A DNA stretch of 61,994 nt from a virus. Taxonomy: Duplodnaviria; Caudoviricetes. This document shows, in pieces, positions 1 to 61,994 of the stretch; within the stretch, counting starts at the first letter, position 1, and the number at the start of each line of letters is the position of its first letter. The notes beneath the pieces are model-generated. The model worked only from the letters and a program-made list of their open reading frames with translations, was not told the origin of the DNA and searched no databases. The position numbers and the translations under genes were made by a program. The stretch lies in the IMG/VR virus record IMGVR_UViG_3300012930_000013, positions 1 to 61,994 of that record, one strand, 5' to 3'.

Positions 1-14
1 CGCTCCGCGGAGCG

Positions 15-1193
15 ATGCGGCTGACCGGCGGCGACTACTTCGGCTCGACCGCTCGGATGGCGCGCGCGGGTGAGAACCCTGATCCAGACCTCCAGGAGAA
101 TATCCTCGACCAGCTGATGAGCATGTCTGGGGTCCGCGCATGGCTCGCGATGCCGGACGGGCCGGACGCCGACCGCGCGCTCGACCGCATCGCCGGCGTC
201 GCCGCGACCCTCGGCACCGGGCTTTCCCAGCTCAAGATCGCGGCGCTGCTCAAGGCGAAGAAGTCCACGCAGGGTCCGCTGTTCAAGCCGCTGTCGGCCG
301 AGGCGGCTGAGGTCGGTCGCCAGCAAATCGGCTCTTCAGGGGCATCCCCGGAAACAGCGATGGGTCCACGGCGCAGCCAGAGCGAGGCCCAGCGGCCGAG
401 CGGCATCTCATCCATCCAGGAGATCGGGTCGGTTGGGTCGAGCGTGCGAGACCAGGTCAGGCAGTCGCAGGCGGACGAGCTCGTCCGCCAGGCGATCGCT
501 CACCCGCTGGCCGGCGACCCGTTCGGTACTGGTCGCGGCTCTGGCTCTCGGATGGCGCCGATGTCCGGCGGCGCCGCGAGCTCGGGCTACCAGGGGTTCG
601 TGATGCAGAAGTTCGGCAGCCCGCTGGCGGGGCGATCGCCTCACCCTGGGGTCGACCTCGCGTTCCCCCCCGGGACCGCGGTGACGGCTCCGGTCGACGG
701 GGTCATCACTCACATCCGCGACGGGTCGGGCATGGAGGCGGGGAAGGCCGTCCACATCCGCGCGGACGACGGCTCGGAGTGGAAGCTCTACCACATCGAC
801 CCCAAGACTTTCCCGGCCGGGCTGCGCGTCGGTCAGCGGATCGCGAAGGGCACGCCGCTCGGGAAGACGTTCGACTTCCCGGCGTGGAAGGACACCGGCG
901 TCCGCACCCACCTGCACGTCGGCCACGTCGGGGCGTCGGGCGCGCTGCTCGACCCGATGGGGCCCGGTGGGATCTCACCCGGAGCGCTGACCGGAGGAGC
1001 ATCGCCGTCCGCGGCCTCGTTGGGCGGAAGCGGTGGGTCCAGCGGGCTGGCCGGCGGCGCCGCGTCTCACGTGACGGCCGACGTCCACGTCCACGTCCAC
1101 CAGGACCAGTCTGGACGCCCGGTGGCCCGCGTGCGCGCCCCGACACCAGCGATCACCAGCTCGCCGGGTCAGCTCTTCGGGGGCACCAGGTGA
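15..1193 (+). CDS. Tape-measure/tail protein C-terminal part with M23 metallopeptidase domain (probably 5'-truncated by window edge)
   Basis: M23 motifs HPGVDLA (HxxxD), TAPVDGVI, LYHI and HLHVG (HxH); Gly/Ser-rich linker; lies directly upstream of hub and spike genes. Confidence 0.75.
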   Translation: MRLTGGDYFGSTARMARAGENPDPDLQENILDQLMSMSGVRAWLAMPDGPDADRALDRIAGVAATLGTGLSQLKIAALLKAKKSTQGPLFKPLSAEAAEVGRQQIGSSGASPETAMGPRRSQSEAQRPSGISSIQEIGSVGSSVRDQVRQSQADELVRQAIAHPLAGDPFGTGRGSGSRMAPMSGGAASSGYQGFVMQKFGSPLAGRSPHPGVDLAFPPGTAVTAPVDGVITHIRDGSGMEAGKAVHIRADDGSEWKLYHIDPKTFPAGLRVGQRIAKGTPLGKTFDFPAWKDTGVRTHLHVGHVGASGALLDPMGPGGISPGALTGGASPSAASLGGSGGSSGLAGGAASHVTADVHVHVHQDQSGRPVARVRAPTPAITSSPGQLFGGTR

Positions 1194-2863
1194 CCCGCAA
1201 GGTCGTCGCGTCAACCGGCGACGTGCGCGACGTCAACTGCACGTGCGACGTCCTCCACGTCGCGCGGAGCGCGCAGTTCAACGTCGGTGACGTGCTGAAG
1301 CAGATCGTCGTCGCCCAGGGTCTCCTGGCGACCGGCTCGACCCTGCCGGCGAACGTCAACCAGGCGTACGGCGGTCAGGGAGGTACGGCCTGGCTCGGGG
1401 AGGGCTCGAGCGACGTCATGGCCGCCTCGTGGTCGAAGGACGTCGACGGCGTGGTCGGGACGCTGTCACTCCACCTCAAGCCGCGCACGCGGTACCTGGA
1501 GACGATCCTGCCGGGCGACCTCCTGGTCGTGTTCATGAGCGACGTGGGTGGCTACGACCCGAACCAGCGGTTCGCCGGGACCCTGGTGTCGACCGTGGTG
1601 GTCGACCGCGTCGCCGAGGACACGACCATCCAGAAGATGGCGACCGTCGACACCATCACCGTCACCGCGCGCGACCTCGCCGTCGTGCTGTCGGAGTCGT
1701 CGACGGTGTTCGACCAGGCGTTCGCTCAGATCGAGAACGCCGCGTTCACCGGCGACTTTATCGGGAGGTTGTTCGGCGAGAAGAAGCAGCTCGCCCTGAG
1801 CCCGCTGGAGAACGTGCTCGTCCTCCTCCTGCTGCTCTACGACGCCGACGAGACGGGGAGCAAGCTCACGGGTCTGCAGTGGCGGATGTCGGGGTCCACG
1901 TCTGGTGACCTCTCTCAGCTGGTGTCGCTCATCGACGTCACGACCTTCGTCCAGAAGCCGCTGCCGTTCTACGCCGTCGCCGAGCCACCTGGCATTATTC
2001 AGGCAGGCAACGTGTGGTCGCTGCTCGAGAGCTACTCGAACCCGCTGGTCAACGAGTTCTTCGTCGACGTCAGGGACAACACCTTCTTCGAGCAGGAGTT
2101 CCTGAGCAGCCGAGGGTTCGCCGCGGAGTCGACGTACTTCTCCAGCAACCCCGGCGACGTCGCGTCCCAGCTCACCACGGTGTCCGACGTCCTCGAGAGC
2201 AGGGTGTTCGGGAACACCCCGGCCGCCAACACCTCGACGCCGGCGCTGGTGTTCCGCCAGCGCCCGTACGACGACGACGCGTTCAACATGCTGCCGACGA
2301 CCGCGGTCGACTCGACCGAGGTGGAGGCGTTCTCGATCGCGCGCTCCTCGCACGACGTCGTCAACTGGTTCCGCGTCAAGTTCCCCGGTCTCGACGTCAA
2401 GCTCCAGGAGCTGGTCGCCGGGATCCGGATGGTCCCGCAGTCGGTGGCCAAGTTCGGCTTCCGCCGCATGGAGGCCGAGACGCGGTACATGTTCGCGTCG
2501 AGCGCGGCGTCGACCACGTTCAGCCAGGGCAGCACGAAAGCCGACTTCGGCGACGTGTTCCGCGGGTACATCGGCCTGCTGTCGGCATGGTACGGGCAGA
2601 ACGAGTACTGGTACGCAGGTCAGATCACGACGCGGTTCATACCGGCTATCAGGGTCGGCACGCGCCTCCGCCTGAGCCGCCGCGGCCTGACCTACGACTT
2701 CTACGTCCAGGGCCTGCAGCACAGCTTCAGCAAGGAGCCTGGCGCGAGTCGCAGCTCGTTCACCTTGACGCGCGGCCGGGTGGTCGACGGCGCCACCGTG
2801 CCGTCGGTCTCCGTGGCGGACTTCCAGCACGACGGGTTCGACGTGCAGGCGGGTGCCCAGTGA
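1190..2863 (+). CDS. Baseplate hub-like tail protein
   Basis: GTG overlapping the upstream TGA; NEFFVD and LVFRQRPY segments; C-terminal IRVGTRL...FYVQGLQHSF...TLTRG pattern typical of phage hub proteins; synteny. Confidence 0.6.
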   Translation: MTRKVVASTGDVRDVNCTCDVLHVARSAQFNVGDVLKQIVVAQGLLATGSTLPANVNQAYGGQGGTAWLGEGSSDVMAASWSKDVDGVVGTLSLHLKPRTRYLETILPGDLLVVFMSDVGGYDPNQRFAGTLVSTVVVDRVAEDTTIQKMATVDTITVTARDLAVVLSESSTVFDQAFAQIENAAFTGDFIGRLFGEKKQLALSPLENVLVLLLLLYDADETGSKLTGLQWRMSGSTSGDLSQLVSLIDVTTFVQKPLPFYAVAEPPGIIQAGNVWSLLESYSNPLVNEFFVDVRDNTFFEQEFLSSRGFAAESTYFSSNPGDVASQLTTVSDVLESRVFGNTPAANTSTPALVFRQRPYDDDAFNMLPTTAVDSTEVEAFSIARSSHDVVNWFRVKFPGLDVKLQELVAGIRMVPQSVAKFGFRRMEAETRYMFASSAASTTFSQGSTKADFGDVFRGYIGLLSAWYGQNEYWYAGQITTRFIPAIRVGTRLRLSRRGLTYDFYVQGLQHSFSKEPGASRSSFTLTRGRVVDGATVPSVSVADFQHDGFDVQAGAQ

Positions 2864-3684
2864 GCGAGTGGTCTCACGACGGGCACCCGATCCAGGCCGG
2901 GCTCGGGCGCGCCGACTACATGCTGACCGGGCAGCGCGCGCACTTCTCGGCCGCCGACCTGCGCGAGATGGTCGTGGTCGCGCGGTACTACGTCGACGAC
3001 CCGCGCAACAGGTCGAAGCGGTTCGTCGAGTACACGTGCCGCGACCTCCACACGGGCGAGCCGTATCCCGGCTGCAGGCAGCTCTCCCAGATGGGAGGAG
3101 TCGAGGACGGTGACGACGACACGCTCCGACCGACGACGTCGTTCCTGCCCGGGACCACGGGGACCACCGGGGCCCTGGTCAACGAGCACACCCCGGCGAA
3201 GGACGTCGACGGCGACCAGGTGCTCGTCGGGTTCATCTCCGGGTCCCGGTCGCGCCCCGTGATCGTCGGCGTGTTCCGGCACTCCGGGTCGCAGTACGGA
3301 GCCTCCGCGACCGAGGGCGAGCGTCGCCTGACCCGGCACAAGGGGACGACCATCGAGGTCAACCAGCTCGGCGAGTACACGATCCGTCACAAGAGCGGAT
3401 CGGTGCTCGCGCTGCTCGACAGCGGCGACGTCCAGGTCCGCCCCGCGGCGAACAAGAAGCTGTTCCACGGCGACGTCGGCGCCACCGAGAACCACATGCT
3501 CGGCCAGCAGACCAAGCAGTTCCTCTCGGACCTCATCGACGCGCTCCTCGCCGCGACCTACCCGACCGGCGTCGGCCCGACTGGGCCGATGCTGCCGCCG
3601 TCGCAGGTCCAGCTGCAGGTGCTGAAGGCCAACCTCGACGACCTCCTGAGCGACATGGCCTTCACGCAGAAGGACCAGACCTGA
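2860..3684 (+). CDS. Baseplate central spike protein (Gp5/Gp138-like OB fold)
   Basis: GDQVLVGFISGSRSRPVIVG OB-fold signature, beta-repeat middle, C-terminal TYPTGVGPTGP tip motif. Confidence 0.7.
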   Translation: MSEWSHDGHPIQAGLGRADYMLTGQRAHFSAADLREMVVVARYYVDDPRNRSKRFVEYTCRDLHTGEPYPGCRQLSQMGGVEDGDDDTLRPTTSFLPGTTGTTGALVNEHTPAKDVDGDQVLVGFISGSRSRPVIVGVFRHSGSQYGASATEGERRLTRHKGTTIEVNQLGEYTIRHKSGSVLALLDSGDVQVRPAANKKLFHGDVGATENHMLGQQTKQFLSDLIDALLAATYPTGVGPTGPMLPPSQVQLQVLKANLDDLLSDMAFTQKDQT

Positions 3685-4160
3685 TGGCGACCTCGTCGTC
3701 CACGCTCGCGGCCCAGCTGCTCACGCTCGTGCCGGCAGCAGACGAGGCCGCCGCGGTGGTCACGCTGTCGAGCGCGTACGCCGTCTTCGCCTCCGGCGCC
3801 GTCGCCGGCGCCGTCCCGATCACCGCCGCCGGGGTCGCTCTCGGGAAGACCGCGATGCAGGCGGCGCTCGTCGGGATGAGCACCTCGGGCAGCGGGGTCT
3901 CCGTGCTGGTGTCCGCGACGCAGGCGTTCTGGAGCGCGGTGGCCGGCGGCCTGGCATCGTCGTTCTCCGGCGCGACCGCGGTCGTGCCGCCTCCGCACGC
4001 CGGGCTCGCCGCGCTGCTGGCGTCGACGTTCTCGACCAACACGGCGTCGAGCGCGTCCCTGCCGTCCGCGACCTCCGCCGTCGCGGACGACCTTTACAGC
4101 CAAGTGATCGTCGGAGGTAGTGTAACGTTCCCGGGCCCGGTGACCTCTCCCATCACGTGA
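3684..4160 (+). CDS. Hypothetical virion protein (Ala-rich)
   Basis: Translationally coupled ORF between spike and baseplate genes. Confidence 0.55.
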   Translation: MATSSSTLAAQLLTLVPAADEAAAVVTLSSAYAVFASGAVAGAVPITAAGVALGKTAMQAALVGMSTSGSGVSVLVSATQAFWSAVAGGLASSFSGATAVVPPPHAGLAALLASTFSTNTASSASLPSATSAVADDLYSQVIVGGSVTFPGPVTSPIT

Positions 4161-4167
4161 GACCACG

Positions 4168-6324
4168 ATGACGAACACCGCATTCATCTCCGCGCAGCAG
4201 CCCGACGGGTCCGTCGGGAGGCGCTACGCGAAGGCGTTCAGGTACGCGTTCGCGATGCTGCGGGCAGGGGAGGACCTGACGTCGCTGGACTCCGGTGGTG
4301 GACCAGCCGCCGGTCTCATCGACGAGGGCAGGTTCGTCGTGGTCACGATGCCTCAGGAGCTGAGCATGCGCGGTCCGTTCGCGACCGCGGTGACCGTGAT
4401 GCAGGACGGAGGCAAGGTGGTCGAGTCCCGCGGCCAGGTCCTCCGGCCCGGCGCGATCTCCGGCACCACCGGGTTCCTCCCTCCGAGGGCGTCGGTGCCG
4501 CTGCAGGCCACGTCCGGGCGGCTCGTCCCGAACGTCTCGGACCTCGACGGTCAGCTCGGAGCGGTCTCCGGGTACCTGGCGTTCCGGCGGCTCCGCTACT
4601 TGTTCGACCTGTACGGCGACGAGCGCCGCCGCGGTAACCTGGACGTCGCCTTCTACTTCTTCGACTACAAGTCCGACGACTTCTGGCGGATCGAGCCGCA
4701 GACGTTCGACGTGCAGCGGACGAGCCGCCGGCCGATGTCGTACAGCTTCAGCTGCAACTTCGATTGCCTCGAGCGCGCCGACCCGACCGCGAGCCAGGAC
4801 GCGTCCAGCTTCGGGGCCAGCCCGATCTCTTCGTCGAACGCGCGGGTCAACACGAGCAACGCAGGTGGGGCGCTATCCAAGGTCGCCGGTGGCGCCTCGG
4901 CAGCGTCGAAGTCGGCGATCTTGTCGACGGTGTCGCGGTTCGCCGACATGGTCACGAGCGGTCTCGACTTCCTCAAGTTCTGCGACGCGGTCGTCCAGCG
5001 CGCGTTCCAGTCGACGCTCAACCAGCTGGACAACGTAGTCGGATTTTTCGCTAACGTGCACGACACGTTCTTCACGTTGCTGAACACCGCTCCGACGCTG
5101 ATGGCTCAGCTCAGCAGCTCGCTGGCCGGGTTGTTCAGCACCATCCACAAATTTGCGCCAGACAACATCGCGCAGGAGATCAACGCGTGGGCGCTGGAGG
5201 TGACAGTCCTCTCCGACCACATGGCGGTCCAGATCGGCGTCCTCAACGCGTCGCAGCCGCAGCGCGACGTCGTGGCGACCGACCAGCGGTTCTCGCGGGG
5301 CAGGATGAAGCAGGGGGCCCGCACCGACCTCATGCAGGAGCCCGGCGGCGGGTCGCTGGACGCCAACCCGTTCGTCGGCGCCTCGGGCCTGTCGCTGGTC
5401 ACCGACGTCGACGGGGTCGCCAACACGTCGCAGTACGTCACGGTCGTCATCTCTTACGGTGAGGACGTGTACTCGCTCGCCAGGCGCGTGCTCGGGAAGA
5501 TCGAGCGCTTCGTCGACATCGTGCTGCTCAACCAGCTGGAGTTCCCGTTCATCGTCGCGGACCCGGCCTCGAAGCCTCCGAACACCCTGGCCTGGGGGGA
5601 GAGCATCGTGGTCCCCGCCGCGACCTCCGCGCCGTCCGTCGTGGTGCCCGCGGCGGGTCGCGACGTCTCGATCCCGGCTGCGTCTGGCACCGTGGACCTG
5701 GCGTCGCTCCCGAGCCAGCTCTCCGACAGCACGGCGAGCTGGTTGACCAACCAGTGGGTCGGGTACTCGGTCACCGTGGCGACCGGAGCGCTGAGCCAGA
5801 CGCTGATCTGCAATGGCAACACCGACAGCGTGCTCACCTTGAACGGTAACTGGAGCGTGACGGTAACACCCAACGTCACGACGTACTCGATCACCTACGT
5901 CCGCTTCGACCCTCGTCGCCCGGCTGACCAGGAGACGCAGGCGTACGGCGTCGACCTGCTCGCCGTGTTCGGCCCCGACGGCCGCTGCGACGCGGCGCTC
6001 GGCCCGACGGGCGACCTCGCGACCGTGCGCGGCCTCGACAACCTCTTCCAGGCGATCACGATCCGGTCGCGCACGCCGCTCGGCGCGCACCCGTTTCACA
6101 GGCAGTTCGGCACGCCGGCCCCGATCGGCCGACCATTCACCGCAGACGTCGCGGCGCTCTACTCGTTCTTCATCCGCCGGTCGTGGTTGTCTGACCCGCG
6201 GATCGAGAGGGTCCGCAACGTCCAGGTCAACGACGTCGGCGACACGCTGACGCTGAGCGCCGAGCTCCAGCCGGTCGGCACGCGCTCGGCGCGGTCGTTC
6301 AGCGTCCAGGTCGGAGGAGGGTGA
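4168..6324 (+). CDS. Multidomain baseplate protein: tube-initiator-like N-terminus, LysM-like region, C-terminal gp25/GPW-like domain
   Basis: GEDVYSLARRVLG...IVLLNQLEFPFI (LysM-like); GDLATVRGLDNLFQAI...TPLGAHPFH...FG...SDPRIERV (gp25-like). Confidence 0.65.
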   Translation: MTNTAFISAQQPDGSVGRRYAKAFRYAFAMLRAGEDLTSLDSGGGPAAGLIDEGRFVVVTMPQELSMRGPFATAVTVMQDGGKVVESRGQVLRPGAISGTTGFLPPRASVPLQATSGRLVPNVSDLDGQLGAVSGYLAFRRLRYLFDLYGDERRRGNLDVAFYFFDYKSDDFWRIEPQTFDVQRTSRRPMSYSFSCNFDCLERADPTASQDASSFGASPISSSNARVNTSNAGGALSKVAGGASAASKSAILSTVSRFADMVTSGLDFLKFCDAVVQRAFQSTLNQLDNVVGFFANVHDTFFTLLNTAPTLMAQLSSSLAGLFSTIHKFAPDNIAQEINAWALEVTVLSDHMAVQIGVLNASQPQRDVVATDQRFSRGRMKQGARTDLMQEPGGGSLDANPFVGASGLSLVTDVDGVANTSQYVTVVISYGEDVYSLARRVLGKIERFVDIVLLNQLEFPFIVADPASKPPNTLAWGESIVVPAATSAPSVVVPAAGRDVSIPAASGTVDLASLPSQLSDSTASWLTNQWVGYSVTVATGALSQTLICNGNTDSVLTLNGNWSVTVTPNVTTYSITYVRFDPRRPADQETQAYGVDLLAVFGPDGRCDAALGPTGDLATVRGLDNLFQAITIRSRTPLGAHPFHRQFGTPAPIGRPFTADVAALYSFFIRRSWLSDPRIERVRNVQVNDVGDTLTLSAELQPVGTRSARSFSVQVGGG

Positions 6325-6325
6325 C

Positions 6326-8446
6326 GTGCCGACTGCCCTGAGGTACCTGACCTACCCGGAGGTCCTGGCGAACATGGTCGCTCACGCCCAGGCTCCGGCC
6401 GCCGCGGGTGGGGTCCAGTCAGTCATCGACCTCACCCCAGGATCCTTCTTCTTGACGTTGCTCGAGTGCGCTGCCCTGTCCGATGCGGACACGTACGTTC
6501 AGATGAGCAGGATCCCGAACCTGTTCTCGCTCGATTCATGTCGCGGGGACGACCTCGACCAGCGCGCGATCGAGATGGGTTCTGACACCCTGACCGTGCT
6601 GCGTCGCCGCCCGGCCAACACGAGCGTCACGGCGATCGTGGTCGGCAACGGCACGTTCCTCCAGACCACCGCGGTGTTCGCCGACGTGGCTTCCGGGGTG
6701 ACGTCGTTCTCGGTGGTTGACGCGTCGGCGTTCCCCGCTTCTGGCGCGCTCACCATCAACGCGGGCGCGCCGAACGAGGAGGACCTGGTCTACACGAGGT
6801 CGGGTAACGTCGTCACGGTGGTGCTGTCCGGGACGACGGCGACGTCCCTGCAGCGGAGCCACGCGGCCGGCGAGGTGGTGGCGAGCGTGTCGATCCGGTC
6901 GACCCTCGCGGCGCCGGTCAACGCCGGCGCCGCGTCCGCTACCCTGCTCGCCGGCACCGGCGCGGCGTGGGCGGCCTCCGGGACGGTCATCTTCGACAGG
7001 TCGTCCGGGACGCAGGAGAAGATCGCGTTCACGCGCGCCGCCGACGTCTTGACGCTCGGGACGACGACCACGTTCGCGCACGTGTCCGGCGCGGTTGTGG
7101 TCCAGAGCACCGACGGGGTTGACCACGCGATCCCGAGCGGCTCTCAGCCGTTCGCCCCGCCCACCGCGTCCAGCGCGCAGGTCAACTTCACGGTGAGGCA
7201 GGCGGGCACGCTGTTCGACGGTGACTTCGTCAGCGGGCTCATCCCGGTCGAGAGCGTGCTGGCGGGCACGTCGACGCGGGTCGGTTCCGGTCAGATCTCA
7301 CAGTGGACGAGCCAGCCGTTCACCGGGGCCACCGTCACGAACCCGACCGCGGCCACCCGCGGCGCAGACCGTGAGAAGGACGACCCGTACCGCCAGCGTC
7401 TCAAGAACTTCATCCAGAGCCTGTCTCGAGGAACACCGCTGGCCATCTTGTCGTTCGTCAACGGGCTGACCGACCCGGACACCGGAGCCTCTGTGTCCTT
7501 CGTGCAGATGGTCGAGCCTGTGAGTGCGGGGCCGTCCCTGCTGTACATCACGAACGACACCTCAGGGTTCTCGCTCGGGCAGCTCCCGTTCCTCGGTCGC
7601 GACGTGGTCATCTCCGACGCCTCAGCCGGTGACCGGAGGGGTCGACTCAGCACGTACGGGCCGCCGTACAACTACTCGGTCGCGTCGCCGGTCGCGCCGC
7701 GCCTGTTCTCCAGCGCGGGGACGGTGCGTGGGCAGTCGACGTCCGTCGGGGTCAACTTCCTGGAAGACACCGCGCAGGCCATGACGACGAACGCGTTCGC
7801 CGGCATGTGGCTCAAGACCGTCGACAACGTGTTCCGACAAGTAGCGTCCAACACGGCCGTCAGGTTCGTCCTCACCAGCGGCGACGTGCCCAGCTCGAGC
7901 AGCTACTCCATATACAACTTCGCGGGTAGTCCACTCGTTCCAGGCACTGATTTCATGTTCAACCAGAGCACCGGAGACCTCGAGCTCACCGCCACCCTCG
8001 CGGCGCACGACGGCCTGGTGGCCGCGTCGGACGGAGCCTCACCGTCTCAGGGCGCTTACCTCTACGCGAGCGGGCTCGCGGCGTTCGTGCAGCGCTCGGT
8101 CAACGGGGACCCCGCCGACTTCAACGACTTCCCTGGGTACAGGTCGGCCGGCACGCAGGTGCTGGTCACGGTGCCGAACACCGTCGCGCAGTCGTACGTG
8201 ATCTCGGTTGTCCCCGCATCTGGGTTCACCGTGGCGCAGCTGGTGGCTCCCGTGCAGGTCGCGACGCAGACCACGGTCAACTCGAGTGGGATCGGCGCGA
8301 CGCAGCAGCTCTCCGACCTGATCGTAGCCATCAAGGCCATCCCCGGGGTCGGGGACTTGACGATCATCACGCCGCCGACGAACGTGTCTGTGCCCAGCGG
8401 CACCCTCATCCGGATCACGGCCGACAACGTGGCGGTGCTCGGGTGA
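6326..8446 (+). CDS. Baseplate J-like protein
   Basis: DLTPGS, LDSCRGDDLDQRA and TNPTAATRGADREKDDPYRQRL motifs of the baseplate J family. Confidence 0.8.
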   Translation: MPTALRYLTYPEVLANMVAHAQAPAAAGGVQSVIDLTPGSFFLTLLECAALSDADTYVQMSRIPNLFSLDSCRGDDLDQRAIEMGSDTLTVLRRRPANTSVTAIVVGNGTFLQTTAVFADVASGVTSFSVVDASAFPASGALTINAGAPNEEDLVYTRSGNVVTVVLSGTTATSLQRSHAAGEVVASVSIRSTLAAPVNAGAASATLLAGTGAAWAASGTVIFDRSSGTQEKIAFTRAADVLTLGTTTTFAHVSGAVVVQSTDGVDHAIPSGSQPFAPPTASSAQVNFTVRQAGTLFDGDFVSGLIPVESVLAGTSTRVGSGQISQWTSQPFTGATVTNPTAATRGADREKDDPYRQRLKNFIQSLSRGTPLAILSFVNGLTDPDTGASVSFVQMVEPVSAGPSLLYITNDTSGFSLGQLPFLGRDVVISDASAGDRRGRLSTYGPPYNYSVASPVAPRLFSSAGTVRGQSTSVGVNFLEDTAQAMTTNAFAGMWLKTVDNVFRQVASNTAVRFVLTSGDVPSSSSYSIYNFAGSPLVPGTDFMFNQSTGDLELTATLAAHDGLVAASDGASPSQGAYLYASGLAAFVQRSVNGDPADFNDFPGYRSAGTQVLVTVPNTVAQSYVISVVPASGFTVAQLVAPVQVATQTTVNSSGIGATQQLSDLIVAIKAIPGVGDLTIITPPTNVSVPSGTLIRITADNVAVLG

Positions 8447-8769
8447 GCATCCCGGTCATCACGATCGTCACCTCGCTCCCTCCGTCGAGCGCGGCCACGC
8501 CAGTCGTCATCACGGTGGTCGGGACGGCGTCGGTGGCGCTCCGGCGCTCTTGGATCAGCGCGGCGTTCCCGGGGATCATCGGGGATGAGGTCATCCACAA
8601 CAGTGACCGTTTTGGTGCATTCTACACGAACGGCACCAATACCCGCGTCAGCATCACGAACGGTTATCAGTACACGATCCTGAGAGATGGAGGGTGGCCG
8701 GTCGGCGCCTTCCCGCTGGCGTCGTCGTTCGCCATCAGCGCGGTAGACACTCTCGGCAACGGGACGTAG
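8443..8769 (+). CDS. Hypothetical virion protein
   Basis: Coupled start (GTGA); beta-rich ORF in the tail module. Confidence 0.5.
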   Translation: MSIPVITIVTSLPPSSAATPVVITVVGTASVALRRSWISAAFPGIIGDEVIHNSDRFGAFYTNGTNTRVSITNGYQYTILRDGGWPVGAFPLASSFAISAVDTLGNGT

Positions 8770-8785
8770 ATGAAGGAACAGTGCG

Positions 8786-10597
8786 ATGAACACCCCACCA
8801 CCAAGTGACAGAAACATCATCAGGACAGCCCTGGTGGTCATCGCGATCTGCGGCGGCGGGCCGCTCCTGGCGTCGAACTTCGTCGACAACAACACACCGC
8901 TGCCCGCCGCCAAGATCGACCGCTTTCCTCCGACCAACCCGACCCAGCAGTGGTCTGCGCTCGACGCGAACACGGTCTTCGGCGCGCTGAACGACCTCCG
9001 AACCGTCGCGCAGCGTGTCCCAATCAACGCCCAGGCGTTCGGTGCTACCGGAGCTGGGGTCGTCGACGACTGCCCGGCGATCAACGCGGCGCTCGCCGTG
9101 GCCGGGAGCACAGTCAACGGCGTGTTCGGCGGGTTCGTCGCGCTCCCGAAGGGCACCTACCTCTGCAACACGCAGATCGTCATCCCGAACGGTACCGGGC
9201 TGCGTGGAGACGGCCCAGCCGACACGCTGATCAAGGCCAAGTCGACGTTCAGCGGCACCTCGCTGGTCAAGAACCTGAGCCAAGACGGCACCCAGCAGTA
9301 CGCGTTCCTGGATGGGCTGTCGATCTCGGGCAGTGGTGGGGTGGAGAGCGAGGCGGTCGTGTCGTGGGGCTCCCTGCTGGTCAACAGCTACATCCGAGAC
9401 GTGGTCATCTCCGGTGGCAGCAACGTCGGGCTGCGGATCTTCGCCGACGGCACACCTGGAGGCACCGGGCCAGTCCTGGTCGAGAACACGTGGGTGCTCA
9501 ACAACCTCGGTCACAACGTGCTCGTCGAGGACGCCACGACGAACAGCGGCGCGATCGCCGGGGTCACCTTCGTCAACCTGACGAGCTCGAACCAGGGCAG
9601 CTCGTCTTCCGCGGTCCACCTGAAGGGTCGAGGCCGCCTGGGGCAGACCAACTTCACCAACACGCACATCGAGATGACCAACGGCCACACGAACATGACC
9701 GGGGTCACCATCGACGGGGCGTCGCACCTGCTCTTCGACGGGATCCAGCTGCAGGCCGGGGGCGGGTCGACCTTCGTCGCCGGCGTCAACGTCTTGAACA
9801 ACGCGTTCACCGTGGACGTTCAGCTCCGCGCGGTCACCAACATCAACAGTATCAACCCGGTGGTGCTGGACGCGAAGAACAGCGTAACGATCGGAGCTGT
9901 CAGCGTGCCGTGGTACGTGACGCCTGACGCGACGATACAGGGCGGTGCTCGGTTCCTGCCCAGTTCTGGCGGCGTCAGCGCGGTGTTCCAGAGCTCCGCT
10001 GGCGTCGACCGGGCGTGGTTCGACACCAACGGTCGGATCACGGGGTCGAGCCTCAACGGGGCCGGCGTCGACGCCCTCGGCGACGCGACGAACAACCGAC
10101 CGCTCACCTTCCAGCCGAACGTGTCGAGTGGGTTCACCACGGTGTACGGCTACTACTTCCCGGTCGGTGGCGCCGGCGTGCTGCGCGAGCGCCAGATCAC
10201 CGGGGGCATCGACGTCAGGCAGGTCAACACCGACGGCAGCCAGTCGTTCTTTCAGGCGCTCACGCTGCAGGCCGGCGCGACGTTTCAGGCCAACGCGACG
10301 CTTCAGGCCAAGGTGGTGGCGAGCGGAGGCGTGGCGCCGACGGTGACGTCATGTGGCACGGCGCCGTCGGTCGACGCGACGTCGACGAACTTCGCCGGGT
10401 TCTTCACGACCGGGACCGCCGGGGTCACCTGCACGATCACGTTCTCCGCGACCGGCGGGACCTTCGCGAACCCGCCGACGTGCCTGGTCGACGCGCCGGG
10501 AGCCGCCGTGCCGACCTACACGGAGAGCACCACGGCGATCACATTCACCGTCGTCGTCGCCACCACGAAGTATCGCTACATCTGCGTGGGGCACTGA
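8786..10597 (+). CDS. Tailspike / receptor-binding protein with pectate-lyase-like right-handed beta-helix
   Basis: INAQAFGATGAGVVDDCPAINAAL...VALPKGTYL...LRGDG motif; Asn/Gly/Thr-rich helix repeats; AAGGA RBS upstream. Confidence 0.75.
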   Translation: MNTPPPSDRNIIRTALVVIAICGGGPLLASNFVDNNTPLPAAKIDRFPPTNPTQQWSALDANTVFGALNDLRTVAQRVPINAQAFGATGAGVVDDCPAINAALAVAGSTVNGVFGGFVALPKGTYLCNTQIVIPNGTGLRGDGPADTLIKAKSTFSGTSLVKNLSQDGTQQYAFLDGLSISGSGGVESEAVVSWGSLLVNSYIRDVVISGGSNVGLRIFADGTPGGTGPVLVENTWVLNNLGHNVLVEDATTNSGAIAGVTFVNLTSSNQGSSSSAVHLKGRGRLGQTNFTNTHIEMTNGHTNMTGVTIDGASHLLFDGIQLQAGGGSTFVAGVNVLNNAFTVDVQLRAVTNINSINPVVLDAKNSVTIGAVSVPWYVTPDATIQGGARFLPSSGGVSAVFQSSAGVDRAWFDTNGRITGSSLNGAGVDALGDATNNRPLTFQPNVSSGFTTVYGYYFPVGGAGVLRERQITGGIDVRQVNTDGSQSFFQALTLQAGATFQANATLQAKVVASGGVAPTVTSCGTAPSVDATSTNFAGFFTTGTAGVTCTITFSATGGTFANPPTCLVDAPGAAVPTYTESTTAITFTVVVATTKYRYICVGH

Positions 10598-10600
10598 CCG

Positions 10601-10810
10601 ATGAGCAACCTGTCAAGCACGCTCGCGCTCGACCTCGGTGGAACCACCAGCGACAACTACAAGGCGAAGCTCATGCGGCGTATGATGCCACCTCCATATA
10701 ACAGTGACTTCACGTCTGTCGTAGGTCGCATACTCACCGTGATCGGTCAGAGCGACAACCTGATCGGCGGCCTGTTCGGCGCCGCCGACTTCCTGCCGGA
10801 CGGTGTGTAG
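10601..10810 (+). CDS. Small baseplate-associated protein (resembles the N-terminal part of a wedge protein)
   Basis: ATG just after tailspike stop; MMPPPYN...RILTVIGQSD segment; ends 2 nt before the next wedge gene. Confidence 0.45.
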   Translation: MSNLSSTLALDLGGTTSDNYKAKLMRRMMPPPYNSDFTSVVGRILTVIGQSDNLIGGLFGAADFLPDGV

Positions 10811-10812
10811 CG

Positions 10813-11841
10813 GTGGGGTCCGGCGACGCCGTCGCGAGCATGATCCAGCAGGTCCGCCAGTCGCTGCTCGTCAGCAGCGCTGCGGGTCCGGCCCTGGACG
10901 TGGTCGGCAACAACCGCGCCGTGCCACGACCTCCGAACACGAGCGACGACGAGCTCTACCGCGGCGTGATCAAGGCGATGGCGTGGTTGCCGAAGACCGT
11001 CCTGCTCTCGTACTACGCGCTGTTCTCGGCCGTGTTCGGCTCCCAGGCGCAGGTCCGCGCGACCTTCGGCCGACCATGGCGGGTCTTCGAGGTCAACCTC
11101 AACGAGGTGGTCGTGGAGCTCCCGGCGGCGCTCCTCGCGGGCAACCTCGAGACCGCCGCCTACCTGCACGGAGCGAGCGGGGTCGCCTTCGTCCCGTCGG
11201 GTCCGTCCAACACGTTCACGACCGACTTCGACCTCTCGACCGCCTCTGCGGTCTCGGTCGTCGGCCTCGCCATCCACGTCGAGACGGTGCCTGGTACGTG
11301 GACCGACTACACGGTGAGCAGCTACTCGTTCAACGCGCTCACGAGCACGGCCACCGTGCAGGTGAGCGCGTCGACGCTGCCTGCTGGCGGCGGGCGGTTC
11401 TACCTGGAGGTCCCCGGCAACGGGACCTCCAGCTACCGCGGCGACTACGTCGCCACCGGAGGAGTCAGCACGTCCTACTCGACCGCCGCCGGACCCCTCA
11501 CGAACACCTTGTCGGTGGTCGGCGACGTCACCGCCGGAGTGTTGCCGGGGTCTCCGGTCCAGGTCAGCATCAACAACGTGTTCCAGTCCCGCGTGGTCGC
11601 GTCTCTCGCGTACAGCTCGGCGACCAACGTGACCACGGTGGTGCTGACGACGACCGACGTGCTCGGCGGGCAGGTGCGGCAGGCGTTCGTCGTCGCCCAG
11701 GAGGTCGCCGACACCGCGACTACCCCGCCACACAACGACAGGATATACTTAACTGGGCAGGGTGCCTACCAGGTCGCGCAGTTCTACCTGGACCTGCTCG
11801 TCCGCGCGGCGAACGTCCGGGTCCGCCTCGAGATCGTGTAG
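10813..11841 (+). CDS. Baseplate wedge protein (gpI-like)
   Basis: AAGPALDVVGNNRAVPRP...DDELYRGVIKA...PKT motif; C-terminal LDLLVRAANVRVRLEIV. Confidence 0.6.
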   Translation: MGSGDAVASMIQQVRQSLLVSSAAGPALDVVGNNRAVPRPPNTSDDELYRGVIKAMAWLPKTVLLSYYALFSAVFGSQAQVRATFGRPWRVFEVNLNEVVVELPAALLAGNLETAAYLHGASGVAFVPSGPSNTFTTDFDLSTASAVSVVGLAIHVETVPGTWTDYTVSSYSFNALTSTATVQVSASTLPAGGGRFYLEVPGNGTSSYRGDYVATGGVSTSYSTAAGPLTNTLSVVGDVTAGVLPGSPVQVSINNVFQSRVVASLAYSSATNVTTVVLTTTDVLGGQVRQAFVVAQEVADTATTPPHNDRIYLTGQGAYQVAQFYLDLLVRAANVRVRLEIV

Positions 11842-11850
11842 GAGGGTCGA

Positions 11851-13902
11851 ATGTCTGCAGGCGATGTCCTCAACGCAAAACGAGTCCGCACGCAGTCCAA
11901 CGAGCGGCTGGACACCGTAGACGCCGACGCGCTGTCTCGCGAGCCCCGGGAGCACCTGGACGCCTTCTCGCGGGCGATCGAGGCGGCCCCGCGCAACGTC
12001 GGGGCCTCGACCCCGACCGGGCTCATCTTCCAGGGGTTCGGCCTGACGCTGAACCCGACCGGGCCGACGGACGGCAAGGTGCGCGTGCAGTCCCCGCTCG
12101 GGGTCGCCTACGACTCGGACGGCCGGCTGCTGATCAAGGAGAACGGGGTCCAGTCGGATCTGGTGGTCCCGTCCGGCAACTCGCAGGTCTACGCGTACTT
12201 CTTCGAGAGCGCGTCCGACACCACCGTGCGGAGGTTCATCCCGGTCACGTCGCCGTTCACCCCTGAGGGCAGTAACACGATCCCGACGAAGCTCACCGGA
12301 GGGGTCGCCTACTACGTCCGCACCGGAGACCAGACCTCGATCGTGGCGAGCGACGTGGTCAACGGCGCGACGACTGCGCTCTGCTTCCTCGGCGTCGCCA
12401 ACAACGTCGCCGGCGCAGTCACGATGACCGGGTACAACTCGACCACCGCGCCGAACGGCGCGTTCGTCACCAACCGCCACGTCGCCGTGACGGTGCCGAC
12501 CACGCTGCCGACGACGAACACGATGAACGGGTCCGTCGCGACGATGCACGGCCTGACCATCGCGGCGCTCTACATGATCGGTCAGGCGCTGTGGAAGGGG
12601 TCGCACAACACCACTCCGACCGCGGCCAACAACTTCTTGGCCTTCACTCCTCCTGCGCGCGGCCTCGACGCGTTGTTTGACTCGACCGGAGAGTCGACCG
12701 TGACGCCGACCACGGCGTGGCGCGACTGGGCGCAGAACCGGAGGTTCGAGGTCGACCACAACGGCTACCCGATGGGGCAGCTCTCTGTCATCGACGAGAA
12801 CTGGGCGCGCGGCGGGACGCAGGCGATCGTCGTGACGCCTGCGTCGGCGGGGAAAGACGGGGTGGGCGGCGCCGTGAGCACGGTCTCCGGTCTGCGCGGG
12901 TTCGTCTTCACCGCCGGAGTCGCCGGATCCGCGTCGGTCATGCTCCCGGTACCACCTAACAGGTCGCTCCAGGTGAACGCCGCGGCGTTCACCTGGGTCA
13001 AGACGACCGCTGCCAACGTCGTCGCCGGGACGTTGTTCGTTAACGGCTCTAGCAGGAGCACGATCACACCGCCGGGCACCGGGACCGGTACCGTGACCGT
13101 GTCGTTTCCGTCGGCCGACTTCCCGATCGAGGCCAGGACAGTGTCCCCATTTGGTGGCGGTCTGGACGGTGTCACGACGGCCACGCTGTCGATGCTGGTC
13201 TCCGGTACAGTGGCGACCACGAACGAGGAGCTCACGTCGTGCTCCTTGCAGTGCGTTGTGGACCCAGAGGGTTGGATGTGGCAGACCACCAACGGCTCCA
13301 CCTCTGGTGGGTGCACGCACCAGTACAGGGACCCGGACACCAACCTCAACCACCGCGCGCTGCAGATGGTTGGTGTCGGCACTGGGTCCCAGACCGGGCA
13401 GATGACGACTGAGGCATACGAGTGCTTCATGGACGCCAACGTCGCCTATGCGCAAGAGTGGATGTTGCGGACAGGTACGATCACGGACGGTAATAACAAG
13501 CGCTGGTTCTGGGTCGGGGTCCAGAACAACAGCGCAGGGTCGATGAACAAGTTCGTCACGATCTACAACGACTCGACGCTCGCAAACTGGCAGCTGCAGG
13601 TGATCGGGACGACGACGGTGAACACAGACACAGGGGTCGCCATCGCTGCCAACACGGTATATAGGATGAGGCTAGAGATCCTCGGAGCGAACGTCTCGAC
13701 CGCCGGAGCTGGTAGTTTTCGCATCCGCGCCTACATCAACGGTAATAAGGTCGCTGAGGTCGTCACCGCGACGCTGCCGACTGCTGACATGATCCGCCCT
13801 TTCATCCTGTGTGGGACCACTGCTACAGGAGGGCCATATGACTTCTCGGTCGGGCGACTCCGGCGTGCGTGGAACCACGTCGTCAGCGGTGATAACCTGT
13901 AA
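11851..13902 (+). CDS. Tail fibre / baseplate-attached virion protein
   Basis: GGAGG RBS; follows wedge gene; Thr/Gly-rich beta composition; lower-GC C-terminal third. Confidence 0.55.
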   Translation: MSAGDVLNAKRVRTQSNERLDTVDADALSREPREHLDAFSRAIEAAPRNVGASTPTGLIFQGFGLTLNPTGPTDGKVRVQSPLGVAYDSDGRLLIKENGVQSDLVVPSGNSQVYAYFFESASDTTVRRFIPVTSPFTPEGSNTIPTKLTGGVAYYVRTGDQTSIVASDVVNGATTALCFLGVANNVAGAVTMTGYNSTTAPNGAFVTNRHVAVTVPTTLPTTNTMNGSVATMHGLTIAALYMIGQALWKGSHNTTPTAANNFLAFTPPARGLDALFDSTGESTVTPTTAWRDWAQNRRFEVDHNGYPMGQLSVIDENWARGGTQAIVVTPASAGKDGVGGAVSTVSGLRGFVFTAGVAGSASVMLPVPPNRSLQVNAAAFTWVKTTAANVVAGTLFVNGSSRSTITPPGTGTGTVTVSFPSADFPIEARTVSPFGGGLDGVTTATLSMLVSGTVATTNEELTSCSLQCVVDPEGWMWQTTNGSTSGGCTHQYRDPDTNLNHRALQMVGVGTGSQTGQMTTEAYECFMDANVAYAQEWMLRTGTITDGNNKRWFWVGVQNNSAGSMNKFVTIYNDSTLANWQLQVIGTTTVNTDTGVAIAANTVYRMRLEILGANVSTAGAGSFRIRAYINGNKVAEVVTATLPTADMIRPFILCGTTATGGPYDFSVGRLRRAWNHVVSGDNL

Positions 13903-13914
13903 TATGAGGTCCAC

Positions 13915-14265
13915 ATGAACGCAGTGCGAGGTACACCAGTCAGCATCAACGGTCGGACCGGAACCGCTCCGGGTCCAGCCACCACCACGGCCGTGCGGGT
14001 GTCGATGCCGGTCCCAGCAGGTCGGCAGAAGTTGTCCAACCTGACGGGGAACCAGGTGATCGCGCCGTCCACGACGTTCGCCCGCTACCTGCGGGTCCGC
14101 AACCTCGACGCCACCAACAACCTCCTCGTGAGCTTTCTGGACGGGGGCCAGGTTACGGTCCTGAAGGCGAGCGAGGAGGAGTTCAGCGGAAACATCCCGT
14201 GGATCGTGGTGCAGGCGTCGGCTTCCACGGTGCAGTGGGAGGGGTTCGCGATCGTCGCGTCGTAG
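13915..14265 (+). CDS. Hypothetical virion protein
   Basis: GAGG RBS; beta-sandwich-like YLRVRNLDATNNLLVSF. Confidence 0.5.
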   Translation: MNAVRGTPVSINGRTGTAPGPATTTAVRVSMPVPAGRQKLSNLTGNQVIAPSTTFARYLRVRNLDATNNLLVSFLDGGQVTVLKASEEEFSGNIPWIVVQASASTVQWEGFAIVAS

Positions 14266-14373
14266 AGGTGCCGCGATCACGGTACTGGTCAAATCGTCGG
14301 CTCGGTGGTACCGATGTGCATGAGGGGTGGGGTTACTCCTTCACACAGCGGGTGACGCTGCGAGGTGGGTCAA

Positions 14374-14880
14374 ATGGCGACGAAGCCGACGATGACTGTG
14401 CCCGAGCTCGTCGACGAGAAGGCAGAGAAGAGCGGGAGGACCGGGCGGTCGTGCCTGCCGGGTCGCGTCGCGCTCGCCAAGGTCGACCAGCTCGTCAGCC
14501 GCTTCGAGGAGCACCTCCGGGCGGACAACGAGCAGCTGACCCAGATCCGCGACGACATCGGCGACATCAGGAGCGAGGACGTCAGCGGGCTCAGGGGTGA
14601 GATCCGCCGGATCGACGACCGGGTCTCCGACCTGCGCGTCGACATGGCCAAGGCGCTCTCCGGCCTGAACAGCATCAGGACCGCGCTCGACGGGCAGGAA
14701 GCCATCAAGCACGTCACGATGGTCGCTCAGGTTGAGACCGGGACCGCGCGGACGCTCGCCGCGATCAGCGACGAGAGCGACAAGAAGAAGTCCCGCCGAC
14801 AGGTCTCCACGACCGCCTTCAAGGTCGTCATCGGCCTGCTCGGCGGCGCGCTCGGCATGATCATCGAGCACTACCGCTGA
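14374..14880 (+). CDS. Coiled-coil protein with C-terminal transmembrane helix (holin/XhlA-like candidate)
   Basis: GAGGTG RBS; heptad-like middle; C-terminal AFKVVIGLLGGALGMII hydrophobic segment. Confidence 0.45.
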   Translation: MATKPTMTVPELVDEKAEKSGRTGRSCLPGRVALAKVDQLVSRFEEHLRADNEQLTQIRDDIGDIRSEDVSGLRGEIRRIDDRVSDLRVDMAKALSGLNSIRTALDGQEAIKHVTMVAQVETGTARTLAAISDESDKKKSRRQVSTTAFKVVIGLLGGALGMIIEHYR

Positions 14881-14911
14881 CCCGACTTGGTGTACCATCC
14901 CGGGTAGTCAA

Positions 14912-15799
14912 GTGAGCTACCCAGGCGTCCGACGCCTTCCTCCGAACGACTGGCAGTTCCAGATCTCGTCGATCGCGGACGGGACCCGGCCGGCGGTCGG
15001 GATGGGCGCGGCCGTGACGCCGGGGAACCTCACGTACGGCACGCCGGTGCAGCTGGTCGGCTCGGCCTCGGCGACCGGGGTGCTCCTCACGACCGACTGC
15101 CTCGAGCTGACGGTCGTGGTCAACAACGTGGCGATCAACGCCACGGCTCATGACGCGTTGACCGGGCTCCTCGTCGACGACAACGGAGGCACCAGCTACC
15201 GGAGCCTGGCCGACCTCCTCTGCGGGTCGGCGTCAGGGTACGTCACCGCCAACGTCGGCATGGTCGGCGTGGTCTACACGTTCCAGATCTGGATCCGGTC
15301 CGGCGCCAGCATCGCGGTCGCCGGGATGGTCAACAGCGCCAACGTCACCGCGTTCAACGCGTTCTGCCGGGTGAAGGGGGCCCCGGTCCGGCCGTGGCGC
15401 GTCCCGTTCGTCGGGACGTTCATCGACCAGTACGGGGTCAACTTGGCGACCGCCGCGGGGACGACGGTCGTCCCCGGAGCCGCCGCGGACGGGACCCCGG
15501 TCTTGCTCGGCACGATCGCGCGCACCTGCTACGCGTGGGAGGTCGGCTACGGGATCAACAACGCGAACATGACCGGGGCGACTATCGACGTCGACGTGAT
15601 GTTCGGCAACGGCACAACCTTCAGGCAGGGTCTCGTGAACGTGCCGTTCGCGACCTCTGCGAACGAGGCGGTCAGCAAGCCCGCCGCCGCGAACACGCTC
15701 GTGACGGGCGTGGCCGGCGACAGCGTCTACGCGCGGTCGCAGAGCAGTGCCGCGGCCATCGCCGGGAACTCGGTTGCTGCCTACGGAGTCGGATCATGA
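14912..15799 (+). CDS. Hypothetical virion protein (two similar beta domains)
   Basis: Internal similarity MGAAVTPG..YGTPVQL vs AGTTVVPG..DGTPVLL; position in tail module. Confidence 0.5.
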   Translation: MSYPGVRRLPPNDWQFQISSIADGTRPAVGMGAAVTPGNLTYGTPVQLVGSASATGVLLTTDCLELTVVVNNVAINATAHDALTGLLVDDNGGTSYRSLADLLCGSASGYVTANVGMVGVVYTFQIWIRSGASIAVAGMVNSANVTAFNAFCRVKGAPVRPWRVPFVGTFIDQYGVNLATAAGTTVVPGAAADGTPVLLGTIARTCYAWEVGYGINNANMTGATIDVDVMFGNGTTFRQGLVNVPFATSANEAVSKPAAANTLVTGVAGDSVYARSQSSAAAIAGNSVAAYGVGS

Positions 15800-16662
15800 G
15801 CGTCCCGTTCACACCCATCGCCAACACCGCGACGATCAGCGGCACCGAGATCTCGCTCATCAGCGGCACCACGTCGCTCCAGACGTCGAACGTCGCGGGC
15901 AAGTTCGTGCTGGTCATCGACCTCATCACAGGTGGCATCGCGATCGGGACGAGCTACCAGGTGCGGACCGTCAGCAAGGTCAACGGCGGCGCACAGGCCG
16001 ACGTCCTCAAGGCATACCCAGGAGGACTGCAGAGCGGTTACTGGATCAGCGAGCCGATCTGGCTGTACGACGGCTGGGACATGCGCATGAAGCTGTTCGC
16101 CGGATCAGCCATCCCAGTTAGCTGGGCGATCATCGAGGACATCGGGGATGGCAACGCGCTCACCGCCGGCGCCGCCGCGATCAGCTCGATCCAGGCGGGC
16201 CTGGCTCAGTCCGCGACGGCGCTCAGCAGCGCGGTGTGGACCAACACGCTCGCCGCGATCATCAGCACGGCGCTGGACGCCACGGTCAGCTCGCGCGCGG
16301 ACAAGGCCACCGACGTCGCCACCATCGAGGCGTCCCTCACGAACATCCAGTCCCGGATCCCGACGGCTCTCGACGGTTCCGGCAACATCAAGGCGGGCGT
16401 GCAGTCGCTGGTGACCGATGCGATCACGTCGATCGCCGACGCGGTGATGAACTACGCCACCGAGTCCGGCTGGGTCAACGCGGCGACGTTCATCACGATG
16501 TTTCGCTCCGCGTTCAGCATCATCGCCGGCAAGGCGAGCGGCCTGGCCATCACGACGGCCACCACCGAGCACTTCAGAAACGCGGCCGACACCAAGGACC
16601 GCGCCGTGTTCACGGTCGCCACCGACGGCACGAGGACCCCGACCACGATGGATGGTACCTGA
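15796..16662 (+). CDS. Hypothetical tail protein
   Basis: ATGA coupling; C-terminal FRNAADTKDRAVFTVATDGTRT motif of the kind seen in phage tail proteins. Confidence 0.5.
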   Translation: MSVPFTPIANTATISGTEISLISGTTSLQTSNVAGKFVLVIDLITGGIAIGTSYQVRTVSKVNGGAQADVLKAYPGGLQSGYWISEPIWLYDGWDMRMKLFAGSAIPVSWAIIEDIGDGNALTAGAAAISSIQAGLAQSATALSSAVWTNTLAAIISTALDATVSSRADKATDVATIEASLTNIQSRIPTALDGSGNIKAGVQSLVTDAITSIADAVMNYATESGWVNAATFITMFRSAFSIIAGKASGLAITTATTEHFRNAADTKDRAVFTVATDGTRTPTTMDGT

Positions 16663-16868
16663 TGCACCTCGGTCAGCATCACGGCCAGCACCTCGGCCAG
16701 CACCTCGGAGGGCTCGGCAGCACCGTCGTCGTCTCTAGCCTCTTGGTCGAGCTGTCCGCCGCGGTGGTCGAGGCCGACGTCCTCCTCGCGGACGTGGAGG
16801 TCGCCGACGAGCTGTCCGCCGCGGTGGTCGAGGCCGACGTCCTCCTCGCGGACGTGGAGGTCGCGTGA
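16662..16868 (+). CDS. Small protein with HxGQ repeats and a duplicated ~20-aa segment
   Basis: TGATG coupling; MHLGQHHGQHLGQHLGG...ELSAAVVEADVLLADVEVA twice. Confidence 0.45.
   Translation: MHLGQHHGQHLGQHLGGLGSTVVVSSLLVELSAAVVEADVLLADVEVADELSAAVVEADVLLADVEVA
16748..16864 (+). repeat. Tandem direct repeat, 57 identical bp at 60-bp period
   Basis: cgagctgtccgccgcggtggtcgaggccgacgtcctcctcgcggacgtggaggtcgc at 16748 and 16808. Confidence 0.9.
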
Positions 16869-17284
16869 GCTGCGCCAGCCCGAGCATCGCGCTGCCGCCG
16901 CTTCGCGTGACCCGCGGGGCGAGCAGGGCGTGGTTGTTCACGGTCAACCTGGTCGCTACCGGCGCCCCGCAGGACCTCACCGGGGCCCTCGTGTGGTTCA
17001 CGGTGAAGGGTCGGCTCGAGGACGTCGCCGCCGCGATCACCAAGGCGAACTCGGCCGCGGGCGGGGTCGACAACCAGGTCCTCATCATCACCCCGCAGAC
17101 CGGGATCTCAGTCGGGGCGTTCAAGGTGTTCCTCACCCCGGCCGACACCTCCCCGCTCAGCCCGAGGACGTACTGGTGCGACGCGTTCGTGCAGCTGCCC
17201 GGCAGCGCGCCGATCAACCGCCAGCAGGTGATGGCGAACAGGCAGCTGGTCGTCGACCCGGCGGTCACCACCGTGTTCACGTAG
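16865..17284 (+). CDS. BppU-like/Ig-like virion protein
   Basis: RGASRAWLFTV...QDLTGALVWFTVK...LTPADT...YWCD pattern resembling BppU N-terminal-like domains. Confidence 0.5.
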   Translation: MSCASPSIALPPLRVTRGASRAWLFTVNLVATGAPQDLTGALVWFTVKGRLEDVAAAITKANSAAGGVDNQVLIITPQTGISVGAFKVFLTPADTSPLSPRTYWCDAFVQLPGSAPINRQQVMANRQLVVDPAVTTVFT

Positions 17285-17294
17285 GAGGACCTCG

Positions 17295-17744
17295 ATGACG
17301 ACCTCAGGCACCGCCCAGCTCTCCGGCCGGTTCAAGTACTCCCCTCCGGCCAGCAGCGTCGACAGCTCGTCGAACCCGACGTGGCTGTCGGACGTGATCG
17401 AGAGCATGGCGTGCTCGGGTCGCAAGGAGGAGGAGTACACGCTGATCGCGGACGGAGACGTCGCGGTCAGCTTCGGCTCGCTGTCGTCGGCGAGCCTGGT
17501 CATCATCAAGGTGGTCCCGAACCTCGGGATCCCTCCGTCTCCCGGGTTCCCGAACGGGGTGCTCGCCGCGCCGAACCCGGTCACCGTCAAGCTGACCTCC
17601 GCCGCCGGCGCAGCTGCGCCGGTCCCGGCGGACGGGTTCATGTTCCTGATCAGCGAGGACGTGCCGTTCACGGCGCTGTCGCTCTCGCGCGCGGCGGGTG
17701 TGCAGACGGTCGTGCGGGTTCAGCTGTTCTCGCTCGGGTCCTGA
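17295..17744 (+). CDS. Hypothetical virion protein
   Basis: AGGAGG RBS; last gene of the structural run. Confidence 0.5.
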   Translation: MTTSGTAQLSGRFKYSPPASSVDSSSNPTWLSDVIESMACSGRKEEEYTLIADGDVAVSFGSLSSASLVIIKVVPNLGIPPSPGFPNGVLAAPNPVTVKLTSAAGAAAPVPADGFMFLISEDVPFTALSLSRAAGVQTVVRVQLFSLGS

Positions 17745-17752
17745 CAGTTTCC

Positions 17753-17783
17753 GTTGACGATGTCAACTGGAAATTGCTAGGGT
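17753..17783 (+). promoter_or_regulatory. Palindromic operator GTTGACGATGTCAAC over -35 (TTGACG) with -10 TAGGGT
   Basis: Intergenic; one of seven copies of GTTGAC-N3-GTCA(A/T/C)C; precedes the helicase gene. Confidence 0.65.
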
Positions 17784-17794
17784 GTCCTGAGCGC

Positions 17795-19396
17795 ATGAAT
17801 GAGGACCGCCGGGCTACGATCACGCTGCTGAGCAACACGCGGTGCTCGGTCTCGTTCCGGCACCCCGGGCTCTCCGGCAAGGCTCGGGAGAAGGCGCGCA
17901 AGCGCGTCGTCGGCCTCCTGGACGACGCCCTCGCCATCGAGCAGAAGGGATCGCACTTCATGGCGACCGTCCAGGCAGGGCGGTGGGACGGTCGCCGGCA
18001 CATGTTCCTGAAGGAGGGCTGCACCTTCCCGAAGGGGCTGGTGCCGCGCGTAAAGGACCTGCTGCGCGAGGCGGGCTACCGGGTGATGAAGACCAGAGAC
18101 CGGCGGGCCACCGATCGCCGCGGCGCCGGCGAGGTGGAGGTGTCGGACGACATGCTCGCCGGGATCACGCTGCGCCCCGACCAGCTCGACGTAGTCGTGG
18201 CTGCGCTGGAGAGCGGGTGCGGCCTCCTGCACGTCGCCACCGGAGGAGGCAAGACAGCCATCGCCGCCGCCCTCATCAAGGCGCTGCGGGGCATGCGGTG
18301 CCTGTTCATCGTCCACACCAAGCAGCTGCTGAGGCAGGGGCGCGAGCAGCTGGCGAGGTTCTTGGGGACGATCGAGGAGCACGTCGGCGTCATCGGTGAC
18401 GGCCGGTTCGACCCGAAACACGTTACGGTCGCGACCATGCAGAGCCTCACTCGGGCACGAGGTGACGCTCAGAAGCGCGTCATCGCGAAGTACCTCAAGA
18501 CGGTCGTCTTGCTGTTCTTGGACGAGACCCACCACGCGTCCGCGAAGTCGTTCTACCGGCTCGTGCAGCGCGTCGACGCGCCGTTCCGGTTCGGCCTGTC
18601 CGGCACGCCGTTCGGCCTCGCGGACGGCAAGGGCCTCATGGTCGAGGCCGCCTTCGGCCCGGTGGTCGCGCGCGTGACCAACGCCGAGCTGATCGACCTC
18701 GGCGTCAACGCCCGACCGACCATCCGCATGCTCGAGGTCACCGAGCCGAAGCTCGAGGACGGGCTGTCTTGGCAGGACGTGTACAAGAGCGGGGTCGTGC
18801 TGAACGACGCCAGGAACGCGATGGTCGCCCGCGAGGTCACGGCGTTCGCGCGCAAGAAGTGGCCGACGCTCGTCCTCGTCCGCGAGCTCTGGCACGGCGA
18901 CCGCATCGCCGAGCTCCTGCACGAGGAGATGGTCCCGCACGCGTTCGTCCACGGGCAGATGCCGACCGACGAGGTCGAGCGCCAGAAGGACCGGCTGGTC
19001 GAGGGCAAGATCCTGGTGCTGATCGCGTCGCCGATCTTCGGCGAGGGTGTGGACATCCCGTCTGCACCTGGCTTCCCCGGCATCAAGGCGCTCGTCATCG
19101 CGGACGGCGGGCAGTCGGTCGCGAACGTCTTGCAGAAGCTAGGTCGGAGCTTGCGAAAGAAGCAGGGAGACAACCGGGTCGAGGTGGTCGACTTCGCCGA
19201 CCTGACCCACAAGTGGCTTGCAGTTCATAGTCAAAATAGGCTACAGCTGTACGAAGATGAAGGTTTCAAGGTCATCACTGCCGATTCCGGGAAAGAAGAC
19301 GCCGGTATTCGCTCCAAGAACGTGCGTGACTTGTCTCCAAAGGTTCGCTCCAAACTCGGGACCGCAGAAATTTTGCGTAGATTGTCGCAAGATTGA
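17795..19396 (+). CDS. Superfamily 2 DNA helicase (UvsW/ResIII-like)
   Basis: LRPDQ, ATGGGKT (Walker A), LDETHH (Walker B), LSGTP, GEGVDIP, QKLGRSLR. Confidence 0.85.
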   Translation: MNEDRRATITLLSNTRCSVSFRHPGLSGKAREKARKRVVGLLDDALAIEQKGSHFMATVQAGRWDGRRHMFLKEGCTFPKGLVPRVKDLLREAGYRVMKTRDRRATDRRGAGEVEVSDDMLAGITLRPDQLDVVVAALESGCGLLHVATGGGKTAIAAALIKALRGMRCLFIVHTKQLLRQGREQLARFLGTIEEHVGVIGDGRFDPKHVTVATMQSLTRARGDAQKRVIAKYLKTVVLLFLDETHHASAKSFYRLVQRVDAPFRFGLSGTPFGLADGKGLMVEAAFGPVVARVTNAELIDLGVNARPTIRMLEVTEPKLEDGLSWQDVYKSGVVLNDARNAMVAREVTAFARKKWPTLVLVRELWHGDRIAELLHEEMVPHAFVHGQMPTDEVERQKDRLVEGKILVLIASPIFGEGVDIPSAPGFPGIKALVIADGGQSVANVLQKLGRSLRKKQGDNRVEVVDFADLTHKWLAVHSQNRLQLYEDEGFKVITADSGKEDAGIRSKNVRDLSPKVRSKLGTAEILRRLSQD

Positions 19397-19931
19397 ATAT
19401 GGGTTGAAGGGACCAACGGAGTGTTTGGGGTGTGGTTTGATGATCATCGATCGCACTCATCGAGCAAGATACTGTCTTAAATGTAGAAAAGAGCGTACAC
19501 GTCAGTTGAGGAATGAATCATTCGCTCGTGCATATGCTGATCCAAAACGAAAAAAGAAGCTCAAGTATCAGAGCCGTGAATCTCAGCGTCGTTGGATCAA
19601 GGCGCCTGGTAACCGAGAAGATTTACGGGCTCGTGAGCGTGCTCGGCACTTGAATTTGAAACTAGAAGCGATCAAGCGGTTCGGAGGAAGATGCGCATGT
19701 TGCGGTGAAACGCGTTATCAGTTCTTGTCGTTTGATCATGTTGATGGCGACGGTGCACAGCATCGTCGTGAGGCGGGTGGATTTTGGCCCGCGCGTAGCA
19801 GTTCATTTCTTCGTTATCTGAAGAAAAATGACTGGAAGTCGAAGTACAGGATCCGCGTGTTGTGCATGAATTGCCACATCGCGGAAGATCTTTGGGGAGC
19901 CTGCCCACACCGGTTGGAACGCTGCGCGGCA
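19229..19931 (+). mobile_element. Low-GC HNH endonuclease insertion in the helicase 3' end
   Basis: Abrupt GC drop; bounded by AGTCAA at 19229 and 19932; helicase C-terminal peptide present on both sides. Confidence 0.7.
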
Positions 19932-19988
19932 AGTCAAGAGCGGGTCGCGCTGTACGAGTCGGAGGGTTTTGAGGTCGTTGCCGAGTGA
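19257..19988 (+). CDS. HNH homing endonuclease with N-terminal Zn-finger repeats
   Basis: CxxC repeats; GGRCACCGE..FLSFDHVDGDG...VLCMNCH...CPH. Confidence 0.75.
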   Translation: MKVSRSSLPIPGKKTPVFAPRTCVTCLQRFAPNSGPQKFCVDCRKIEYGLKGPTECLGCGLMIIDRTHRARYCLKCRKERTRQLRNESFARAYADPKRKKKLKYQSRESQRRWIKAPGNREDLRARERARHLNLKLEAIKRFGGRCACCGETRYQFLSFDHVDGDGAQHRREAGGFWPARSSSFLRYLKKNDWKSKYRIRVLCMNCHIAEDLWGACPHRLERCAASQERVALYESEGFEVVAE

Positions 19989-20098
19989 GTTCCGGCGCAT
20001 CACTCGGTTGTGGATAATGCTGTGGATCTTGTGGACAAACCGACGAGCGGAACGCGACCTGCCTCCACTGTAAGTGTGGATGCTGGCATCCCAGCATC
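19981..20098 (+). promoter_or_regulatory. DnaA-box cluster flanked by two hairpins; putative replication origin or DnaA-controlled promoter
   Basis: TGTGGATAA (20009, reverse complement of TTATCCACA), TGTGGATCT (20021), TGTGGACAA (20030), TGTGGATGC (20075); 8-bp inverted repeats 19981/20000 and 20079/20091. Confidence 0.5.
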
Positions 20099-20134
20099 TT
20101 GACGTCAGCGCCCAGCGCGCGGTACTGACTCAGT

Positions 20135-20719
20135 GTGCATCGTGCGCCCAAGACACAGATCGGCGGACGGGGTCGCGGGAAGACGAGGAAGGTCGAGGTC
20201 GCCGAAGAGCTCTGCGTCCTCTACCACGAGGCGGTGCGGGCCGAGGTCGCGACCCTGACCAAGGGAGGTCACCGCATGCCGTCGCAGACGCTGGACGACG
20301 TCGACGAGTCGGACCGCAGCTGGTTCTTGAAGGCCGCGGTCGCGTGCCTCGAGCTCGAGGCCGACGCGCGGGAGTTCATCGTGGCGCAGTTCGCGGTCTG
20401 GCGAGCGGCCAGCACCTACTACCAGAAGCTCCTCCTGCCGCAACCGCACCACCTCGGCAAGCTCGGCGCGCGCGTGCGCTACCTGCAGCACAAGGTGGTC
20501 GAGGAGACCCGGAAGTCGAGGGTCGTCACGCTCGACGCTCAGGAGGACCGCAAGCGGTTCTACGTTGAGGAGCGGCAGCTCAAGGGGCTCGCGCGGGAGC
20601 TGCGCCTGGACCAGGCCGACGTCCTGGCCGGCCTGCCGGAACGGTTCTCGCGCGCGTTCCTCGAGCACAAGGGAGCGTGGGCCGTCGTGAAGGACGTCTG
20701 GGAAGAGAGGGCCCGGTGA
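20135..20719 (+). CDS. Hypothetical replication-module protein
   Basis: Genome-typical codon usage; between DnaA-box region and DnaB-like gene. Confidence 0.55.
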   Translation: MHRAPKTQIGGRGRGKTRKVEVAEELCVLYHEAVRAEVATLTKGGHRMPSQTLDDVDESDRSWFLKAAVACLELEADAREFIVAQFAVWRAASTYYQKLLLPQPHHLGKLGARVRYLQHKVVEETRKSRVVTLDAQEDRKRFYVEERQLKGLARELRLDQADVLAGLPERFSRAFLEHKGAWAVVKDVWEERAR

Positions 20720-21288
20720 CCGACCTGGTGCAGGAGGTCGTCGGGCGCGCCCTCACGCAGAGCCGCCTTGCGGCCTGGAACCTCGGCATGCGCCGCTTCG
20801 GGGTGATGGACGACCTGCCGCGTGCGCGCGGCCTGCTCGTCGGCGAGGCGCCTGGCTCGAACACCGACGTGACGATCCCGCTGTTCCCGGAGCCCGGGAA
20901 CAGCGCCGACAGGCTGCTGCGGTACTCCGGCGTGAGCCATGCGGACTGGCTCGGCAAGCTCGTGAAAATCAACCTGTGCGAAGGGTCCTGGTCGGTGCGG
21001 CGCGCTGTGGTCGGTCGTGCCCGCGCGCTCGCCTACCTGCTCGACCGAGAGAACTACTACGGTGGCCAGCCGCTGCGCGTTCTGCTGCTCGGGGTCCGGG
21101 CGGCGCGCGCGTGGTCCTGCTACGGGCCGTTCGGCTACGAGGAGATGGTGTTCGACCGTGGGACGACGCTGCGCGCGGCGTGGATCCCTCACCCGTCCGG
21201 CAGGAACCGCCTCTACAACGAGCGCGCGAACCAGCTGCGCGCCCGCCGCGCGGTGCTCTGGGCGATCGGCGAGAGGGCGACTCCTTGA
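20716..21288 (+). CDS. Uracil-DNA glycosylase-superfamily protein (short form)
   Basis: LLVGEAPG motif 1, PLFP..NSADRL, INL, VLLLG, WIPHPSGRN motif 2. Confidence 0.65.
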   Translation: MTDLVQEVVGRALTQSRLAAWNLGMRRFGVMDDLPRARGLLVGEAPGSNTDVTIPLFPEPGNSADRLLRYSGVSHADWLGKLVKINLCEGSWSVRRAVVGRARALAYLLDRENYYGGQPLRVLLLGVRAARAWSCYGPFGYEEMVFDRGTTLRAAWIPHPSGRNRLYNERANQLRARRAVLWAIGERATP

Positions 21289-21557
21289 GCGTCTACGTCG
21301 ACGCCTCGATCTATGGCTACGGGCGCATGAAGATGTGCCACATGCTCGCTGACACACCCGAGGAGCTCCACGCGATGGCCGCCCGGATCGGCGTAGCGCG
21401 CCGCTGGTTTCAAACGCCACCCAAGGCATCGTTCTGGCACTACGACGTGTGTAAGAGTAAGCGTGCTCTGGCCGTGGCCGCAGGCGCCATCGAGTGTGGT
21501 CGCGAAGCATTCGTCACCGCGCTCAGGCGCATTCGTGAGTCTAAGGTGTTCATGTGA
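21285..21557 (+). CDS. DUF4031-like protein
   Basis: VYVD...MCHMLADTPEELHAMAARIG..RRWFQ...HYDV...RALAVAAGA. Confidence 0.75.
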   Translation: MSVYVDASIYGYGRMKMCHMLADTPEELHAMAARIGVARRWFQTPPKASFWHYDVCKSKRALAVAAGAIECGREAFVTALRRIRESKVFM

Positions 21558-22876
21558 GCGGCGACGAAGGGGTAGCCCCATCTTGGAAGATCGGTTACTC
21601 GAAAGATTTCGAGAAGCGGATGCTCCGCACGCTGTTCGTGGACCAGGAGTTCGCGACGACTTCCGGCGTGCACCTCGACCACCAGATGTTCTCGACGCCC
21701 GCGTTGCGGTGGCTGGCGCAGAAAGTCGTCGGCTACGCGCGGGACAACGGTTCTGGGATCAGCAAGGACGCGCTGCGGATCGAGCTCGAACGCGACCTCA
21801 AGGTCGGCCGGCTTGTCGCGAAGAACCGCGAGGCGGCCGAGGCGCTGGTCGACACCATCGATCAGACGGTCAAGGACCGAACCTACGTCAAGGGCGAGCT
21901 GTTCAAGTTCATCAAGAATCAGGTCACCGACCGCGCCGTCCGCGCCTGCCTCGACCACCTCGACGCCCAGGACTTCGACGCGATCGACGGCGAGCTCAAG
22001 AAGGTGCTCGACGTCCAGGCGTCGCTCAACGGTGGCCTCGGGCACTTCTTCGTGCGCGACCGCGGTCAGCGCCGCGAACGCCGCAGGAAGTACGAGTACA
22101 ACGGGATCTCAACTGGACTGTTCTTAGATGAGTTCCTGAAACCGAAGGGCACACCGCCGAAGTCTCTTACGACGATAGTCGCCCCGTCAGGGGTCGGAAA
22201 GTCGGGCGTGCTACTATACATGTGTCGTAGTGCTGTTGTTAACAGCCGAGCGCGGTGCTTGTACATCACCACCGAGTTGTCCGAAGAGATAATTTGTGAC
22301 CGTCTCGACGCATCGTTCACCGGCGTGTCGATCAACATGCTCGAGAAGGAACGCAAGAAGGTCAGCGGCAAGGTCCGCAACCTCGGTCTGAAGTACGGGG
22401 AGTTCCTCGTCGTCAAGGAGTTCCCGCCTGCGACGCTCACGCCGAGCGGGCTGCGCGCGTACATCCGGCAGCTGGAGCGCGTCGGGTTCTACCCGAGCTC
22501 GTTCTACGTCGACTCGGCCGACGACATGGTGCCGGACGCCGGGGACCGCGGGCGCGACCGGGACGGGTACGAGGACTACGGCGCGGTCTGGCGTGGCCTG
22601 CGCCGGCTGAGCTACGAGATCTTGGCTCCGGGTCACACCGCGAGCCAGACCCAGCGTGGCGCCCTGAACAAGGAGCACGTCGACTGGGATCAGATCGCCG
22701 ACAGCGCCAAGAAGGTCATGGTCTCCGACGTCGTCGCGATCCTCCAGCAGACCCGGGAGGAGCACAAGCAGGGCGTCGGCAGGTTTTACGTCGGGAAGAA
22801 CCGCTTCGGGACAGCGAAGCGGGAGTGGAAGGTTCGCCTCGACTGGGCGAAGATCGACATCCGCACGATCGGGTGA
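21554..22876 (+). CDS. dnaB: Replicative DnaB-like (T4 gp41-like) helicase
   Basis: APSGVGKS Walker A, YITTELSEE, YVDSADDM, TASQTQR, IADS, KNRFG. Confidence 0.85.
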   Translation: MSGDEGVAPSWKIGYSKDFEKRMLRTLFVDQEFATTSGVHLDHQMFSTPALRWLAQKVVGYARDNGSGISKDALRIELERDLKVGRLVAKNREAAEALVDTIDQTVKDRTYVKGELFKFIKNQVTDRAVRACLDHLDAQDFDAIDGELKKVLDVQASLNGGLGHFFVRDRGQRRERRRKYEYNGISTGLFLDEFLKPKGTPPKSLTTIVAPSGVGKSGVLLYMCRSAVVNSRARCLYITTELSEEIICDRLDASFTGVSINMLEKERKKVSGKVRNLGLKYGEFLVVKEFPPATLTPSGLRAYIRQLERVGFYPSSFYVDSADDMVPDAGDRGRDRDGYEDYGAVWRGLRRLSYEILAPGHTASQTQRGALNKEHVDWDQIADSAKKVMVSDVVAILQQTREEHKQGVGRFYVGKNRFGTAKREWKVRLDWAKIDIRTIG

Positions 22877-22890
22877 GGAGCACAAAATAG

Positions 22891-23502
22891 ATGGCACCGA
22901 AGAAGAACAAGTCGACCTCAGGTGAGAGCAACCGTGTGTCGATTTCGCGGGAGGAGCACGAGACGCTCTTATCGCTCTACGACAGCATCGCCCTGGCGAA
23001 GGGAGACAGCGAGCGCGCCAAGCTCCGCTTCCAGGACCTCAGCATCACCTGCGAGGCGCAGGCGCGGCGCCTCCTGGAGCTGGACTCGAGCGCCCGTCAC
23101 CTGGAGCGCATCGCCGGGCTCCAGAAGGTGCTCATCGACCTGCTGCGATCCGAGCACAAGATCGCGTCGATGGAGGACCTCTCCGAGTTCTGGCACAGGT
23201 GGGTCGTCTGCGCGGAGAACCTCGTCAAGGCCAACCCGGACCTGCGGGCCACCATCGCTCAGGCGCAGCCGGAGCTGTTCCGGTCGTGGAGCTTGTGGCT
23301 GAAGGAGGACGGCCGCGCCGTCCACCTGCCCGCCGCGGGTGACACGAGGACGGAGGCTGAGGCCCGAGTACCCGCGTCGCAGGACCAGGTGCAAGACCGC
23401 GCGGTCGACCAGCTCCGCAGCACGAACGCGTCCCAGGCGGCGCGCATCCGGGAGCTCGAGGGTGAGATCGAGGTCTACAAGAAGAGCAAGGGCCTCCGCT
23501 GA
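22891..23502 (+). CDS. Hypothetical coiled-coil protein
   Basis: GAGGAG RBS; helical composition. Confidence 0.55.
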   Translation: MAPKKNKSTSGESNRVSISREEHETLLSLYDSIALAKGDSERAKLRFQDLSITCEAQARRLLELDSSARHLERIAGLQKVLIDLLRSEHKIASMEDLSEFWHRWVVCAENLVKANPDLRATIAQAQPELFRSWSLWLKEDGRAVHLPAAGDTRTEAEARVPASQDQVQDRAVDQLRSTNASQAARIRELEGEIEVYKKSKGLR

Positions 23503-23505
23503 GAG

Positions 23506-24624
23506 ATGTCGCTGAACTTCCGAGCCATCGACCGCGCGTTCGACGCTGAGCGCTACGTGCTCGACCTCTGCCCCGACGCTCAGCGCAGCGGCGGTAACCT
23601 GGTGGTCACGTGCCCGCGCTGCGACAAGCCGAAGCTCTCGGTCCTCGTGGTCGACCGCGACGACGTGCGCGCTCCGGCGTGGCGCTGCTTCGCCGCCGAG
23701 TGCAGCGACGCCGGCCGCACGGCGCTGTCGCTGGTCCGCCGGCTCGAGGACTGCGACATGTTCCGCGCCCTGGAGCAGATCGCCCGGTACGCGAAGGGCA
23801 ACCAGCCGATCATCGACCTGCGTAAGCTGGTCGAGGACCGCCTCGCAGGACAGGCCGAGGTCTGGAGCGCCAGCCCGGAGCACATAGCTCTCCCCGACGA
23901 GTTCATCGCCGCGCGCGCCGACCACAGGCGGTCCGACCTGCCGTCGTACTTCCGCGAGCGCGGCATCGGCCCGAAGACGGCGACGCGCTACGGGATCGGG
24001 TGGTGTGAGAGCGGGTACTTCAGGAACCGGATCGTGGTCCCTGTCATGCACGAAGACGAGGTCGCCTTCTTCGTCGCCCGCTACATGAGGGCGATCCCGC
24101 CCATGTGCAGGGCCGACCGCCTGCCGTGCAAGCGGTGCGGAGGGACCGACGAGCACAAGCGCCTGAAGAAGACCCTCTACCCCAAGGGTGCGAAGCCGGG
24201 GCACTTCCTGTACAACTACGAGCGCGCTCGCTACTGCCGGACCATCCGCGTCGTCGAGGGCGTGCTCGACGCGATCCACGTCGGCCGGTCGGCGGTGGCG
24301 ACGTTCGGCACCAGCTTGTCGCAGTACCAGCTGGAGCTCCTGATGCGGACGGCAGCGGAGGAGATCGTGATCATCTGGGACCGCGACCCGGGAGCCGAGC
24401 CCGGCGCGAGCGGGTACGAGAAGGCGCTGGTGCTGGCTGACAGGCTGGCTGACCTCTGGCGCGTGCGCGTCGTCAAGCTGCCGGACGCCCGCGACCCGGA
24501 TGAGCACACCCGGCGAGACCTCATGGAGATGGAGCGGCTGACCCCTGTGCTCGACGCGTCGGGAGCGCGTAGGTCATACGTGCTCGGCAGGCTGGAGACC
24601 AGGATGCGGGTGCGGTCCTCGTAG
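23506..24624 (+). CDS. dnaG: DNA primase (Zn-binding domain + TOPRIM)
   Basis: CPRC...WRCFAAEC zinc domain; YFRERGI; NRIVVPV; VVEGVLDA; IIWDRD; DPDE. Confidence 0.85.
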   Translation: MSLNFRAIDRAFDAERYVLDLCPDAQRSGGNLVVTCPRCDKPKLSVLVVDRDDVRAPAWRCFAAECSDAGRTALSLVRRLEDCDMFRALEQIARYAKGNQPIIDLRKLVEDRLAGQAEVWSASPEHIALPDEFIAARADHRRSDLPSYFRERGIGPKTATRYGIGWCESGYFRNRIVVPVMHEDEVAFFVARYMRAIPPMCRADRLPCKRCGGTDEHKRLKKTLYPKGAKPGHFLYNYERARYCRTIRVVEGVLDAIHVGRSAVATFGTSLSQYQLELLMRTAAEEIVIIWDRDPGAEPGASGYEKALVLADRLADLWRVRVVKLPDARDPDEHTRRDLMEMERLTPVLDASGARRSYVLGRLETRMRVRSS

Positions 24625-24640
24625 GTCACTCAGCATTTCT

Positions 24641-24669
24641 GTTGACATTGTCATCACACACGTTAGAGT
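24641..24669 (+). promoter_or_regulatory. Operator GTTGACATTGTCATC over -35 TTGACA with -10 TAGAGT
   Basis: Intergenic copy of the recurring motif, upstream of the gene run leading to the polymerase. Confidence 0.65.
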
Positions 24670-24704
24670 CCTGGTCCGCGCACCACGGACCGCTAGGAGC
24701 CATC

Positions 24705-25490
24705 GTGAACAAGACCGGAAAGTCCAAGACCAAGTCGAAGTCTAAAGGGAAGCTCTCACCGAAGGCAGAGATCACCACCGCAGAGGCATCCAAGGTGCAG
24801 AAGCCGACCAAGGGCAAGCCAGCGGAGACGATGGATCGTGCCGCGCTGCGATCCATCGTCAGCCAGCTGAAGAGCGCCGGAGGAGACATCAAGGTCTTCA
24901 AGAGCGACACGGACGACGTGTTGCAGCGCCGGGTGAACGACGCGATCCAGGCGCTCCCGTCGGATGAGGTCCTGGCCCGGCTCGAGGCGGTAGACCCGGT
25001 GAAGCTGGTAGCAGTCGCCAAGCGCGACTGCCTCGGGATCTTCGTCGACTTTCGGGACATCTCCTGCGTCAGGTGCCCGGACGCGGTGAAGTGCGCCAGC
25101 ACGTTCATCGCGAACCTGCGCAGCGGTTTCCGAGACCTCCCCGACAGCGTGAGGTCACCGCTGGTAGCCACCAAGGAAGAGGCACCGGAGAAGAAGCCTG
25201 GGATCCTCAAGTATGACCCGAAGGCGCTCGTCTTCGTGCGCGACGTCAAGAACCCGAATCCCAAGGGCGACGAGTACCACGACGCGTTTCAGCGCATCCT
25301 GGACGAGCAGCCGGAGACCATGGTCGAGGTGAAGAAGATCCTGGAAGAGGACTTCGACTTCGACGACGACTCCGACTTCATGAAGTTCATCGCCGCGCTG
25401 CGGGACCCGAAGCAGGGTCTCATCAAACTCGTCACCGACCTCACTGACAAGGATCGAGCTGTGTTGCGCGACGCAGGCTACAGCATCTGA
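24705..25490 (+). CDS. Hypothetical protein with Lys-rich N-terminus and Cys cluster
   Basis: AGGAG RBS before GTG; DCLG...SCVRCPDAVKC. Confidence 0.55.
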   Translation: MNKTGKSKTKSKSKGKLSPKAEITTAEASKVQKPTKGKPAETMDRAALRSIVSQLKSAGGDIKVFKSDTDDVLQRRVNDAIQALPSDEVLARLEAVDPVKLVAVAKRDCLGIFVDFRDISCVRCPDAVKCASTFIANLRSGFRDLPDSVRSPLVATKEEAPEKKPGILKYDPKALVFVRDVKNPNPKGDEYHDAFQRILDEQPETMVEVKKILEEDFDFDDDSDFMKFIAALRDPKQGLIKLVTDLTDKDRAVLRDAGYSI

Positions 25491-25528
25491 GTCTCTAACC
25501 AACCTAAACCAGAAGAGAGAGAAGACAC

Positions 25529-25912
25529 ATGGCAAAGAGTCTGTTCGTTGGAACCGTACCGGCGACCATCAGCGTGATCGTGGAGGCGAAGGACGAGGAG
25601 TCGGCGTCCGAGGCGATCAAGGTCGCCGTCCGGGCTGCGCTCGGGTCGACCCTCGGCGTCATCAGCATCATCGGTGAACCCAAGGTCGCGTCGATGCCAA
25701 TCGCCGGCAAGAAGGCGAAGGTCGATGACAAGGAGGAAGAGGACGACGAGGAGGAGGAAGAGGACGACGAGGAGGAGGAAGAGGACGACGAGGAGGAGGA
25801 AGAGGACGACGAGGAGGAGGAAGAGGAGGAGAAACCTGCTCCGAAGAAGACCGACAAGAAGCCGGTCAAGGACGACGGCAAGAAGAAGATCAAGATCAAA
25901 CTGAAAGGATAA
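25529..25912 (+). CDS. Small protein with long acidic tract and basic C-terminus
   Basis: (EEEEEDD)n tract followed by KPAPKK...KKKIKIKLKG. Confidence 0.65.
   Translation: MAKSLFVGTVPATISVIVEAKDEESASEAIKVAVRAALGSTLGVISIIGEPKVASMPIAGKKAKVDDKEEEDDEEEEEDDEEEEEDDEEEEEDDEEEEEEEKPAPKKTDKKPVKDDGKKKIKIKLKG
25731..25827 (+). repeat. 21-bp tandem repeat (about 4.5 copies) encoding the acidic tract
   Basis: Unit gaggaggaagaggacgacgag repeated in tandem. Confidence 0.85.
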
Positions 25913-25920
25913 CTAAGAAG

Positions 25921-28900
25921 ATGAGCGACCGCGCGCCCGTACAGTTCGCTGAGACGCCGAAGCAAGCTCGGCGTTTCATGGATGAGCTTTACCGAGAGGC
26001 ATACCTCCCGGGGAAGATCACCGCGGTCGACACCGAGTTCGTCCCGATCTCGAACGAGCCGGTCCTGCTGTCCTACTCGTGGGGCCGCGGGGTCCGGCGC
26101 GTCGTCCGCTCCGAGCTGGTCAAGGACCACTTCGGCGACTGGCTGGTCGACCCTCAGACCAAGCTCGCCTACCAGAACTACAAGGCGGATGTCGAGACGA
26201 TGGAGAGGCTCGGCATCCCGCCGACCGAGCTCATCCACAGCTTCTACATCGACACGATGGTCACCGGGGTGCTCCGCGACGAGACCCTGATGCAGCATGG
26301 GCTCAAGGCGCAGATGTTCCACTTCTTGAAGTGGTTTCGCCGCGAGTACGGGCAGCTGTTCTGCTATGTACCACCCGGCAAGAAGAAGGCGATCGTCATG
26401 GACCCGAGGCAGGTCATGGATGGTCTGCCTGACGACGCGCTCACCGACGCGGTGACCAAGTGGGGTGGAGCGAAGGGAGGACACAAGGTCGGCCCGCGGA
26501 GCGCTGAGCAGTGGCGCCAGATGATGATCGACTATGCCGGCGACGACGCCGAGGGGACCCAGATCCTCGCGGTCGACCACCGCAGGTACCTCAGGAAGAC
26601 CGACTACTGGGACAAGTATGTCGACGTCGACCGAGTGTTCACGAGTACCCTGATGCAGTGTGGGGTAAGCGGGGCGTTCCTCGACCAGCCGGTCCTGCGC
26701 AAGATCCTGCGCAAGCAGGACATCCGCATCATGCGCGCCGAGCATTGTTTCCGCGCCGCGGCGGGAGACCCAAAGCTCAAGCTGCGCTCTCGCCCTCAGA
26801 TGAAGAAGCTGTTGTTCGACGAGTGGGGTTGGCCGGAGCACCCGACGATCGAGACCGACAGCGGCGGAGTCTCGATGGACGGGGAGGTCCTCACCTGGTG
26901 GTTGAACGAGCACAAGCTCGCGATGGCAGGAGTTAAGCTCGCGTTCAACAACGCGGCTACCATGAAGGGTACGTTCCTTGAAGGACTTCTTTCAGGAGTA
27001 AGTGATGATGGACGTCTGCGAAGTGATCTGAATCAGATCGGTGCGAAGACATCTGGAAGAATTAGTTCACGTAAGTTTGAGAAGTTGATCGAGATCACTA
27101 AGACACTCAAGAATGGAGAAGTAAGGACGCAAGTCAAGAAGAAGAAGGTCGGCGCCAACCTTCAGAATATAATCGCTCGGAAGGAGAAGGACCCCGATGG
27201 GGTCCGCGGTGCGTTCCGGGCGCCACAACTTGGAGAGGTCACCGCATGGGGTGTACCGGCTACCGAGTCACACAAGCTGATCGTCGCGGATTACTCAGGG
27301 TTCCACCTCGTGCTTGTCATCCACTTCACAGCGAAGCTGACCAAGAAGTCGGCAATGCTGGAGATCATGCGGAAGTACAAGACGCCGAGCGCGGTGCACG
27401 TGTACACGACGATTCAGATGTTCAAGCACACGGCTCCACACAGATGTGACTCGGACTCGTACTCGTGCAAGGACAAGAAGACCGGCGAGTGGAAGAAGTT
27501 CCACGGCGAGAACAAGGTGTACTCCTTGAGCGAGTTCACCATGGATGACTGGAAGCTAGTCAAGCCGCTCTTCCCGGACCAATATACCTATAGTAAAAAC
27601 TGCGTCACCGGCGAGACGATGATCCTCACTGATCATGGATACAAGAGGATTGACGAGCTGTGCGTCGGCGCTCCTCTTGGTCGCTCGAAGCCGGCGACAC
27701 CCATCCGGATCGTAACGCGGGACGGGATTCGCGACGTCGCGGACGTCTACCGGGGTGGCAAGCAGCCGGTGAAGAAGCTGACGACTGAGCTCGGGTTCGC
27801 AGTGCGCGCGAACGACTCACATGACATGCCGGTGGTGCGCGGAGGTAAGATCGAGATGGTGAAGGTCGGCGACATGGTGGTCGGAGACATCTGCGTGATT
27901 AAGTTCGGCAGCAACACCCACGGGCGGGTAACTCAGATTCCAGCGATGGCGCAGGGAGGCATGACGAGCTACAAGCCGCTCGACCTTCCTCGTGAGCTTA
28001 CGCCGGAGGTTGCCAGGTTGCTCGGGTACTATGTGTCGGAGGGTTTCTCGATGAAGTCAAACACGATGTACATCACATCGTTCGGCTTCGGTTATCAGGA
28101 CGATGACATGGTGCTCGACGTCGAGCGGTGCTTGCGATTGGTGGCTGGTTCCCGTCTCAAGCAGCACGATGGTGCGAAAGCGCGCAGGTACTACATCACC
28201 AGCAAGGACCTCTACGAGTGGTGGCGGTTCCTCGGATGTGGCACGTCATCGGCGGACAAGCAGATCCCGCCCTGCGTGCTCGGTGCACCATGGCCAGTCA
28301 AGCGGGAATTCTTGCGCGCATACTTTGCTGGAGACGGAAGCATCTGCGACGGTGTCATCAAGGCAACGAGCAAGTCAGAGCTTCTCATTAGGCAGATCCA
28401 AGGCGAGTTGATCAACATCGGCATCGCGTGCTCTGTGTTCTCTGGTGAAGTTGGTGAATACGGGATTTATTGGTCGATCCAGATATCGAGCAGCAGCTAC
28501 GTCAAGAGGTTCTCCGAGTACATTGGATTTTCCTGTAAGCGCAAGCAGGATCTGGCGGAGCGGGTGGTGATCGCTAACCCGCGTTCCACACTGGTCATCG
28601 AAGGGTTCGACGTCGAGTACGAGCTGATCCAGAAGAAACTGTTTGGTGGTGTGAGGAGTCGGATGTCACAGGTGACCCGCGGTACGTGCAGGCTCGGTGA
28701 AGTCGTGGTTCAAAAAATCGACCCTGAAGCACTCGTTGGGACCGAGATCGAGAAGATGCTCAACGATGGGTTGTGGACGGTTCGCGTCACGTCGATCGAG
28801 CCTGATGGTGATGCAGAGGTTTTTGACCTCTATGAGCCAGTTCATAAGATGATGGTTGCTAGCGGTCTTCTTGTAGGTGACACCAACTTTGCCCTTATCT

Positions 28901-29457
28901 TCATGGGATCTCCTTGGACGCTGGCATACAACACAGGACGAGATGCTAACGACGAGGAACAGCTCGATGAGTGCAAACGACACTATGATGACTGGTACGA
29001 GCTGTACCCGGAGATCAAGCAGTACCAAAACTGGGCAGTCGATCACGGGTATGAGCATGGTTGGGTTCCGACCATCGGCGGCAGGCGTGGCCACGTCCGT
29101 AAGATGCTCGAGGGGTGCGATCGAGACGGCAGGTATATCCAAGACGACGACAAGCGGAAGAAGATGATTAAGCACGGTGAGCGTGTGTGCACGAATACCG
29201 TCGCTCAAGGATCCGAGGCTGACATCGTGAAGATGGCGCTCAACCTCATCCGCCTATCGCCGAAGATGATCGAGTTCCGTTGTGCACCGCTGTTTCCTGT
29301 CCACGACGAGATCGTGAGCGAGGGTCCCGAGCGGACCTCCGTCGCCAGCCTCGAAGAGCAGATCCGCCTGATGAAGGAGCCGTACAAGGACGAGATGGAG
29401 GTCGAGCTAGCAGTGGAGGGTGGAATCGGGGACAACTGGATTAGTGGCAAACCGTAG
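25921..29457 (+). CDS. polA: Family A DNA polymerase with 3'-5' exonuclease, intein-containing
   Basis: ExoI AVDTE, ExoIII YAGDDA; TSGRISS, NLQNI; motif A ADYS; motif B SKN|TNFALI; NTVAQGSEADIVK; motif C VHDEI. Confidence 0.9.
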   Translation: MSDRAPVQFAETPKQARRFMDELYREAYLPGKITAVDTEFVPISNEPVLLSYSWGRGVRRVVRSELVKDHFGDWLVDPQTKLAYQNYKADVETMERLGIPPTELIHSFYIDTMVTGVLRDETLMQHGLKAQMFHFLKWFRREYGQLFCYVPPGKKKAIVMDPRQVMDGLPDDALTDAVTKWGGAKGGHKVGPRSAEQWRQMMIDYAGDDAEGTQILAVDHRRYLRKTDYWDKYVDVDRVFTSTLMQCGVSGAFLDQPVLRKILRKQDIRIMRAEHCFRAAAGDPKLKLRSRPQMKKLLFDEWGWPEHPTIETDSGGVSMDGEVLTWWLNEHKLAMAGVKLAFNNAATMKGTFLEGLLSGVSDDGRLRSDLNQIGAKTSGRISSRKFEKLIEITKTLKNGEVRTQVKKKKVGANLQNIIARKEKDPDGVRGAFRAPQLGEVTAWGVPATESHKLIVADYSGFHLVLVIHFTAKLTKKSAMLEIMRKYKTPSAVHVYTTIQMFKHTAPHRCDSDSYSCKDKKTGEWKKFHGENKVYSLSEFTMDDWKLVKPLFPDQYTYSKNCVTGETMILTDHGYKRIDELCVGAPLGRSKPATPIRIVTRDGIRDVADVYRGGKQPVKKLTTELGFAVRANDSHDMPVVRGGKIEMVKVGDMVVGDICVIKFGSNTHGRVTQIPAMAQGGMTSYKPLDLPRELTPEVARLLGYYVSEGFSMKSNTMYITSFGFGYQDDDMVLDVERCLRLVAGSRLKQHDGAKARRYYITSKDLYEWWRFLGCGTSSADKQIPPCVLGAPWPVKREFLRAYFAGDGSICDGVIKATSKSELLIRQIQGELINIGIACSVFSGEVGEYGIYWSIQISSSSYVKRFSEYIGFSCKRKQDLAERVVIANPRSTLVIEGFDVEYELIQKKLFGGVRSRMSQVTRGTCRLGEVVVQKIDPEALVGTEIEKMLNDGLWTVRVTSIEPDGDAEVFDLYEPVHKMMVASGLLVGDTNFALIFMGSPWTLAYNTGRDANDEEQLDECKRHYDDWYELYPEIKQYQNWAVDHGYEHGWVPTIGGRRGHVRKMLEGCDRDGRYIQDDDKRKKMIKHGERVCTNTVAQGSEADIVKMALNLIRLSPKMIEFRCAPLFPVHDEIVSEGPERTSVASLEEQIRLMKEPYKDEMEVELAVEGGIGDNWISGKP
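27601..28881 (+). mobile_element. Intein (427 aa) with LAGLIDADG endonuclease, inserted in polymerase motif B
   Basis: Starts CVTGETMILT; block B His (NDSH); LLGYYVSEG and FLRAYFAGDGS; block F VFDL; ends LLVGD followed by Thr; removal restores SKNTNFALI. Confidence 0.9.
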
Positions 29458-29478
29458 AACTGTGAGGATAAAGTTGGT

Positions 29479-30075
29479 ATGAGGAAGAAAGATGAGCTCT
29501 CGCTGGAGAACACCTGCATGTCTCACGGTCATCCAGAGGAGATGGTGTTCGTGCTGCTCGGCCGAGACCCGGCGGCTCCACTGGCGCTGCGCGCGTGGGC
29601 TGACGAACGAGTCCGCCTCGGCAAGAACACCCACACCGACGTGCAGATCACGGAAGCTCGCGAGATCGCGGACACCATGGAGCTCGAGGGGCGCCGTTGG
29701 GTCGACGTCCCTCGGGATGCCGCGGGGCCTACGCGCGCCGAGCTGACCAAGGCGCTCGATGAGTCGGTGAAGCTCCAGAGCCACTACGCCACGCTCCTTA
29801 ACCAGTACGATGGCGGTGAGCGCGTGATGTTCGCAGATTCAGACGACTGGATCCGTCGCCTGAGCGACATCAAGTGCAGCCATGTACACGTCGTCCGCGG
29901 CGAGGACGCGCCGCGGGTCTACGGATCCTGGCGGACGCAGGTCTGCCTCGACTGCGGGGCGTTCCGCGAGCACGGACACAACGACCGCCCGGTCCCATCG
30001 AGGCCGTGGCCGGGCCACGACTGGCGGCCGGCGAGCGAGTACGAGGATGCGGTCGCCAAGCGCGAGGACGACTGA
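29479..30075 (+). CDS. Hypothetical phage protein
   Basis: FVLLGRDPAAPLALRAWA motif common in phage hypotheticals. Confidence 0.55.
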   Translation: MRKKDELSLENTCMSHGHPEEMVFVLLGRDPAAPLALRAWADERVRLGKNTHTDVQITEAREIADTMELEGRRWVDVPRDAAGPTRAELTKALDESVKLQSHYATLLNQYDGGERVMFADSDDWIRRLSDIKCSHVHVVRGEDAPRVYGSWRTQVCLDCGAFREHGHNDRPVPSRPWPGHDWRPASEYEDAVAKREDD

Positions 30076-30530
30076 TGAAGTTCTGGGAGCGGCGCGACCC
30101 CGGTCCAGTCAAGGCGATCCACCCCTTCACCAAGAAGGTCATCACGGTGCACCCGCTGAAGGACGCGCGCATCTCGAATGACCTCGACGCGGAGTTGCGC
30201 CGACTTCCCGGAGTGCTGAGCTGGTGGATATCGCTCCGCGACGAGGCCGAGAAGCATGCTAAGGAAGCGCGCCACGACGAGCACAACGCCGGCGAGGACC
30301 TCTACGAGGAGTATCGCGGAAAAGCTGCCAAGGCCGCCACCGAGACCTCGATCAAGATGGCTGTCAAGCGCGACCCGCGGATGCGCGAGGCGTTCCGCGC
30401 CCGGATGGACGCGGAGAACATGCACCGCCGACTAAAGGGCGCGGTGGAGGCGATCAGCGAGAAGCGGTGGAGCCTGCAAGGGCTCTGCAAGACCGCCGCG
30501 ATGGAACGCGGAGCAAAGGATCACGCCTGA
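30075..30530 (+). CDS. UvsY-like recombination mediator
   Basis: Helical protein with ATETSIKMAVKRDP...LKGAVEAISEKRWSLQ; upstream of SSB and RecA. Confidence 0.55.
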   Translation: MKFWERRDPGPVKAIHPFTKKVITVHPLKDARISNDLDAELRRLPGVLSWWISLRDEAEKHAKEARHDEHNAGEDLYEEYRGKAAKAATETSIKMAVKRDPRMREAFRARMDAENMHRRLKGAVEAISEKRWSLQGLCKTAAMERGAKDHA

Positions 30531-30802
30531 TGCGCGAGAACTCGATGAACACTGATAACAACCTCCACTGGCACGACGGCACCACGTGTCACGGACACCC
30601 GACCTTGGACGACTGCACTGCGCAGGCGATCGCCTGCCAGTGGGTCGGCAGGGTGCTGGAGCATGTCGACACCTACCCAGACGGGTCCGAGGTGAGGTGC
30701 TACAGCTTGGTCGCCAGCAGCTTCGACACCCACGGCAAGCGAGGCAGGTACGTGGCCGAGGTGAAGGTGGTCGCGGTCATCATCCCGATCAAGGAGAACT
30801 GA
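30530..30802 (+). CDS. Hypothetical protein
   Basis: TGATG-coupled ORF. Confidence 0.4.
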   Translation: MRENSMNTDNNLHWHDGTTCHGHPTLDDCTAQAIACQWVGRVLEHVDTYPDGSEVRCYSLVASSFDTHGKRGRYVAEVKVVAVIIPIKEN

Positions 30803-30803
30803 C

Positions 30804-31757
30804 GTGAAGAGCAGCAAGGAGAGCAAGAAGCACAAGCACGACGACTCCGACGACCTCGACGAGATGCGCGAGGCGTTCAAGAACCACCAGAACCGAGCCA
30901 AGGGTGGAGGAGGTTCTGGTAACACCTTCGCCAAGCTCGAGAAGGGGAAGAACCTCTGCTACTTCCTCCCGATACCCGGTCAGCGCAAGTTCTACGCGGA
31001 GGGCTGGACCCACTTCCAGGTCGGCCCGAACGAGCGCGCCGTCCGGTGCGTCGACGAGGCGCACATCGACGCAGAGCGGGGCCTGCCGCAGTCGGGCACG
31101 AAGTGCCCTCGCTGCAAGCGGTTCCTGCGCGAGCAGGCCCGGATCAACAGCGAGTATGAGAAGGGAGACGAGGATGGTCGTGCGGAGTGGAAGGCCGCGA
31201 AGGACAAGTACGTCCCGCGTCACCAGTACTACAGCAACGTCCTCCGCGAGGACGACGACGGCGACTTCGAGGTGAAGATCCTCCCATATGGTCCTCAGGT
31301 CTGGGGGCAACTGATGAACTTCTACATCGGCTCCGACACCGACGTCGGTGACTTCACGGACCCGAAGTCTGGGAAGTGGCTGAACATCAAGAAGGTGGAC
31401 AAGGGTGGGCGGAACCGCCGCAACGTCGAGTACCAGGTGTTCCCGGTCGACGGTCCTAGCATCTCGAGTACGTGGGCAACGATCAAGGACGCCCTCCACG
31501 ACCTGGACGCGGCGCGCGGCAAGGTCCTGTCTCTGGAGGAGTTCGTCGCCGTCGAGAAGGGTGTCGACGTCGACAAGGACTCTGACGACGATGACGACGG
31601 TAAGCATCGCCGCAAGCGCTCTCGCGCGGAAGACGATGAGGACGAAGACGCCGAGAGCGACGATGGTGATGATGAAGAAGAGGAGGAGGAAGACGCGGTC
31701 CGCACCGAGCGGTCCAAGCTCGCCGTCAAGATGAAGAAGCGCCGGCGGGACGACTGA
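30804..31757 (+). CDS. gp32-like single-stranded DNA-binding protein
   Basis: HF...C...CPRC zinc ligands; YYSNV; GDFTDPKSG; acidic C-terminal region; adjacent to RecA. Confidence 0.75.
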   Translation: MKSSKESKKHKHDDSDDLDEMREAFKNHQNRAKGGGGSGNTFAKLEKGKNLCYFLPIPGQRKFYAEGWTHFQVGPNERAVRCVDEAHIDAERGLPQSGTKCPRCKRFLREQARINSEYEKGDEDGRAEWKAAKDKYVPRHQYYSNVLREDDDGDFEVKILPYGPQVWGQLMNFYIGSDTDVGDFTDPKSGKWLNIKKVDKGGRNRRNVEYQVFPVDGPSISSTWATIKDALHDLDAARGKVLSLEEFVAVEKGVDVDKDSDDDDDGKHRRKRSRAEDDEDEDAESDDGDDEEEEEEDAVRTERSKLAVKMKKRRRDD

Positions 31758-31760
31758 GCC

Positions 31761-32729
31761 GTGCTCGACGCTAAGCGAGAGCAGGCCGTCCGAACCCTCC
31801 GCGCCACCCACAGCGCGGAGGCTCGGTCGCGCCTGGCGGCGAGTGGTAAGAAGCTCGCGATCCTGCGCACCCACCTCGCCAAGAAGTACAAGGGCGAGGT
31901 GTTCACGCCGATCGCGAGCGGTGCGCGAGCAGCGAACATCAGCGCGGTCAGGAGCGGCTGGCAGGAGCTCGACGACCTCATCACCGGGGAGAACGACGCC
32001 GACTGCAGGACGGTCGCCGGGACCGGGCTCGGTTGGCCGCGCGGACGCATCATCGAGATCTACGGTGCTGAAGGTATGGGTAAGACGACGTGTACCTTAC
32101 AGTTAATCGCCGCGTTCCAGCGCGCCGGTGAGCTGTGCGCGTTCGTTGACGCGGAGCACTCCCTCGACGTGTCCTACGCGGCCAAGCTCGGCATCGACCT
32201 GACCACGATGGTGTTCCACCAACCGGACGCCGGCGGCGAGCGCGCGCTCGACATCGTCACGAGCATGTGCGAGAGCGGGGCGTTCGGGTGCGTGGTGGTC
32301 GACTCGGTCGCCGCGCTCACCCCGCTCGCCGAGCTCGAGCTCGACTTCGAGGACTCAGCCCAGCCCGGCGGTCACGCCCGCCTGATGTCCCGAGCGCTCC
32401 GCAAGCTCGCCGCGATCTGCGCGCGCACCAACACGCTGCTCGTGTTCGTAAATCAGACGAGAGTTAAAATTGGTGTGCGGTTCGGTAACCCGACCACAAC
32501 TACCGGAGGGAACGCGCTCAAGTTCTACGCGTCCGTTCGCCTGGAGATGGTGAACGTGAAGACGAAGAAGAAGGGCGACCGGGTCATCTTCCGCCGGACC
32601 AGGATCCGGACGGTCAAGAACAAGGTCGCCCCGCCGTTCCGGGACGTGTACGCGGACATCGTCCCGGGGAAGGGGATCACCGTCGTGCACGGCGACCCAG
32701 ACCTCGGCGGCGGTTCCGATGACGAGTGA
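31761..32729 (+). CDS. recA: RecA recombinase
   Basis: GWPRGRIIEIYGAEGMGKTT, FVDAEHSLD, VVDSVAALTP, ARLMSRALRKL, GGNALKFYASVRL, KNKVAPPF. Confidence 0.95.
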   Translation: MLDAKREQAVRTLRATHSAEARSRLAASGKKLAILRTHLAKKYKGEVFTPIASGARAANISAVRSGWQELDDLITGENDADCRTVAGTGLGWPRGRIIEIYGAEGMGKTTCTLQLIAAFQRAGELCAFVDAEHSLDVSYAAKLGIDLTTMVFHQPDAGGERALDIVTSMCESGAFGCVVVDSVAALTPLAELELDFEDSAQPGGHARLMSRALRKLAAICARTNTLLVFVNQTRVKIGVRFGNPTTTTGGNALKFYASVRLEMVNVKTKKKGDRVIFRRTRIRTVKNKVAPPFRDVYADIVPGKGITVVHGDPDLGGGSDDE

Positions 32730-33088
32730 CAACTCGAAACGTAGAGAGGATCCCCATGACGACACCGCTATCTGATAGTGACCTAGGCAGCTTCTACAGC
32801 ATGCTTCGGCACTATCTCGACGGGTTTAAAGATTCTGATCTCAAGCGCCTTGATGAAGAGCGTGACTTGAGATGGGAGAGGCGGATCGCATATGTCACGA
32901 TCGATGGTTTGAAGTCGGATTCGGAAGTTGTTACCGAGCGTATATTGCGGGTGACGCTGGCCATGGAGTCCGACCACACGGTGTGCAAGCGGTGTTATCA
33001 AGATCTCGGAACAGCTCACGCAGATCAGTGCGCGAATGGTCCAGGGTTAATTACAGGAACGCAGGGACCTCTAACGAAGGATGAGTAA
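32726..33088 (+). CDS. Hypothetical protein (low GC)
   Basis: ORF filling the gap between recA and KTSC genes; start uncertain. Confidence 0.4.
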   Translation: MTTRNVERIPMTTPLSDSDLGSFYSMLRHYLDGFKDSDLKRLDEERDLRWERRIAYVTIDGLKSDSEVVTERILRVTLAMESDHTVCKRCYQDLGTAHADQCANGPGLITGTQGPLTKDE

Positions 33089-33365
33089 GATGAGACTACT
33101 CACGGTAACAGACAGCGACATCATCGAGGCCATCGGGTTCGGTACGCTGATGGAGAATCCGGGAGGTGTACCTGGAACGTTCGGCACCCTTGGAGTCGTG
33201 TTCAAGTCATCGCAGGACACTATCTATGAGTACAAGGACGTGGCCATCGACACGTTCGCCAAGCTCATCGCTGGGGACAGCATCGGCAAGGTGTTCCATG
33301 AGCTGTTCAGGAGGACCAAGTACCCGTTCACGAAGAGTGCGAGGACGCCGACGCTCAAGAAGTAG
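33081..33365 (+). CDS. KTSC-domain protein
   Basis: SDIIEAIGF...LGVVFKS...YEYKDV...FAKLIAGDSIGKVFH. Confidence 0.75.
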   Translation: MSKMRLLTVTDSDIIEAIGFGTLMENPGGVPGTFGTLGVVFKSSQDTIYEYKDVAIDTFAKLIAGDSIGKVFHELFRRTKYPFTKSARTPTLKK

Positions 33366-33395
33366 TTGACAACGTCACCACGATTTTCATAGGAT
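33365..33395 (+). promoter_or_regulatory. Operator GTTGACAACGTCACC over -35 TTGACA with -10 TAGGAT
   Basis: Copy of the recurring motif immediately after the KTSC stop codon. Confidence 0.65.
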
Positions 33396-33414
33396 GCGCT
33401 TGGAGGACTCGCAG

Positions 33415-33828
33415 ATGACGGATAACAAAAACGACGGTGACCATCAACGACGTTTCGTCGACGCATACCATCATCTACGCGACGTGGCGCGAGCTGCGGT
33501 TCACCCACTTCACCGCCAAGTCCTCGCGGCTCGGCTACACTCGCCGTGGCGGCAGTTACTGGTGTGGGCGACGCGCTCGGCGCGCCTCGCCGCGATCGCG
33601 GGCGGTATCTACTTCGTGGTCCTCGGGTGTCGGTCATGCGATCGACGACGCGAGCAGCGCATCAGCAGCGCCGTCGTCCAGGAGCTTCGGTACGAGGCTG
33701 CGCTCAGGCACTTCCACTTGCCGGACGGCGACTATCCACTCATCGCCGGGTGCGCTGCGCTCGACGCAGGCTTTTGGTTTCCGTGCACCACTGCGGTCGT
33801 CTCGTTCACGAGGAACCCGAAGCGATGA
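33415..33828 (+). CDS. Hypothetical membrane protein
   Basis: GGAGG RBS; hydrophobic LAAIAGGIYFVVLG. Confidence 0.45.
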   Translation: MTDNKNDGDHQRRFVDAYHHLRDVARAAVHPLHRQVLAARLHSPWRQLLVWATRSARLAAIAGGIYFVVLGCRSCDRRREQRISSAVVQELRYEAALRHFHLPDGDYPLIAGCAALDAGFWFPCTTAVVSFTRNPKR

Positions 33829-34970
33829 GGATCGTGATCTTCAGTGACTTGCATGTCCACACGTGGCAGGAGTTCTCTCGTGATGATGACGGTGTGCCAT
33901 CGCGGCTCCGTCACTGTCTGCTCGTGCTGCGGAAGGTTCGCGAGTACTGCCTCGCCAACGACATAACGAACGTTCTCTTCGGCGGCGACCTATTTCACAA
34001 GCGAGGGGTCCTCTACACGCAGCCGTACAACCTCGTGGTGGCCGAGCTGGCGGCGTGGAGGTCGTTCGGTCTAAAGCTCTACGCGAACGTCGGCAACCAC
34101 GACGCCGCGGACCGCCTCGGCAAGGTCCACGCTCTCCAGGCGCTCGCGAGCGCCGACCTGCTCAAGACGGTCGGTGATGATGGGTGGGCGAACTGGATCC
34201 TGGTGGATGACGCGTCCAGCATTACCAAGCAGAACATCATCGTCACGGCTGTGGCGTATTGCCCGGGTGCCGACGAGCTGCGTCGGCGCGTAGACGCGGC
34301 GCTCGAGGAGCGCCTGTTTATCGGCGACGGTCTGTGGATCCACCACACCCACGACTGGTTCACGGTCGGCCTGTTCCACCATGGGTTCAAGGGCGCTCGG
34401 GTCGGGACGTCGCTCGAGTACACCATCAAGGAGGAGGTGGACCCCGACGAGTACGCAAAGAGCTTCGACGCAAAATTTTCCGGTCACTACCATGCTCATC
34501 AAGAGATCGGCTCCCAGGGGAACGCATGGTACGTCGGGTCTCCGATGGAGTTCGTACGCGGGGAGACCTCTCCCAAGGGCTTCCTCATGCTGGACACCGA
34601 CCGCGCCGAGATCGAGCGCGTCGACCTGGACCTGCCGCGGTTCGTGAAGCTCACCGGCGGGCAGATCGGTGACCGGGACTTCGACGTCGCGGCGCACGTG
34701 CGCGGGAACTACGTCGACGTCGTGTTCGACGAGCTGCCGATGCCATGGGACAAGCTCGACAGCACGCTGCGCAAGCTCGGCGCCGAGGGTGTCCGCGCCT
34801 GCCCGACGCGTGCGGACAAGCTGCCGAAGTCGTCTCGGCTGGAGGTCGACCCGACCGCTGGCGACCGGCAGCTGCTGGAAGCGTACATGGAGCACGTCGG
34901 GGTGAGCATCTCCGAGAGGGAGGACCTGCTCCAAACAGGGCTACAATTCCTGGAGGAGGGTGCCAAATGA
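33825..34970 (+). CDS. sbcD: SbcD/Mre11/gp47-like metallophosphoesterase nuclease
   Basis: SDLH, GGDLFH, GNHD, GHYH, YVGSP. Confidence 0.85.
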   Translation: MRIVIFSDLHVHTWQEFSRDDDGVPSRLRHCLLVLRKVREYCLANDITNVLFGGDLFHKRGVLYTQPYNLVVAELAAWRSFGLKLYANVGNHDAADRLGKVHALQALASADLLKTVGDDGWANWILVDDASSITKQNIIVTAVAYCPGADELRRRVDAALEERLFIGDGLWIHHTHDWFTVGLFHHGFKGARVGTSLEYTIKEEVDPDEYAKSFDAKFSGHYHAHQEIGSQGNAWYVGSPMEFVRGETSPKGFLMLDTDRAEIERVDLDLPRFVKLTGGQIGDRDFDVAAHVRGNYVDVVFDELPMPWDKLDSTLRKLGAEGVRACPTRADKLPKSSRLEVDPTAGDRQLLEAYMEHVGVSISEREDLLQTGLQFLEEGAK

Positions 34971-35043
34971 AACCACTCGATGACCAGAGCAAGCAGCCAT
35001 GTTCTCAGTACCTCGACATGACCACAGTAACCGGAGGTCGATA

Positions 35044-35991
35044 GTGAGCCAAGTGAACTACAAGAGCACGAGGCTGCTGGTCGAGGCAGTCAACCGAGAG
35101 ATGGAGATCGTCAGGAAGGCAGCGATGGGGAACATGGCGCTCGGCTCGCTGAACGAGCTCCGCGACCTGGTCGCCGAGCTCGCTGAGAAGGCGACGAGGA
35201 CGGCGGTAGAGGACGTCCCGGAGCTGGTGCCAGCCGAGTACGTCGCGACCATGAAGCCGCTCGTCGCCACCTACCACCGACTACTCATGAACGCCGACCA
35301 GCTCGCGCCGTGCCTGTGCATGGACCTGAAGGTGGCCGCCTGCGTGGTGATCCTCGTGGGCGACGAGAAGTCCTCCGTCAAGACCGCGCACGACCCGAGC
35401 CGGCCGGAAGCCGCGCTCGTGGTCGAGACGCTCCTCGCGTCGCTCGACGGCGGTACGAAGCGGGTCGCGGTCGAGGCCGAGACGGTGAACCTGATGGGGG
35501 GTGCCTGGGAGGTCTACCGCTGCGACCAGGCCGATCCAGACCAGGCATGCGGGATCCGCCGCGTTGGTCCGCCGGACCCGGGAGGGTGTGACTTCGTCGT
35601 GCGCGACACTAACCGCGACGAGTGTTGTCATGACATGCGGCTCGCAGACGCCGAGCACATCGTCGGAGCTCACAACAATCTGGTCGCAGACGACCTTGCA
35701 GCAGTCAAGGTGAAGACGAGTGATGATGGGTTGGTGACCATGACCACGACAACGCTCACCACCGATCGTCTGGCTGAGATTGAGGCGCTGTGCAAGCGTG
35801 TGACCCTCGGACCGCGGCGCTGGGGAGACCCGGCTGATGCACTCCTCGTTGCCACATGCCGTATCATCATCCCAGAACTCCTCGCCGAGATCCGTCGGTT
35901 GCGCGCAGACCTCGATCCGTGCGGCTCCGAGGATTGCTACGTGCTCGCCTCCATCAGGCGCAACGCTAGGATCGACGAGGACGAGGTGTGA
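35044..35991 (+). CDS. Hypothetical protein (apparently composite)
   Basis: GGAGG RBS; long ORF; C-terminal IPELLAEIRRLR motif common in phage hypotheticals. Confidence 0.5.
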   Translation: MSQVNYKSTRLLVEAVNREMEIVRKAAMGNMALGSLNELRDLVAELAEKATRTAVEDVPELVPAEYVATMKPLVATYHRLLMNADQLAPCLCMDLKVAACVVILVGDEKSSVKTAHDPSRPEAALVVETLLASLDGGTKRVAVEAETVNLMGGAWEVYRCDQADPDQACGIRRVGPPDPGGCDFVVRDTNRDECCHDMRLADAEHIVGAHNNLVADDLAAVKVKTSDDGLVTMTTTTLTTDRLAEIEALCKRVTLGPRRWGDPADALLVATCRIIIPELLAEIRRLRADLDPCGSEDCYVLASIRRNARIDEDEV

Positions 35992-36446
35992 AGCGGCCGA
36001 ACCAGATGGACTCGCGTAACCGCGACGCGAAGGAGGTCCTCGCGGACCTGGTGGGGATGGGATCCAAGCCGTGCAGGCTGACCATCGCGGGGTCGAACAG
36101 GCTCGACGCGTCCGCCACGGCAGCGGTGCTCCGGGAGCAGTGGTCGGCGATCGTCGACCTGGTCGGGTTCGAGCCCAGACGCATCGTCACCGGATGCTGC
36201 CCGGCCGGGGTTGAGAAGGCGGCGCGTATCGTCGCCAAGAGCGTGACCGGAAAGCTCGCGGCGGTGTTCCACCGCCCGGAGCTGATCCTCAGCGTGAAGA
36301 CGGCGGAGATGCTCATGAACATCATGCTGTCGAAGGGTGGCGACGCGCTGCTCGTCCTCGCGCGCGGGTCGAAGCCCGCGTGCGCGAACCTCCGCCAGCA
36401 GTTCATCGGATGGCAGAAGAAGGTCTACCAGGTCGAGGTCGGCTGA
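35988..36446 (+). CDS. SLOG-superfamily (YspA/DprA-like) protein
   Basis: LTIAGSN...IVTGCCPAGVEKAA...N..ML..GDALLV pattern. Confidence 0.5.
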   Translation: MKRPNQMDSRNRDAKEVLADLVGMGSKPCRLTIAGSNRLDASATAAVLREQWSAIVDLVGFEPRRIVTGCCPAGVEKAARIVAKSVTGKLAAVFHRPELILSVKTAEMLMNIMLSKGGDALLVLARGSKPACANLRQQFIGWQKKVYQVEVG

Positions 36447-36467
36447 CCTCGGGAAGGAGCGAGTGGT

Positions 36468-36683
36468 ATGAGCGAACTGCTGGACAACAACAAGCTGAGG
36501 TCGGTGCTCGGCGCACATGCCGTCAACGCCGACGATCCCGCCGGCGACGGCATCTACGCGCTCCAGTGGAGGAGCACCGAGACGTTCCTTCGGATGACGG
36601 AGGAGTACGTCGCGCCGGAGAAGCGCGCGGCGTACAGGCGGGCGCTGGAGATGGCGTTCCCGGGAAAGAAGGCGGTCCTGTGA
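36468..36683 (+). CDS. Hypothetical protein
   Basis: AAGGAG RBS; short ORF. Confidence 0.5.
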   Translation: MSELLDNNKLRSVLGAHAVNADDPAGDGIYALQWRSTETFLRMTEEYVAPEKRAAYRRALEMAFPGKKAVL

Positions 36684-37528
36684 GCGAGCGCGATCCGAAG
36701 ACGGTGACGGCGTCGGAGCTGAGGTTCGCCACCACGGCCGACCCGTTCCTCGGTGGTCAGGCGGTGGCGGACGTCGTGGTCGACGTGCCGTCCGGTACGG
36801 TCACGAAGAACAGGCTCGGCAAGAGGCTCATCGACAGCCAGGACGCCGGGCCGCGGGAGGCCCGGCCCCTCGATCCATACAAGGTGTCGCTCACCGAGCA
36901 CCTCGCGAACAGCACCCGCAAGCTGGTCGTCGCGCAGTACGTCCACCCGCTCGTGCTCGGTGTCCTGCGCAACCACGCCAGGTACGAGTGGACGCTGCAG
37001 GGCTTCGGCATGCTCCGCACGTACCTCACCAAGGAGCTCAGGCTCCACGTGTGGAACTCGAGCTTCGCGGTCCCGAGGGTGACGACGACCCATGACCACC
37101 CGTGGAACTTCGAGTCGCTGGTCATCGTCGGGCGGATCACGAACTCGCGGTACAGGCAGTGGCCGTGTACGCACACGCCGGAGCAGGTCGACGCGCTCAA
37201 GATCCGCCGCCCATTCATCAGGGCGAGGATCGTCTGCGGCACCGGCGGTGGGGTCGTGGACGACCTCGACCGGAAGCGGGTGTGGCTCGACCCGTTGCGC
37301 CCGGAGGTCTACGGCCCCGGCGAGTCGTACACGCAGCTCGCGGCCGAGGTCCACCACACGTCGTACGAGGACGGGACCGTGACCCTCGTCCGCCGGGAGT
37401 TCCTGCCCGACACGGAGCACGCCCACGTGTTCTACCGAGACGGCGAGGAGTGGGTGAGCGCCGAGCCGCGCCCGGCGTCGCCGGACGAGGTCGAGGCGGT
37501 CGTTACCCGGGCCCTGCTGAACTTCTGA
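36680..37528 (+). CDS. Cupin/double-stranded beta-helix protein (cysteine-dioxygenase-like)
   Basis: LRLHVW...THDHPWNFESLVIVG...GESY...EVHHT...TVTLV. Confidence 0.6.
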   Translation: MSERDPKTVTASELRFATTADPFLGGQAVADVVVDVPSGTVTKNRLGKRLIDSQDAGPREARPLDPYKVSLTEHLANSTRKLVVAQYVHPLVLGVLRNHARYEWTLQGFGMLRTYLTKELRLHVWNSSFAVPRVTTTHDHPWNFESLVIVGRITNSRYRQWPCTHTPEQVDALKIRRPFIRARIVCGTGGGVVDDLDRKRVWLDPLRPEVYGPGESYTQLAAEVHHTSYEDGTVTLVRREFLPDTEHAHVFYRDGEEWVSAEPRPASPDEVEAVVTRALLNF

Positions 37529-37530
37529 CC

Positions 37531-37857
37531 ATGGTTCGCCGAGGCACCACGAACCGCAACCAGCGCGGCAACACGCGCGACTGGCGGGCCCGGCGGCGGT
37601 GGTTGGTCGCGACGTTCCGGGCGAACCGCGACCTCAGGTGGCGAGACGGCCGAGGCGACTACTCCGCCCCGCGCGGGAGCGCGGACCCTGCGTGTCGGTG
37701 CTACCGCTGCGGGAAGCTCCTCAGCGAGGCCACCGTTACGGTCGACCGGATCGTCCCTGGAGCCCGAGGCGGCACGTACCAGCGCAATAATATTCGTCCT
37801 GCCTGCCCGCGTTGCAATAGCGAGGCCGGAGCCACCATTCGGAGGGTGCGATGCTGA
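37531..37857 (+). CDS. HNH endonuclease
   Basis: CRCYRCG...TVDRIVPGARGGTY.RNNIRPACPRCN. Confidence 0.75.
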   Translation: MVRRGTTNRNQRGNTRDWRARRRWLVATFRANRDLRWRDGRGDYSAPRGSADPACRCYRCGKLLSEATVTVDRIVPGARGGTYQRNNIRPACPRCNSEAGATIRRVRC

Positions 37858-39698
37858 GGATCATGTCGATGCACGTCGAGAACTTCCTGTCGTTCGGCGA
37901 GGCCGACTTCGACTTCGCCGATGCCGGGCTCGTGCTCGTGGAGGGTGACAACCGAGACGACGACAGCGCTCGATCAAACGGCTCAGGGAAGTCCGCTATG
38001 ATAGATGCGCTGGTGTGGTGTCTGTTCGGCACCACGCTGCGCGGATACCAGCATGACGACGTCGTCAACCGCCGGTCCGGTGACGCTGGTTGCGTCGTCA
38101 CCACCTACCTGTCGAGCGGTGCTGAGAAGTGGGCGGTGACGCGTGCGCGCCGCCACAAGAAGCTGAAGAACACCCTCACGGTAGAGGATGCCAGCGGGGT
38201 CGGCTTCGTGTACGCGAGCGACAAGGACGCGCAGGCCGAGGTCGAGCGCCGCCTGGGTTGCTCCGAGAGGACGTTCCTGTCGAGCGTCGTGTTCGGTCAG
38301 GACCGCGCCTACAGGTTCAGCTCGCTCACGGACGGCGAGCAGAAGAAGATCCTGGACGAGGTGCTCGGCGTCGAGCGCTTCGCGGACGCGTGCACGGCGG
38401 CGCGCAAAGCGACGGCGGCGGCCGGCGCCGAGCTCGAGACCGCGCGCCGCGAGCTCAAGGCCGTCGAGCACTTGCGAGGCGAGCTCGAGGAGGAGATCGG
38501 GGACCTCGATGCCAAGCACACCTCCTTCGAGGAGGCGCAGGCGAGCAAGGTCGAGGCCGAGCGCGAGAAGCTGGCTCGGTGGAAGGCTCAGCTCGGCAAG
38601 ACCCGCAAGTTCCCGAACATCCCGGTGCTGAAGCTCGCCGCGGAGGTGGCCCTGAAGGCCCTCGCGGCGAGTGAGAAGCGGAGCGAGAAGTGGGTCGGCG
38701 TGGATGCGGAGGCCCGCGCGGCCGTCGCCGGGAGCAAGACCAAGCTCGACCTCACCGTCGCGGAGCTGCGGAGGCGGCGGGCGGCTCCTGGGAAGTGCCC
38801 GACCTGCGGCCAGAAGGTCGCGGGGAAGGTCGGCACCGACGCGGTCGCGGAGCTCCGCGACGAGGTGGAGAAGCTGCAGGTGGCCAACGCCGGGTGGGTC
38901 AAGATCGCGGAGGAGGCCGCCGCCACCATGACCAGCTGCCGCGCCGAGCTCAAGGCCGCGCGCCAGGCGATGGCCGACGCCCAAAATGCGTGGAACGCCG
39001 GCGTGGCGCTCGAGGCCGACGCGTCGTCCTTGCGCCGGCGCCGCGCGGACTGCGAGGAGCGGATCGCCGAGCTCGAGGGAGAGGTCAGCCCGTACGCGGA
39101 GCTCGCCGGCGCCGCTAGAGTCAAGCACGCGCGGTATGAGAAGGAGGCGAAGGCGCTCGCCGTCGACGTGGCTGTCCACGAGGTGGACCTCAAGCGGGCG
39201 CAGTTCTGGGTCCAGGCGTTCGGCGCGGCCGGCTTGCGGTCCCTGCTGCTCGACACCTCGCTCCCGATCCTCAACGAGGAGGCGTCGCGGGTCTCGCGCG
39301 CGGTCACCGGCGGCTCGATCAGCATCGAGTTCAGCGCGACGTCCGAGCAGAAGTCGGGCAAGGTCGTCGACCGCTTCGAGGTCAGGGTGGACAACAGGCA
39401 CGGGGCCGGCACCTACGAGGGCAACAGCGCCGGCGAGCGCGCCAAGGTCGACCTGTGCGTCGGCCTGGCGCTCCAGCGGCTCGTCGCGTCTCGGTCGACC
39501 GCGTCGTTCAACATCGCATTCTACGACGAGGTGTTCGACCACCTCGACTCTGCGGCGCACGAGCGCGTGGTAGGCGTCCTGTCCGACCTCGACAAGGAGA
39601 GCGTCTTCGTCGTGAGCCACGACGATGACCTCAAGGCGTGGTTCCCGGCCACGCTGCGGGTGGTCAAGGAGGGCGGGATGTCGAGGGTGGAGACCTGA
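37851..39698 (+). CDS. sbcC: SbcC/Rad50/gp46-like ATPase
   Basis: ENFLSF, NGSGKS, coiled coil with CPTCGQ zinc hook, SAGE signature, YDEVFDHLD, VVSH. Confidence 0.9.
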   Translation: MLRIMSMHVENFLSFGEADFDFADAGLVLVEGDNRDDDSARSNGSGKSAMIDALVWCLFGTTLRGYQHDDVVNRRSGDAGCVVTTYLSSGAEKWAVTRARRHKKLKNTLTVEDASGVGFVYASDKDAQAEVERRLGCSERTFLSSVVFGQDRAYRFSSLTDGEQKKILDEVLGVERFADACTAARKATAAAGAELETARRELKAVEHLRGELEEEIGDLDAKHTSFEEAQASKVEAEREKLARWKAQLGKTRKFPNIPVLKLAAEVALKALAASEKRSEKWVGVDAEARAAVAGSKTKLDLTVAELRRRRAAPGKCPTCGQKVAGKVGTDAVAELRDEVEKLQVANAGWVKIAEEAAATMTSCRAELKAARQAMADAQNAWNAGVALEADASSLRRRRADCEERIAELEGEVSPYAELAGAARVKHARYEKEAKALAVDVAVHEVDLKRAQFWVQAFGAAGLRSLLLDTSLPILNEEASRVSRAVTGGSISIEFSATSEQKSGKVVDRFEVRVDNRHGAGTYEGNSAGERAKVDLCVGLALQRLVASRSTASFNIAFYDEVFDHLDSAAHERVVGVLSDLDKESVFVVSHDDDLKAWFPATLRVVKEGGMSRVET

Positions 39699-39712
39699 TC
39701 CTTGGTATTACT

Positions 39713-39743
39713 GTTGACAACGTCATCACGAGCGCGGTAGGAT
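39713..39743 (+). promoter_or_regulatory. Operator GTTGACAACGTCATC over -35 TTGACA with -10 TAGGAT
   Basis: Intergenic copy of the recurring motif. Confidence 0.65.
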
Positions 39744-39752
39744 AGCTGGGAG

Positions 39753-40322
39753 ATGGCCGAGATCATCACGAAGCGTTTCATAGTCTGTCCGGGTTGCGGC
39801 AAGTACCATCACCCAGTCGAGCATCTGTTCGACGGCACCGAGCGGACGTTCTGGAGCTGGAATTGCGGGACTGAAGATTGCTCGACTGAGATATCGGGCG
39901 CGGTTCATCCCGATGGCACGATCGACGTCAAGTCTGAGATCAAGGAGAAGCGTCAGCGCGGGTTCGCGCTGCTCAAGCTCCGCGACCTGTACCTCGTGAT
40001 GGAAGAAAGGTATTGTCGCATCCTGCCTGATCGAGCCGACTACTTCTACCACTCGCACAAGTGCCCGACCAACCTCTTGCATGACGTGGTCGAGGTGTAT
40101 GGGACGAGCGGCGAGAACGACCCGCATGGCTTGATCCGGTACGTCGCGGGCATCGACAGCACGCCTGAGACACGCGAAATTCTTCGCAACTCGTCGCTTC
40201 GCCAAGTCATGGAGTTGTTCGGCACCGACGGCGAGCCGATCGCCACAGACTGGCCGGAATCGAATGAAGGCGTGATCCCATGGATCGCTGAGATACGGCG
40301 AGAAGACGCCAAAAAGTCGTAG
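39753..40322 (+). CDS. Hypothetical Zn-ribbon protein
   Basis: CPGCG...WNCGTEDC; directly downstream of promoter. Confidence 0.5.
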   Translation: MAEIITKRFIVCPGCGKYHHPVEHLFDGTERTFWSWNCGTEDCSTEISGAVHPDGTIDVKSEIKEKRQRGFALLKLRDLYLVMEERYCRILPDRADYFYHSHKCPTNLLHDVVEVYGTSGENDPHGLIRYVAGIDSTPETREILRNSSLRQVMELFGTDGEPIATDWPESNEGVIPWIAEIRREDAKKS

Positions 40323-40353
40323 CGGGTGGTGGAGTAGTCAACCGGGCAAGTTC

Positions 40354-40647
40354 ATGCGCCGACGCGATCCCTTTCGTAGCCCTCGCGGATCCAAGAGCCA
40401 CAGCGCCAGGTGGCGCCGGGTCGTCCGAGCCATCGTCCAGAGAGACGGGATGCTCTGCTCGATCTGCTGCTACCCGATGAAGATGGGTGCCCGCCCGGGC
40501 AGCGACCCGGACGCCATTACAATCGACCACCGCGTCCCGAGGGCTAGAGGAGGGGACGACCGCATGGACAACCTGCAGCTCGCCCACAGAAGGTGTAACG
40601 GAGACCGCGGCACTGCGCCGTGGTCTGGCGGACCGGAGGCACCATGA
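40354..40647 (+). CDS. HNH endonuclease
   Basis: RDGMLCSIC...TIDHRVPRARGG...NLQLAHRRCN. Confidence 0.8.
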   Translation: MRRRDPFRSPRGSKSHSARWRRVVRAIVQRDGMLCSICCYPMKMGARPGSDPDAITIDHRVPRARGGDDRMDNLQLAHRRCNGDRGTAPWSGGPEAP

Positions 40648-40922
40648 AACAACGACTTCTAAAATTTCGCTCCGACGACGGGACGAGCAAAACCGGAGGA
40701 GGACCTCGCGGCGTTGACGTCGCTGTGGCTCTCACCGAGAGTGAGCGGTTCAGGCGTGCCATCTGGAAGGTCATGCGGGAGTTCACCCACGTCGCGTTAT
40801 CCGACCTGATCCGGAACGGTTTGTATGAGATCGCCGCCGGGTACCACTACTGGCGTCAGGAAGAGCGAGACGTGGAGCGCGCCGCCAAACGACTCCGAGA
40901 CCTGCGTAAGAAGTGGTCATGA
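40644..40922 (+). CDS. Hypothetical protein
   Basis: GGAGG RBS; ATGA coupling. Confidence 0.45.
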   Translation: MKQRLLKFRSDDGTSKTGGGPRGVDVAVALTESERFRRAIWKVMREFTHVALSDLIRNGLYEIAAGYHYWRQEERDVERAAKRLRDLRKKWS

Positions 40923-41557
40923 CCATCAAGCCGTTGCGGGACGACCTGATCCGGAAGATGCGGCACGAGCACTGCGTCGCCGCTCAGCGCGCGGTGACGC
41001 GGGTGTGGGTGGACAGCCAGCTGGAGCAGGTAAACGGCGGTGGGTACCCGGTCACCGGACCATGGTCGTTCCGCGAGACGTGCGAGCACCACAACTGGGA
41101 CGATCTCGATGGTCGGTGGTTGCGGTGTTCTCGGTGCTGGTGGTGCAAGCCCGTGCTCGGGGTCCCGCCGAAGCTCGAGAAGCTGCCGGCGCTCCTGAAG
41201 GGGCGGGTGCTCCCGCCGCTGTCCGGCAAGGTCGATCTGCACGCGCTCTACTGCAACGCCGGGTTCGTCCTGGACGACGATCGCCGGTCGGTGCTGTCCG
41301 CCGTGCGCGTCCGCGTCGTCCAGCACTCGTGGGGCTCCGGCGCCGACATCCGGCGGTGTGGAGCGGAGGTCAGGTTCCGGGACCGTGGGTGGCGCGAGGC
41401 CGCGGTGTTCATGGAGACGTGGACGCACCGCCTCGTCTCCGCGCTGAGCGTGGCCGAGCCGAGGCGCCCGAAGGCGCTGTGGCGGGCGGTCCAGGAGGCT
41501 ATGGAGTGCCGCTGGGCGCCGCCGTGGGAACGGGAATCATGGAAGGAGACGACGTGA
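40919..41557 (+). CDS. Hypothetical protein
   Basis: ATGA-coupled ORF. Confidence 0.45.
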   Translation: MTIKPLRDDLIRKMRHEHCVAAQRAVTRVWVDSQLEQVNGGGYPVTGPWSFRETCEHHNWDDLDGRWLRCSRCWWCKPVLGVPPKLEKLPALLKGRVLPPLSGKVDLHALYCNAGFVLDDDRRSVLSAVRVRVVQHSWGSGADIRRCGAEVRFRDRGWREAAVFMETWTHRLVSALSVAEPRRPKALWRAVQEAMECRWAPPWERESWKETT

Positions 41558-42039
41558 GCATCATCAAGGTACATAGACCAGTGTTCTGCCTCTACCACGA
41601 CATGCCTGTGGTGACGTGGCAGGTAGGCGACGGGCCGATCCGCACCGACGTCAACATGCTCGCCCAGTACCGAAGCTGGCGCTCCGGCAGTTGCGGGAAG
41701 CACGAGCCTGCGCCTGTGTTCTGGGAGTCGCGCGGGCCAGAGGTTGTCCGCGCCCTGGAGTTCTGCGGCGCCGCGGCGGTCATCCTCGAGCACGTCGGCG
41801 ACCGGCGGGTCGCATACCTCTGGTTCGCGCGCGAGCGGGGGTTATTCTCAGGATCGGAGGAGTTCCGCGTCTGCTCGGTCAGCGTCGAGGGTGGCACCAG
41901 GGGTTTAGCATCCCGCGTGACGGTCACCCTGCCGACGGATGAGGACGTCATGTTCACGTTCAGCTGGAACCAGATGCAGCTCTGGCGCAAGCCGGACGTG
42001 GCAGACGGCGTCGCGGTGTCACAGGTGCAGGCCCCGTGA
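41554..42039 (+). CDS. Hypothetical protein
   Basis: AAGGAG RBS; GTGA coupling. Confidence 0.45.
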   Translation: MSIIKVHRPVFCLYHDMPVVTWQVGDGPIRTDVNMLAQYRSWRSGSCGKHEPAPVFWESRGPEVVRALEFCGAAAVILEHVGDRRVAYLWFARERGLFSGSEEFRVCSVSVEGGTRGLASRVTVTLPTDEDVMFTFSWNQMQLWRKPDVADGVAVSQVQAP

Positions 42040-42695
42040 TCACCAAGCCGAGCGTCATGGCTCGCATCCTGGCCGCCACCGCGGGCGCGCCATACGAGCT
42101 CGAGCACCCGGAGCTGACCCGGCACGCGCCGTTCAAGGTCGTGTGCGCAGATCCTCCGTGGCCGTTCGGGGACTCTCTTCCCGGACCAGGGCGCGGCGCT
42201 GCGAAGCACTACGGCGTGCTCAGCTTGGACGACATCAGGAACCACAGGTTCGTCGGAGGCGAGGTGCTCGACCCGCGGCGCGACCTCGTCGCGGACGACG
42301 CATACCTGTTCCTGTGGCGCGTGAGTGCCGGGGCCGACATCGCCACGCTCACCTTCGCGGAGGAGGCATACCAGGTCGCCCGCGCGTGGGGCTTCGCGCC
42401 GAAGACCGAGGTCGTGCTGCGCAAGCAGACGAAGAACGGGAAGCGTCACTTCGGGATGGGCTGGCACATCCGCAACGAGCACGAGACCTGTGTCCTCGCG
42501 GTCCGCGGCAAGCCGAAGCCGCTGGTGCAGAACATCCGGTCGGTGATCGAGGCGCGGGTCTCGCGTCGTCACAGCGCCAAGCCCGAGGTGTTCTACACAG
42601 ACATCGTGGAGAAGATCAGCGACGGGCCGTACGTCGAGCTGTTCGCGAGGAGCACGCGTCCCGGCTGGACCTGCCTCGGCGACGAGGTGCCGTGA
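42036..42695 (+). CDS. MT-A70 family N6-adenine methyltransferase
   Basis: ADPPW, YLFLW, AWGF, GMGW..RN.HE, HSAKPE, YVELFAR..RPGW. Confidence 0.9.
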   Translation: MITKPSVMARILAATAGAPYELEHPELTRHAPFKVVCADPPWPFGDSLPGPGRGAAKHYGVLSLDDIRNHRFVGGEVLDPRRDLVADDAYLFLWRVSAGADIATLTFAEEAYQVARAWGFAPKTEVVLRKQTKNGKRHFGMGWHIRNEHETCVLAVRGKPKPLVQNIRSVIEARVSRRHSAKPEVFYTDIVEKISDGPYVELFARSTRPGWTCLGDEVP

Positions 42696-42889
42696 TGGCG
42701 ACGTGGCAGGTCCTCCTGCTGCTCGGCCTGCTGTCGGCGGTCGTCTGGACCACGTCGACGCTGTTCGGAGGTCGGCGGCGCCTGCGCGGGGACAGCCGGG
42801 TCGGCCAGCTGGGCGCACCGAGCTGCTGGTGGTGCGGCGCCCGGCACGACGGCAGGATGTTCATCGACTGTCCGAGCCGCGAGGATTGA
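42695..42889 (+). CDS. Small membrane protein
   Basis: WQVLLLLGLLSAVVW hydrophobic N-terminus; coupled start. Confidence 0.4.
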   Translation: MATWQVLLLLGLLSAVVWTTSTLFGGRRRLRGDSRVGQLGAPSCWWCGARHDGRMFIDCPSRED

Positions 42890-42901
42890 CGTCATCTTTC
42901 T

Positions 42902-42931
42902 GTTGACGACGTCACCAGGATGAGGTAGCGT
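42902..42931 (+). promoter_or_regulatory. Operator GTTGACGACGTCACC over -35 TTGACG with -10 TAGCGT
   Basis: Intergenic copy; 17-bp spacer; ATG at 42939 suggests a leaderless transcript. Confidence 0.65.
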
Positions 42932-42938
42932 CTCCCGG

Positions 42939-43196
42939 ATGAAGATATTCGGAGAAGAAGAGGTCGAGTGGCTCGACGGCATGTGCCAATTCCGGCACGT
43001 CCTCGTCGCCACCAGTCGAGGTAGCTGGAGCAGGCTGTGCTACGCCCTGCCCTCGGAGTACGAGACGGTCGAGCCGTCGCCGAGGCCGACGACGGATCCG
43101 GTCGTCTGGAAGCACGACCGGAGCAAGATCACCTGCGCCGGCTGCCTCGCGGTCCTCGACGGTGCCGTCGTCGAGCGCGTCCCGGTGCCGCTGTGA
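42939..43196 (+). CDS. Hypothetical Zn-finger protein
   Basis: H...LC...ITCAGCL. Confidence 0.45.
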   Translation: MKIFGEEEVEWLDGMCQFRHVLVATSRGSWSRLCYALPSEYETVEPSPRPTTDPVVWKHDRSKITCAGCLAVLDGAVVERVPVPL

Positions 43197-43534
43197 CCGA
43201 CGCCAGCGCGGCTGACGACCTGGTGGTGGCGGCGCAGCAGCAGCTCGACGAGCACAAGGCATGGCTCTGCCTGGAGATCTCCAGGATCCCATCCGACGTC
43301 GGGGTGGACGGCTCCAAGCCTGTGCTCTGCGCTCAGGCGCTCAGCATCGGGCTCCGCGTCGCGCGGACCAACGGGCGCGTCGTGTCCCTGATGTTTGAGT
43401 ACCCGGACGAGCTGTACGCGTTCCTCATCTCCGGTCTCGCGCCACAGCACCTCCGCGCGTCGCTCGCCGGCGGCCACGTGGTCGACCTGAACAAGCCCGC
43501 GTCCACGCTCCGGCGCGCGCCGGACGGGGAGTAG
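43193..43534 (+). CDS. Hypothetical protein
   Basis: GTGA-coupled ORF. Confidence 0.4.
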   Translation: MTDASAADDLVVAAQQQLDEHKAWLCLEISRIPSDVGVDGSKPVLCAQALSIGLRVARTNGRVVSLMFEYPDELYAFLISGLAPQHLRASLAGGHVVDLNKPASTLRRAPDGE

Positions 43535-43542
43535 CGGGAGTT

Positions 43543-44214
43543 ATGTCTTCCGTAGACGACATCGAGCAGGTGAAGAAGCGCCTCCGCGAGCACGCCGGCA
43601 AGGGTGCGAGCAAAGGCAAGGCCGGCCGCGCGCCCATCACCTCGATCGCCAAGGTCGAGTCCGACCGCGGGCGCAAGAACAGCCGGGTCAAGGGTAACCG
43701 GGCCGAGCTCGACGTCGCCGAGATGTTCTCGCGGTGGAGCGGCGAGGTCGTCCGCCGCACGCCGGGCTCCGGCGGGTGGTCGAACGCGAAGTTCGGCGTG
43801 ACCGCCGACCTCGTGTGCGCGAACCGAGCCTTCCCGTACTCAGTTGAGGTCAAACACAGGGAAAACTGGGTCCTCGACGACCTGGTCACTGGTGTTCGCC
43901 GTGAGCATGACAAGAGCATCGTCCAGTGGTGGAAGCAGTGCGTCGACTCGTGCCCGCGAGATGCTGCGCGTCAGCGCGATGGCATCCGCAGGGACGCCCC
44001 TTTCGCGAAGCTGCCGCTGCTCGTGTTCCGACGCAACCGGCAGCCGTGGCTCGTGATGATGAGCGAGGACACCACGTGCCAGGGAGGCGTCGGGGTCGGC
44101 CTGTTCGAGGTCCCGTGCTCGCCGCTCATCCGCATCGTGAAGGTGATGCTGCTCGAGGTGTTCCTCGACCTCGAGCCCGTCCCCGAGGGTCTCAAGAACT
44201 ACAAAGAAGATTGA
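43543..44214 (+). CDS. Holliday junction resolvase (PD-(D/E)XK)
   Basis: NSRVKGNRAE...RTPGSGG...ADL...SVEVK...WWKQ...PLLVFRRNR. Confidence 0.8.
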   Translation: MSSVDDIEQVKKRLREHAGKGASKGKAGRAPITSIAKVESDRGRKNSRVKGNRAELDVAEMFSRWSGEVVRRTPGSGGWSNAKFGVTADLVCANRAFPYSVEVKHRENWVLDDLVTGVRREHDKSIVQWWKQCVDSCPRDAARQRDGIRRDAPFAKLPLLVFRRNRQPWLVMMSEDTTCQGGVGVGLFEVPCSPLIRIVKVMLLEVFLDLEPVPEGLKNYKED

Positions 44215-44256
44215 CGCGAAGCTGTTCTCGAATACAACTGAGAGAAGGAGAACGAC

Positions 44257-44643
44257 ATGAACCGGATCATCGTGCTACTCACCGCAACGCTGTTCGCCTG
44301 CTACTACGAGCCGAACACAGAGGAGGTCGAACAGAATACCGTGTGTGCCCCGGCGGCGAGGTGCAACCCGATCATCTGCGTCAGGATCTTCAACGGGGTC
44401 CACTGCGACACACGAGATGAAGAGGCGAACGTCCAGTGCCGCAGGTCATCGTGCGGTCAGGCGTCGTTCTGCCCGACTCCTGTGTCGTTCACCAGCATGA
44501 TCGACGACATCTCGTACACGTGCGAGCACACCGGGTGCGCCGGAAACCCTTGCCCGTTTCCAAGCGAGGACTACTGGAACTGCATGTACAACATATCGAA
44601 CGCCAAGACGTTTCAGTGTCAGTACCAGGCTGAAGCTAAGTAA
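44257..44643 (+). CDS. Cys-rich putative lipoprotein
   Basis: MNRIIVLLTATLFAC lipobox-like signal; many Cys; own TTGACG..TACAAC promoter-like sequence (44211-44238) and AAGGAG RBS. Confidence 0.6.
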   Translation: MNRIIVLLTATLFACYYEPNTEEVEQNTVCAPAARCNPIICVRIFNGVHCDTRDEEANVQCRRSSCGQASFCPTPVSFTSMIDDISYTCEHTGCAGNPCPFPSEDYWNCMYNISNAKTFQCQYQAEAK

Positions 44644-44678
44644 CACACGACGTTAGCGCTGCACATGACTAGGAAGAG

Positions 44679-45191
44679 ATGGGAGCCATGAGCACGAAGA
44701 GGATCGCCGAGATCCTGCACGTCGACGAGGTCAAGCTCTCGCACGGGCCCGATGGTGTCCTGATCTCCACTCGGGTCGACGACCTGTGGAAGCACATGGC
44801 GATCGACCACGAGGACCTCGGGACCGGCAAGCACAGGCTCGAGGTCCTCGTCAAGCACCTGGTGATCGCGGCTGACGAGAGCATTAAGCAGGACAACATC
44901 CGCAAGGGCCTCCCTCCATTCGCGTTCGACGGCGCCACGCGAGCGGCGGTGCGCGCCGACCAGGAAGCCAACCAGCGTCGCTGGGTCGAGCGGGCCGAGG
45001 CGGCAGTGCAGCAGGCCAATGAGCGCTTCGAGCGCAGAACCCAGGTTACGGGAGTCGATCAGTTTGCGTCGATGACTTCACTCGCCGCACTCCCCGAGCG
45101 CAATGAGGTTCCAGAGACTCAGGAGCGCGTCGCGATCGACCAGCTACCGAGCCGGTTCCACGCCATCATGGCTGAGCTCGAGGACCTGTGA
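44679..45191 (+). CDS. Hypothetical protein
   Basis: ORF ending RFHAIMAELEDL. Confidence 0.5.
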   Translation: MGAMSTKRIAEILHVDEVKLSHGPDGVLISTRVDDLWKHMAIDHEDLGTGKHRLEVLVKHLVIAADESIKQDNIRKGLPPFAFDGATRAAVRADQEANQRRWVERAEAAVQQANERFERRTQVTGVDQFASMTSLAALPERNEVPETQERVAIDQLPSRFHAIMAELEDL

Positions 45192-45550
45192 GCTGGCGAG
45201 AGCTGTTCGGCGACGCGACCCCGGAGGACCTCGCCATCATGCTCGGCGTGGACGAGGTTACGTTGCTTGCGACGCAATCGATGGATATCGTGCTACGAGT
45301 TCGTCTGGGAGTGAACTTTACCCAGAGCAGTATAAGTTACCTAGAACTAGAGAAGAGCTTTACGGTATACCGCGTCAGGAGCATCGTGATCGACACGCTA
45401 AAAATCATGGCGCGGAAGCTTCGCCGCGGTCCTGTTCCTGAGCCGGTCCAGAGTGTGTTAACATATGTGCTCCCTGAGCAAGACACGACGCCGGGTGAGC
45501 AACATGCAGATCGGTTCGCGGCGATCGCGGAGGAGATGAAGGACACATGA
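45188..45550 (+). CDS. Hypothetical protein
   Basis: GTGA coupling; ends RFAAIAEEMKDT. Confidence 0.5.
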   Translation: MSWRELFGDATPEDLAIMLGVDEVTLLATQSMDIVLRVRLGVNFTQSSISYLELEKSFTVYRVRSIVIDTLKIMARKLRRGPVPEPVQSVLTYVLPEQDTTPGEQHADRFAAIAEEMKDT

Positions 45551-45906
45551 GGCAGCTGAGGTACATCGACTACGACTGTCCGTCTTGCGGTGACGCATGC
45601 ACGCGGTTCGTCTACTTCGACACAGAAGCTAGCGTGCCGACCGAGGCGCAGACCTGCCTCGAGCATGTGCAGCCAGAGGGTCACGCCATAGAGGGGACCT
45701 GCAGCAGCGTGCTCGTTCCGCGCGAGATGTCCGGGGTCGGCTACATGAAGACCATCACGAAGGGCAACGAGGACTTCTCCGAGCGCGAGCGCGAGCGCCT
45801 CGAGAAGCGGCAGGACGACCACTGGCGCCGGCAGGGTCGGGACGAGGCCATCGACCGCGAGCGCGCGTTCTTGAAGAAGAACGGCGCGGTCGGCGGGGTC
45901 CGGTGA
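45547..45906 (+). CDS. FmdB-like Zn-ribbon protein
   Basis: YIDYDCPSCG...C...C; AAGGA RBS. Confidence 0.5.
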   Translation: MRQLRYIDYDCPSCGDACTRFVYFDTEASVPTEAQTCLEHVQPEGHAIEGTCSSVLVPREMSGVGYMKTITKGNEDFSERERERLEKRQDDHWRRQGRDEAIDRERAFLKKNGAVGGVR

Positions 45907-46157
45907 GCCGAGCGTCCGAGAGCCGACCGCTGCGCGGCCATCGGGTCCTGAAGCACCACTACTACATCTCCGACGAGGACCTCCTGCGGGTCTGGGTCGA
46001 GTCGGCGACGCTGGAAGAGGTCGCGGACATGTGTGGCATCACCGTCAGCACCGTCTTGAACCGCATGACCAAGATGCGGAACCGAGGGGTCGAGGTCCCG
46101 AGGTGGCGCGACCTCCAGCGTCAGCGGCTGCTGGTCAGTCTTGGCGCCACGCCTTGA
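45903..46157 (+). CDS. Small helix-turn-helix protein
   Basis: TLEEVADMCGITVSTVLNRMTKMRNRGV. Confidence 0.6.
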   Translation: MSRASESRPLRGHRVLKHHYYISDEDLLRVWVESATLEEVADMCGITVSTVLNRMTKMRNRGVEVPRWRDLQRQRLLVSLGATP

Positions 46158-46542
46158 CGGTGACCTGGACCGTCTGCCCGGTAGACGGCTGTGTCCCGGT
46201 GGGGTCGATCCACAGCGCCACGAACTGACGCTCGTGGAATTCGATGTACATCTGGTCCTGGTCGGTCGGCGAGTTCATCTGCAGAACACCGTGCGGCTTC
46301 GCGGTCGGCGGAGGCGGCGCGCCGAACCCGGTGACGTACTCGTAGTCGAACGTGTAGAGCACGCGAAGTCCGATCGGTGGCGCGGTTGTCCCGAACTCGA
46401 GGGAGAGGCGCTGGCCCTGCGCGACGAAGCCGAAGTAGCACTGGCCGCGCGGGTCGCGCGGGTCGAGGACCGGGGCGAACGGGGTGGGCGGGTTGAGGTC
46501 AACGAGGCGGAAGTAGTCGTTGGTGTGGTTCGTGGCTGTCAT
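46135..46542 (-). CDS. Hypothetical protein on the opposite strand
   Basis: Protein-like beta-rich composition and GC3-rich codons on the - strand. Confidence 0.5.
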   Translation of the reverse strand: MTATNHTNDYFRLVDLNPPTPFAPVLDPRDPRGQCYFGFVAQGQRLSLEFGTTAPPIGLRVLYTFDYEYVTGFGAPPPPTAKPHGVLQMNSPTDQDQMYIEFHERQFVALWIDPTGTQPSTGQTVQVTVKAWRQD

Positions 46543-46771
46543 TTCGCGCGGGAAGGTACACGCAGGACCCGTTCTCCGCAGCTCGGCCTGGCACGAATGT
46601 AGGTAAATCTACCTGGTTCAGGTGGGGTGCACCGCTGGTGCACCTGCACCACTATGGGAAGTGGCCGAATATGCTGGATACCTGGTACAGATCGTGCCGG
46701 TTGCATGCGCCCTGACGCCCAGTTACGCTGGACTGGTGAGCAGGCGAAGACGCCGGAGACCTGTGGTGAAG

Positions 46772-46993
46772 ATGGACCTCTACCGCAAGGCGAAGTGGAT
46801 GGTGGCGAACGGCCTGCCGCCGGCGCACGTCGCCGCGCGCCTCGGCATCTCCCGCACAACCGGGCTGCGCTGGCGCCAGCTCATGGACCACGACGCGACC
46901 GTCAGCGAGCTCCGGCGCCGGGTGCTGCAGCTGCCGCCGCATTGCCGAGAGCAGATCGCCACGGCGATCCAGGACGCGAGGAGAGCAGCGTGA
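46772..46993 (+). CDS. Small helix-turn-helix protein
   Basis: GLPPAHVAARLGISRTTGLRW. Confidence 0.6.
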   Translation: MDLYRKAKWMVANGLPPAHVAARLGISRTTGLRWRQLMDHDATVSELRRRVLQLPPHCREQIATAIQDARRAA

Positions 46994-47253
46994 ACGACGA
47001 TTTGCATCTTGTGCCGTGCAGGCTGAGCGACTTAGGTCGTGGCGTTACCCTCCTCGTCTCGAGCAGCGCCGACGAACCGCTGCGCCCAGCTACGCGGTGG
47101 GAGCGCTTGAAGTACGCGGTGCTTCAGCCGCTGTTTCACACCACTCGTTGGTTTCGACCTCGGGTTACTGTGGTTAGGATCGGGGACGACGGGTGCGAGC
47201 TGACTTACGAGCGCTGGTCTTGGCTCCGCTGGTGCTGGGAGCAGGTGTCATGA
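46990..47253 (+). CDS. Hypothetical protein
   Basis: GTGA-coupled ORF; GAGGAG RBS. Confidence 0.35.
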   Translation: MNDDLHLVPCRLSDLGRGVTLLVSSSADEPLRPATRWERLKYAVLQPLFHTTRWFRPRVTVVRIGDDGCELTYERWSWLRWCWEQVS

Positions 47254-48269
47254 GCTCGTCGAAGAAGGACCGGACCACGGCGCCTCGCATGGGATCGCGC
47301 CCGTCCAAGGCGAAGCACGTCGACGATCGCAACGTGGCGCCGCCGGCGGGCTACCGCGCCGCCGGCAAGCCCAAGCCGGGTGAGCACGCCATGCGCGATC
47401 AGCTCGCCCGGCGCTTGCCCCGCGTCAACGCCAACCTCTGCCAGAACCTGGACTGCGGTCACGCCCACGAGGCGCACGACCTGGACGACTCGTGCTCGGA
47501 ATGCGAGTGCCGGGTCTGGACGCCGGTGGTACCTTCAGACGTCACCGAGGGCGGCTCCGAGCTTCCTTCGTCGCCGGCAGCATCACCAGGTGCTGCCGGC
47601 ATCCTCGTCCTGGCCGACCTGGACGCACCTCCTCCGGCCGACCCGTGGTGGACGCCGGAGCGCGAGCGCGCGTTCTCCCTCACCCTCCAGGGCGCGCCTC
47701 AACACGTCGTCGCCGGCGAGCTCGGTCGCGACCGCCACACGGTCGCCCGGTGGGTGGAGGACGACCGCTTCGTGCAGCGGCTGTTCGACGAGAACGCGTC
47801 GCGGTTCAAGGCGTCGCGCCAGCGCCGAGCGGTCCAGACCGTGCGGCTCACCGACAAGGCTGAGAGCCTCGCGGTCAAGATGCTCGACAAGGCGATCAAG
47901 CTGGCCGAGAAGGGCGAGGACCAGCTCGGGGTCCGCCTCGCCGCGCGCGACTGGCTGCAGGAGTTTCGTGAGAACTCGCGGCGCGAGGACGAGATCTACG
48001 GGATCGCCGGCTCGAAGGTCGACGTCAACGTGCACGGCAACGTCCAGCACCAGCACCGCGGCAAGGTCGACGTGAGCTTCAAGGCGTTCCTGACGACGTC
48101 ACTGGAGAACGTCGGCGTCGACCTGGGCAAGGAGGAGGTCGCCGCCGACCGCGCGGACGCGGCGCTGGTCGCGGTCACCGAGCGGGCGCTGCTCGAGGGG
48201 ACCTTCCTGGACGAGCTGGTCGAGCGCGAGAAGGAGCAGAGGCTCGCGCCCATGCTCGCCGACCGCTAG
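47250..48269 (+). CDS. HTH protein, terminase small subunit candidate
   Basis: HTH VVAGELGRDRHTVARW, helical region, then KVDVNVHGNVQHQH strand typical of TerS C-termini. Confidence 0.45.
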   Translation: MSSSKKDRTTAPRMGSRPSKAKHVDDRNVAPPAGYRAAGKPKPGEHAMRDQLARRLPRVNANLCQNLDCGHAHEAHDLDDSCSECECRVWTPVVPSDVTEGGSELPSSPAASPGAAGILVLADLDAPPPADPWWTPERERAFSLTLQGAPQHVVAGELGRDRHTVARWVEDDRFVQRLFDENASRFKASRQRRAVQTVRLTDKAESLAVKMLDKAIKLAEKGEDQLGVRLAARDWLQEFRENSRREDEIYGIAGSKVDVNVHGNVQHQHRGKVDVSFKAFLTTSLENVGVDLGKEEVAADRADAALVAVTERALLEGTFLDELVEREKEQRLAPMLADR

Positions 48270-48577
48270 CGGTTGCACCAGCACTCGCAGCCGGTCACGA
48301 AGCACCTCGGCTGCAACGCGCCGGCCGCGTGCTCAGCGCTGCACGTCTTGCACTTGAGCTGTGCTTCTTCCCGCAAGCCTGCACCTCGCAGCTTCATGGC
48401 CGCCGCTCGGCAGACGTTGCAGTCCGGCTCGAGGTCGTTGTTGTCGGGTTCGAGCGTCGCCGCGCTGGAGACCAGTCGTCCACACAGCGTGCGGTGCTGG
48501 TCTACCGTCTCGTGCGAGATGCACGGCGCTGTGTCACTGCGGAACGAGCTCGTGAACACCACGTAGAAGCGGGTCAC
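48266..48577 (-). CDS. Cys-rich hypothetical protein
   Basis: TLCG...DCNVC...CKTC...CECWC. Confidence 0.4.
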   Translation of the reverse strand: MTRFYVVFTSSFRSDTAPCISHETVDQHRTLCGRLVSSAATLEPDNNDLEPDCNVCRAAAMKLRGAGLREEAQLKCKTCSAEHAAGALQPRCFVTGCECWCNR

Positions 48578-49164
48578 CGGAGCTACTCGGTAGGTGTCCG
48601 CGGCTCGGCCGCCGGTTGCCAGAGAGGGTCGAGGAGGACGCGGCACGCGTCGGCGAAGTCCACCCACTCAGGCAGATCCGGGTCGCAGGCCCCGCGCGCC
48701 CTCGCGCGGAGCAGCTTGAAGTGCCGGTGGAACCAGTCCCCGTCCCATGGCATCCCAGGACACGAGAGCCGGTACGAGACCACGGACATCCGGGCGATGC
48801 GCCCGGCGAACAGGTCGGCCGTCACCACCGCTGACCCATCGCCGCGGAGTGGCGGACCTTCGCCGAGATCCGGCACTCATCAACGACCCGCGCGACCTCC
48901 CCGTTCGCGTGGGCCGCCCACCGGGCGACCGACTTGGCTCGGTGCATCAGCTTGAGGTCGGACGCCATCTTCATGTCGACGCCGATCTTCTTCCAGTAGT
49001 TCATCGTGTTCCTTTCGCGGGGCAGAGCTTGTTGCCCGCGTTGTGCCCCAGCACCCCGCAGGCTCGGCAGGTGATCTTTGCCCGGTGAGGAGCCGGACCC
49101 TTCGGTTTGACCTCGCTGACGAGGCCGGAACTGATCTTCCACGAGGATGACGGCTTCGGGAGCG

Positions 49165-49722
49165 TCACCGCGGCCTCGGGTGCCCGCCGACCACGTGGTC
49201 GACGACCACCGTGCAGGCTCGCGTGGGCTCTTCCCAGCGCGCCGCCGGGACCTCCTGCAGGGCATTCGCGGTCCTGGCCTGCTCCGTCGCGAGCTGGCCG
49301 CGGAGCAGGTCGTTGTCCCTCGCGAGCTGACCCGCGTCGTACTTCGCGACGTCGAGCTCGCCTCGGAGGCTCTTGACCTCGTGGTCAGCCGCGTCGAGCA
49401 GCGTGAGCACCGTGAGCAGCTGGGAGCAGAGCGCGGAGACGTCGGCCTGGTGGTAGAGGTGCGTCGCCGCCGCCATCCGGTCGAGCCCGTCGCACAGGCG
49501 CGCCACCAGGCGACCGCCGCGGGACTCGTCGCCGCGCAGGAGCTCCGTGCCTCGGCGCGCGAGCACGCGCAGCCGGCGCACGTCGTCGCGGTCGACGGCG
49601 GTGATCCGCCTCGCCTCCTGGTCAGCCTGGGCGACGAGCGCGGCTGACCGGCGGAGGCGGCCCCGCGGGGTCTCGGCCGGCACGCGGGTCGCGAATAGGT
49701 CGGTTCGGGTGTGTACTGACAT
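49165..49722 (-). CDS. Hypothetical coiled-coil protein
   Basis: ORF from ATG 49722; AAGGA upstream. Confidence 0.45.
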   Translation of the reverse strand: MSVHTRTDLFATRVPAETPRGRLRRSAALVAQADQEARRITAVDRDDVRRLRVLARRGTELLRGDESRGGRLVARLCDGLDRMAAATHLYHQADVSALCSQLLTVLTLLDAADHEVKSLRGELDVAKYDAGQLARDNDLLRGQLATEQARTANALQEVPAARWEEPTRACTVVVDHVVGGHPRPR

Positions 49723-49736
49723 CTGGTCTTGGTCCT

Positions 49737-50807
49737 TTACTTCTGTCTGTCTGCTTGCAACCGGAGCGCATCGTCGATGCGCCGGTCTAATATGATGTCC
49801 CCAGTGCCACGGTCCAGGACAGCGTGGTCTACGAAGAGGTACGTCGAGGCGACGTTCAGTGACCTGCGGACACCGAGCACGTTTCTCGGGAACGGCACGC
49901 CCAGCCGCTGTCGCCACCCTCTCACCAGCTCCCGCATCTCTAGCTCATGTGCGGCAGAGGTCCCGCACACGATCATTGTAGGTAGGTTGTCCCTGAGACA
50001 CTCGGCGAACGCGCGCACGAGGCCGCGCCACGTTCTTCCGGTTCTGCGACCGACTCCAGAATCCCATGGGTATGGTCCAGCCATGTACCTATTATTCTGG
50101 TCCGCGGCGAACACGTCGAAGTCCACCAGGTCGAGCTGGTCGCGGATCTCGTCAGCTAGCGCGTCGATCTCGGCACGTCTGCGGTCATTGCGGGTGAACC
50201 GCGGGCGGGTTGTGCGGGACACGTCGAAGACCCGGACACCGGGTACCTCCACTTCTGGTTTCGCGGTTATGGGCAGCTTCGGCGGCGGGAACATCGTGTG
50301 GAGCGTGAGCTGGCGGCACACCACGCAGTGCAGGTTGAGCTCTGACAAGCTCATCGTGACCAGCTCCCGTCGACCGCACCTGCCGCACCTGTACTCCGCG
50401 CACCTCGTCGACGGGGAGATCTTGTAGGTCGGTCCCGGCGGAGGGCACCCGAGGCACACAGCGATGGTTGCAACGGGCTCGAGGGCGCGGCGCAGCGCGA
50501 ACGCTCCCCCCTCGCATCTCGGGCACATAGGATAATCGGTCTGATCGCGCAGCACGGTTTCAGTCGGGGGAAGAGTTGAGCTCAACTCTTCGTCCACCAC
50601 GATCTGGGCGCTCGGCACCGGCGGAGGTTCGGACGTGGTGAGCAGGTCGATGAGGGAGAAGGCGACCCCTCCGGTGAGCTTCGTAGGGATCTGCTCCAGG
50701 TATGCGCGGGCCTCGACCAGCAGAGGCTCGGACCTGGTCGGCATCTCGGGCGGAGAGTTGAGCTCCTCCGCGATCATCGTGAACCTGAGGTCCTTGTCGT
50801 CCGGCAT
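49737..50807 (-). CDS. Hypothetical protein with several CxxC pairs
   Basis: CPRC, CLGC, CGRC, CVVC; downstream of an operator/promoter. Confidence 0.5.
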   Translation of the reverse strand: MPDDKDLRFTMIAEELNSPPEMPTRSEPLLVEARAYLEQIPTKLTGGVAFSLIDLLTTSEPPPVPSAQIVVDEELSSTLPPTETVLRDQTDYPMCPRCEGGAFALRRALEPVATIAVCLGCPPPGPTYKISPSTRCAEYRCGRCGRRELVTMSLSELNLHCVVCRQLTLHTMFPPPKLPITAKPEVEVPGVRVFDVSRTTRPRFTRNDRRRAEIDALADEIRDQLDLVDFDVFAADQNNRYMAGPYPWDSGVGRRTGRTWRGLVRAFAECLRDNLPTMIVCGTSAAHELEMRELVRGWRQRLGVPFPRNVLGVRRSLNVASTYLFVDHAVLDRGTGDIILDRRIDDALRLQADRQK

Positions 50808-50829
50808 CTTGAGGTCATCTTGCCGGTTC

Positions 50830-50848
50830 ACGTTGACGTTGTCAACGT
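50830..50848 (-). promoter_or_regulatory. Operator ACGTTGAC-GTT-GTCAACGT; TTGACA -35 on the - strand
   Basis: 8-bp-arm palindrome; intergenic copy of the recurring motif. Confidence 0.65.
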
Positions 50849-50858
50849 TAATTGTCGG

Positions 50859-51608
50859 TCACGCGGCCGCGTCGAGCACAGCCTGGCGCAGTATCCTGAC
50901 GATCGCCTTCGCCTCCTCGATGCTGATCTCGCGGGCGATGCAGACGCTCGTCGTCGCACCGGCGACGAACCCGAGCTCGAACTCGAACTTGATGGTCACG
51001 GTCTCGTCATCCTCGTCGCCGGTGATCGTGAACCCACGCACGCTGTCAACGTCGCTCTCGGACGTGGCGACGCTGGCACCCATCAGCTTCCTGCCGACCT
51101 GGCTCTCGATGACCTGCGCTGGACGGCGGAGGTTGCGGGTGACCGCGGACGCGCTGGGCATCACCTTCGGCGCGGCCGGGTCCGACTTCTTCGTCCCACC
51201 TCCGTCCTCCGCCTTCTTGATCGCGTCCACGACGTCATCCTCATCCGGGAGCTCCAGCATCCGGGCAGGCTCCTCCTTCTGCCGGCGGCCCCGGAGCTCG
51301 TACCGGACGTCGGCGAAGCGGGTCTGCGCGACCTGGTCGTCGGGGTCCACGTCGAGCCGCTCGGACATCTGGCGCAGCTGGGCCTCCAGCTCCGTGGTGG
51401 TCATCTTCTTGAGAGTAACCGCCTGGGTCGGAGTCACCGCCGGTCCGGGACGGAGCGTGAACTCCTCGCCGCGACGCTTCAGCTCGCCCTTGAGCGCGTT
51501 CACGCGGTCGGTCTGCTCCCAGGGCACCCCGTCGGGCCAGGTCAGGAAGATGGTCTGCAGGTCGTTCTTGAGGTCGTCGACTGACATCAGCTTCACGGAC
51601 ATGTTCAC
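50859..51608 (-). CDS. Hypothetical protein
   Basis: Long ORF with genome-typical codons. Confidence 0.55.
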   Translation of the reverse strand: MNMSVKLMSVDDLKNDLQTIFLTWPDGVPWEQTDRVNALKGELKRRGEEFTLRPGPAVTPTQAVTLKKMTTTELEAQLRQMSERLDVDPDDQVAQTRFADVRYELRGRRQKEEPARMLELPDEDDVVDAIKKAEDGGGTKKSDPAAPKVMPSASAVTRNLRRPAQVIESQVGRKLMGASVATSESDVDSVRGFTITGDEDDETVTIKFEFELGFVAGATTSVCIAREISIEEAKAIVRILRQAVLDAAA

Positions 51609-51638
51609 TCGCTTCTTCTGGTAGCTTTTTGTGAGATG

Positions 51639-52130
51639 TTACTTGCTGGCTTCGATGAGGGCGAAGATCATCCAGTCCTCGACGAACGCATTGTCTGGCT
51701 TCGTGTTTTTGATCATGTTGAGGAGAAGCTCACGCGCCTCGTCCCAGGACAACGGTTTGTGGACTCGTGCCGCCGCGATCGCCGCGGAGAACGCAACCTT
51801 GTAATGCTTGCAGGTCAGCGCCAGGCGCTCCTCGGCCTGGTGCTGCGCGAACAGCGCCGCGCCGAGCTCGAGCGTGAGCTTGGCCTGCTCCGCCTCCATG
51901 GCGGTGATCTTCAGGACCAGGTTCGTGTCGAGCTCGTTCGCGCGGACGAGTGCGGCGGCCCGGCGCTCGTCGTCGGTCATCTGGCGCGGCTGCTCATCCC
52001 CGATAGACCGGCGCAGCTTCAGCTCCTCGCTGATCTGGTGGAACAGCACCTTGTCGCTCTCGATCTGCTCGGACTTGTCGCGGAGGTTGCGCTCCAGTGC
52101 CTCGGTGCTCATGTTTTTGGTGTCGATCAT
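51639..52130 (-). CDS. Hypothetical coiled-coil protein
   Basis: Helical ORF preceded by an A-rich leader. Confidence 0.5.
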   Translation of the reverse strand: MIDTKNMSTEALERNLRDKSEQIESDKVLFHQISEELKLRRSIGDEQPRQMTDDERRAAALVRANELDTNLVLKITAMEAEQAKLTLELGAALFAQHQAEERLALTCKHYKVAFSAAIAAARVHKPLSWDEARELLLNMIKNTKPDNAFVEDWMIFALIEASK

Positions 52131-52160
52131 TTTTCTTGCTTTCTTGGCAGAGTTTCTTAG

Positions 52161-52382
52161 CTACAGAGCTTCTACGTTGATTGTAATCAACCCACATGAG
52201 GTGGCGACGCTAAAGCTAGTAGCTTTGGTGTCGACCGGAATGCCGAATCTCATGGCAAGTTCAGCGGTGATGGTGATGCTCTTGATCCCGAATTTAAGAG
52301 TTAGTTCACCAACACAGTTTGCCAGGTCGTTGAGTTGTTCACCGAACTTGTTGAAGTTGTCGGTCAACATTAGTTCCCTCAT
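52161..52382 (-). CDS. Hypothetical protein (low GC)
   Basis: GGAGG RBS just after the terminase stop. Confidence 0.4.
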   Translation of the reverse strand: MRELMLTDNFNKFGEQLNDLANCVGELTLKFGIKSITITAELAMRFGIPVDTKATSFSVATSCGLITINVEAL

Positions 52383-52391
52383 GATGCCTCC

Positions 52392-54146
52392 CTACTCGAA
52401 GCTGAACCCGAACCTTGACGACTTGGAGAGCTTCTCTAGGCCGAGGAGGGCCGACGCGAGCGCGTGTGCCAGGTGGTCGTCGCCGCTCGACTTGACCGTC
52501 TCGACGATCTCCTTGGTCTCCTCGTCGATCTCCTTGAATGGGGCGAGCGCCTTCAGGTGCTTGGTCAGGAGCTGCATCTCCGGGAGCTCCAGGTTCGGCA
52601 GCCCGAACTCGCGCTCCCGGATCGCCCGGCACACGTTCTTGAGCGTGAGCGTGCGGTCTACGGTTACTCGCGCGCGCTCCGGGTCGCTCCACTCCGGGAC
52701 GAACGTCTTGCCGTGCTTGGCGCTCGAGTTGTACCACTGCGCCCAGAACTTGCCCTCGTCGCCGTTCGGCGACAGCCTGCGCAGCAGGAGGGAGTTGCGG
52801 TCCTTACCGTACCCGGCGTCGGCGATGGTGATGTCGGGGTTGAATGCAGAGAGGTACTTGTAGACGAGCTCTGCGCTCTCCATCTCTCGGTCGGTGTCTT
52901 CGACGATTCCGATCCCGATGAGGTACGGGCGCTGGTTGACAGAGTTGCGCCCAACGACAACCACCCAATTGAACTGGCCCCAATCTACGCCGACTGCCAC
53001 TTGTGTCCATCCTCGCGTGCGCGCCGTCTTCAGCTCGTGCCCGGAGCACGCGCGTACGAAGTCAGCGTCGCTGAGCATCTCGAGCTCACCCGCCGCTGGG
53101 ATGCCGATTACATAGCAAAGCCAAATTTCTTTGAAGCGAAGATCGATCTTGTCTTGCATCACCTGCGTCGCGCTGATCCACGGCGCGATCAGCTGAGGCA
53201 GGTGGTACCCGCGGATGAGCTTCCGGTCCGGGTACCGCGCGACCCACTGGCCGGTGAACACGCGGTCGAGCTTGCCGCGGCACGTCCGCTTCCTGCACAG
53301 GTACTCGTAGCTCTCCGGCGGCAGCTCGCGCGCGCCGAGCGGGATGTCCTTGACCTGGATGATGTTGTCCGTGTGCGAGATCTCCTGCCACTCGCTGCAC
53401 CGTTGGCACCGCACCATCCACAGCCGCTGGTCGGACGCGCGGAACGGGATGTCGATCCCCTGGTTCGGTAGGGTCGGCGTGGAGATCTCGCGGAACAGCC
53501 GCCACTTCGAGCTCTTGAGGGACTCCTTGAACGCGAACTCGACCTTGTCGCGCATCCGGTCCTTCTCGTCGAGGACGACGACGTCCGCGTCGATGCCCTC
53601 GCCGAGGTTGCTCTCCCAAGCGGACCGGAACAACCAGTAGCTGTCGCCGACCCGCCGGGTGAACACCTGGTTCGGCGTGCCGGCGAGCGCGGCCATGCGC
53701 GGCGACTCCGCGAAGGAGGCCGCGACGCGCGTGTTGCTGAAGTCGATGAGCTGCTTGTCACGTGGGAACGTGGTCACGGCCTTCGTTCCCGGGTGCGTGG
53801 CCAGGAAGTGCCACACCTCGGCCGCCATGACCTCCGTACCTCCTGTCTGCCGGCCCTTCTCGTAGACCTTGTGGCGGTGCTGGTCGCGCAGAGGTTCGCG
53901 CAGGAACGGGCGGTGATGGAGCAACCGGCTGTACAGCTCGTTCTCGTAGTCGCTCTGGATGAGCGTCTGCCTGACCTTGCCGAGTGACTCCTCCGACAGC
54001 TTGCGCGAGTTGTCGAAGACGAGTGGCTCGCCCTTGACTCGCCGGTTGAGCATGCACCACACGACTGGGTCGCGCTCAGCCATGGCCTCCAGGCCGGACA
54101 TCGCGTCGGTGTCCGGGGGCAACTCGATGAGATCGGAGACCTTCAT
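52392..54146 (-). CDS. terL: Terminase large subunit (GpA-like)
   Basis: KGRQTGGTE Walker A, VVVLDEKD Walker B, ISTPT, CQRC..C zinc ribbon, RGYHLPQL, VGVDWG, GDDHLAHA nuclease motif. Confidence 0.9.
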   Translation of the reverse strand: MKVSDLIELPPDTDAMSGLEAMAERDPVVWCMLNRRVKGEPLVFDNSRKLSEESLGKVRQTLIQSDYENELYSRLLHHRPFLREPLRDQHRHKVYEKGRQTGGTEVMAAEVWHFLATHPGTKAVTTFPRDKQLIDFSNTRVAASFAESPRMAALAGTPNQVFTRRVGDSYWLFRSAWESNLGEGIDADVVVLDEKDRMRDKVEFAFKESLKSSKWRLFREISTPTLPNQGIDIPFRASDQRLWMVRCQRCSEWQEISHTDNIIQVKDIPLGARELPPESYEYLCRKRTCRGKLDRVFTGQWVARYPDRKLIRGYHLPQLIAPWISATQVMQDKIDLRFKEIWLCYVIGIPAAGELEMLSDADFVRACSGHELKTARTRGWTQVAVGVDWGQFNWVVVVGRNSVNQRPYLIGIGIVEDTDREMESAELVYKYLSAFNPDITIADAGYGKDRNSLLLRRLSPNGDEGKFWAQWYNSSAKHGKTFVPEWSDPERARVTVDRTLTLKNVCRAIREREFGLPNLELPEMQLLTKHLKALAPFKEIDEETKEIVETVKSSGDDHLAHALASALLGLEKLSKSSRFGFSFE

Positions 54147-54171
54147 TCCCTTCGAGGCTACAGGAAAACGC

Positions 54172-54501
54172 TCACAGGTTCTTGAGGATCTCCGGCGCGA
54201 GGCCGACGAGCCACTCGTACTCCTCGAGCGTGAGCAGCATCCTCGTGACCTGCTTGCGGTGGCGAGCGTCGACGCTGCCGACGCGCTCCGGCAGCGTGAC
54301 CTCGTCGACGACGTTGACGAGGCCGCTGTCGTCCACCTCGACCCTGAGCCGGCGACCCGGCTCCTCGTCCTGGTCCTCCTTGGGGCGGACGGCGACGAAG
54401 GTCCCGTCGTCGGTCCGCGCGCTCACCATCGGGTCGGTGCCGTCGCGGTCGTACTCATCGGTGCTGATCAGCTCCACGTCTTCTGGATCGTTCCCCATCA
54501 T
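54172..54501 (-). CDS. Hypothetical protein
   Basis: GGAGG RBS; acidic ORF. Confidence 0.45.
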   Translation of the reverse strand: MMGNDPEDVELISTDEYDRDGTDPMVSARTDDGTFVAVRPKEDQDEEPGRRLRVEVDDSGLVNVVDEVTLPERVGSVDARHRKQVTRMLLTLEEYEWLVGLAPEILKNL

Positions 54502-54827
54502 CTCCCTCCGGTCGGTGTGGTGTGTTCGTCGACGAAGTCGCAGCTCTCGGCGGCGGCGAGCACCGCCGCCACCTCGACCGGCATCAGCTGCATGGTGGTC
54601 CTGATGTGCGGGTCCCTGGCGCAGTCCAGTGATGTCACGATCGGCTGCGCCACCGTCAGCTCGGACGTCGTCGGCTCTGCCTCGTCGTCGTACCCACGGT
54701 ACAGCCGGGAGAGGTTGGGGAGCCCGCTGAACTCTGAGACGTCGACCCCGACCTCACCGGGTCTCATGGGAGGGTCGACCTCGACGTCGACCACGACGCC
54801 ACCGCACAAGATCCTCCGGTACTTCAC
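54498..54827 (-). CDS. Hypothetical protein
   Basis: GTGA-coupled ORF. Confidence 0.4.
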   Translation of the reverse strand: MKYRRILCGGVVVDVEVDPPMRPGEVGVDVSEFSGLPNLSRLYRGYDDEAEPTTSELTVAQPIVTSLDCARDPHIRTTMQLMPVEVAAVLAAAESCDFVDEHTTPTGGR

Positions 54828-55005
54828 GGCGCGCGGCCGGCGTACTGGCCGTGGATCGCCAGGAGGAACGCGCAGTCCGTCAGGGTGCGCCGTCTGAGCT
54901 CGGCGTTCTCCACCGCGAGCCTGGTGAGGAGCTCTCGGAGCCGCGTCGACTCGGCGAGCTCGTCGCCGTACATCCACTGGTAGTGCTCTGCGAGGTCCAG
55001 TGTCA

Positions 55006-55350
55006 TCAGAGTTTCCGTGGGTTGGTGACCCTGTCGATGAGCCGCCGGATGCGGGCTGTCTGCTCGGTCATCCTCGGCACGTCGAGCTCATAGAAGCGAG
55101 CCTCGGCATCCCTGCCGCCGGGGATCTTGGTCACCTGGACCAGGGCCGTAGATAGCGCGAATAACAGCTCGTCGAGCTCCTCCGGCGTGTAGCCGCGGGG
55201 CGGCGCGGCGGCGTCCTGGTCGTCGGCGTTGACCACGATCCGGAACGCCCTGGCAACCTGTCCATCGAGCTCGGTCCTCGGGTCTCCGCGGACCGCGCGG
55301 CACTCGTCGCACCCGCACGACGGGGAGCAGGACCGGGTCAGGGTCGTCAC
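55006..55350 (-). CDS. Hypothetical protein
   Basis: GTGA-coupled ORF with CSPSCGCDEC. Confidence 0.4.
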   Translation of the reverse strand: MTTLTRSCSPSCGCDECRAVRGDPRTELDGQVARAFRIVVNADDQDAAAPPRGYTPEELDELLFALSTALVQVTKIPGGRDAEARFYELDVPRMTEQTARIRRLIDRVTNPRKL

Positions 55351-55577
55351 CTCGTCGCCCGCTTGAGCTCGTCGTTGATGACCTTCCGGATCCAGGAGCT
55401 CACGTTCGGGAACCCGAGCGCCTGAGAGCGCTCCACCCAGGAGTCGAGGTCCCTGGACGAGCACCGGAGCTGGTGCCTCTTGTCAAGGTCCGGCGACAAG
55501 ACGCGCGGTCTTCCGGGAGCCTTGCCGCCGTCCGCCTCGTCGACGGTTGGTCTGCGTTTCTTCTGTGCCATGGACAT
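55347..55577 (-). CDS. Ribbon-helix-helix DNA-binding protein with GRPR motif
   Basis: PGRPR followed by HQLRCSSRDLDSW...GFPNVSSWIRKVI (beta-alpha-alpha pattern). Confidence 0.6.
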   Translation of the reverse strand: MSMAQKKRRPTVDEADGGKAPGRPRVLSPDLDKRHQLRCSSRDLDSWVERSQALGFPNVSSWIRKVINDELKRATR

Positions 55578-55591
55578 ACCTATCATTTCCT

Positions 55592-55606
55592 GTTGACGAC
55601 GTCAAC
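55592..55606 (-). promoter_or_regulatory. Operator GTTGACGACGTCAAC immediately upstream of the RHH gene
   Basis: Perfect 6-3-6 palindrome; intergenic. Confidence 0.65.
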
Positions 55607-55634
55607 TCCTACCCGTTTTCAGGGCGACCTCCTC

Positions 55635-56054
55635 CTACTCGGCGGTCGTGGTGTACGTCGAGCCTCGCATGAAGACGTCCTTCAGCTGGTTGCTGACGAT
55701 GACCAGGTCGGCCACGCGGCGAGGTCCGACGATGGTGCTCTGCACGTCGACGTCGTCGTGTCGGACTCCGCGTCCACACGGCCTGAGCCCAGCGCACTCG
55801 GCGTACGCGATCGACGTGTCCAGCGGGTCGCTCGTGCGGACGCAGAACAGCACCTGCGTGCTCGGGTCGTTGCACCGGAAGTCGACGCTGGCGCCGAGTA
55901 GCCGGGTCCCGGAGTCGGCGACGACCGGGGCGACCAGCTGCCCGTCCAGCTCGTGGAACGCCGACGGGCCGCCGACGGTCTCGACGTCCTGTTCTGTCGT
56001 GGAGTCGCCGCACGCGGTGACGGCGATGCACAAGGTGATCATGATCTTGTTCAT
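55635..56054 (-). CDS. Putative lipoprotein
   Basis: MNKIMITLCIAVTAC lipobox-like signal; GAGGAG RBS. Confidence 0.55.
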   Translation of the reverse strand: MNKIMITLCIAVTACGDSTTEQDVETVGGPSAFHELDGQLVAPVVADSGTRLLGASVDFRCNDPSTQVLFCVRTSDPLDTSIAYAECAGLRPCGRGVRHDDVDVQSTIVGPRRVADLVIVSNQLKDVFMRGSTYTTTAE

Positions 56055-56515
56055 GACTCTCGGCTCCTCTTGATGGCGGCGCGGACGCGCTCGCGCTCGA
56101 CGTCCTCGCACGCCACGACGGCGTCCATCAGCTTCTTGTCGACGTTGCCCGTGATCGCCAGCTCGACGAGCCGGTTGAGCTCCCTCGGCGGGAGCGCGTC
56201 CAGCTCCCAGCTCTGGTCGCCGTACTTGGCGATGTAAGCCCGCGCTCTCGAGTCGGTGACCTTGGCTGGGTTCGGCGGCGGCTTGAACTTCTTGATCTGG
56301 GTCATGAGCCCGGCGTACCGCGCGTCGGTGAGCACGCTCGTGAGGTTCTGGTAGCTGCGCGGCGTGTTCGGAATCAGGTCGCGCGCTACGAACTGGTAGT
56401 AGACCTGCCGGGCGGTGAGCTTCTGACCGCCGTACTCGGAGATGATCTCGTCCGCCTTGCTGATGGTCGACATGGTCTCGGATCGGAAGTTGGTGATGCG
56501 GAACTGCTGCTTCAT
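56051..56515 (-). CDS. Topoisomerase VI-A/Spo11-like phage protein apparently lacking its TOPRIM middle
   Basis: LTARQVYYQFV...ARYAGLM joined directly to PPNPAK.TDSR...WELDAL; no VEK or GDxDPxG motif. Confidence 0.55.
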   Translation of the reverse strand: MKQQFRITNFRSETMSTISKADEIISEYGGQKLTARQVYYQFVARDLIPNTPRSYQNLTSVLTDARYAGLMTQIKKFKPPPNPAKVTDSRARAYIAKYGDQSWELDALPPRELNRLVELAITGNVDKKLMDAVVACEDVERERVRAAIKRSRES

Positions 56516-56970
56516 GGCATGTCATCCAAGATCTTGGTGATTGTTCGAGTGCTCGTCTTGCACACGCTTGGTACGGGTCGGACACCCGTCTGACTCGACG
56601 GCTGAGTGTTCATGGCGTCGAGGCAGTCTTCAAGGTCGACCGCCGAGACGACCGCGTGCGCGCCGGTGTGGCAGCGCTGGGCACGCCACGCGTCTCGGCA
56701 CGTGATGGCCTGCGCTTCTGGCCGCACGAGGGCACAGTACGTGAACGCCTGCGCCTCGCACGCCTCCGACGCCGGTACGTCGTCACCTCTGCACGCCGCC
56801 TCCTTGAGGTGCTCGCACTCCTGGGTGGTCAGCGCCGAGGTGGAGATCGGATCGGCCGAGCAGTGGTCGACCGCCTGCGCCCGGCAGTCGTCGTCACCGA
56901 CCGTGCACCCTGCGAATAACATCATCGCCGTCATCACAGTCAACCACAGATGAATGCTGTTGGTGTTCAT
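56512..56970 (-). CDS. Cys-rich putative lipoprotein
   Basis: MMLFAGC lipobox; regularly spaced Cys. Confidence 0.6.
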   Translation of the reverse strand: MNTNSIHLWLTVMTAMMLFAGCTVGDDDCRAQAVDHCSADPISTSALTTQECEHLKEAACRGDDVPASEACEAQAFTYCALVRPEAQAITCRDAWRAQRCHTGAHAVVSAVDLEDCLDAMNTQPSSQTGVRPVPSVCKTSTRTITKILDDMP

Positions 56971-57195
56971 GGTGCCATCTCCCAGATGACTTCGTTTCCA
57001 GCCATGCGGGCCGGTAGAAGCGCGTCTCGCGCTTATCGAGGGGCCACCCGACCCAGCGCCTCTGGCGGAGGAGGAACAGGAACCCGGACACCGGATACCT
57101 CACATCCTGGTTCCAGGGTGCGATGGGACAGTCCGGCGCGCAGTAGCCCATGCGCTGGCAGTCGCCGCAACGGAAACTACGTAGGTTGTACTCCA

Positions 57196-57474
57196 CTATG
57201 ATCCTCCGTATTCAATGACCGCACCGTGCTGCAAGACGCGCGGTTTGTCCTTCACCAACTCATCACGGAAAAAATGCCGGTCGCGCTTGATGTCGAGGTT
57301 AGCGCGCTTGGTAGCGTGGCGCTCCTGCGTCGTGTAGCTGCGCTTGCAGACGACGAGCGGGTAGCGCTCATTGACCGCGAGCTCGACCGCCTCGGCCTTA
57401 CTCGCGGCGATCACGCACACCACGCCGCCGGTGTAGTCGCCGAGCGACTTCGGGTACCAGACGTACATCCTCAC
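57196..57474 (-). CDS. Hypothetical protein
   Basis: MYVWY...YTGGVVCVIAASKAEAV...YGGS; start uncertain. Confidence 0.4.
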   Translation of the reverse strand: MRMYVWYPKSLGDYTGGVVCVIAASKAEAVELAVNERYPLVVCKRSYTTQERHATKRANLDIKRDRHFFRDELVKDKPRVLQHGAVIEYGGS

Positions 57475-58469
57475 GACGTCATCTCCGGCGATGGGTCCAC
57501 GCCGAGCTGCTGGACGCGAGTGCGCTCGGCGTGCGCGTGGAGATGCTTGACCGCGGCCGGCAGCACGATCCTCCCCTTCTGGGTCCGCATGATGAGGCCG
57601 AGCTCGAGGAGCACGGGCTCGATGATGCCCTCGATCTGGCCGCGCTCGATGCCGAGCTGCGCGGCGATGGTGAGCACGCCGACCGGCGAGCCGAGTCGCT
57701 CGCACAGGACCCCGAGGTACTCGCGGTCCTTGGCGTCGAGCCCGAGCGCGTCGAGCCCGAGCGCGTCGAACGTGGCCTCGGCGACCTCGAGCGTAAGCGT
57801 CGCCTCGCCGGCGCTCTCCATAAAGTCGCGGCAGTTGCGCACGAGGCGGTTGGCGACGCGCGGCGTGCCGCGGCTGCGCCGGCCGATCGCGTCGGCGATG
57901 TTGTCGCAGAACACGTTCGTGCGCATCCCGAGCCGCTCCATGGTCTTTCGAGCGATGGTCGCGAGGTCCGGGACCGAGTAGTGCCCGAGCTGGAACGTGT
58001 ACGCGAAACGGTCCCGGAGCGGCCCGGTCAGCAGGTGCGCGCGCGTGGTCGCGCCGACCAGGGTGAAAGGCTGCAGCGGCAGGCGGACGGTGCGCTTGCC
58101 TGCGGACAGGTCGACGTGGCCGTCTTCCATGGCGGTGTACAGGAGCTCCTGCATCGCGGACTTGAGCCCATGGACCTCGTCCAGGAACAGCACGTCGTGG
58201 CGGCCGAGCGTGGTGAGCAGGCCGGTCAGCTCGCCCTTGTGCTCGATCGCCGTGGCGACCGCGGCGTGGAGCTTGGTACCCATTTCCGAGGCGATGATGT
58301 TCGACAAGCTCGTCTTACCACATCCTGCTAATCCGCTTAAGAGGACGTGGCTACACGCACGATCGCCGTGGCGGGCCGCGACCACGGCACGCCGGAGCAC
58401 GTCGATCGTCGCTCGCTGGCCGACGTAGTCGTCGAATGAGGCGGGGCGGATGTCCTGGTCCTTGCTCAT
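57471..58469 (-). CDS. ruvB: Holliday junction branch-migration ATPase RuvB
   Basis: IRPASFDDYVGQ, GLAGCGKT, LFLDEVH, LYTAMED, FTLVGATTR, PLRDRF, SRGTPRVANRL, EPVLL..GLIMRTQKGR. Confidence 0.92.
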   Translation of the reverse strand: MSKDQDIRPASFDDYVGQRATIDVLRRAVVAARHGDRACSHVLLSGLAGCGKTSLSNIIASEMGTKLHAAVATAIEHKGELTGLLTTLGRHDVLFLDEVHGLKSAMQELLYTAMEDGHVDLSAGKRTVRLPLQPFTLVGATTRAHLLTGPLRDRFAYTFQLGHYSVPDLATIARKTMERLGMRTNVFCDNIADAIGRRSRGTPRVANRLVRNCRDFMESAGEATLTLEVAEATFDALGLDALGLDAKDREYLGVLCERLGSPVGVLTIAAQLGIERGQIEGIIEPVLLELGLIMRTQKGRIVLPAAVKHLHAHAERTRVQQLGVDPSPEMTS

Positions 58470-58909
58470 GTGGTCCTCTTTTTTTCCTCTGTCTGCTTGA
58501 CCGCCTCGCCGATGCGATGAGCGTTCGTGATCTTCTCGAAGACCGGGAAACGCGTGGGCTCCTCGTGAGGCCTCGTCGACTCCTCTGGCAGGACCCCCGC
58601 GCGACGCGCGATCTCGAGTGCCTCCGCCCTCGATGCTCTGGTCTTGTTGGCGGCGAAGCGCTCCATCTGGTACAGCTGGCGCGCTTTGAACAACCAGGCT
58701 CGGATCGCCGCGAGGCGGTCGTGAGGTGCATCGCGGGTTCCGGCGAGCAACTTGTACTGCTCGTAGACCCGAACCGCATGCTCGACGTGTCCCGGCTCTG
58801 GCTTGCGCTCGGGTGGCGACCGCCACCAGTCCTTCGGTGGCAAGACTGACTCGACCGTCAGCTCTAGCTTGTGCTTGTAGTCTACCCACCACCCTGCAGC
58901 GTTTGCCAT
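58466..58909 (-). CDS. Hypothetical protein
   Basis: ORF coupled to the ruvB start. Confidence 0.45.
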   Translation of the reverse strand: MANAAGWWVDYKHKLELTVESVLPPKDWWRSPPERKPEPGHVEHAVRVYEQYKLLAGTRDAPHDRLAAIRAWLFKARQLYQMERFAANKTRASRAEALEIARRAGVLPEESTRPHEEPTRFPVFEKITNAHRIGEAVKQTEEKKRTT

Positions 58910-58913
58910 AGCA

Positions 58914-59159
58914 TCACCGTCTCTTCGCCTTATTGCACATGACCTCATCGAGTAGTGGATCATGTCGTAGCTTGACATAGACGTGTTCGACGCCGAACTG
59001 GTGGTTGATTTTCTCGAAGGTGGTGGCGAGGTGATTGGCTCCGCGCTTCGTCTTGCGGGTCCCGACGCGAATGCTAGCCGTGTTGCACAGGAAGTCGGCA
59101 AACACATCCCAGCGATACCCGTTGCGTGTCATGTTGCGTTCACCAGTCATCTTAATCAC
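58914..59159 (-). CDS. Hypothetical protein
   Basis: GTGA-coupled ORF. Confidence 0.35.
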   Translation of the reverse strand: MIKMTGERNMTRNGYRWDVFADFLCNTASIRVGTRKTKRGANHLATTFEKINHQFGVEHVYVKLRHDPLLDEVMCNKAKRR

Positions 59160-59935
59160 CGCTTCTTGGTACGAGTGCGTTTCTCCTTCGACTTCGACTT
59201 AGAGGTGGCAGGCTTGGCAGCCAACTTGGCCTTGAGCTTCTTGACCTCCGCGGTGAGCCGGTCACGTTGTTGCGTGAACCAGGTGAGCTCAGTACCACGC
59301 ACCTCAGCCTGCTCATGGAAGAAATCGCGGTCGCGCCGGCACTGATCGTACTCCTTCTTCAGCGTCGATGCCGACTCGAGCGCGTCGGCGACCGACTCGG
59401 CGCCGAACATCTCCCGGAGCTTGATGTGGAGCGAGAACAGGTTAGCTTCGGCTGCGTCACAAGACTCGACGGCCTCGCGCCCGATGTTGGAGTTACCGAC
59501 GGCCTGCCGGGTCGCATCATCGCGCCCGCTCATCAGCAGCCGGACCCGGTTGGGCAGGCTGATCTCGATGTTGATGCCGGCGCCATCGCGCGGCACCGTG
59601 CGCGGGACGCCTGCGGCGTCGAGGATGTTGGTCAACTCGAGCATGATGTTCTCTTCTCGTGTGTTTTCAGGGTTCTCAATCATGATGTGCTCCTGCTCTC
59701 GCATGTTTTCTGGTTTATTAAACATCGGGCGATCATCGACCGCACTACGTGCACGTCGCTCGGCGAGCTTCTTGGCGACGGCATCGATCACTCCTTGGTC
59801 GACGGAGATCTCGTTACACCGGCGGCGGATCCACTCCGAGAGCTGAAGGCCTTCGGCGCCCGCGGTTACGCGCCAGCGCTTGAGATCATCGCTGGGAACG
59901 CGCAGTTCCACTCGCTCATCGTCTCTGGGTGACAT
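59156..59935 (-). CDS. N-terminal RHH domain fused to coiled coil and basic tail
   Basis: RVELRVPSDDLKRW...GLQLSEWIRRRCN; Lys-rich C-terminus. Confidence 0.55.
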   Translation of the reverse strand: MSPRDDERVELRVPSDDLKRWRVTAGAEGLQLSEWIRRRCNEISVDQGVIDAVAKKLAERRARSAVDDRPMFNKPENMREQEHIMIENPENTREENIMLELTNILDAAGVPRTVPRDGAGINIEISLPNRVRLLMSGRDDATRQAVGNSNIGREAVESCDAAEANLFSLHIKLREMFGAESVADALESASTLKKEYDQCRRDRDFFHEQAEVRGTELTWFTQQRDRLTAEVKKLKAKLAAKPATSKSKSKEKRTRTKKR

Positions 59936-59943
59936 GGTAACCG

Positions 59944-60249
59944 TTACTCTCTACACTTCGGGAACTTGTCGGTGTTCCAGCCGCTGACGTCGGTCTTGTC
60001 TCTGCGCCAGAGAACGCCGAGCCGCTGCATGTGGCAGCGCTGGCACTCCTCGACGGCAGCCATCGGGTAGGTGGGCGCCCAGTCATGACTCTCCTCCGGG
60101 CCATATGACACGGCGATCCCGTGCATGTCGACCACGCCATCGTAGAACACGTGGTCGTAGCCAGCCTCGCGGAGCTTCTCGCTGATCTCATCCACCGCGC
60201 TCTTGCTGAGCTCGAGGATCGCGTAGGTGCGTGTCTGTCGGATGCTCAT
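59944..60249 (-). CDS. Hypothetical phage protein
   Basis: GAGGAG RBS; TYAILELS...EISEKLREAGYDH...DMHGIA. Confidence 0.55.
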   Translation of the reverse strand: MSIRQTRTYAILELSKSAVDEISEKLREAGYDHVFYDGVVDMHGIAVSYGPEESHDWAPTYPMAAVEECQRCHMQRLGVLWRRDKTDVSGWNTDKFPKCRE

Positions 60250-60296
60250 CTGCGTGTCTCCTCGTGGTAGGTTGGTCCGAAGGGGGATCCATCACC

Positions 60297-61559
60297 ATGA
60301 CCAGAAATCTGTGTGGGTTGTTCTCGTTGCTGCTCGCCTGCGTCTCGCCGCCCGCTCCGGTCTTCGACCTGTCGACGACCGCACTGCAGGTCGACTGCTC
60401 GTCGGGAGGCGACGACACCGTCGCCGTCCAAGCGGCGATCAACGCCGGTCAGTGCCTGCCCGCGGGTACGTTCCGCGTCGACGCGCCGGCGCTCGGCGCG
60501 AACGGCCGGAGGCGGGACGCGATGCTCACCGGGGCGAAGCTCTGCGGCGCCGGCGAGGAGCTCACCACGGTCCTGTTCCGCGGCGACGCTCACCTGCTCT
60601 ACTGGGTCGGGGTGAACTTGACCGCCAACGCCGAGGTCCACCACGTCACCCTGGACACGACGTGCCTCACCGACGTCGTCGAGCAGACCCACGTGACGCG
60701 CGCGTGGACGGGCGCGGACCACGCGTACATCCACGACGCGCTGTTCCGCCACCCGAAGCGGGCGAACGGAGTCAAGCCGGGCGACTGCGTCAACGTCGTC
60801 GGTCCCGGGTACGTCGCGGGCCAGCCGTACACCCCGATCCAGGGCATGACGATCGACCACGTGGCGTTCGAGTCGTGCGGTCGAGGCGGCGTGCAGGTGA
60901 GCCGCGGCCTGGACCATCTCAAGGTCTCGAACAGCACGTTCGGTGCCTGCGGCTTCGACGTCGGGTCGGAAGGGGCCGGTTTCAAGGACTCGGCCACAGG
61001 AACCATCGTCAGGACGCTCACCAACGTGGAGCTCGACCACAACCACTTCGGATCCCCGTACACCAGCGGCTACTCGCTGGAGTTCGAGTGGGTCGGCGGG
61101 GCGAGCGTCCACGACAACGTCAGCGATGCTCGCCCGTGGTTCATCTACTACTCCGACGACGTCGCGACGGCGTCCAATGTGGTCACGAACGTCACGAGCG
61201 CACCGGTCGTCAACCTCGCTGACGAGAACCACAGGTTCTCCTCGACGAACGACCTGCTGACGCAGGCGGTGGCGAACTTCGAGGTCGTCCGAGCCGCTGC
61301 GCTCGACACGAATCGGCAGGCGGACCTCGGCGGGCTGTCGATCACCGGGTCCCAGCTCAACCAGGGAGGTGCAGCCGATTTCGTCGTGCTGTCGGGCGTC
61401 GTGGGTGCCGCGGTGACTGGCGTGACGATGGTCTACATCGGACCGAGCACGCGGGTACCCGCCTCGGTCGTCCAGAGGACGTCGGGTGGCGTCGCACCGG
61501 CCGTCGCCGTGCCGACGTCTGCTGTGGTGGAGACCGGGACCATCCGCGTCGGCTGGTGA
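60297..61559 (+). CDS. Secreted/lipoprotein with right-handed beta-helix (polysaccharide-binding or lyase-like)
   Basis: LFSLLLAC lipobox-like signal; DDTVAVQAAIN...LPAGTF; beta-helix repeats; lone + strand gene in the - strand arm. Confidence 0.65.
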   Translation: MTRNLCGLFSLLLACVSPPAPVFDLSTTALQVDCSSGGDDTVAVQAAINAGQCLPAGTFRVDAPALGANGRRRDAMLTGAKLCGAGEELTTVLFRGDAHLLYWVGVNLTANAEVHHVTLDTTCLTDVVEQTHVTRAWTGADHAYIHDALFRHPKRANGVKPGDCVNVVGPGYVAGQPYTPIQGMTIDHVAFESCGRGGVQVSRGLDHLKVSNSTFGACGFDVGSEGAGFKDSATGTIVRTLTNVELDHNHFGSPYTSGYSLEFEWVGGASVHDNVSDARPWFIYYSDDVATASNVVTNVTSAPVVNLADENHRFSSTNDLLTQAVANFEVVRAAALDTNRQADLGGLSITGSQLNQGGAADFVVLSGVVGAAVTGVTMVYIGPSTRVPASVVQRTSGGVAPAVAVPTSAVVETGTIRVGW

Positions 61560-61567
61560 CACTTCGC

Positions 61568-61994
61568 TCAGCCCTGCCCGGCCAGCTCCCTGAGCGCCCG
61601 GAGTGCCTCGTCGTCACCCGCGAAGAACAGGTGGGCGAGGGCTGGGAGGTGCCTGATCCCCGCCTCGTAGGCGCGGTCCTCGTTGACCCGCTCACCATCC
61701 CGGATCACCTGGCACCAGCCGGCCAGGCAGTGGGTGGTCTCGCAGGTGTGGTACCGCGCCATCGCGAGGTGACCACCCTGATCGACCTGGGCGAGGATCT
61801 CGCGGGCGAGTTCCCGCTGGTCCTCGATCGGAGGCGCGGAAGCATCACCCCACGTCCACCCCGACCCGTAGACCCGGGCCTGGCCGGAGACCCAGGCCTG
61901 GCCGAAGACCCTGGCCTCGCCGTAGACCCGAGCATAGTCGGAGACCACGGCCTTGCCGTAGACCCTGGCCTCGCCGAAGACCCTGGCCTCGCCG
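61568..61994 (-). CDS. Hexapeptide-repeat protein (5' part outside window)
   Basis: xARV(Y/F/S)G repeats; C-terminal HTCETTHCLAGW domain. Confidence 0.65.
   Translation of the reverse strand, partial: GEARVFGEARVYGKAVVSDYARVYGEARVFGQAWVSGQARVYGSGWTWGDASAPPIEDQRELAREILAQVDQGGHLAMARYHTCETTHCLAGWCQVIRDGERVNEDRAYEAGIRHLPALAHLFFAGDDEALRALRELAGQG
61865..61994 (-). repeat. 18-bp degenerate tandem repeat encoding ARVYG-type hexapeptides
   Basis: Recurring gccg(a/t/g)agacc...g(c/g)c units at 18-bp period. Confidence 0.8.

Follow-up and report, generated by a model that had tools for sequence, protein, structure and literature searches.

Textbooks treat Glu710, Tyr766 and Arg754 as fixed in family A DNA polymerases, where a single mutation costs fidelity or activity (Klenow, Taq). 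Outside family A, Brown and Suo reportedly described ring-type steric gates (Tyr or Phe) in 2011 for polymerases of families B and Y and for reverse transcriptases. A hydrogen bond is reported between E710 and Y766 in the closed complex; the substitutions E710Q, E710A and Y766A are listed as mutators, Y766F behaves much like wild type, and in Klenow E710Q by itself destabilises that complex and reduces fidelity (PMC3715850). In Bst, E658 (equivalent to E710) is placed 3.1 A from C2' with a hydrogen bond to the 3'-OH (PMC7200780), and Q797 (equivalent to Q849) and E658 are described as mutually close (PMC10520511). The DpoZ enzymes (phiVC8-like and Wayne-like) of ZTGC phages are phage PolA proteins with a proofreading domain, as is the enzyme described here, and are defined in part by Phe at motif B position B4, which corresponds to Tyr766 (PMC10201439).

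We analysed a phage record of 61,994 bases, the whole of which is called the window below. Its polA precursor gene combines 3'-5' exonuclease and family A polymerase domains with a single interrupting intein and has the following features:

25921..29457, + strand: polA precursor ORF, 1178 aa, no internal stops
26023..26040, + strand: Exo I AVDTEF (D37, E39), from the profile alignment
26170..26196, + strand: Exo II YQNYKADVE (D90), from the profile alignment
26533..26556, + strand: Exo III YAGDDAEG (Y205, D209), from the profile alignment
27046..27075, + strand: TGR motif region KTSGRISSRK (R380 = Klenow R668), from the alignment
27076..27153, + strand: Lys-rich 26-aa insertion 3' of the TGR motif, a gap in Klenow
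27289..27312, + strand: motif A DYSGFHLV, D457 being the catalytic Asp
27436..27510, + strand: Cys/His-bearing fingers insertion (P-H-x-C-x6-C...W-K-K-x-H-G), absent from Klenow
27577..27600, + strand: N-terminal half of motif B, DQYTYSKN (Tyr555 at 27583-27585; Lys559 = Lys758)
27601..28881, + strand: intein, 427 aa, with Cys1, two LAGLIDADG motifs, C-terminal Gly-Asp and +1 Thr
28882..28908, + strand: C-terminal half of motif B, TNFALIFMG, from T988 on (F990 = F762; Phe994 at 28900-28902)
29206..29229, + strand: motif 6 / helix Q, QGSEADIV (Q1096 = Q849; Glu1099 at 29215-29217)
29299..29316, + strand: motif C VHDEIV (H1128, D1129, E1130), from the alignment

The ORF matched Pfam DNA_pol_A (PF00476) at 1.8e-35 and carries the catalytic carboxylates D457 and H1128-D-E1130 of family A. 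Its match to DNA_pol_A_exo1 (1e-4, 22.6 bits) lay slightly below the 23.6-bit cut-off; all three Exo motifs are present, and D37 and E39 were invariant in 27/27 aligned homologues. The alignment with homologues of 748-750 aa starts at residue 1. The Lys-rich insertion, a predicted beta-hairpin (residues 387-396 and 402-411 form its strands when an 82%-identical homologue is modelled), occurs in the group with Tyr at B1, the Arg754 position, and is missing from most Arg-B1 proteins. The Cys/His-bearing insertion, about 19-25 aa depending on the alignment, is kept in the clade with His at the gate (hereafter the His clade) and in some members of the sister clade with Glu there.

Bacterial Pol I large fragments (Klenow, Bst BF, Klentaq) have the same exonuclease plus polymerase architecture and the same fold as the window enzyme and share D705, H734, K758, F762, Q849, HDE and Exo I-III with it, although identity is only about 20%. 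The window enzyme differs from them by Glu710 to His, Tyr766 to Phe, Ala852 to Glu, Arg754 to Tyr and Q708-I709 to G-F, and adds the hairpin after TGR, the Cys/His fingers insertion and the O-helix intein. A profile of 27 homologues was aligned over the full length with the Klenow fragment (E 1.8e-92), giving D457=D705, G460=Q708, F461=I709, H462=E710 and V464=R712 in motif A and Y555=R754, K559=K758, F990=F762 and F994=Y766 in motif B. Every equivalence that the initial annotation had drawn by manual alignment was thereby reproduced, as was its statement that D705, K758, F762, the HDE motif and the exonuclease motifs are retained; the DYSGFHLV and intein-split motif B that it named were read in the translated ORF at the coordinates listed above. 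The Lys758 and Phe/Tyr/Leu762 positions are thus filled by K559 and, after splicing, F990. The position of the Arg754 gamma-phosphate contact is taken by Tyr555, and His462 (codon cac, 27304-27306) and Phe994 replace the Glu710-Tyr766 pair. A further change had been overlooked: Ala852 of motif 6 (QGTAAD) is Glu1099 (QGSEAD). An AlphaFold model of the 82%-identical homologue, which lacks the intein and shares these motifs (pLDDT 93.9, pTM 0.91 for the model), matched the Bst and Klenow large fragments with a target-normalised TM of 0.79-0.86.

We examined these positions in a survey set of 226 proteins. His was found at 710 in 65/226 proteins, with identity down to about 65%, and all 65 also carry Phe at 766 and Glu852 (63 from the automated alignment; in the other 2 a motif-6 intein hides the 852 column, which was therefore read manually). 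This clade retains the catalytic Asp, Lys758, Phe762, His734 and the HDE motif, together with every Exo motif. Among the 154 proteins with Glu at the gate, Tyr766 occurs in 147 and Phe in 5, and Glu852 in none; His and Tyr766 were never found together in the 226. The gate codon is cac in the window and in 12/12 related loci covering motif A of this type. A private change or assembly error, raised initially as a possible explanation, is ruled out by His in 65/65 clade proteins, the window's own included. The pocket is kept clade-wide and therefore reflects neither decay nor assembly error.

The other substitutions are distributed more widely, G-F at 708/709 occurring in 102/226 proteins and Tyr at the Arg754 position in 100/226, invariant in 23/23 diverse subfamily members. 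On this distribution, Q708G, I709F and the loss of R712 are old changes and R754Y is a marker of a broad clade of uncultured phages, while E710H and Y766F are young and move together with Ala852 to Glu; the six substitutions of the initial annotation have at least three different ages and no single event behind them. Its proposal of coordinated changes holds for E710H and Y766F, which always occur together and with Ala852 to Glu, but not for all six as one remodelling. Likewise, the expected co-occurrence of DYSGFH with the motif B changes in one clade was found for His with Phe (65/65), whereas Tyr754 extends well beyond it.

The nearest relatives narrow the change further. The Glu-type sisters (for example P0067 and P0064) have the same DYSGF core, Tyr at the Arg754 position, insertions, intein insertion sites and kind of phage genome as the window, but they keep Glu710, Tyr766 and Ala852, which the window's clade does not. 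P0064, 69% identical and with Glu, Tyr and Ala together, adjoins the His clade or nests in it. Free trees place it within the clade (SH-aLRT 94-96), and in the AU test a tree grouping all His rows was not rejected (p 0.62), the constrained tree having the better likelihood; a reversal in P0064 is therefore not established. In a separate clade (support 100), the singleton P0099 (3,056-base contig) combines Gln with Phe and Glu852; P0096, most closely related to it, shows Glu, Phe and Ala. The coupling of the three sites thus depends on few independent events, two if the His clade has a single origin, one of these being the lone P0099.

We favour, with modest confidence, the view that the hydrogen-bonded Glu710-Tyr766 pair has been rewired with its charge conserved, giving an ordinary dNTP-selective replicase with a different pocket architecture. 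The polymerase would be the replicative, proofreading family A enzyme of an uncultured high-GC phage lineage, made first as a precursor from whose O-helix the LAGLIDADG intein must splice. The mature enzyme falls in a broad PolA subfamily of uncultured phages that would already have had G-F for Q708-I709 and an invariant Tyr for Arg754, and the window's clade would then have rebuilt the floor of the nucleotide pocket, with His462, Phe994 and Glu1099 in place of the Glu710-Tyr766 pair. Glu1099, the new residue, would lie one helical turn past Gln849 on helix Q; the carboxylate would have shifted from motif A to motif 6, so that pocket charge would be conserved. A contact between His462 and Glu1099 is suggested by helix periodicity and the published closeness of Q849 and E710. 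Glu1099 would orient and polarise His462, whose imidazole would block a 2'-OH sterically and interact with the 3'-OH of an incoming dNTP, and Phe994 would need no hydroxyl because the acceptor of that hydroxyl would be gone. As proposed here for His462, a ring and not a carboxylate would block the 2' position in reverse transcriptases and the polymerases of families B and Y; their fold is unrelated, and the likeness to the window enzyme is a functional analogy only. No compensation for the loss of Arg754 was identified, and triphosphate handling without it may be really different. By analogy with Klenow E710Q, altered fidelity or sugar selectivity in the His clade is possible.

The initial annotation took the pocket as an adaptation to a different substrate, whether through relaxed or shifted selectivity for the sugar (rNTP or 2'-modified), through a modified base or through altered recognition of the triphosphate, which we consider rather unlikely. 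The changed positions are reported to screen the sugar and the nascent base pair (PMC3715850, PMC7200780), the gamma-phosphate Arg754 is lost as well, and Phe at Tyr766, matched here by F994, is described as common to both DpoZ clusters of 2-aminoadenine phages and unique there (PMC10201439, PMC8599892). The DpoZ authors, however, thought Phe unlikely to explain base specificity (PMC10201439, PMC8599892), and Klenow Y766F is reported as near wild type (PMC3715850). The window enzyme also departs from DpoZ: the motif B Arg, reportedly retained in phiVC8 DpoZ as R440 (PMC8599892), is Tyr in the window enzyme, and the excerpted DpoZ descriptions mention no steric-gate change, whereas the window enzyme has His (PMC10201439, PMC8599892). 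It falls outside the DpoZ clusters by sequence, as tblastn of 50,697 deposited phage genomes returned no PolA, and no relative of the subfamily, above about 30% identity. PurZ (PF00709), the genomic companion of DpoZ, was found in 0/5 records (the window and four His-clade relatives rated 40-76% complete, all fragments), while the control was positive in 14/14 genomes. Four His-clade records and one complete Glu-type genome were negative for ThyA, TGT/DpdA, dUTPase and dCMP deaminase, and ThyX occurs in a His-type and a Glu-type genome alike. No known family of nucleotide modification or unusual nucleotide metabolism was recognised among 84 proteins from the 76%-complete genome of a His-clade phage or among the 70 predicted proteins of the window, an MT-A70 methyltransferase apart. 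The base-modification genes that the initial annotation suggested looking for were thus not found among the window's 70 proteins, and no finding ties the pocket to altered substrate handling or a modified base. About half of the window proteins are without a family match, and an unrecognised pathway could hide among them. Also against a different substrate, P0064, with Glu, Tyr and Ala, belongs to the same phage lineage at 69% identity.

A bolder extension of the rewired pocket, which we regard as unlikely, is a replicase working without the steric-gate Glu and the O-helix Arg, in which a Glu-oriented His would serve as a ring-type gate, the phage would exploit a different sugar or fidelity profile, and the three-residue cassette could be transplanted to Klenow, Bst or Taq. 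If true, the enzyme might, for instance, accept ribonucleotides or nucleotides modified at 2', or its gate might respond to pH.

It is improbable that the three changes are neutral and were co-fixed by descent with neither physical coupling nor function. The association comes mostly from one clade of 65 related sequences, for which the AU test permits a single origin, and nearby positions (465, 469, 991, 995) also differ among clades. However, the sites are among the most conserved of the family, with Glu710 in 154/154 proteins outside two variant lineages and Glu852 in 0/154; a non-Glu gate with Phe and Glu852 arises again in the unrelated P0099 lineage; P0064 departs from its neighbours at all three sites simultaneously; and E710Q by itself is reported to be deleterious in Klenow (PMC3715850).

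The intein, which reads Cys561 (tgc, 27601) to Asp987 (gac, 28879-28881), sits between N560 and T988. Intein-less homologues are continuous at this site (...QYTYSKNTNFALIF...), where the window protein has 427 aa extra, and the boundaries are exact because these homologues are uninterrupted across it; the spliced motif B is QYTYSKN, directly followed at the intein site by TNFALIFMG. Cys561 at intein position 1 and Thr988 at +1 agree with a class 1 intein, and an endonuclease domain was recognised (LAGLIDADG_3, PF14528, 1.6e-10; PI-PkoII, 4.9e-12). The C-terminus is Gly-Asp instead of His-Asn, and this Gly-Asp/Thr junction is preserved in the window and 8 further proteins with intact frames; C-terminal Asp is a known functional variant (PMC4031507). 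Intact frames and conserved junctions suggest that the intein splices. An inactive or decaying polymerase, with an intein that cannot splice or a pocket compromised by the loss of Glu710 and of Arg754, the latter termed non-mutable in Taq (PMC8599892), is hardly credible, as the 1178-aa frame and the junctions are intact despite the atypical C-terminal residues, more than 40 intein-less alleles bear the same pocket, Tyr754 is invariant in the subfamily and the record holds one polymerase; the initial judgement that this is not decay agrees with changes conserved under selection in 65/65 clade members.

This is an evolved alternative pocket kept across a whole clade of phage replicases, with its function predicted from conservation. 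The comparison revealed a third, compensating change, Ala852 to Glu, which would escape mutagenesis of single sites. For enzymology it offers a defined three-residue mutant cycle for how a sugar gate is built, and for polymerase engineering a new scaffold for altered-sugar substrates. The subfamily, with its hallmarks of the GF motif A, Tyr for Arg754, two insertions and four intein sites, is absent from 185,579 prokaryote species (one genome each), and much polymerase diversity still exists in metagenomes only.

Within the 61,994 bases, PF00476 matches the polA ORF only and PF00136 has no match, in agreement with the initial reading of a sole polymerase in an intact replication module: around polA lie genes for a UvsW-like helicase, a DnaB-like helicase, a Toprim primase, RecA, Mre11/Rad50-like proteins and a PDDEXK nuclease. 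The phage lineage has high GC and contractile-tail genes, and its sole relative rated complete (100%) is the 117,941-base record carrying the Glu-type P0067. The MT-A70 methyltransferase was the sole match related to nucleotide modification among the proteins of the window and the 76%-complete His-clade genome. The polA intein matched annotated phage inteins by tblastn, and the TGR motif region doubles as an intein insertion site in relatives.

The new result of our analysis is a co-varying set of three substitutions, Glu710His, Tyr766Phe and Ala852Glu (E. coli numbering), which sequence comparison places in a PolA subfamily from which the O-helix arginine is missing as well, and this three-residue set leads directly to a bench test. 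The viral record of 61,994 bases, which is the entire window, has a completeness rating of 53% and a high G+C content (0.58-0.70). In the product of its polA gene, Pfam recognised DNA_pol_A in two pieces (1.8e-35), a LAGLIDADG_3 domain (1.6e-10) and, below threshold, a 3'-5' exonuclease, and PHROGs assigned it to DNA polymerase phrog_17 (1.2e-50). The following features were located by translation and alignment:

25921-29457, plus strand: polA, a single open frame of 1178 aa
27076-27153: Lys-rich insertion of 26 aa, directly after the TGR motif
27289-27312, plus strand: motif A, DYSGFHLV
27436-27510: Cys/His insertion in the fingers subdomain, P-H-x-C...C...W-K-K-x-H-G, absent from Klenow
ending at 27600, plus strand: N-terminal half of motif B, DQYTYSKN
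27601-28881, plus strand: intein, residues 561-987, with Cys first and Thr next after its end
from 28882, plus strand: C-terminal half of motif B, TNFALIFMG

The initial annotation had described a remodelled nucleotide-binding pocket in this enzyme; the three motif strings it quoted were all present where it had placed them, and its observation was confirmed in coordinates, spliced motif B and Klenow equivalences. The Klenow fragment aligned along its entire chain with a profile of 27 homologues (E 1.8e-92), motif anchoring was unambiguous, and Exo I, II and III were intact.

Residues of the window polymerase (precursor numbering) and their Klenow equivalents in the profile alignment
Window, Klenow
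D457, D705
G460, Q708
F461, I709
H462, E710
V464, R712
H493, H734
Y555, R754
K559, K758
F990, F762
F994, Y766
Q1096, Q849
H1128-D-E, H881-D-E

We modelled the intein-less homologue P0013, which is 82% identical to the window enzyme and has identical motif strings, with an 88-sequence alignment as input. The AlphaFold model reached a mean pLDDT of 93.9 and a pTM of 0.91, and Foldseek returned the Bst and Klenow large fragments at the top (target-normalised TM 0.79-0.86). The alignment did not shift on modelling, a concern raised earlier, as far as the P0013 model and Foldseek can tell. The intein was precisely missing in dozens of homologues, which are continuous there as ...QYTYSKNTNFALIF..., and because these read through, the spliced motif B proposed earlier is right.

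The relatives of this enzyme were metagenomic. The N-extein query retrieved 94 proteins, every one from metagenomes, several of them on 117-119 kb contigs, and 1.84 billion cluster representatives, searched exhaustively with a profile, yielded 48,069 PolA-like proteins; the best 150 entered the comparison. The N-extein matches, these 150 proteins and the window enzyme gave a comparison set of 226 distinct proteins, aligned to one profile. Queries with the window enzyme and with two distant subfamily members found no PolA above ~30% identity in deposited phage genomes. Megablast gave no match for 20 kb of the window, and a host/prophage scan of 185,579 species, each represented by one genome, gave no member, only a 26%-identical fragment. 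Literature searches on E710H, E615H, E658H and E480H returned no report, and those on steric gate, PolA, metagenome and O-helix returned no His gate among the matches listed. A reclassification of PolA into 19 clusters describes, in its text, crucial catalytic residues as strictly conserved (PMC10201439); a sequence logo in its Figure 3 or supplements may show a cluster without the motif B Arg. The window polymerase is a variant within a known enzyme kind.

Judging from their distribution over the 226 proteins, the pocket substitutions differ in age and are layered in time. Gly-Phe at positions 708/709 was present in 102 proteins. The position of Arg754, taken to be four residues ahead of the Lys in motif B, held Arg in 112 proteins and Tyr in 100, of which 98 belonged to the Gly708 class, and Tyr was invariant in 23/23 diverse subfamily members. 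Phe at the Tyr766 position was found in 71 proteins and His at the gate in 65, the latter forming one clade (SH-aLRT 100) that reaches down to ~65% identity to the window enzyme. The initial annotation had proposed coordinated remodelling rather than decay, and had named co-occurrence of the motif changes in one clade as a check. Conservation across the clade and the joint presence of His and Phe in all its members bear the proposal out in part, but the remodelling was not one event, since the Tyr754 and Gly-Phe changes extend well beyond the clade. The motif B Arg is described as non-mutable in Taq (PMC8599892). Basic residues exclusive to the Tyr group, namely R384/K385 and those of the Lys-rich hairpin that follows the TGR motif, yielded no identified compensation for Arg754Tyr. 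This 26-aa insertion, predicted as a long beta-hairpin in the model of a homologue, was found in the Arg754-less subfamily and was missing from most Arg-bearing PolAs. Members of the His clade and some of the Glu-type sister clade share the conserved pattern of the fingers insertion, which may be a small metal-binding knuckle.

A column-by-column comparison of the His clade with Glu-type proteins revealed one difference outside motifs A and B, namely QGSAAD to QGSEAD, in which Ala852 of E. coli corresponds to Glu1099 of the window enzyme. The association between the gate, position 766 and position 852 was complete.

Residues at positions 766 and 852 by gate residue (226-protein set)
Gate, n, residue at 766, Glu at 852
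His, 65, Phe 65/65, 65/65 (63 via the profile alignment, 2 read manually next to an intein)
Gln (P0099), 1, Phe, Glu
Glu, 154, Tyr 147, Phe 5, other or gap 2, 0/154

The metagenome protein P0099 (695 aa, 3,056-base contig) has a non-Glu gate in a lineage unrelated to the His clade. Its motif A reads D-Q-A-G-F-Q-L-V and its motif 6 QNAEAD, its own clade is distinct and well supported, and its closest relative, P0096, combines Glu, Phe and Ala. By its sequence and placement, the triad of P0099 is of independent origin, as known from this single protein on a 3-kb contig. P0064, a protein 69% identical to the window enzyme and encoded by a 119,160-base genome, has Glu, Tyr and Ala together. It fell between the basal His-type P0066 and the remaining His-type proteins in three trees computed without the trait columns, one of them a quick tree (SH-aLRT 94-96). 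In the AU test, the tree holding all His rows together was not rejected (p 0.62) and was slightly better; we therefore count two secure events, not three, and do not claim P0064 as a reversal. His was never combined with Tyr, and Glu was combined with Phe five times, which suggests that Tyr to Phe came first, probably followed by Glu to Gln or His jointly with Ala to Glu. The gate codon was cac in the window and in 12/12 related loci of His type, and gag in a Glu-type locus; gag to cac takes two nucleotide steps, via cag (Gln) or gac (Asp).

In the closed complex of Klenow, Tyr766 is described as donating a hydrogen bond to the Glu710 carboxylate; failure to close and a mutator phenotype are described for E710A, E710Q and Y766A, and nearly wild-type behaviour for Y766F (PMC3715850). 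The equivalent Glu of Bst is placed 3.1 A from C2' and hydrogen bonds to the dNTP 3'-OH (PMC7200780), and Gln797 (Gln849) and Glu658 (Glu710) are called mutually close (PMC10520511). Position 852 lies three residues past Gln849, in one long helix of the model, and on this basis we propose that the pocket carboxylate may have shifted from motif A to helix Q. In this arrangement Glu1099 would keep His462 in place, and His462 would provide both a steric block and a hydrogen-bond partner; Phe994 would lack a hydroxyl for which no acceptor is left, and net pocket charge would stay the same. Planar rings also serve as sugar gates in family B and Y polymerases and in reverse transcriptases. The proposed carboxylate relocation would account for the joint occurrence of the three changes and for the small residue of canonical enzymes at 852 (Ala in 139/226).

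The remodelling had also been read as altered substrate handling, through a modified base for example, with a look for base-modification genes elsewhere in the genome suggested as a check; the gene-content scans did not support this reading. All 70 predicted proteins of the window were scanned with Pfam (30 in batch, others individually), as were 84 of the 104 proteins predicted for a His-clade genome that is 76% complete (the scan set excluded the polymerase, proteins straddling a piece border and those below 80 aa, 20 in total), and neither scan yielded a nucleotide-modifying enzyme. Each of the three batch lists of families stayed below the 25-entry limit. About half of the proteins lack a family assignment and the records are mostly fragments, which leaves room for a hitherto unseen pathway. 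ThyA, TGT/DpdA, dUTPase and dCMP deaminase were found in 0/5 records (four from the His clade, the fifth a complete Glu-type genome); ThyX was found in 2/5 and is non-discriminating, since one His-type and one Glu-type genome have it. A Z-genome function, suggested by the shared Tyr766Phe (Phe at B4 being described in PMC10201439 as unique to and common to the two DpoZ clusters), was unsupported, as PurZ was found in none of five records, all fragments (the window and four His-clade records). The pocket is a conserved remodelling, and these gene contents offer no evidence for an unusual substrate.

Families in the window included tail, baseplate and terminase genes and a replication/recombination module with a UvsW-like helicase, DnaB-like helicase, Toprim primase, RecA, Mre11-like phosphoesterase, Rad50/SbcC-like ATPase and PDDEXK nuclease. 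Further genes were:

42036-42695: MT-A70 family (N6-adenine type) methyltransferase (2.9e-15)
52392-54146, minus strand: large terminase, within the minus-strand block
57471-58892, minus strand: AAA+ protein, PHROG 'clamp loader of DNA polymerase' (4e-16)

The methyltransferase was the sole DNA-modifying enzyme recognised in the window, and MT-A70 was not among the families found in the 84 scanned proteins of the 76%-complete relative. For a replisome built on PolA, the clamp-loader-like AAA+ protein is an unusual companion; the window gave no recognisable sliding clamp, and a related genome encodes a RuvB-like protein. Two proteins flanking the polymerase (25529-25912 and 30804-31757) had no family match and carry long acidic or Lys-rich low-complexity tails, e.g. 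E/D runs followed by K-rich ends. Gene orientation flips at about 48500-49700, from the plus strand up to ~48.6 kb to the minus strand from 49.7 kb, and cumulative GC skew ceases rising there.

The window intein contains two LAGLIDADG motifs and matched PI-PkoII (4.9e-12) as well as inteins annotated in helicases, terminases and RNR of phages. It ends in ...LLVGD before the Thr (28858-28884), with Gly-Asp where His-Asn is usual, and this end recurs in each of the 8 further proteins whose motif B site holds an intein. Gly-Asp is a known but rare variant; splicing and cyclisation are still possible for inteins ending in Asp or Gln, according to a review (PMC4031507). Among 95 aligned proteins, the family proved to be an intein hot spot with four insertion sites, each in a catalytic motif: after the TGR motif (8 proteins, HNH-type endonuclease), just before the motif A Asp (2 proteins), in motif B (the window and 8 others) and between Gly850 and Ser851 of motif 6 (10 proteins), with two inteins at once in some proteins. 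Codons ending in A/T were enriched within 10 codons of the four sites in the window polA (27022-27081, 27259-27318, 27571-27600 plus 28882-28911, and 29185-29244), at 33/80 compared to 129/671 elsewhere in the exteins (Fisher p 2e-5, a test picked after the data had been seen). The same residues had G/C-ending codons in relatives, intein-bearing or intein-less, and the A/T-ending codons may mark tracts co-converted from a donor of lower GC, or a recoding of homing sites.
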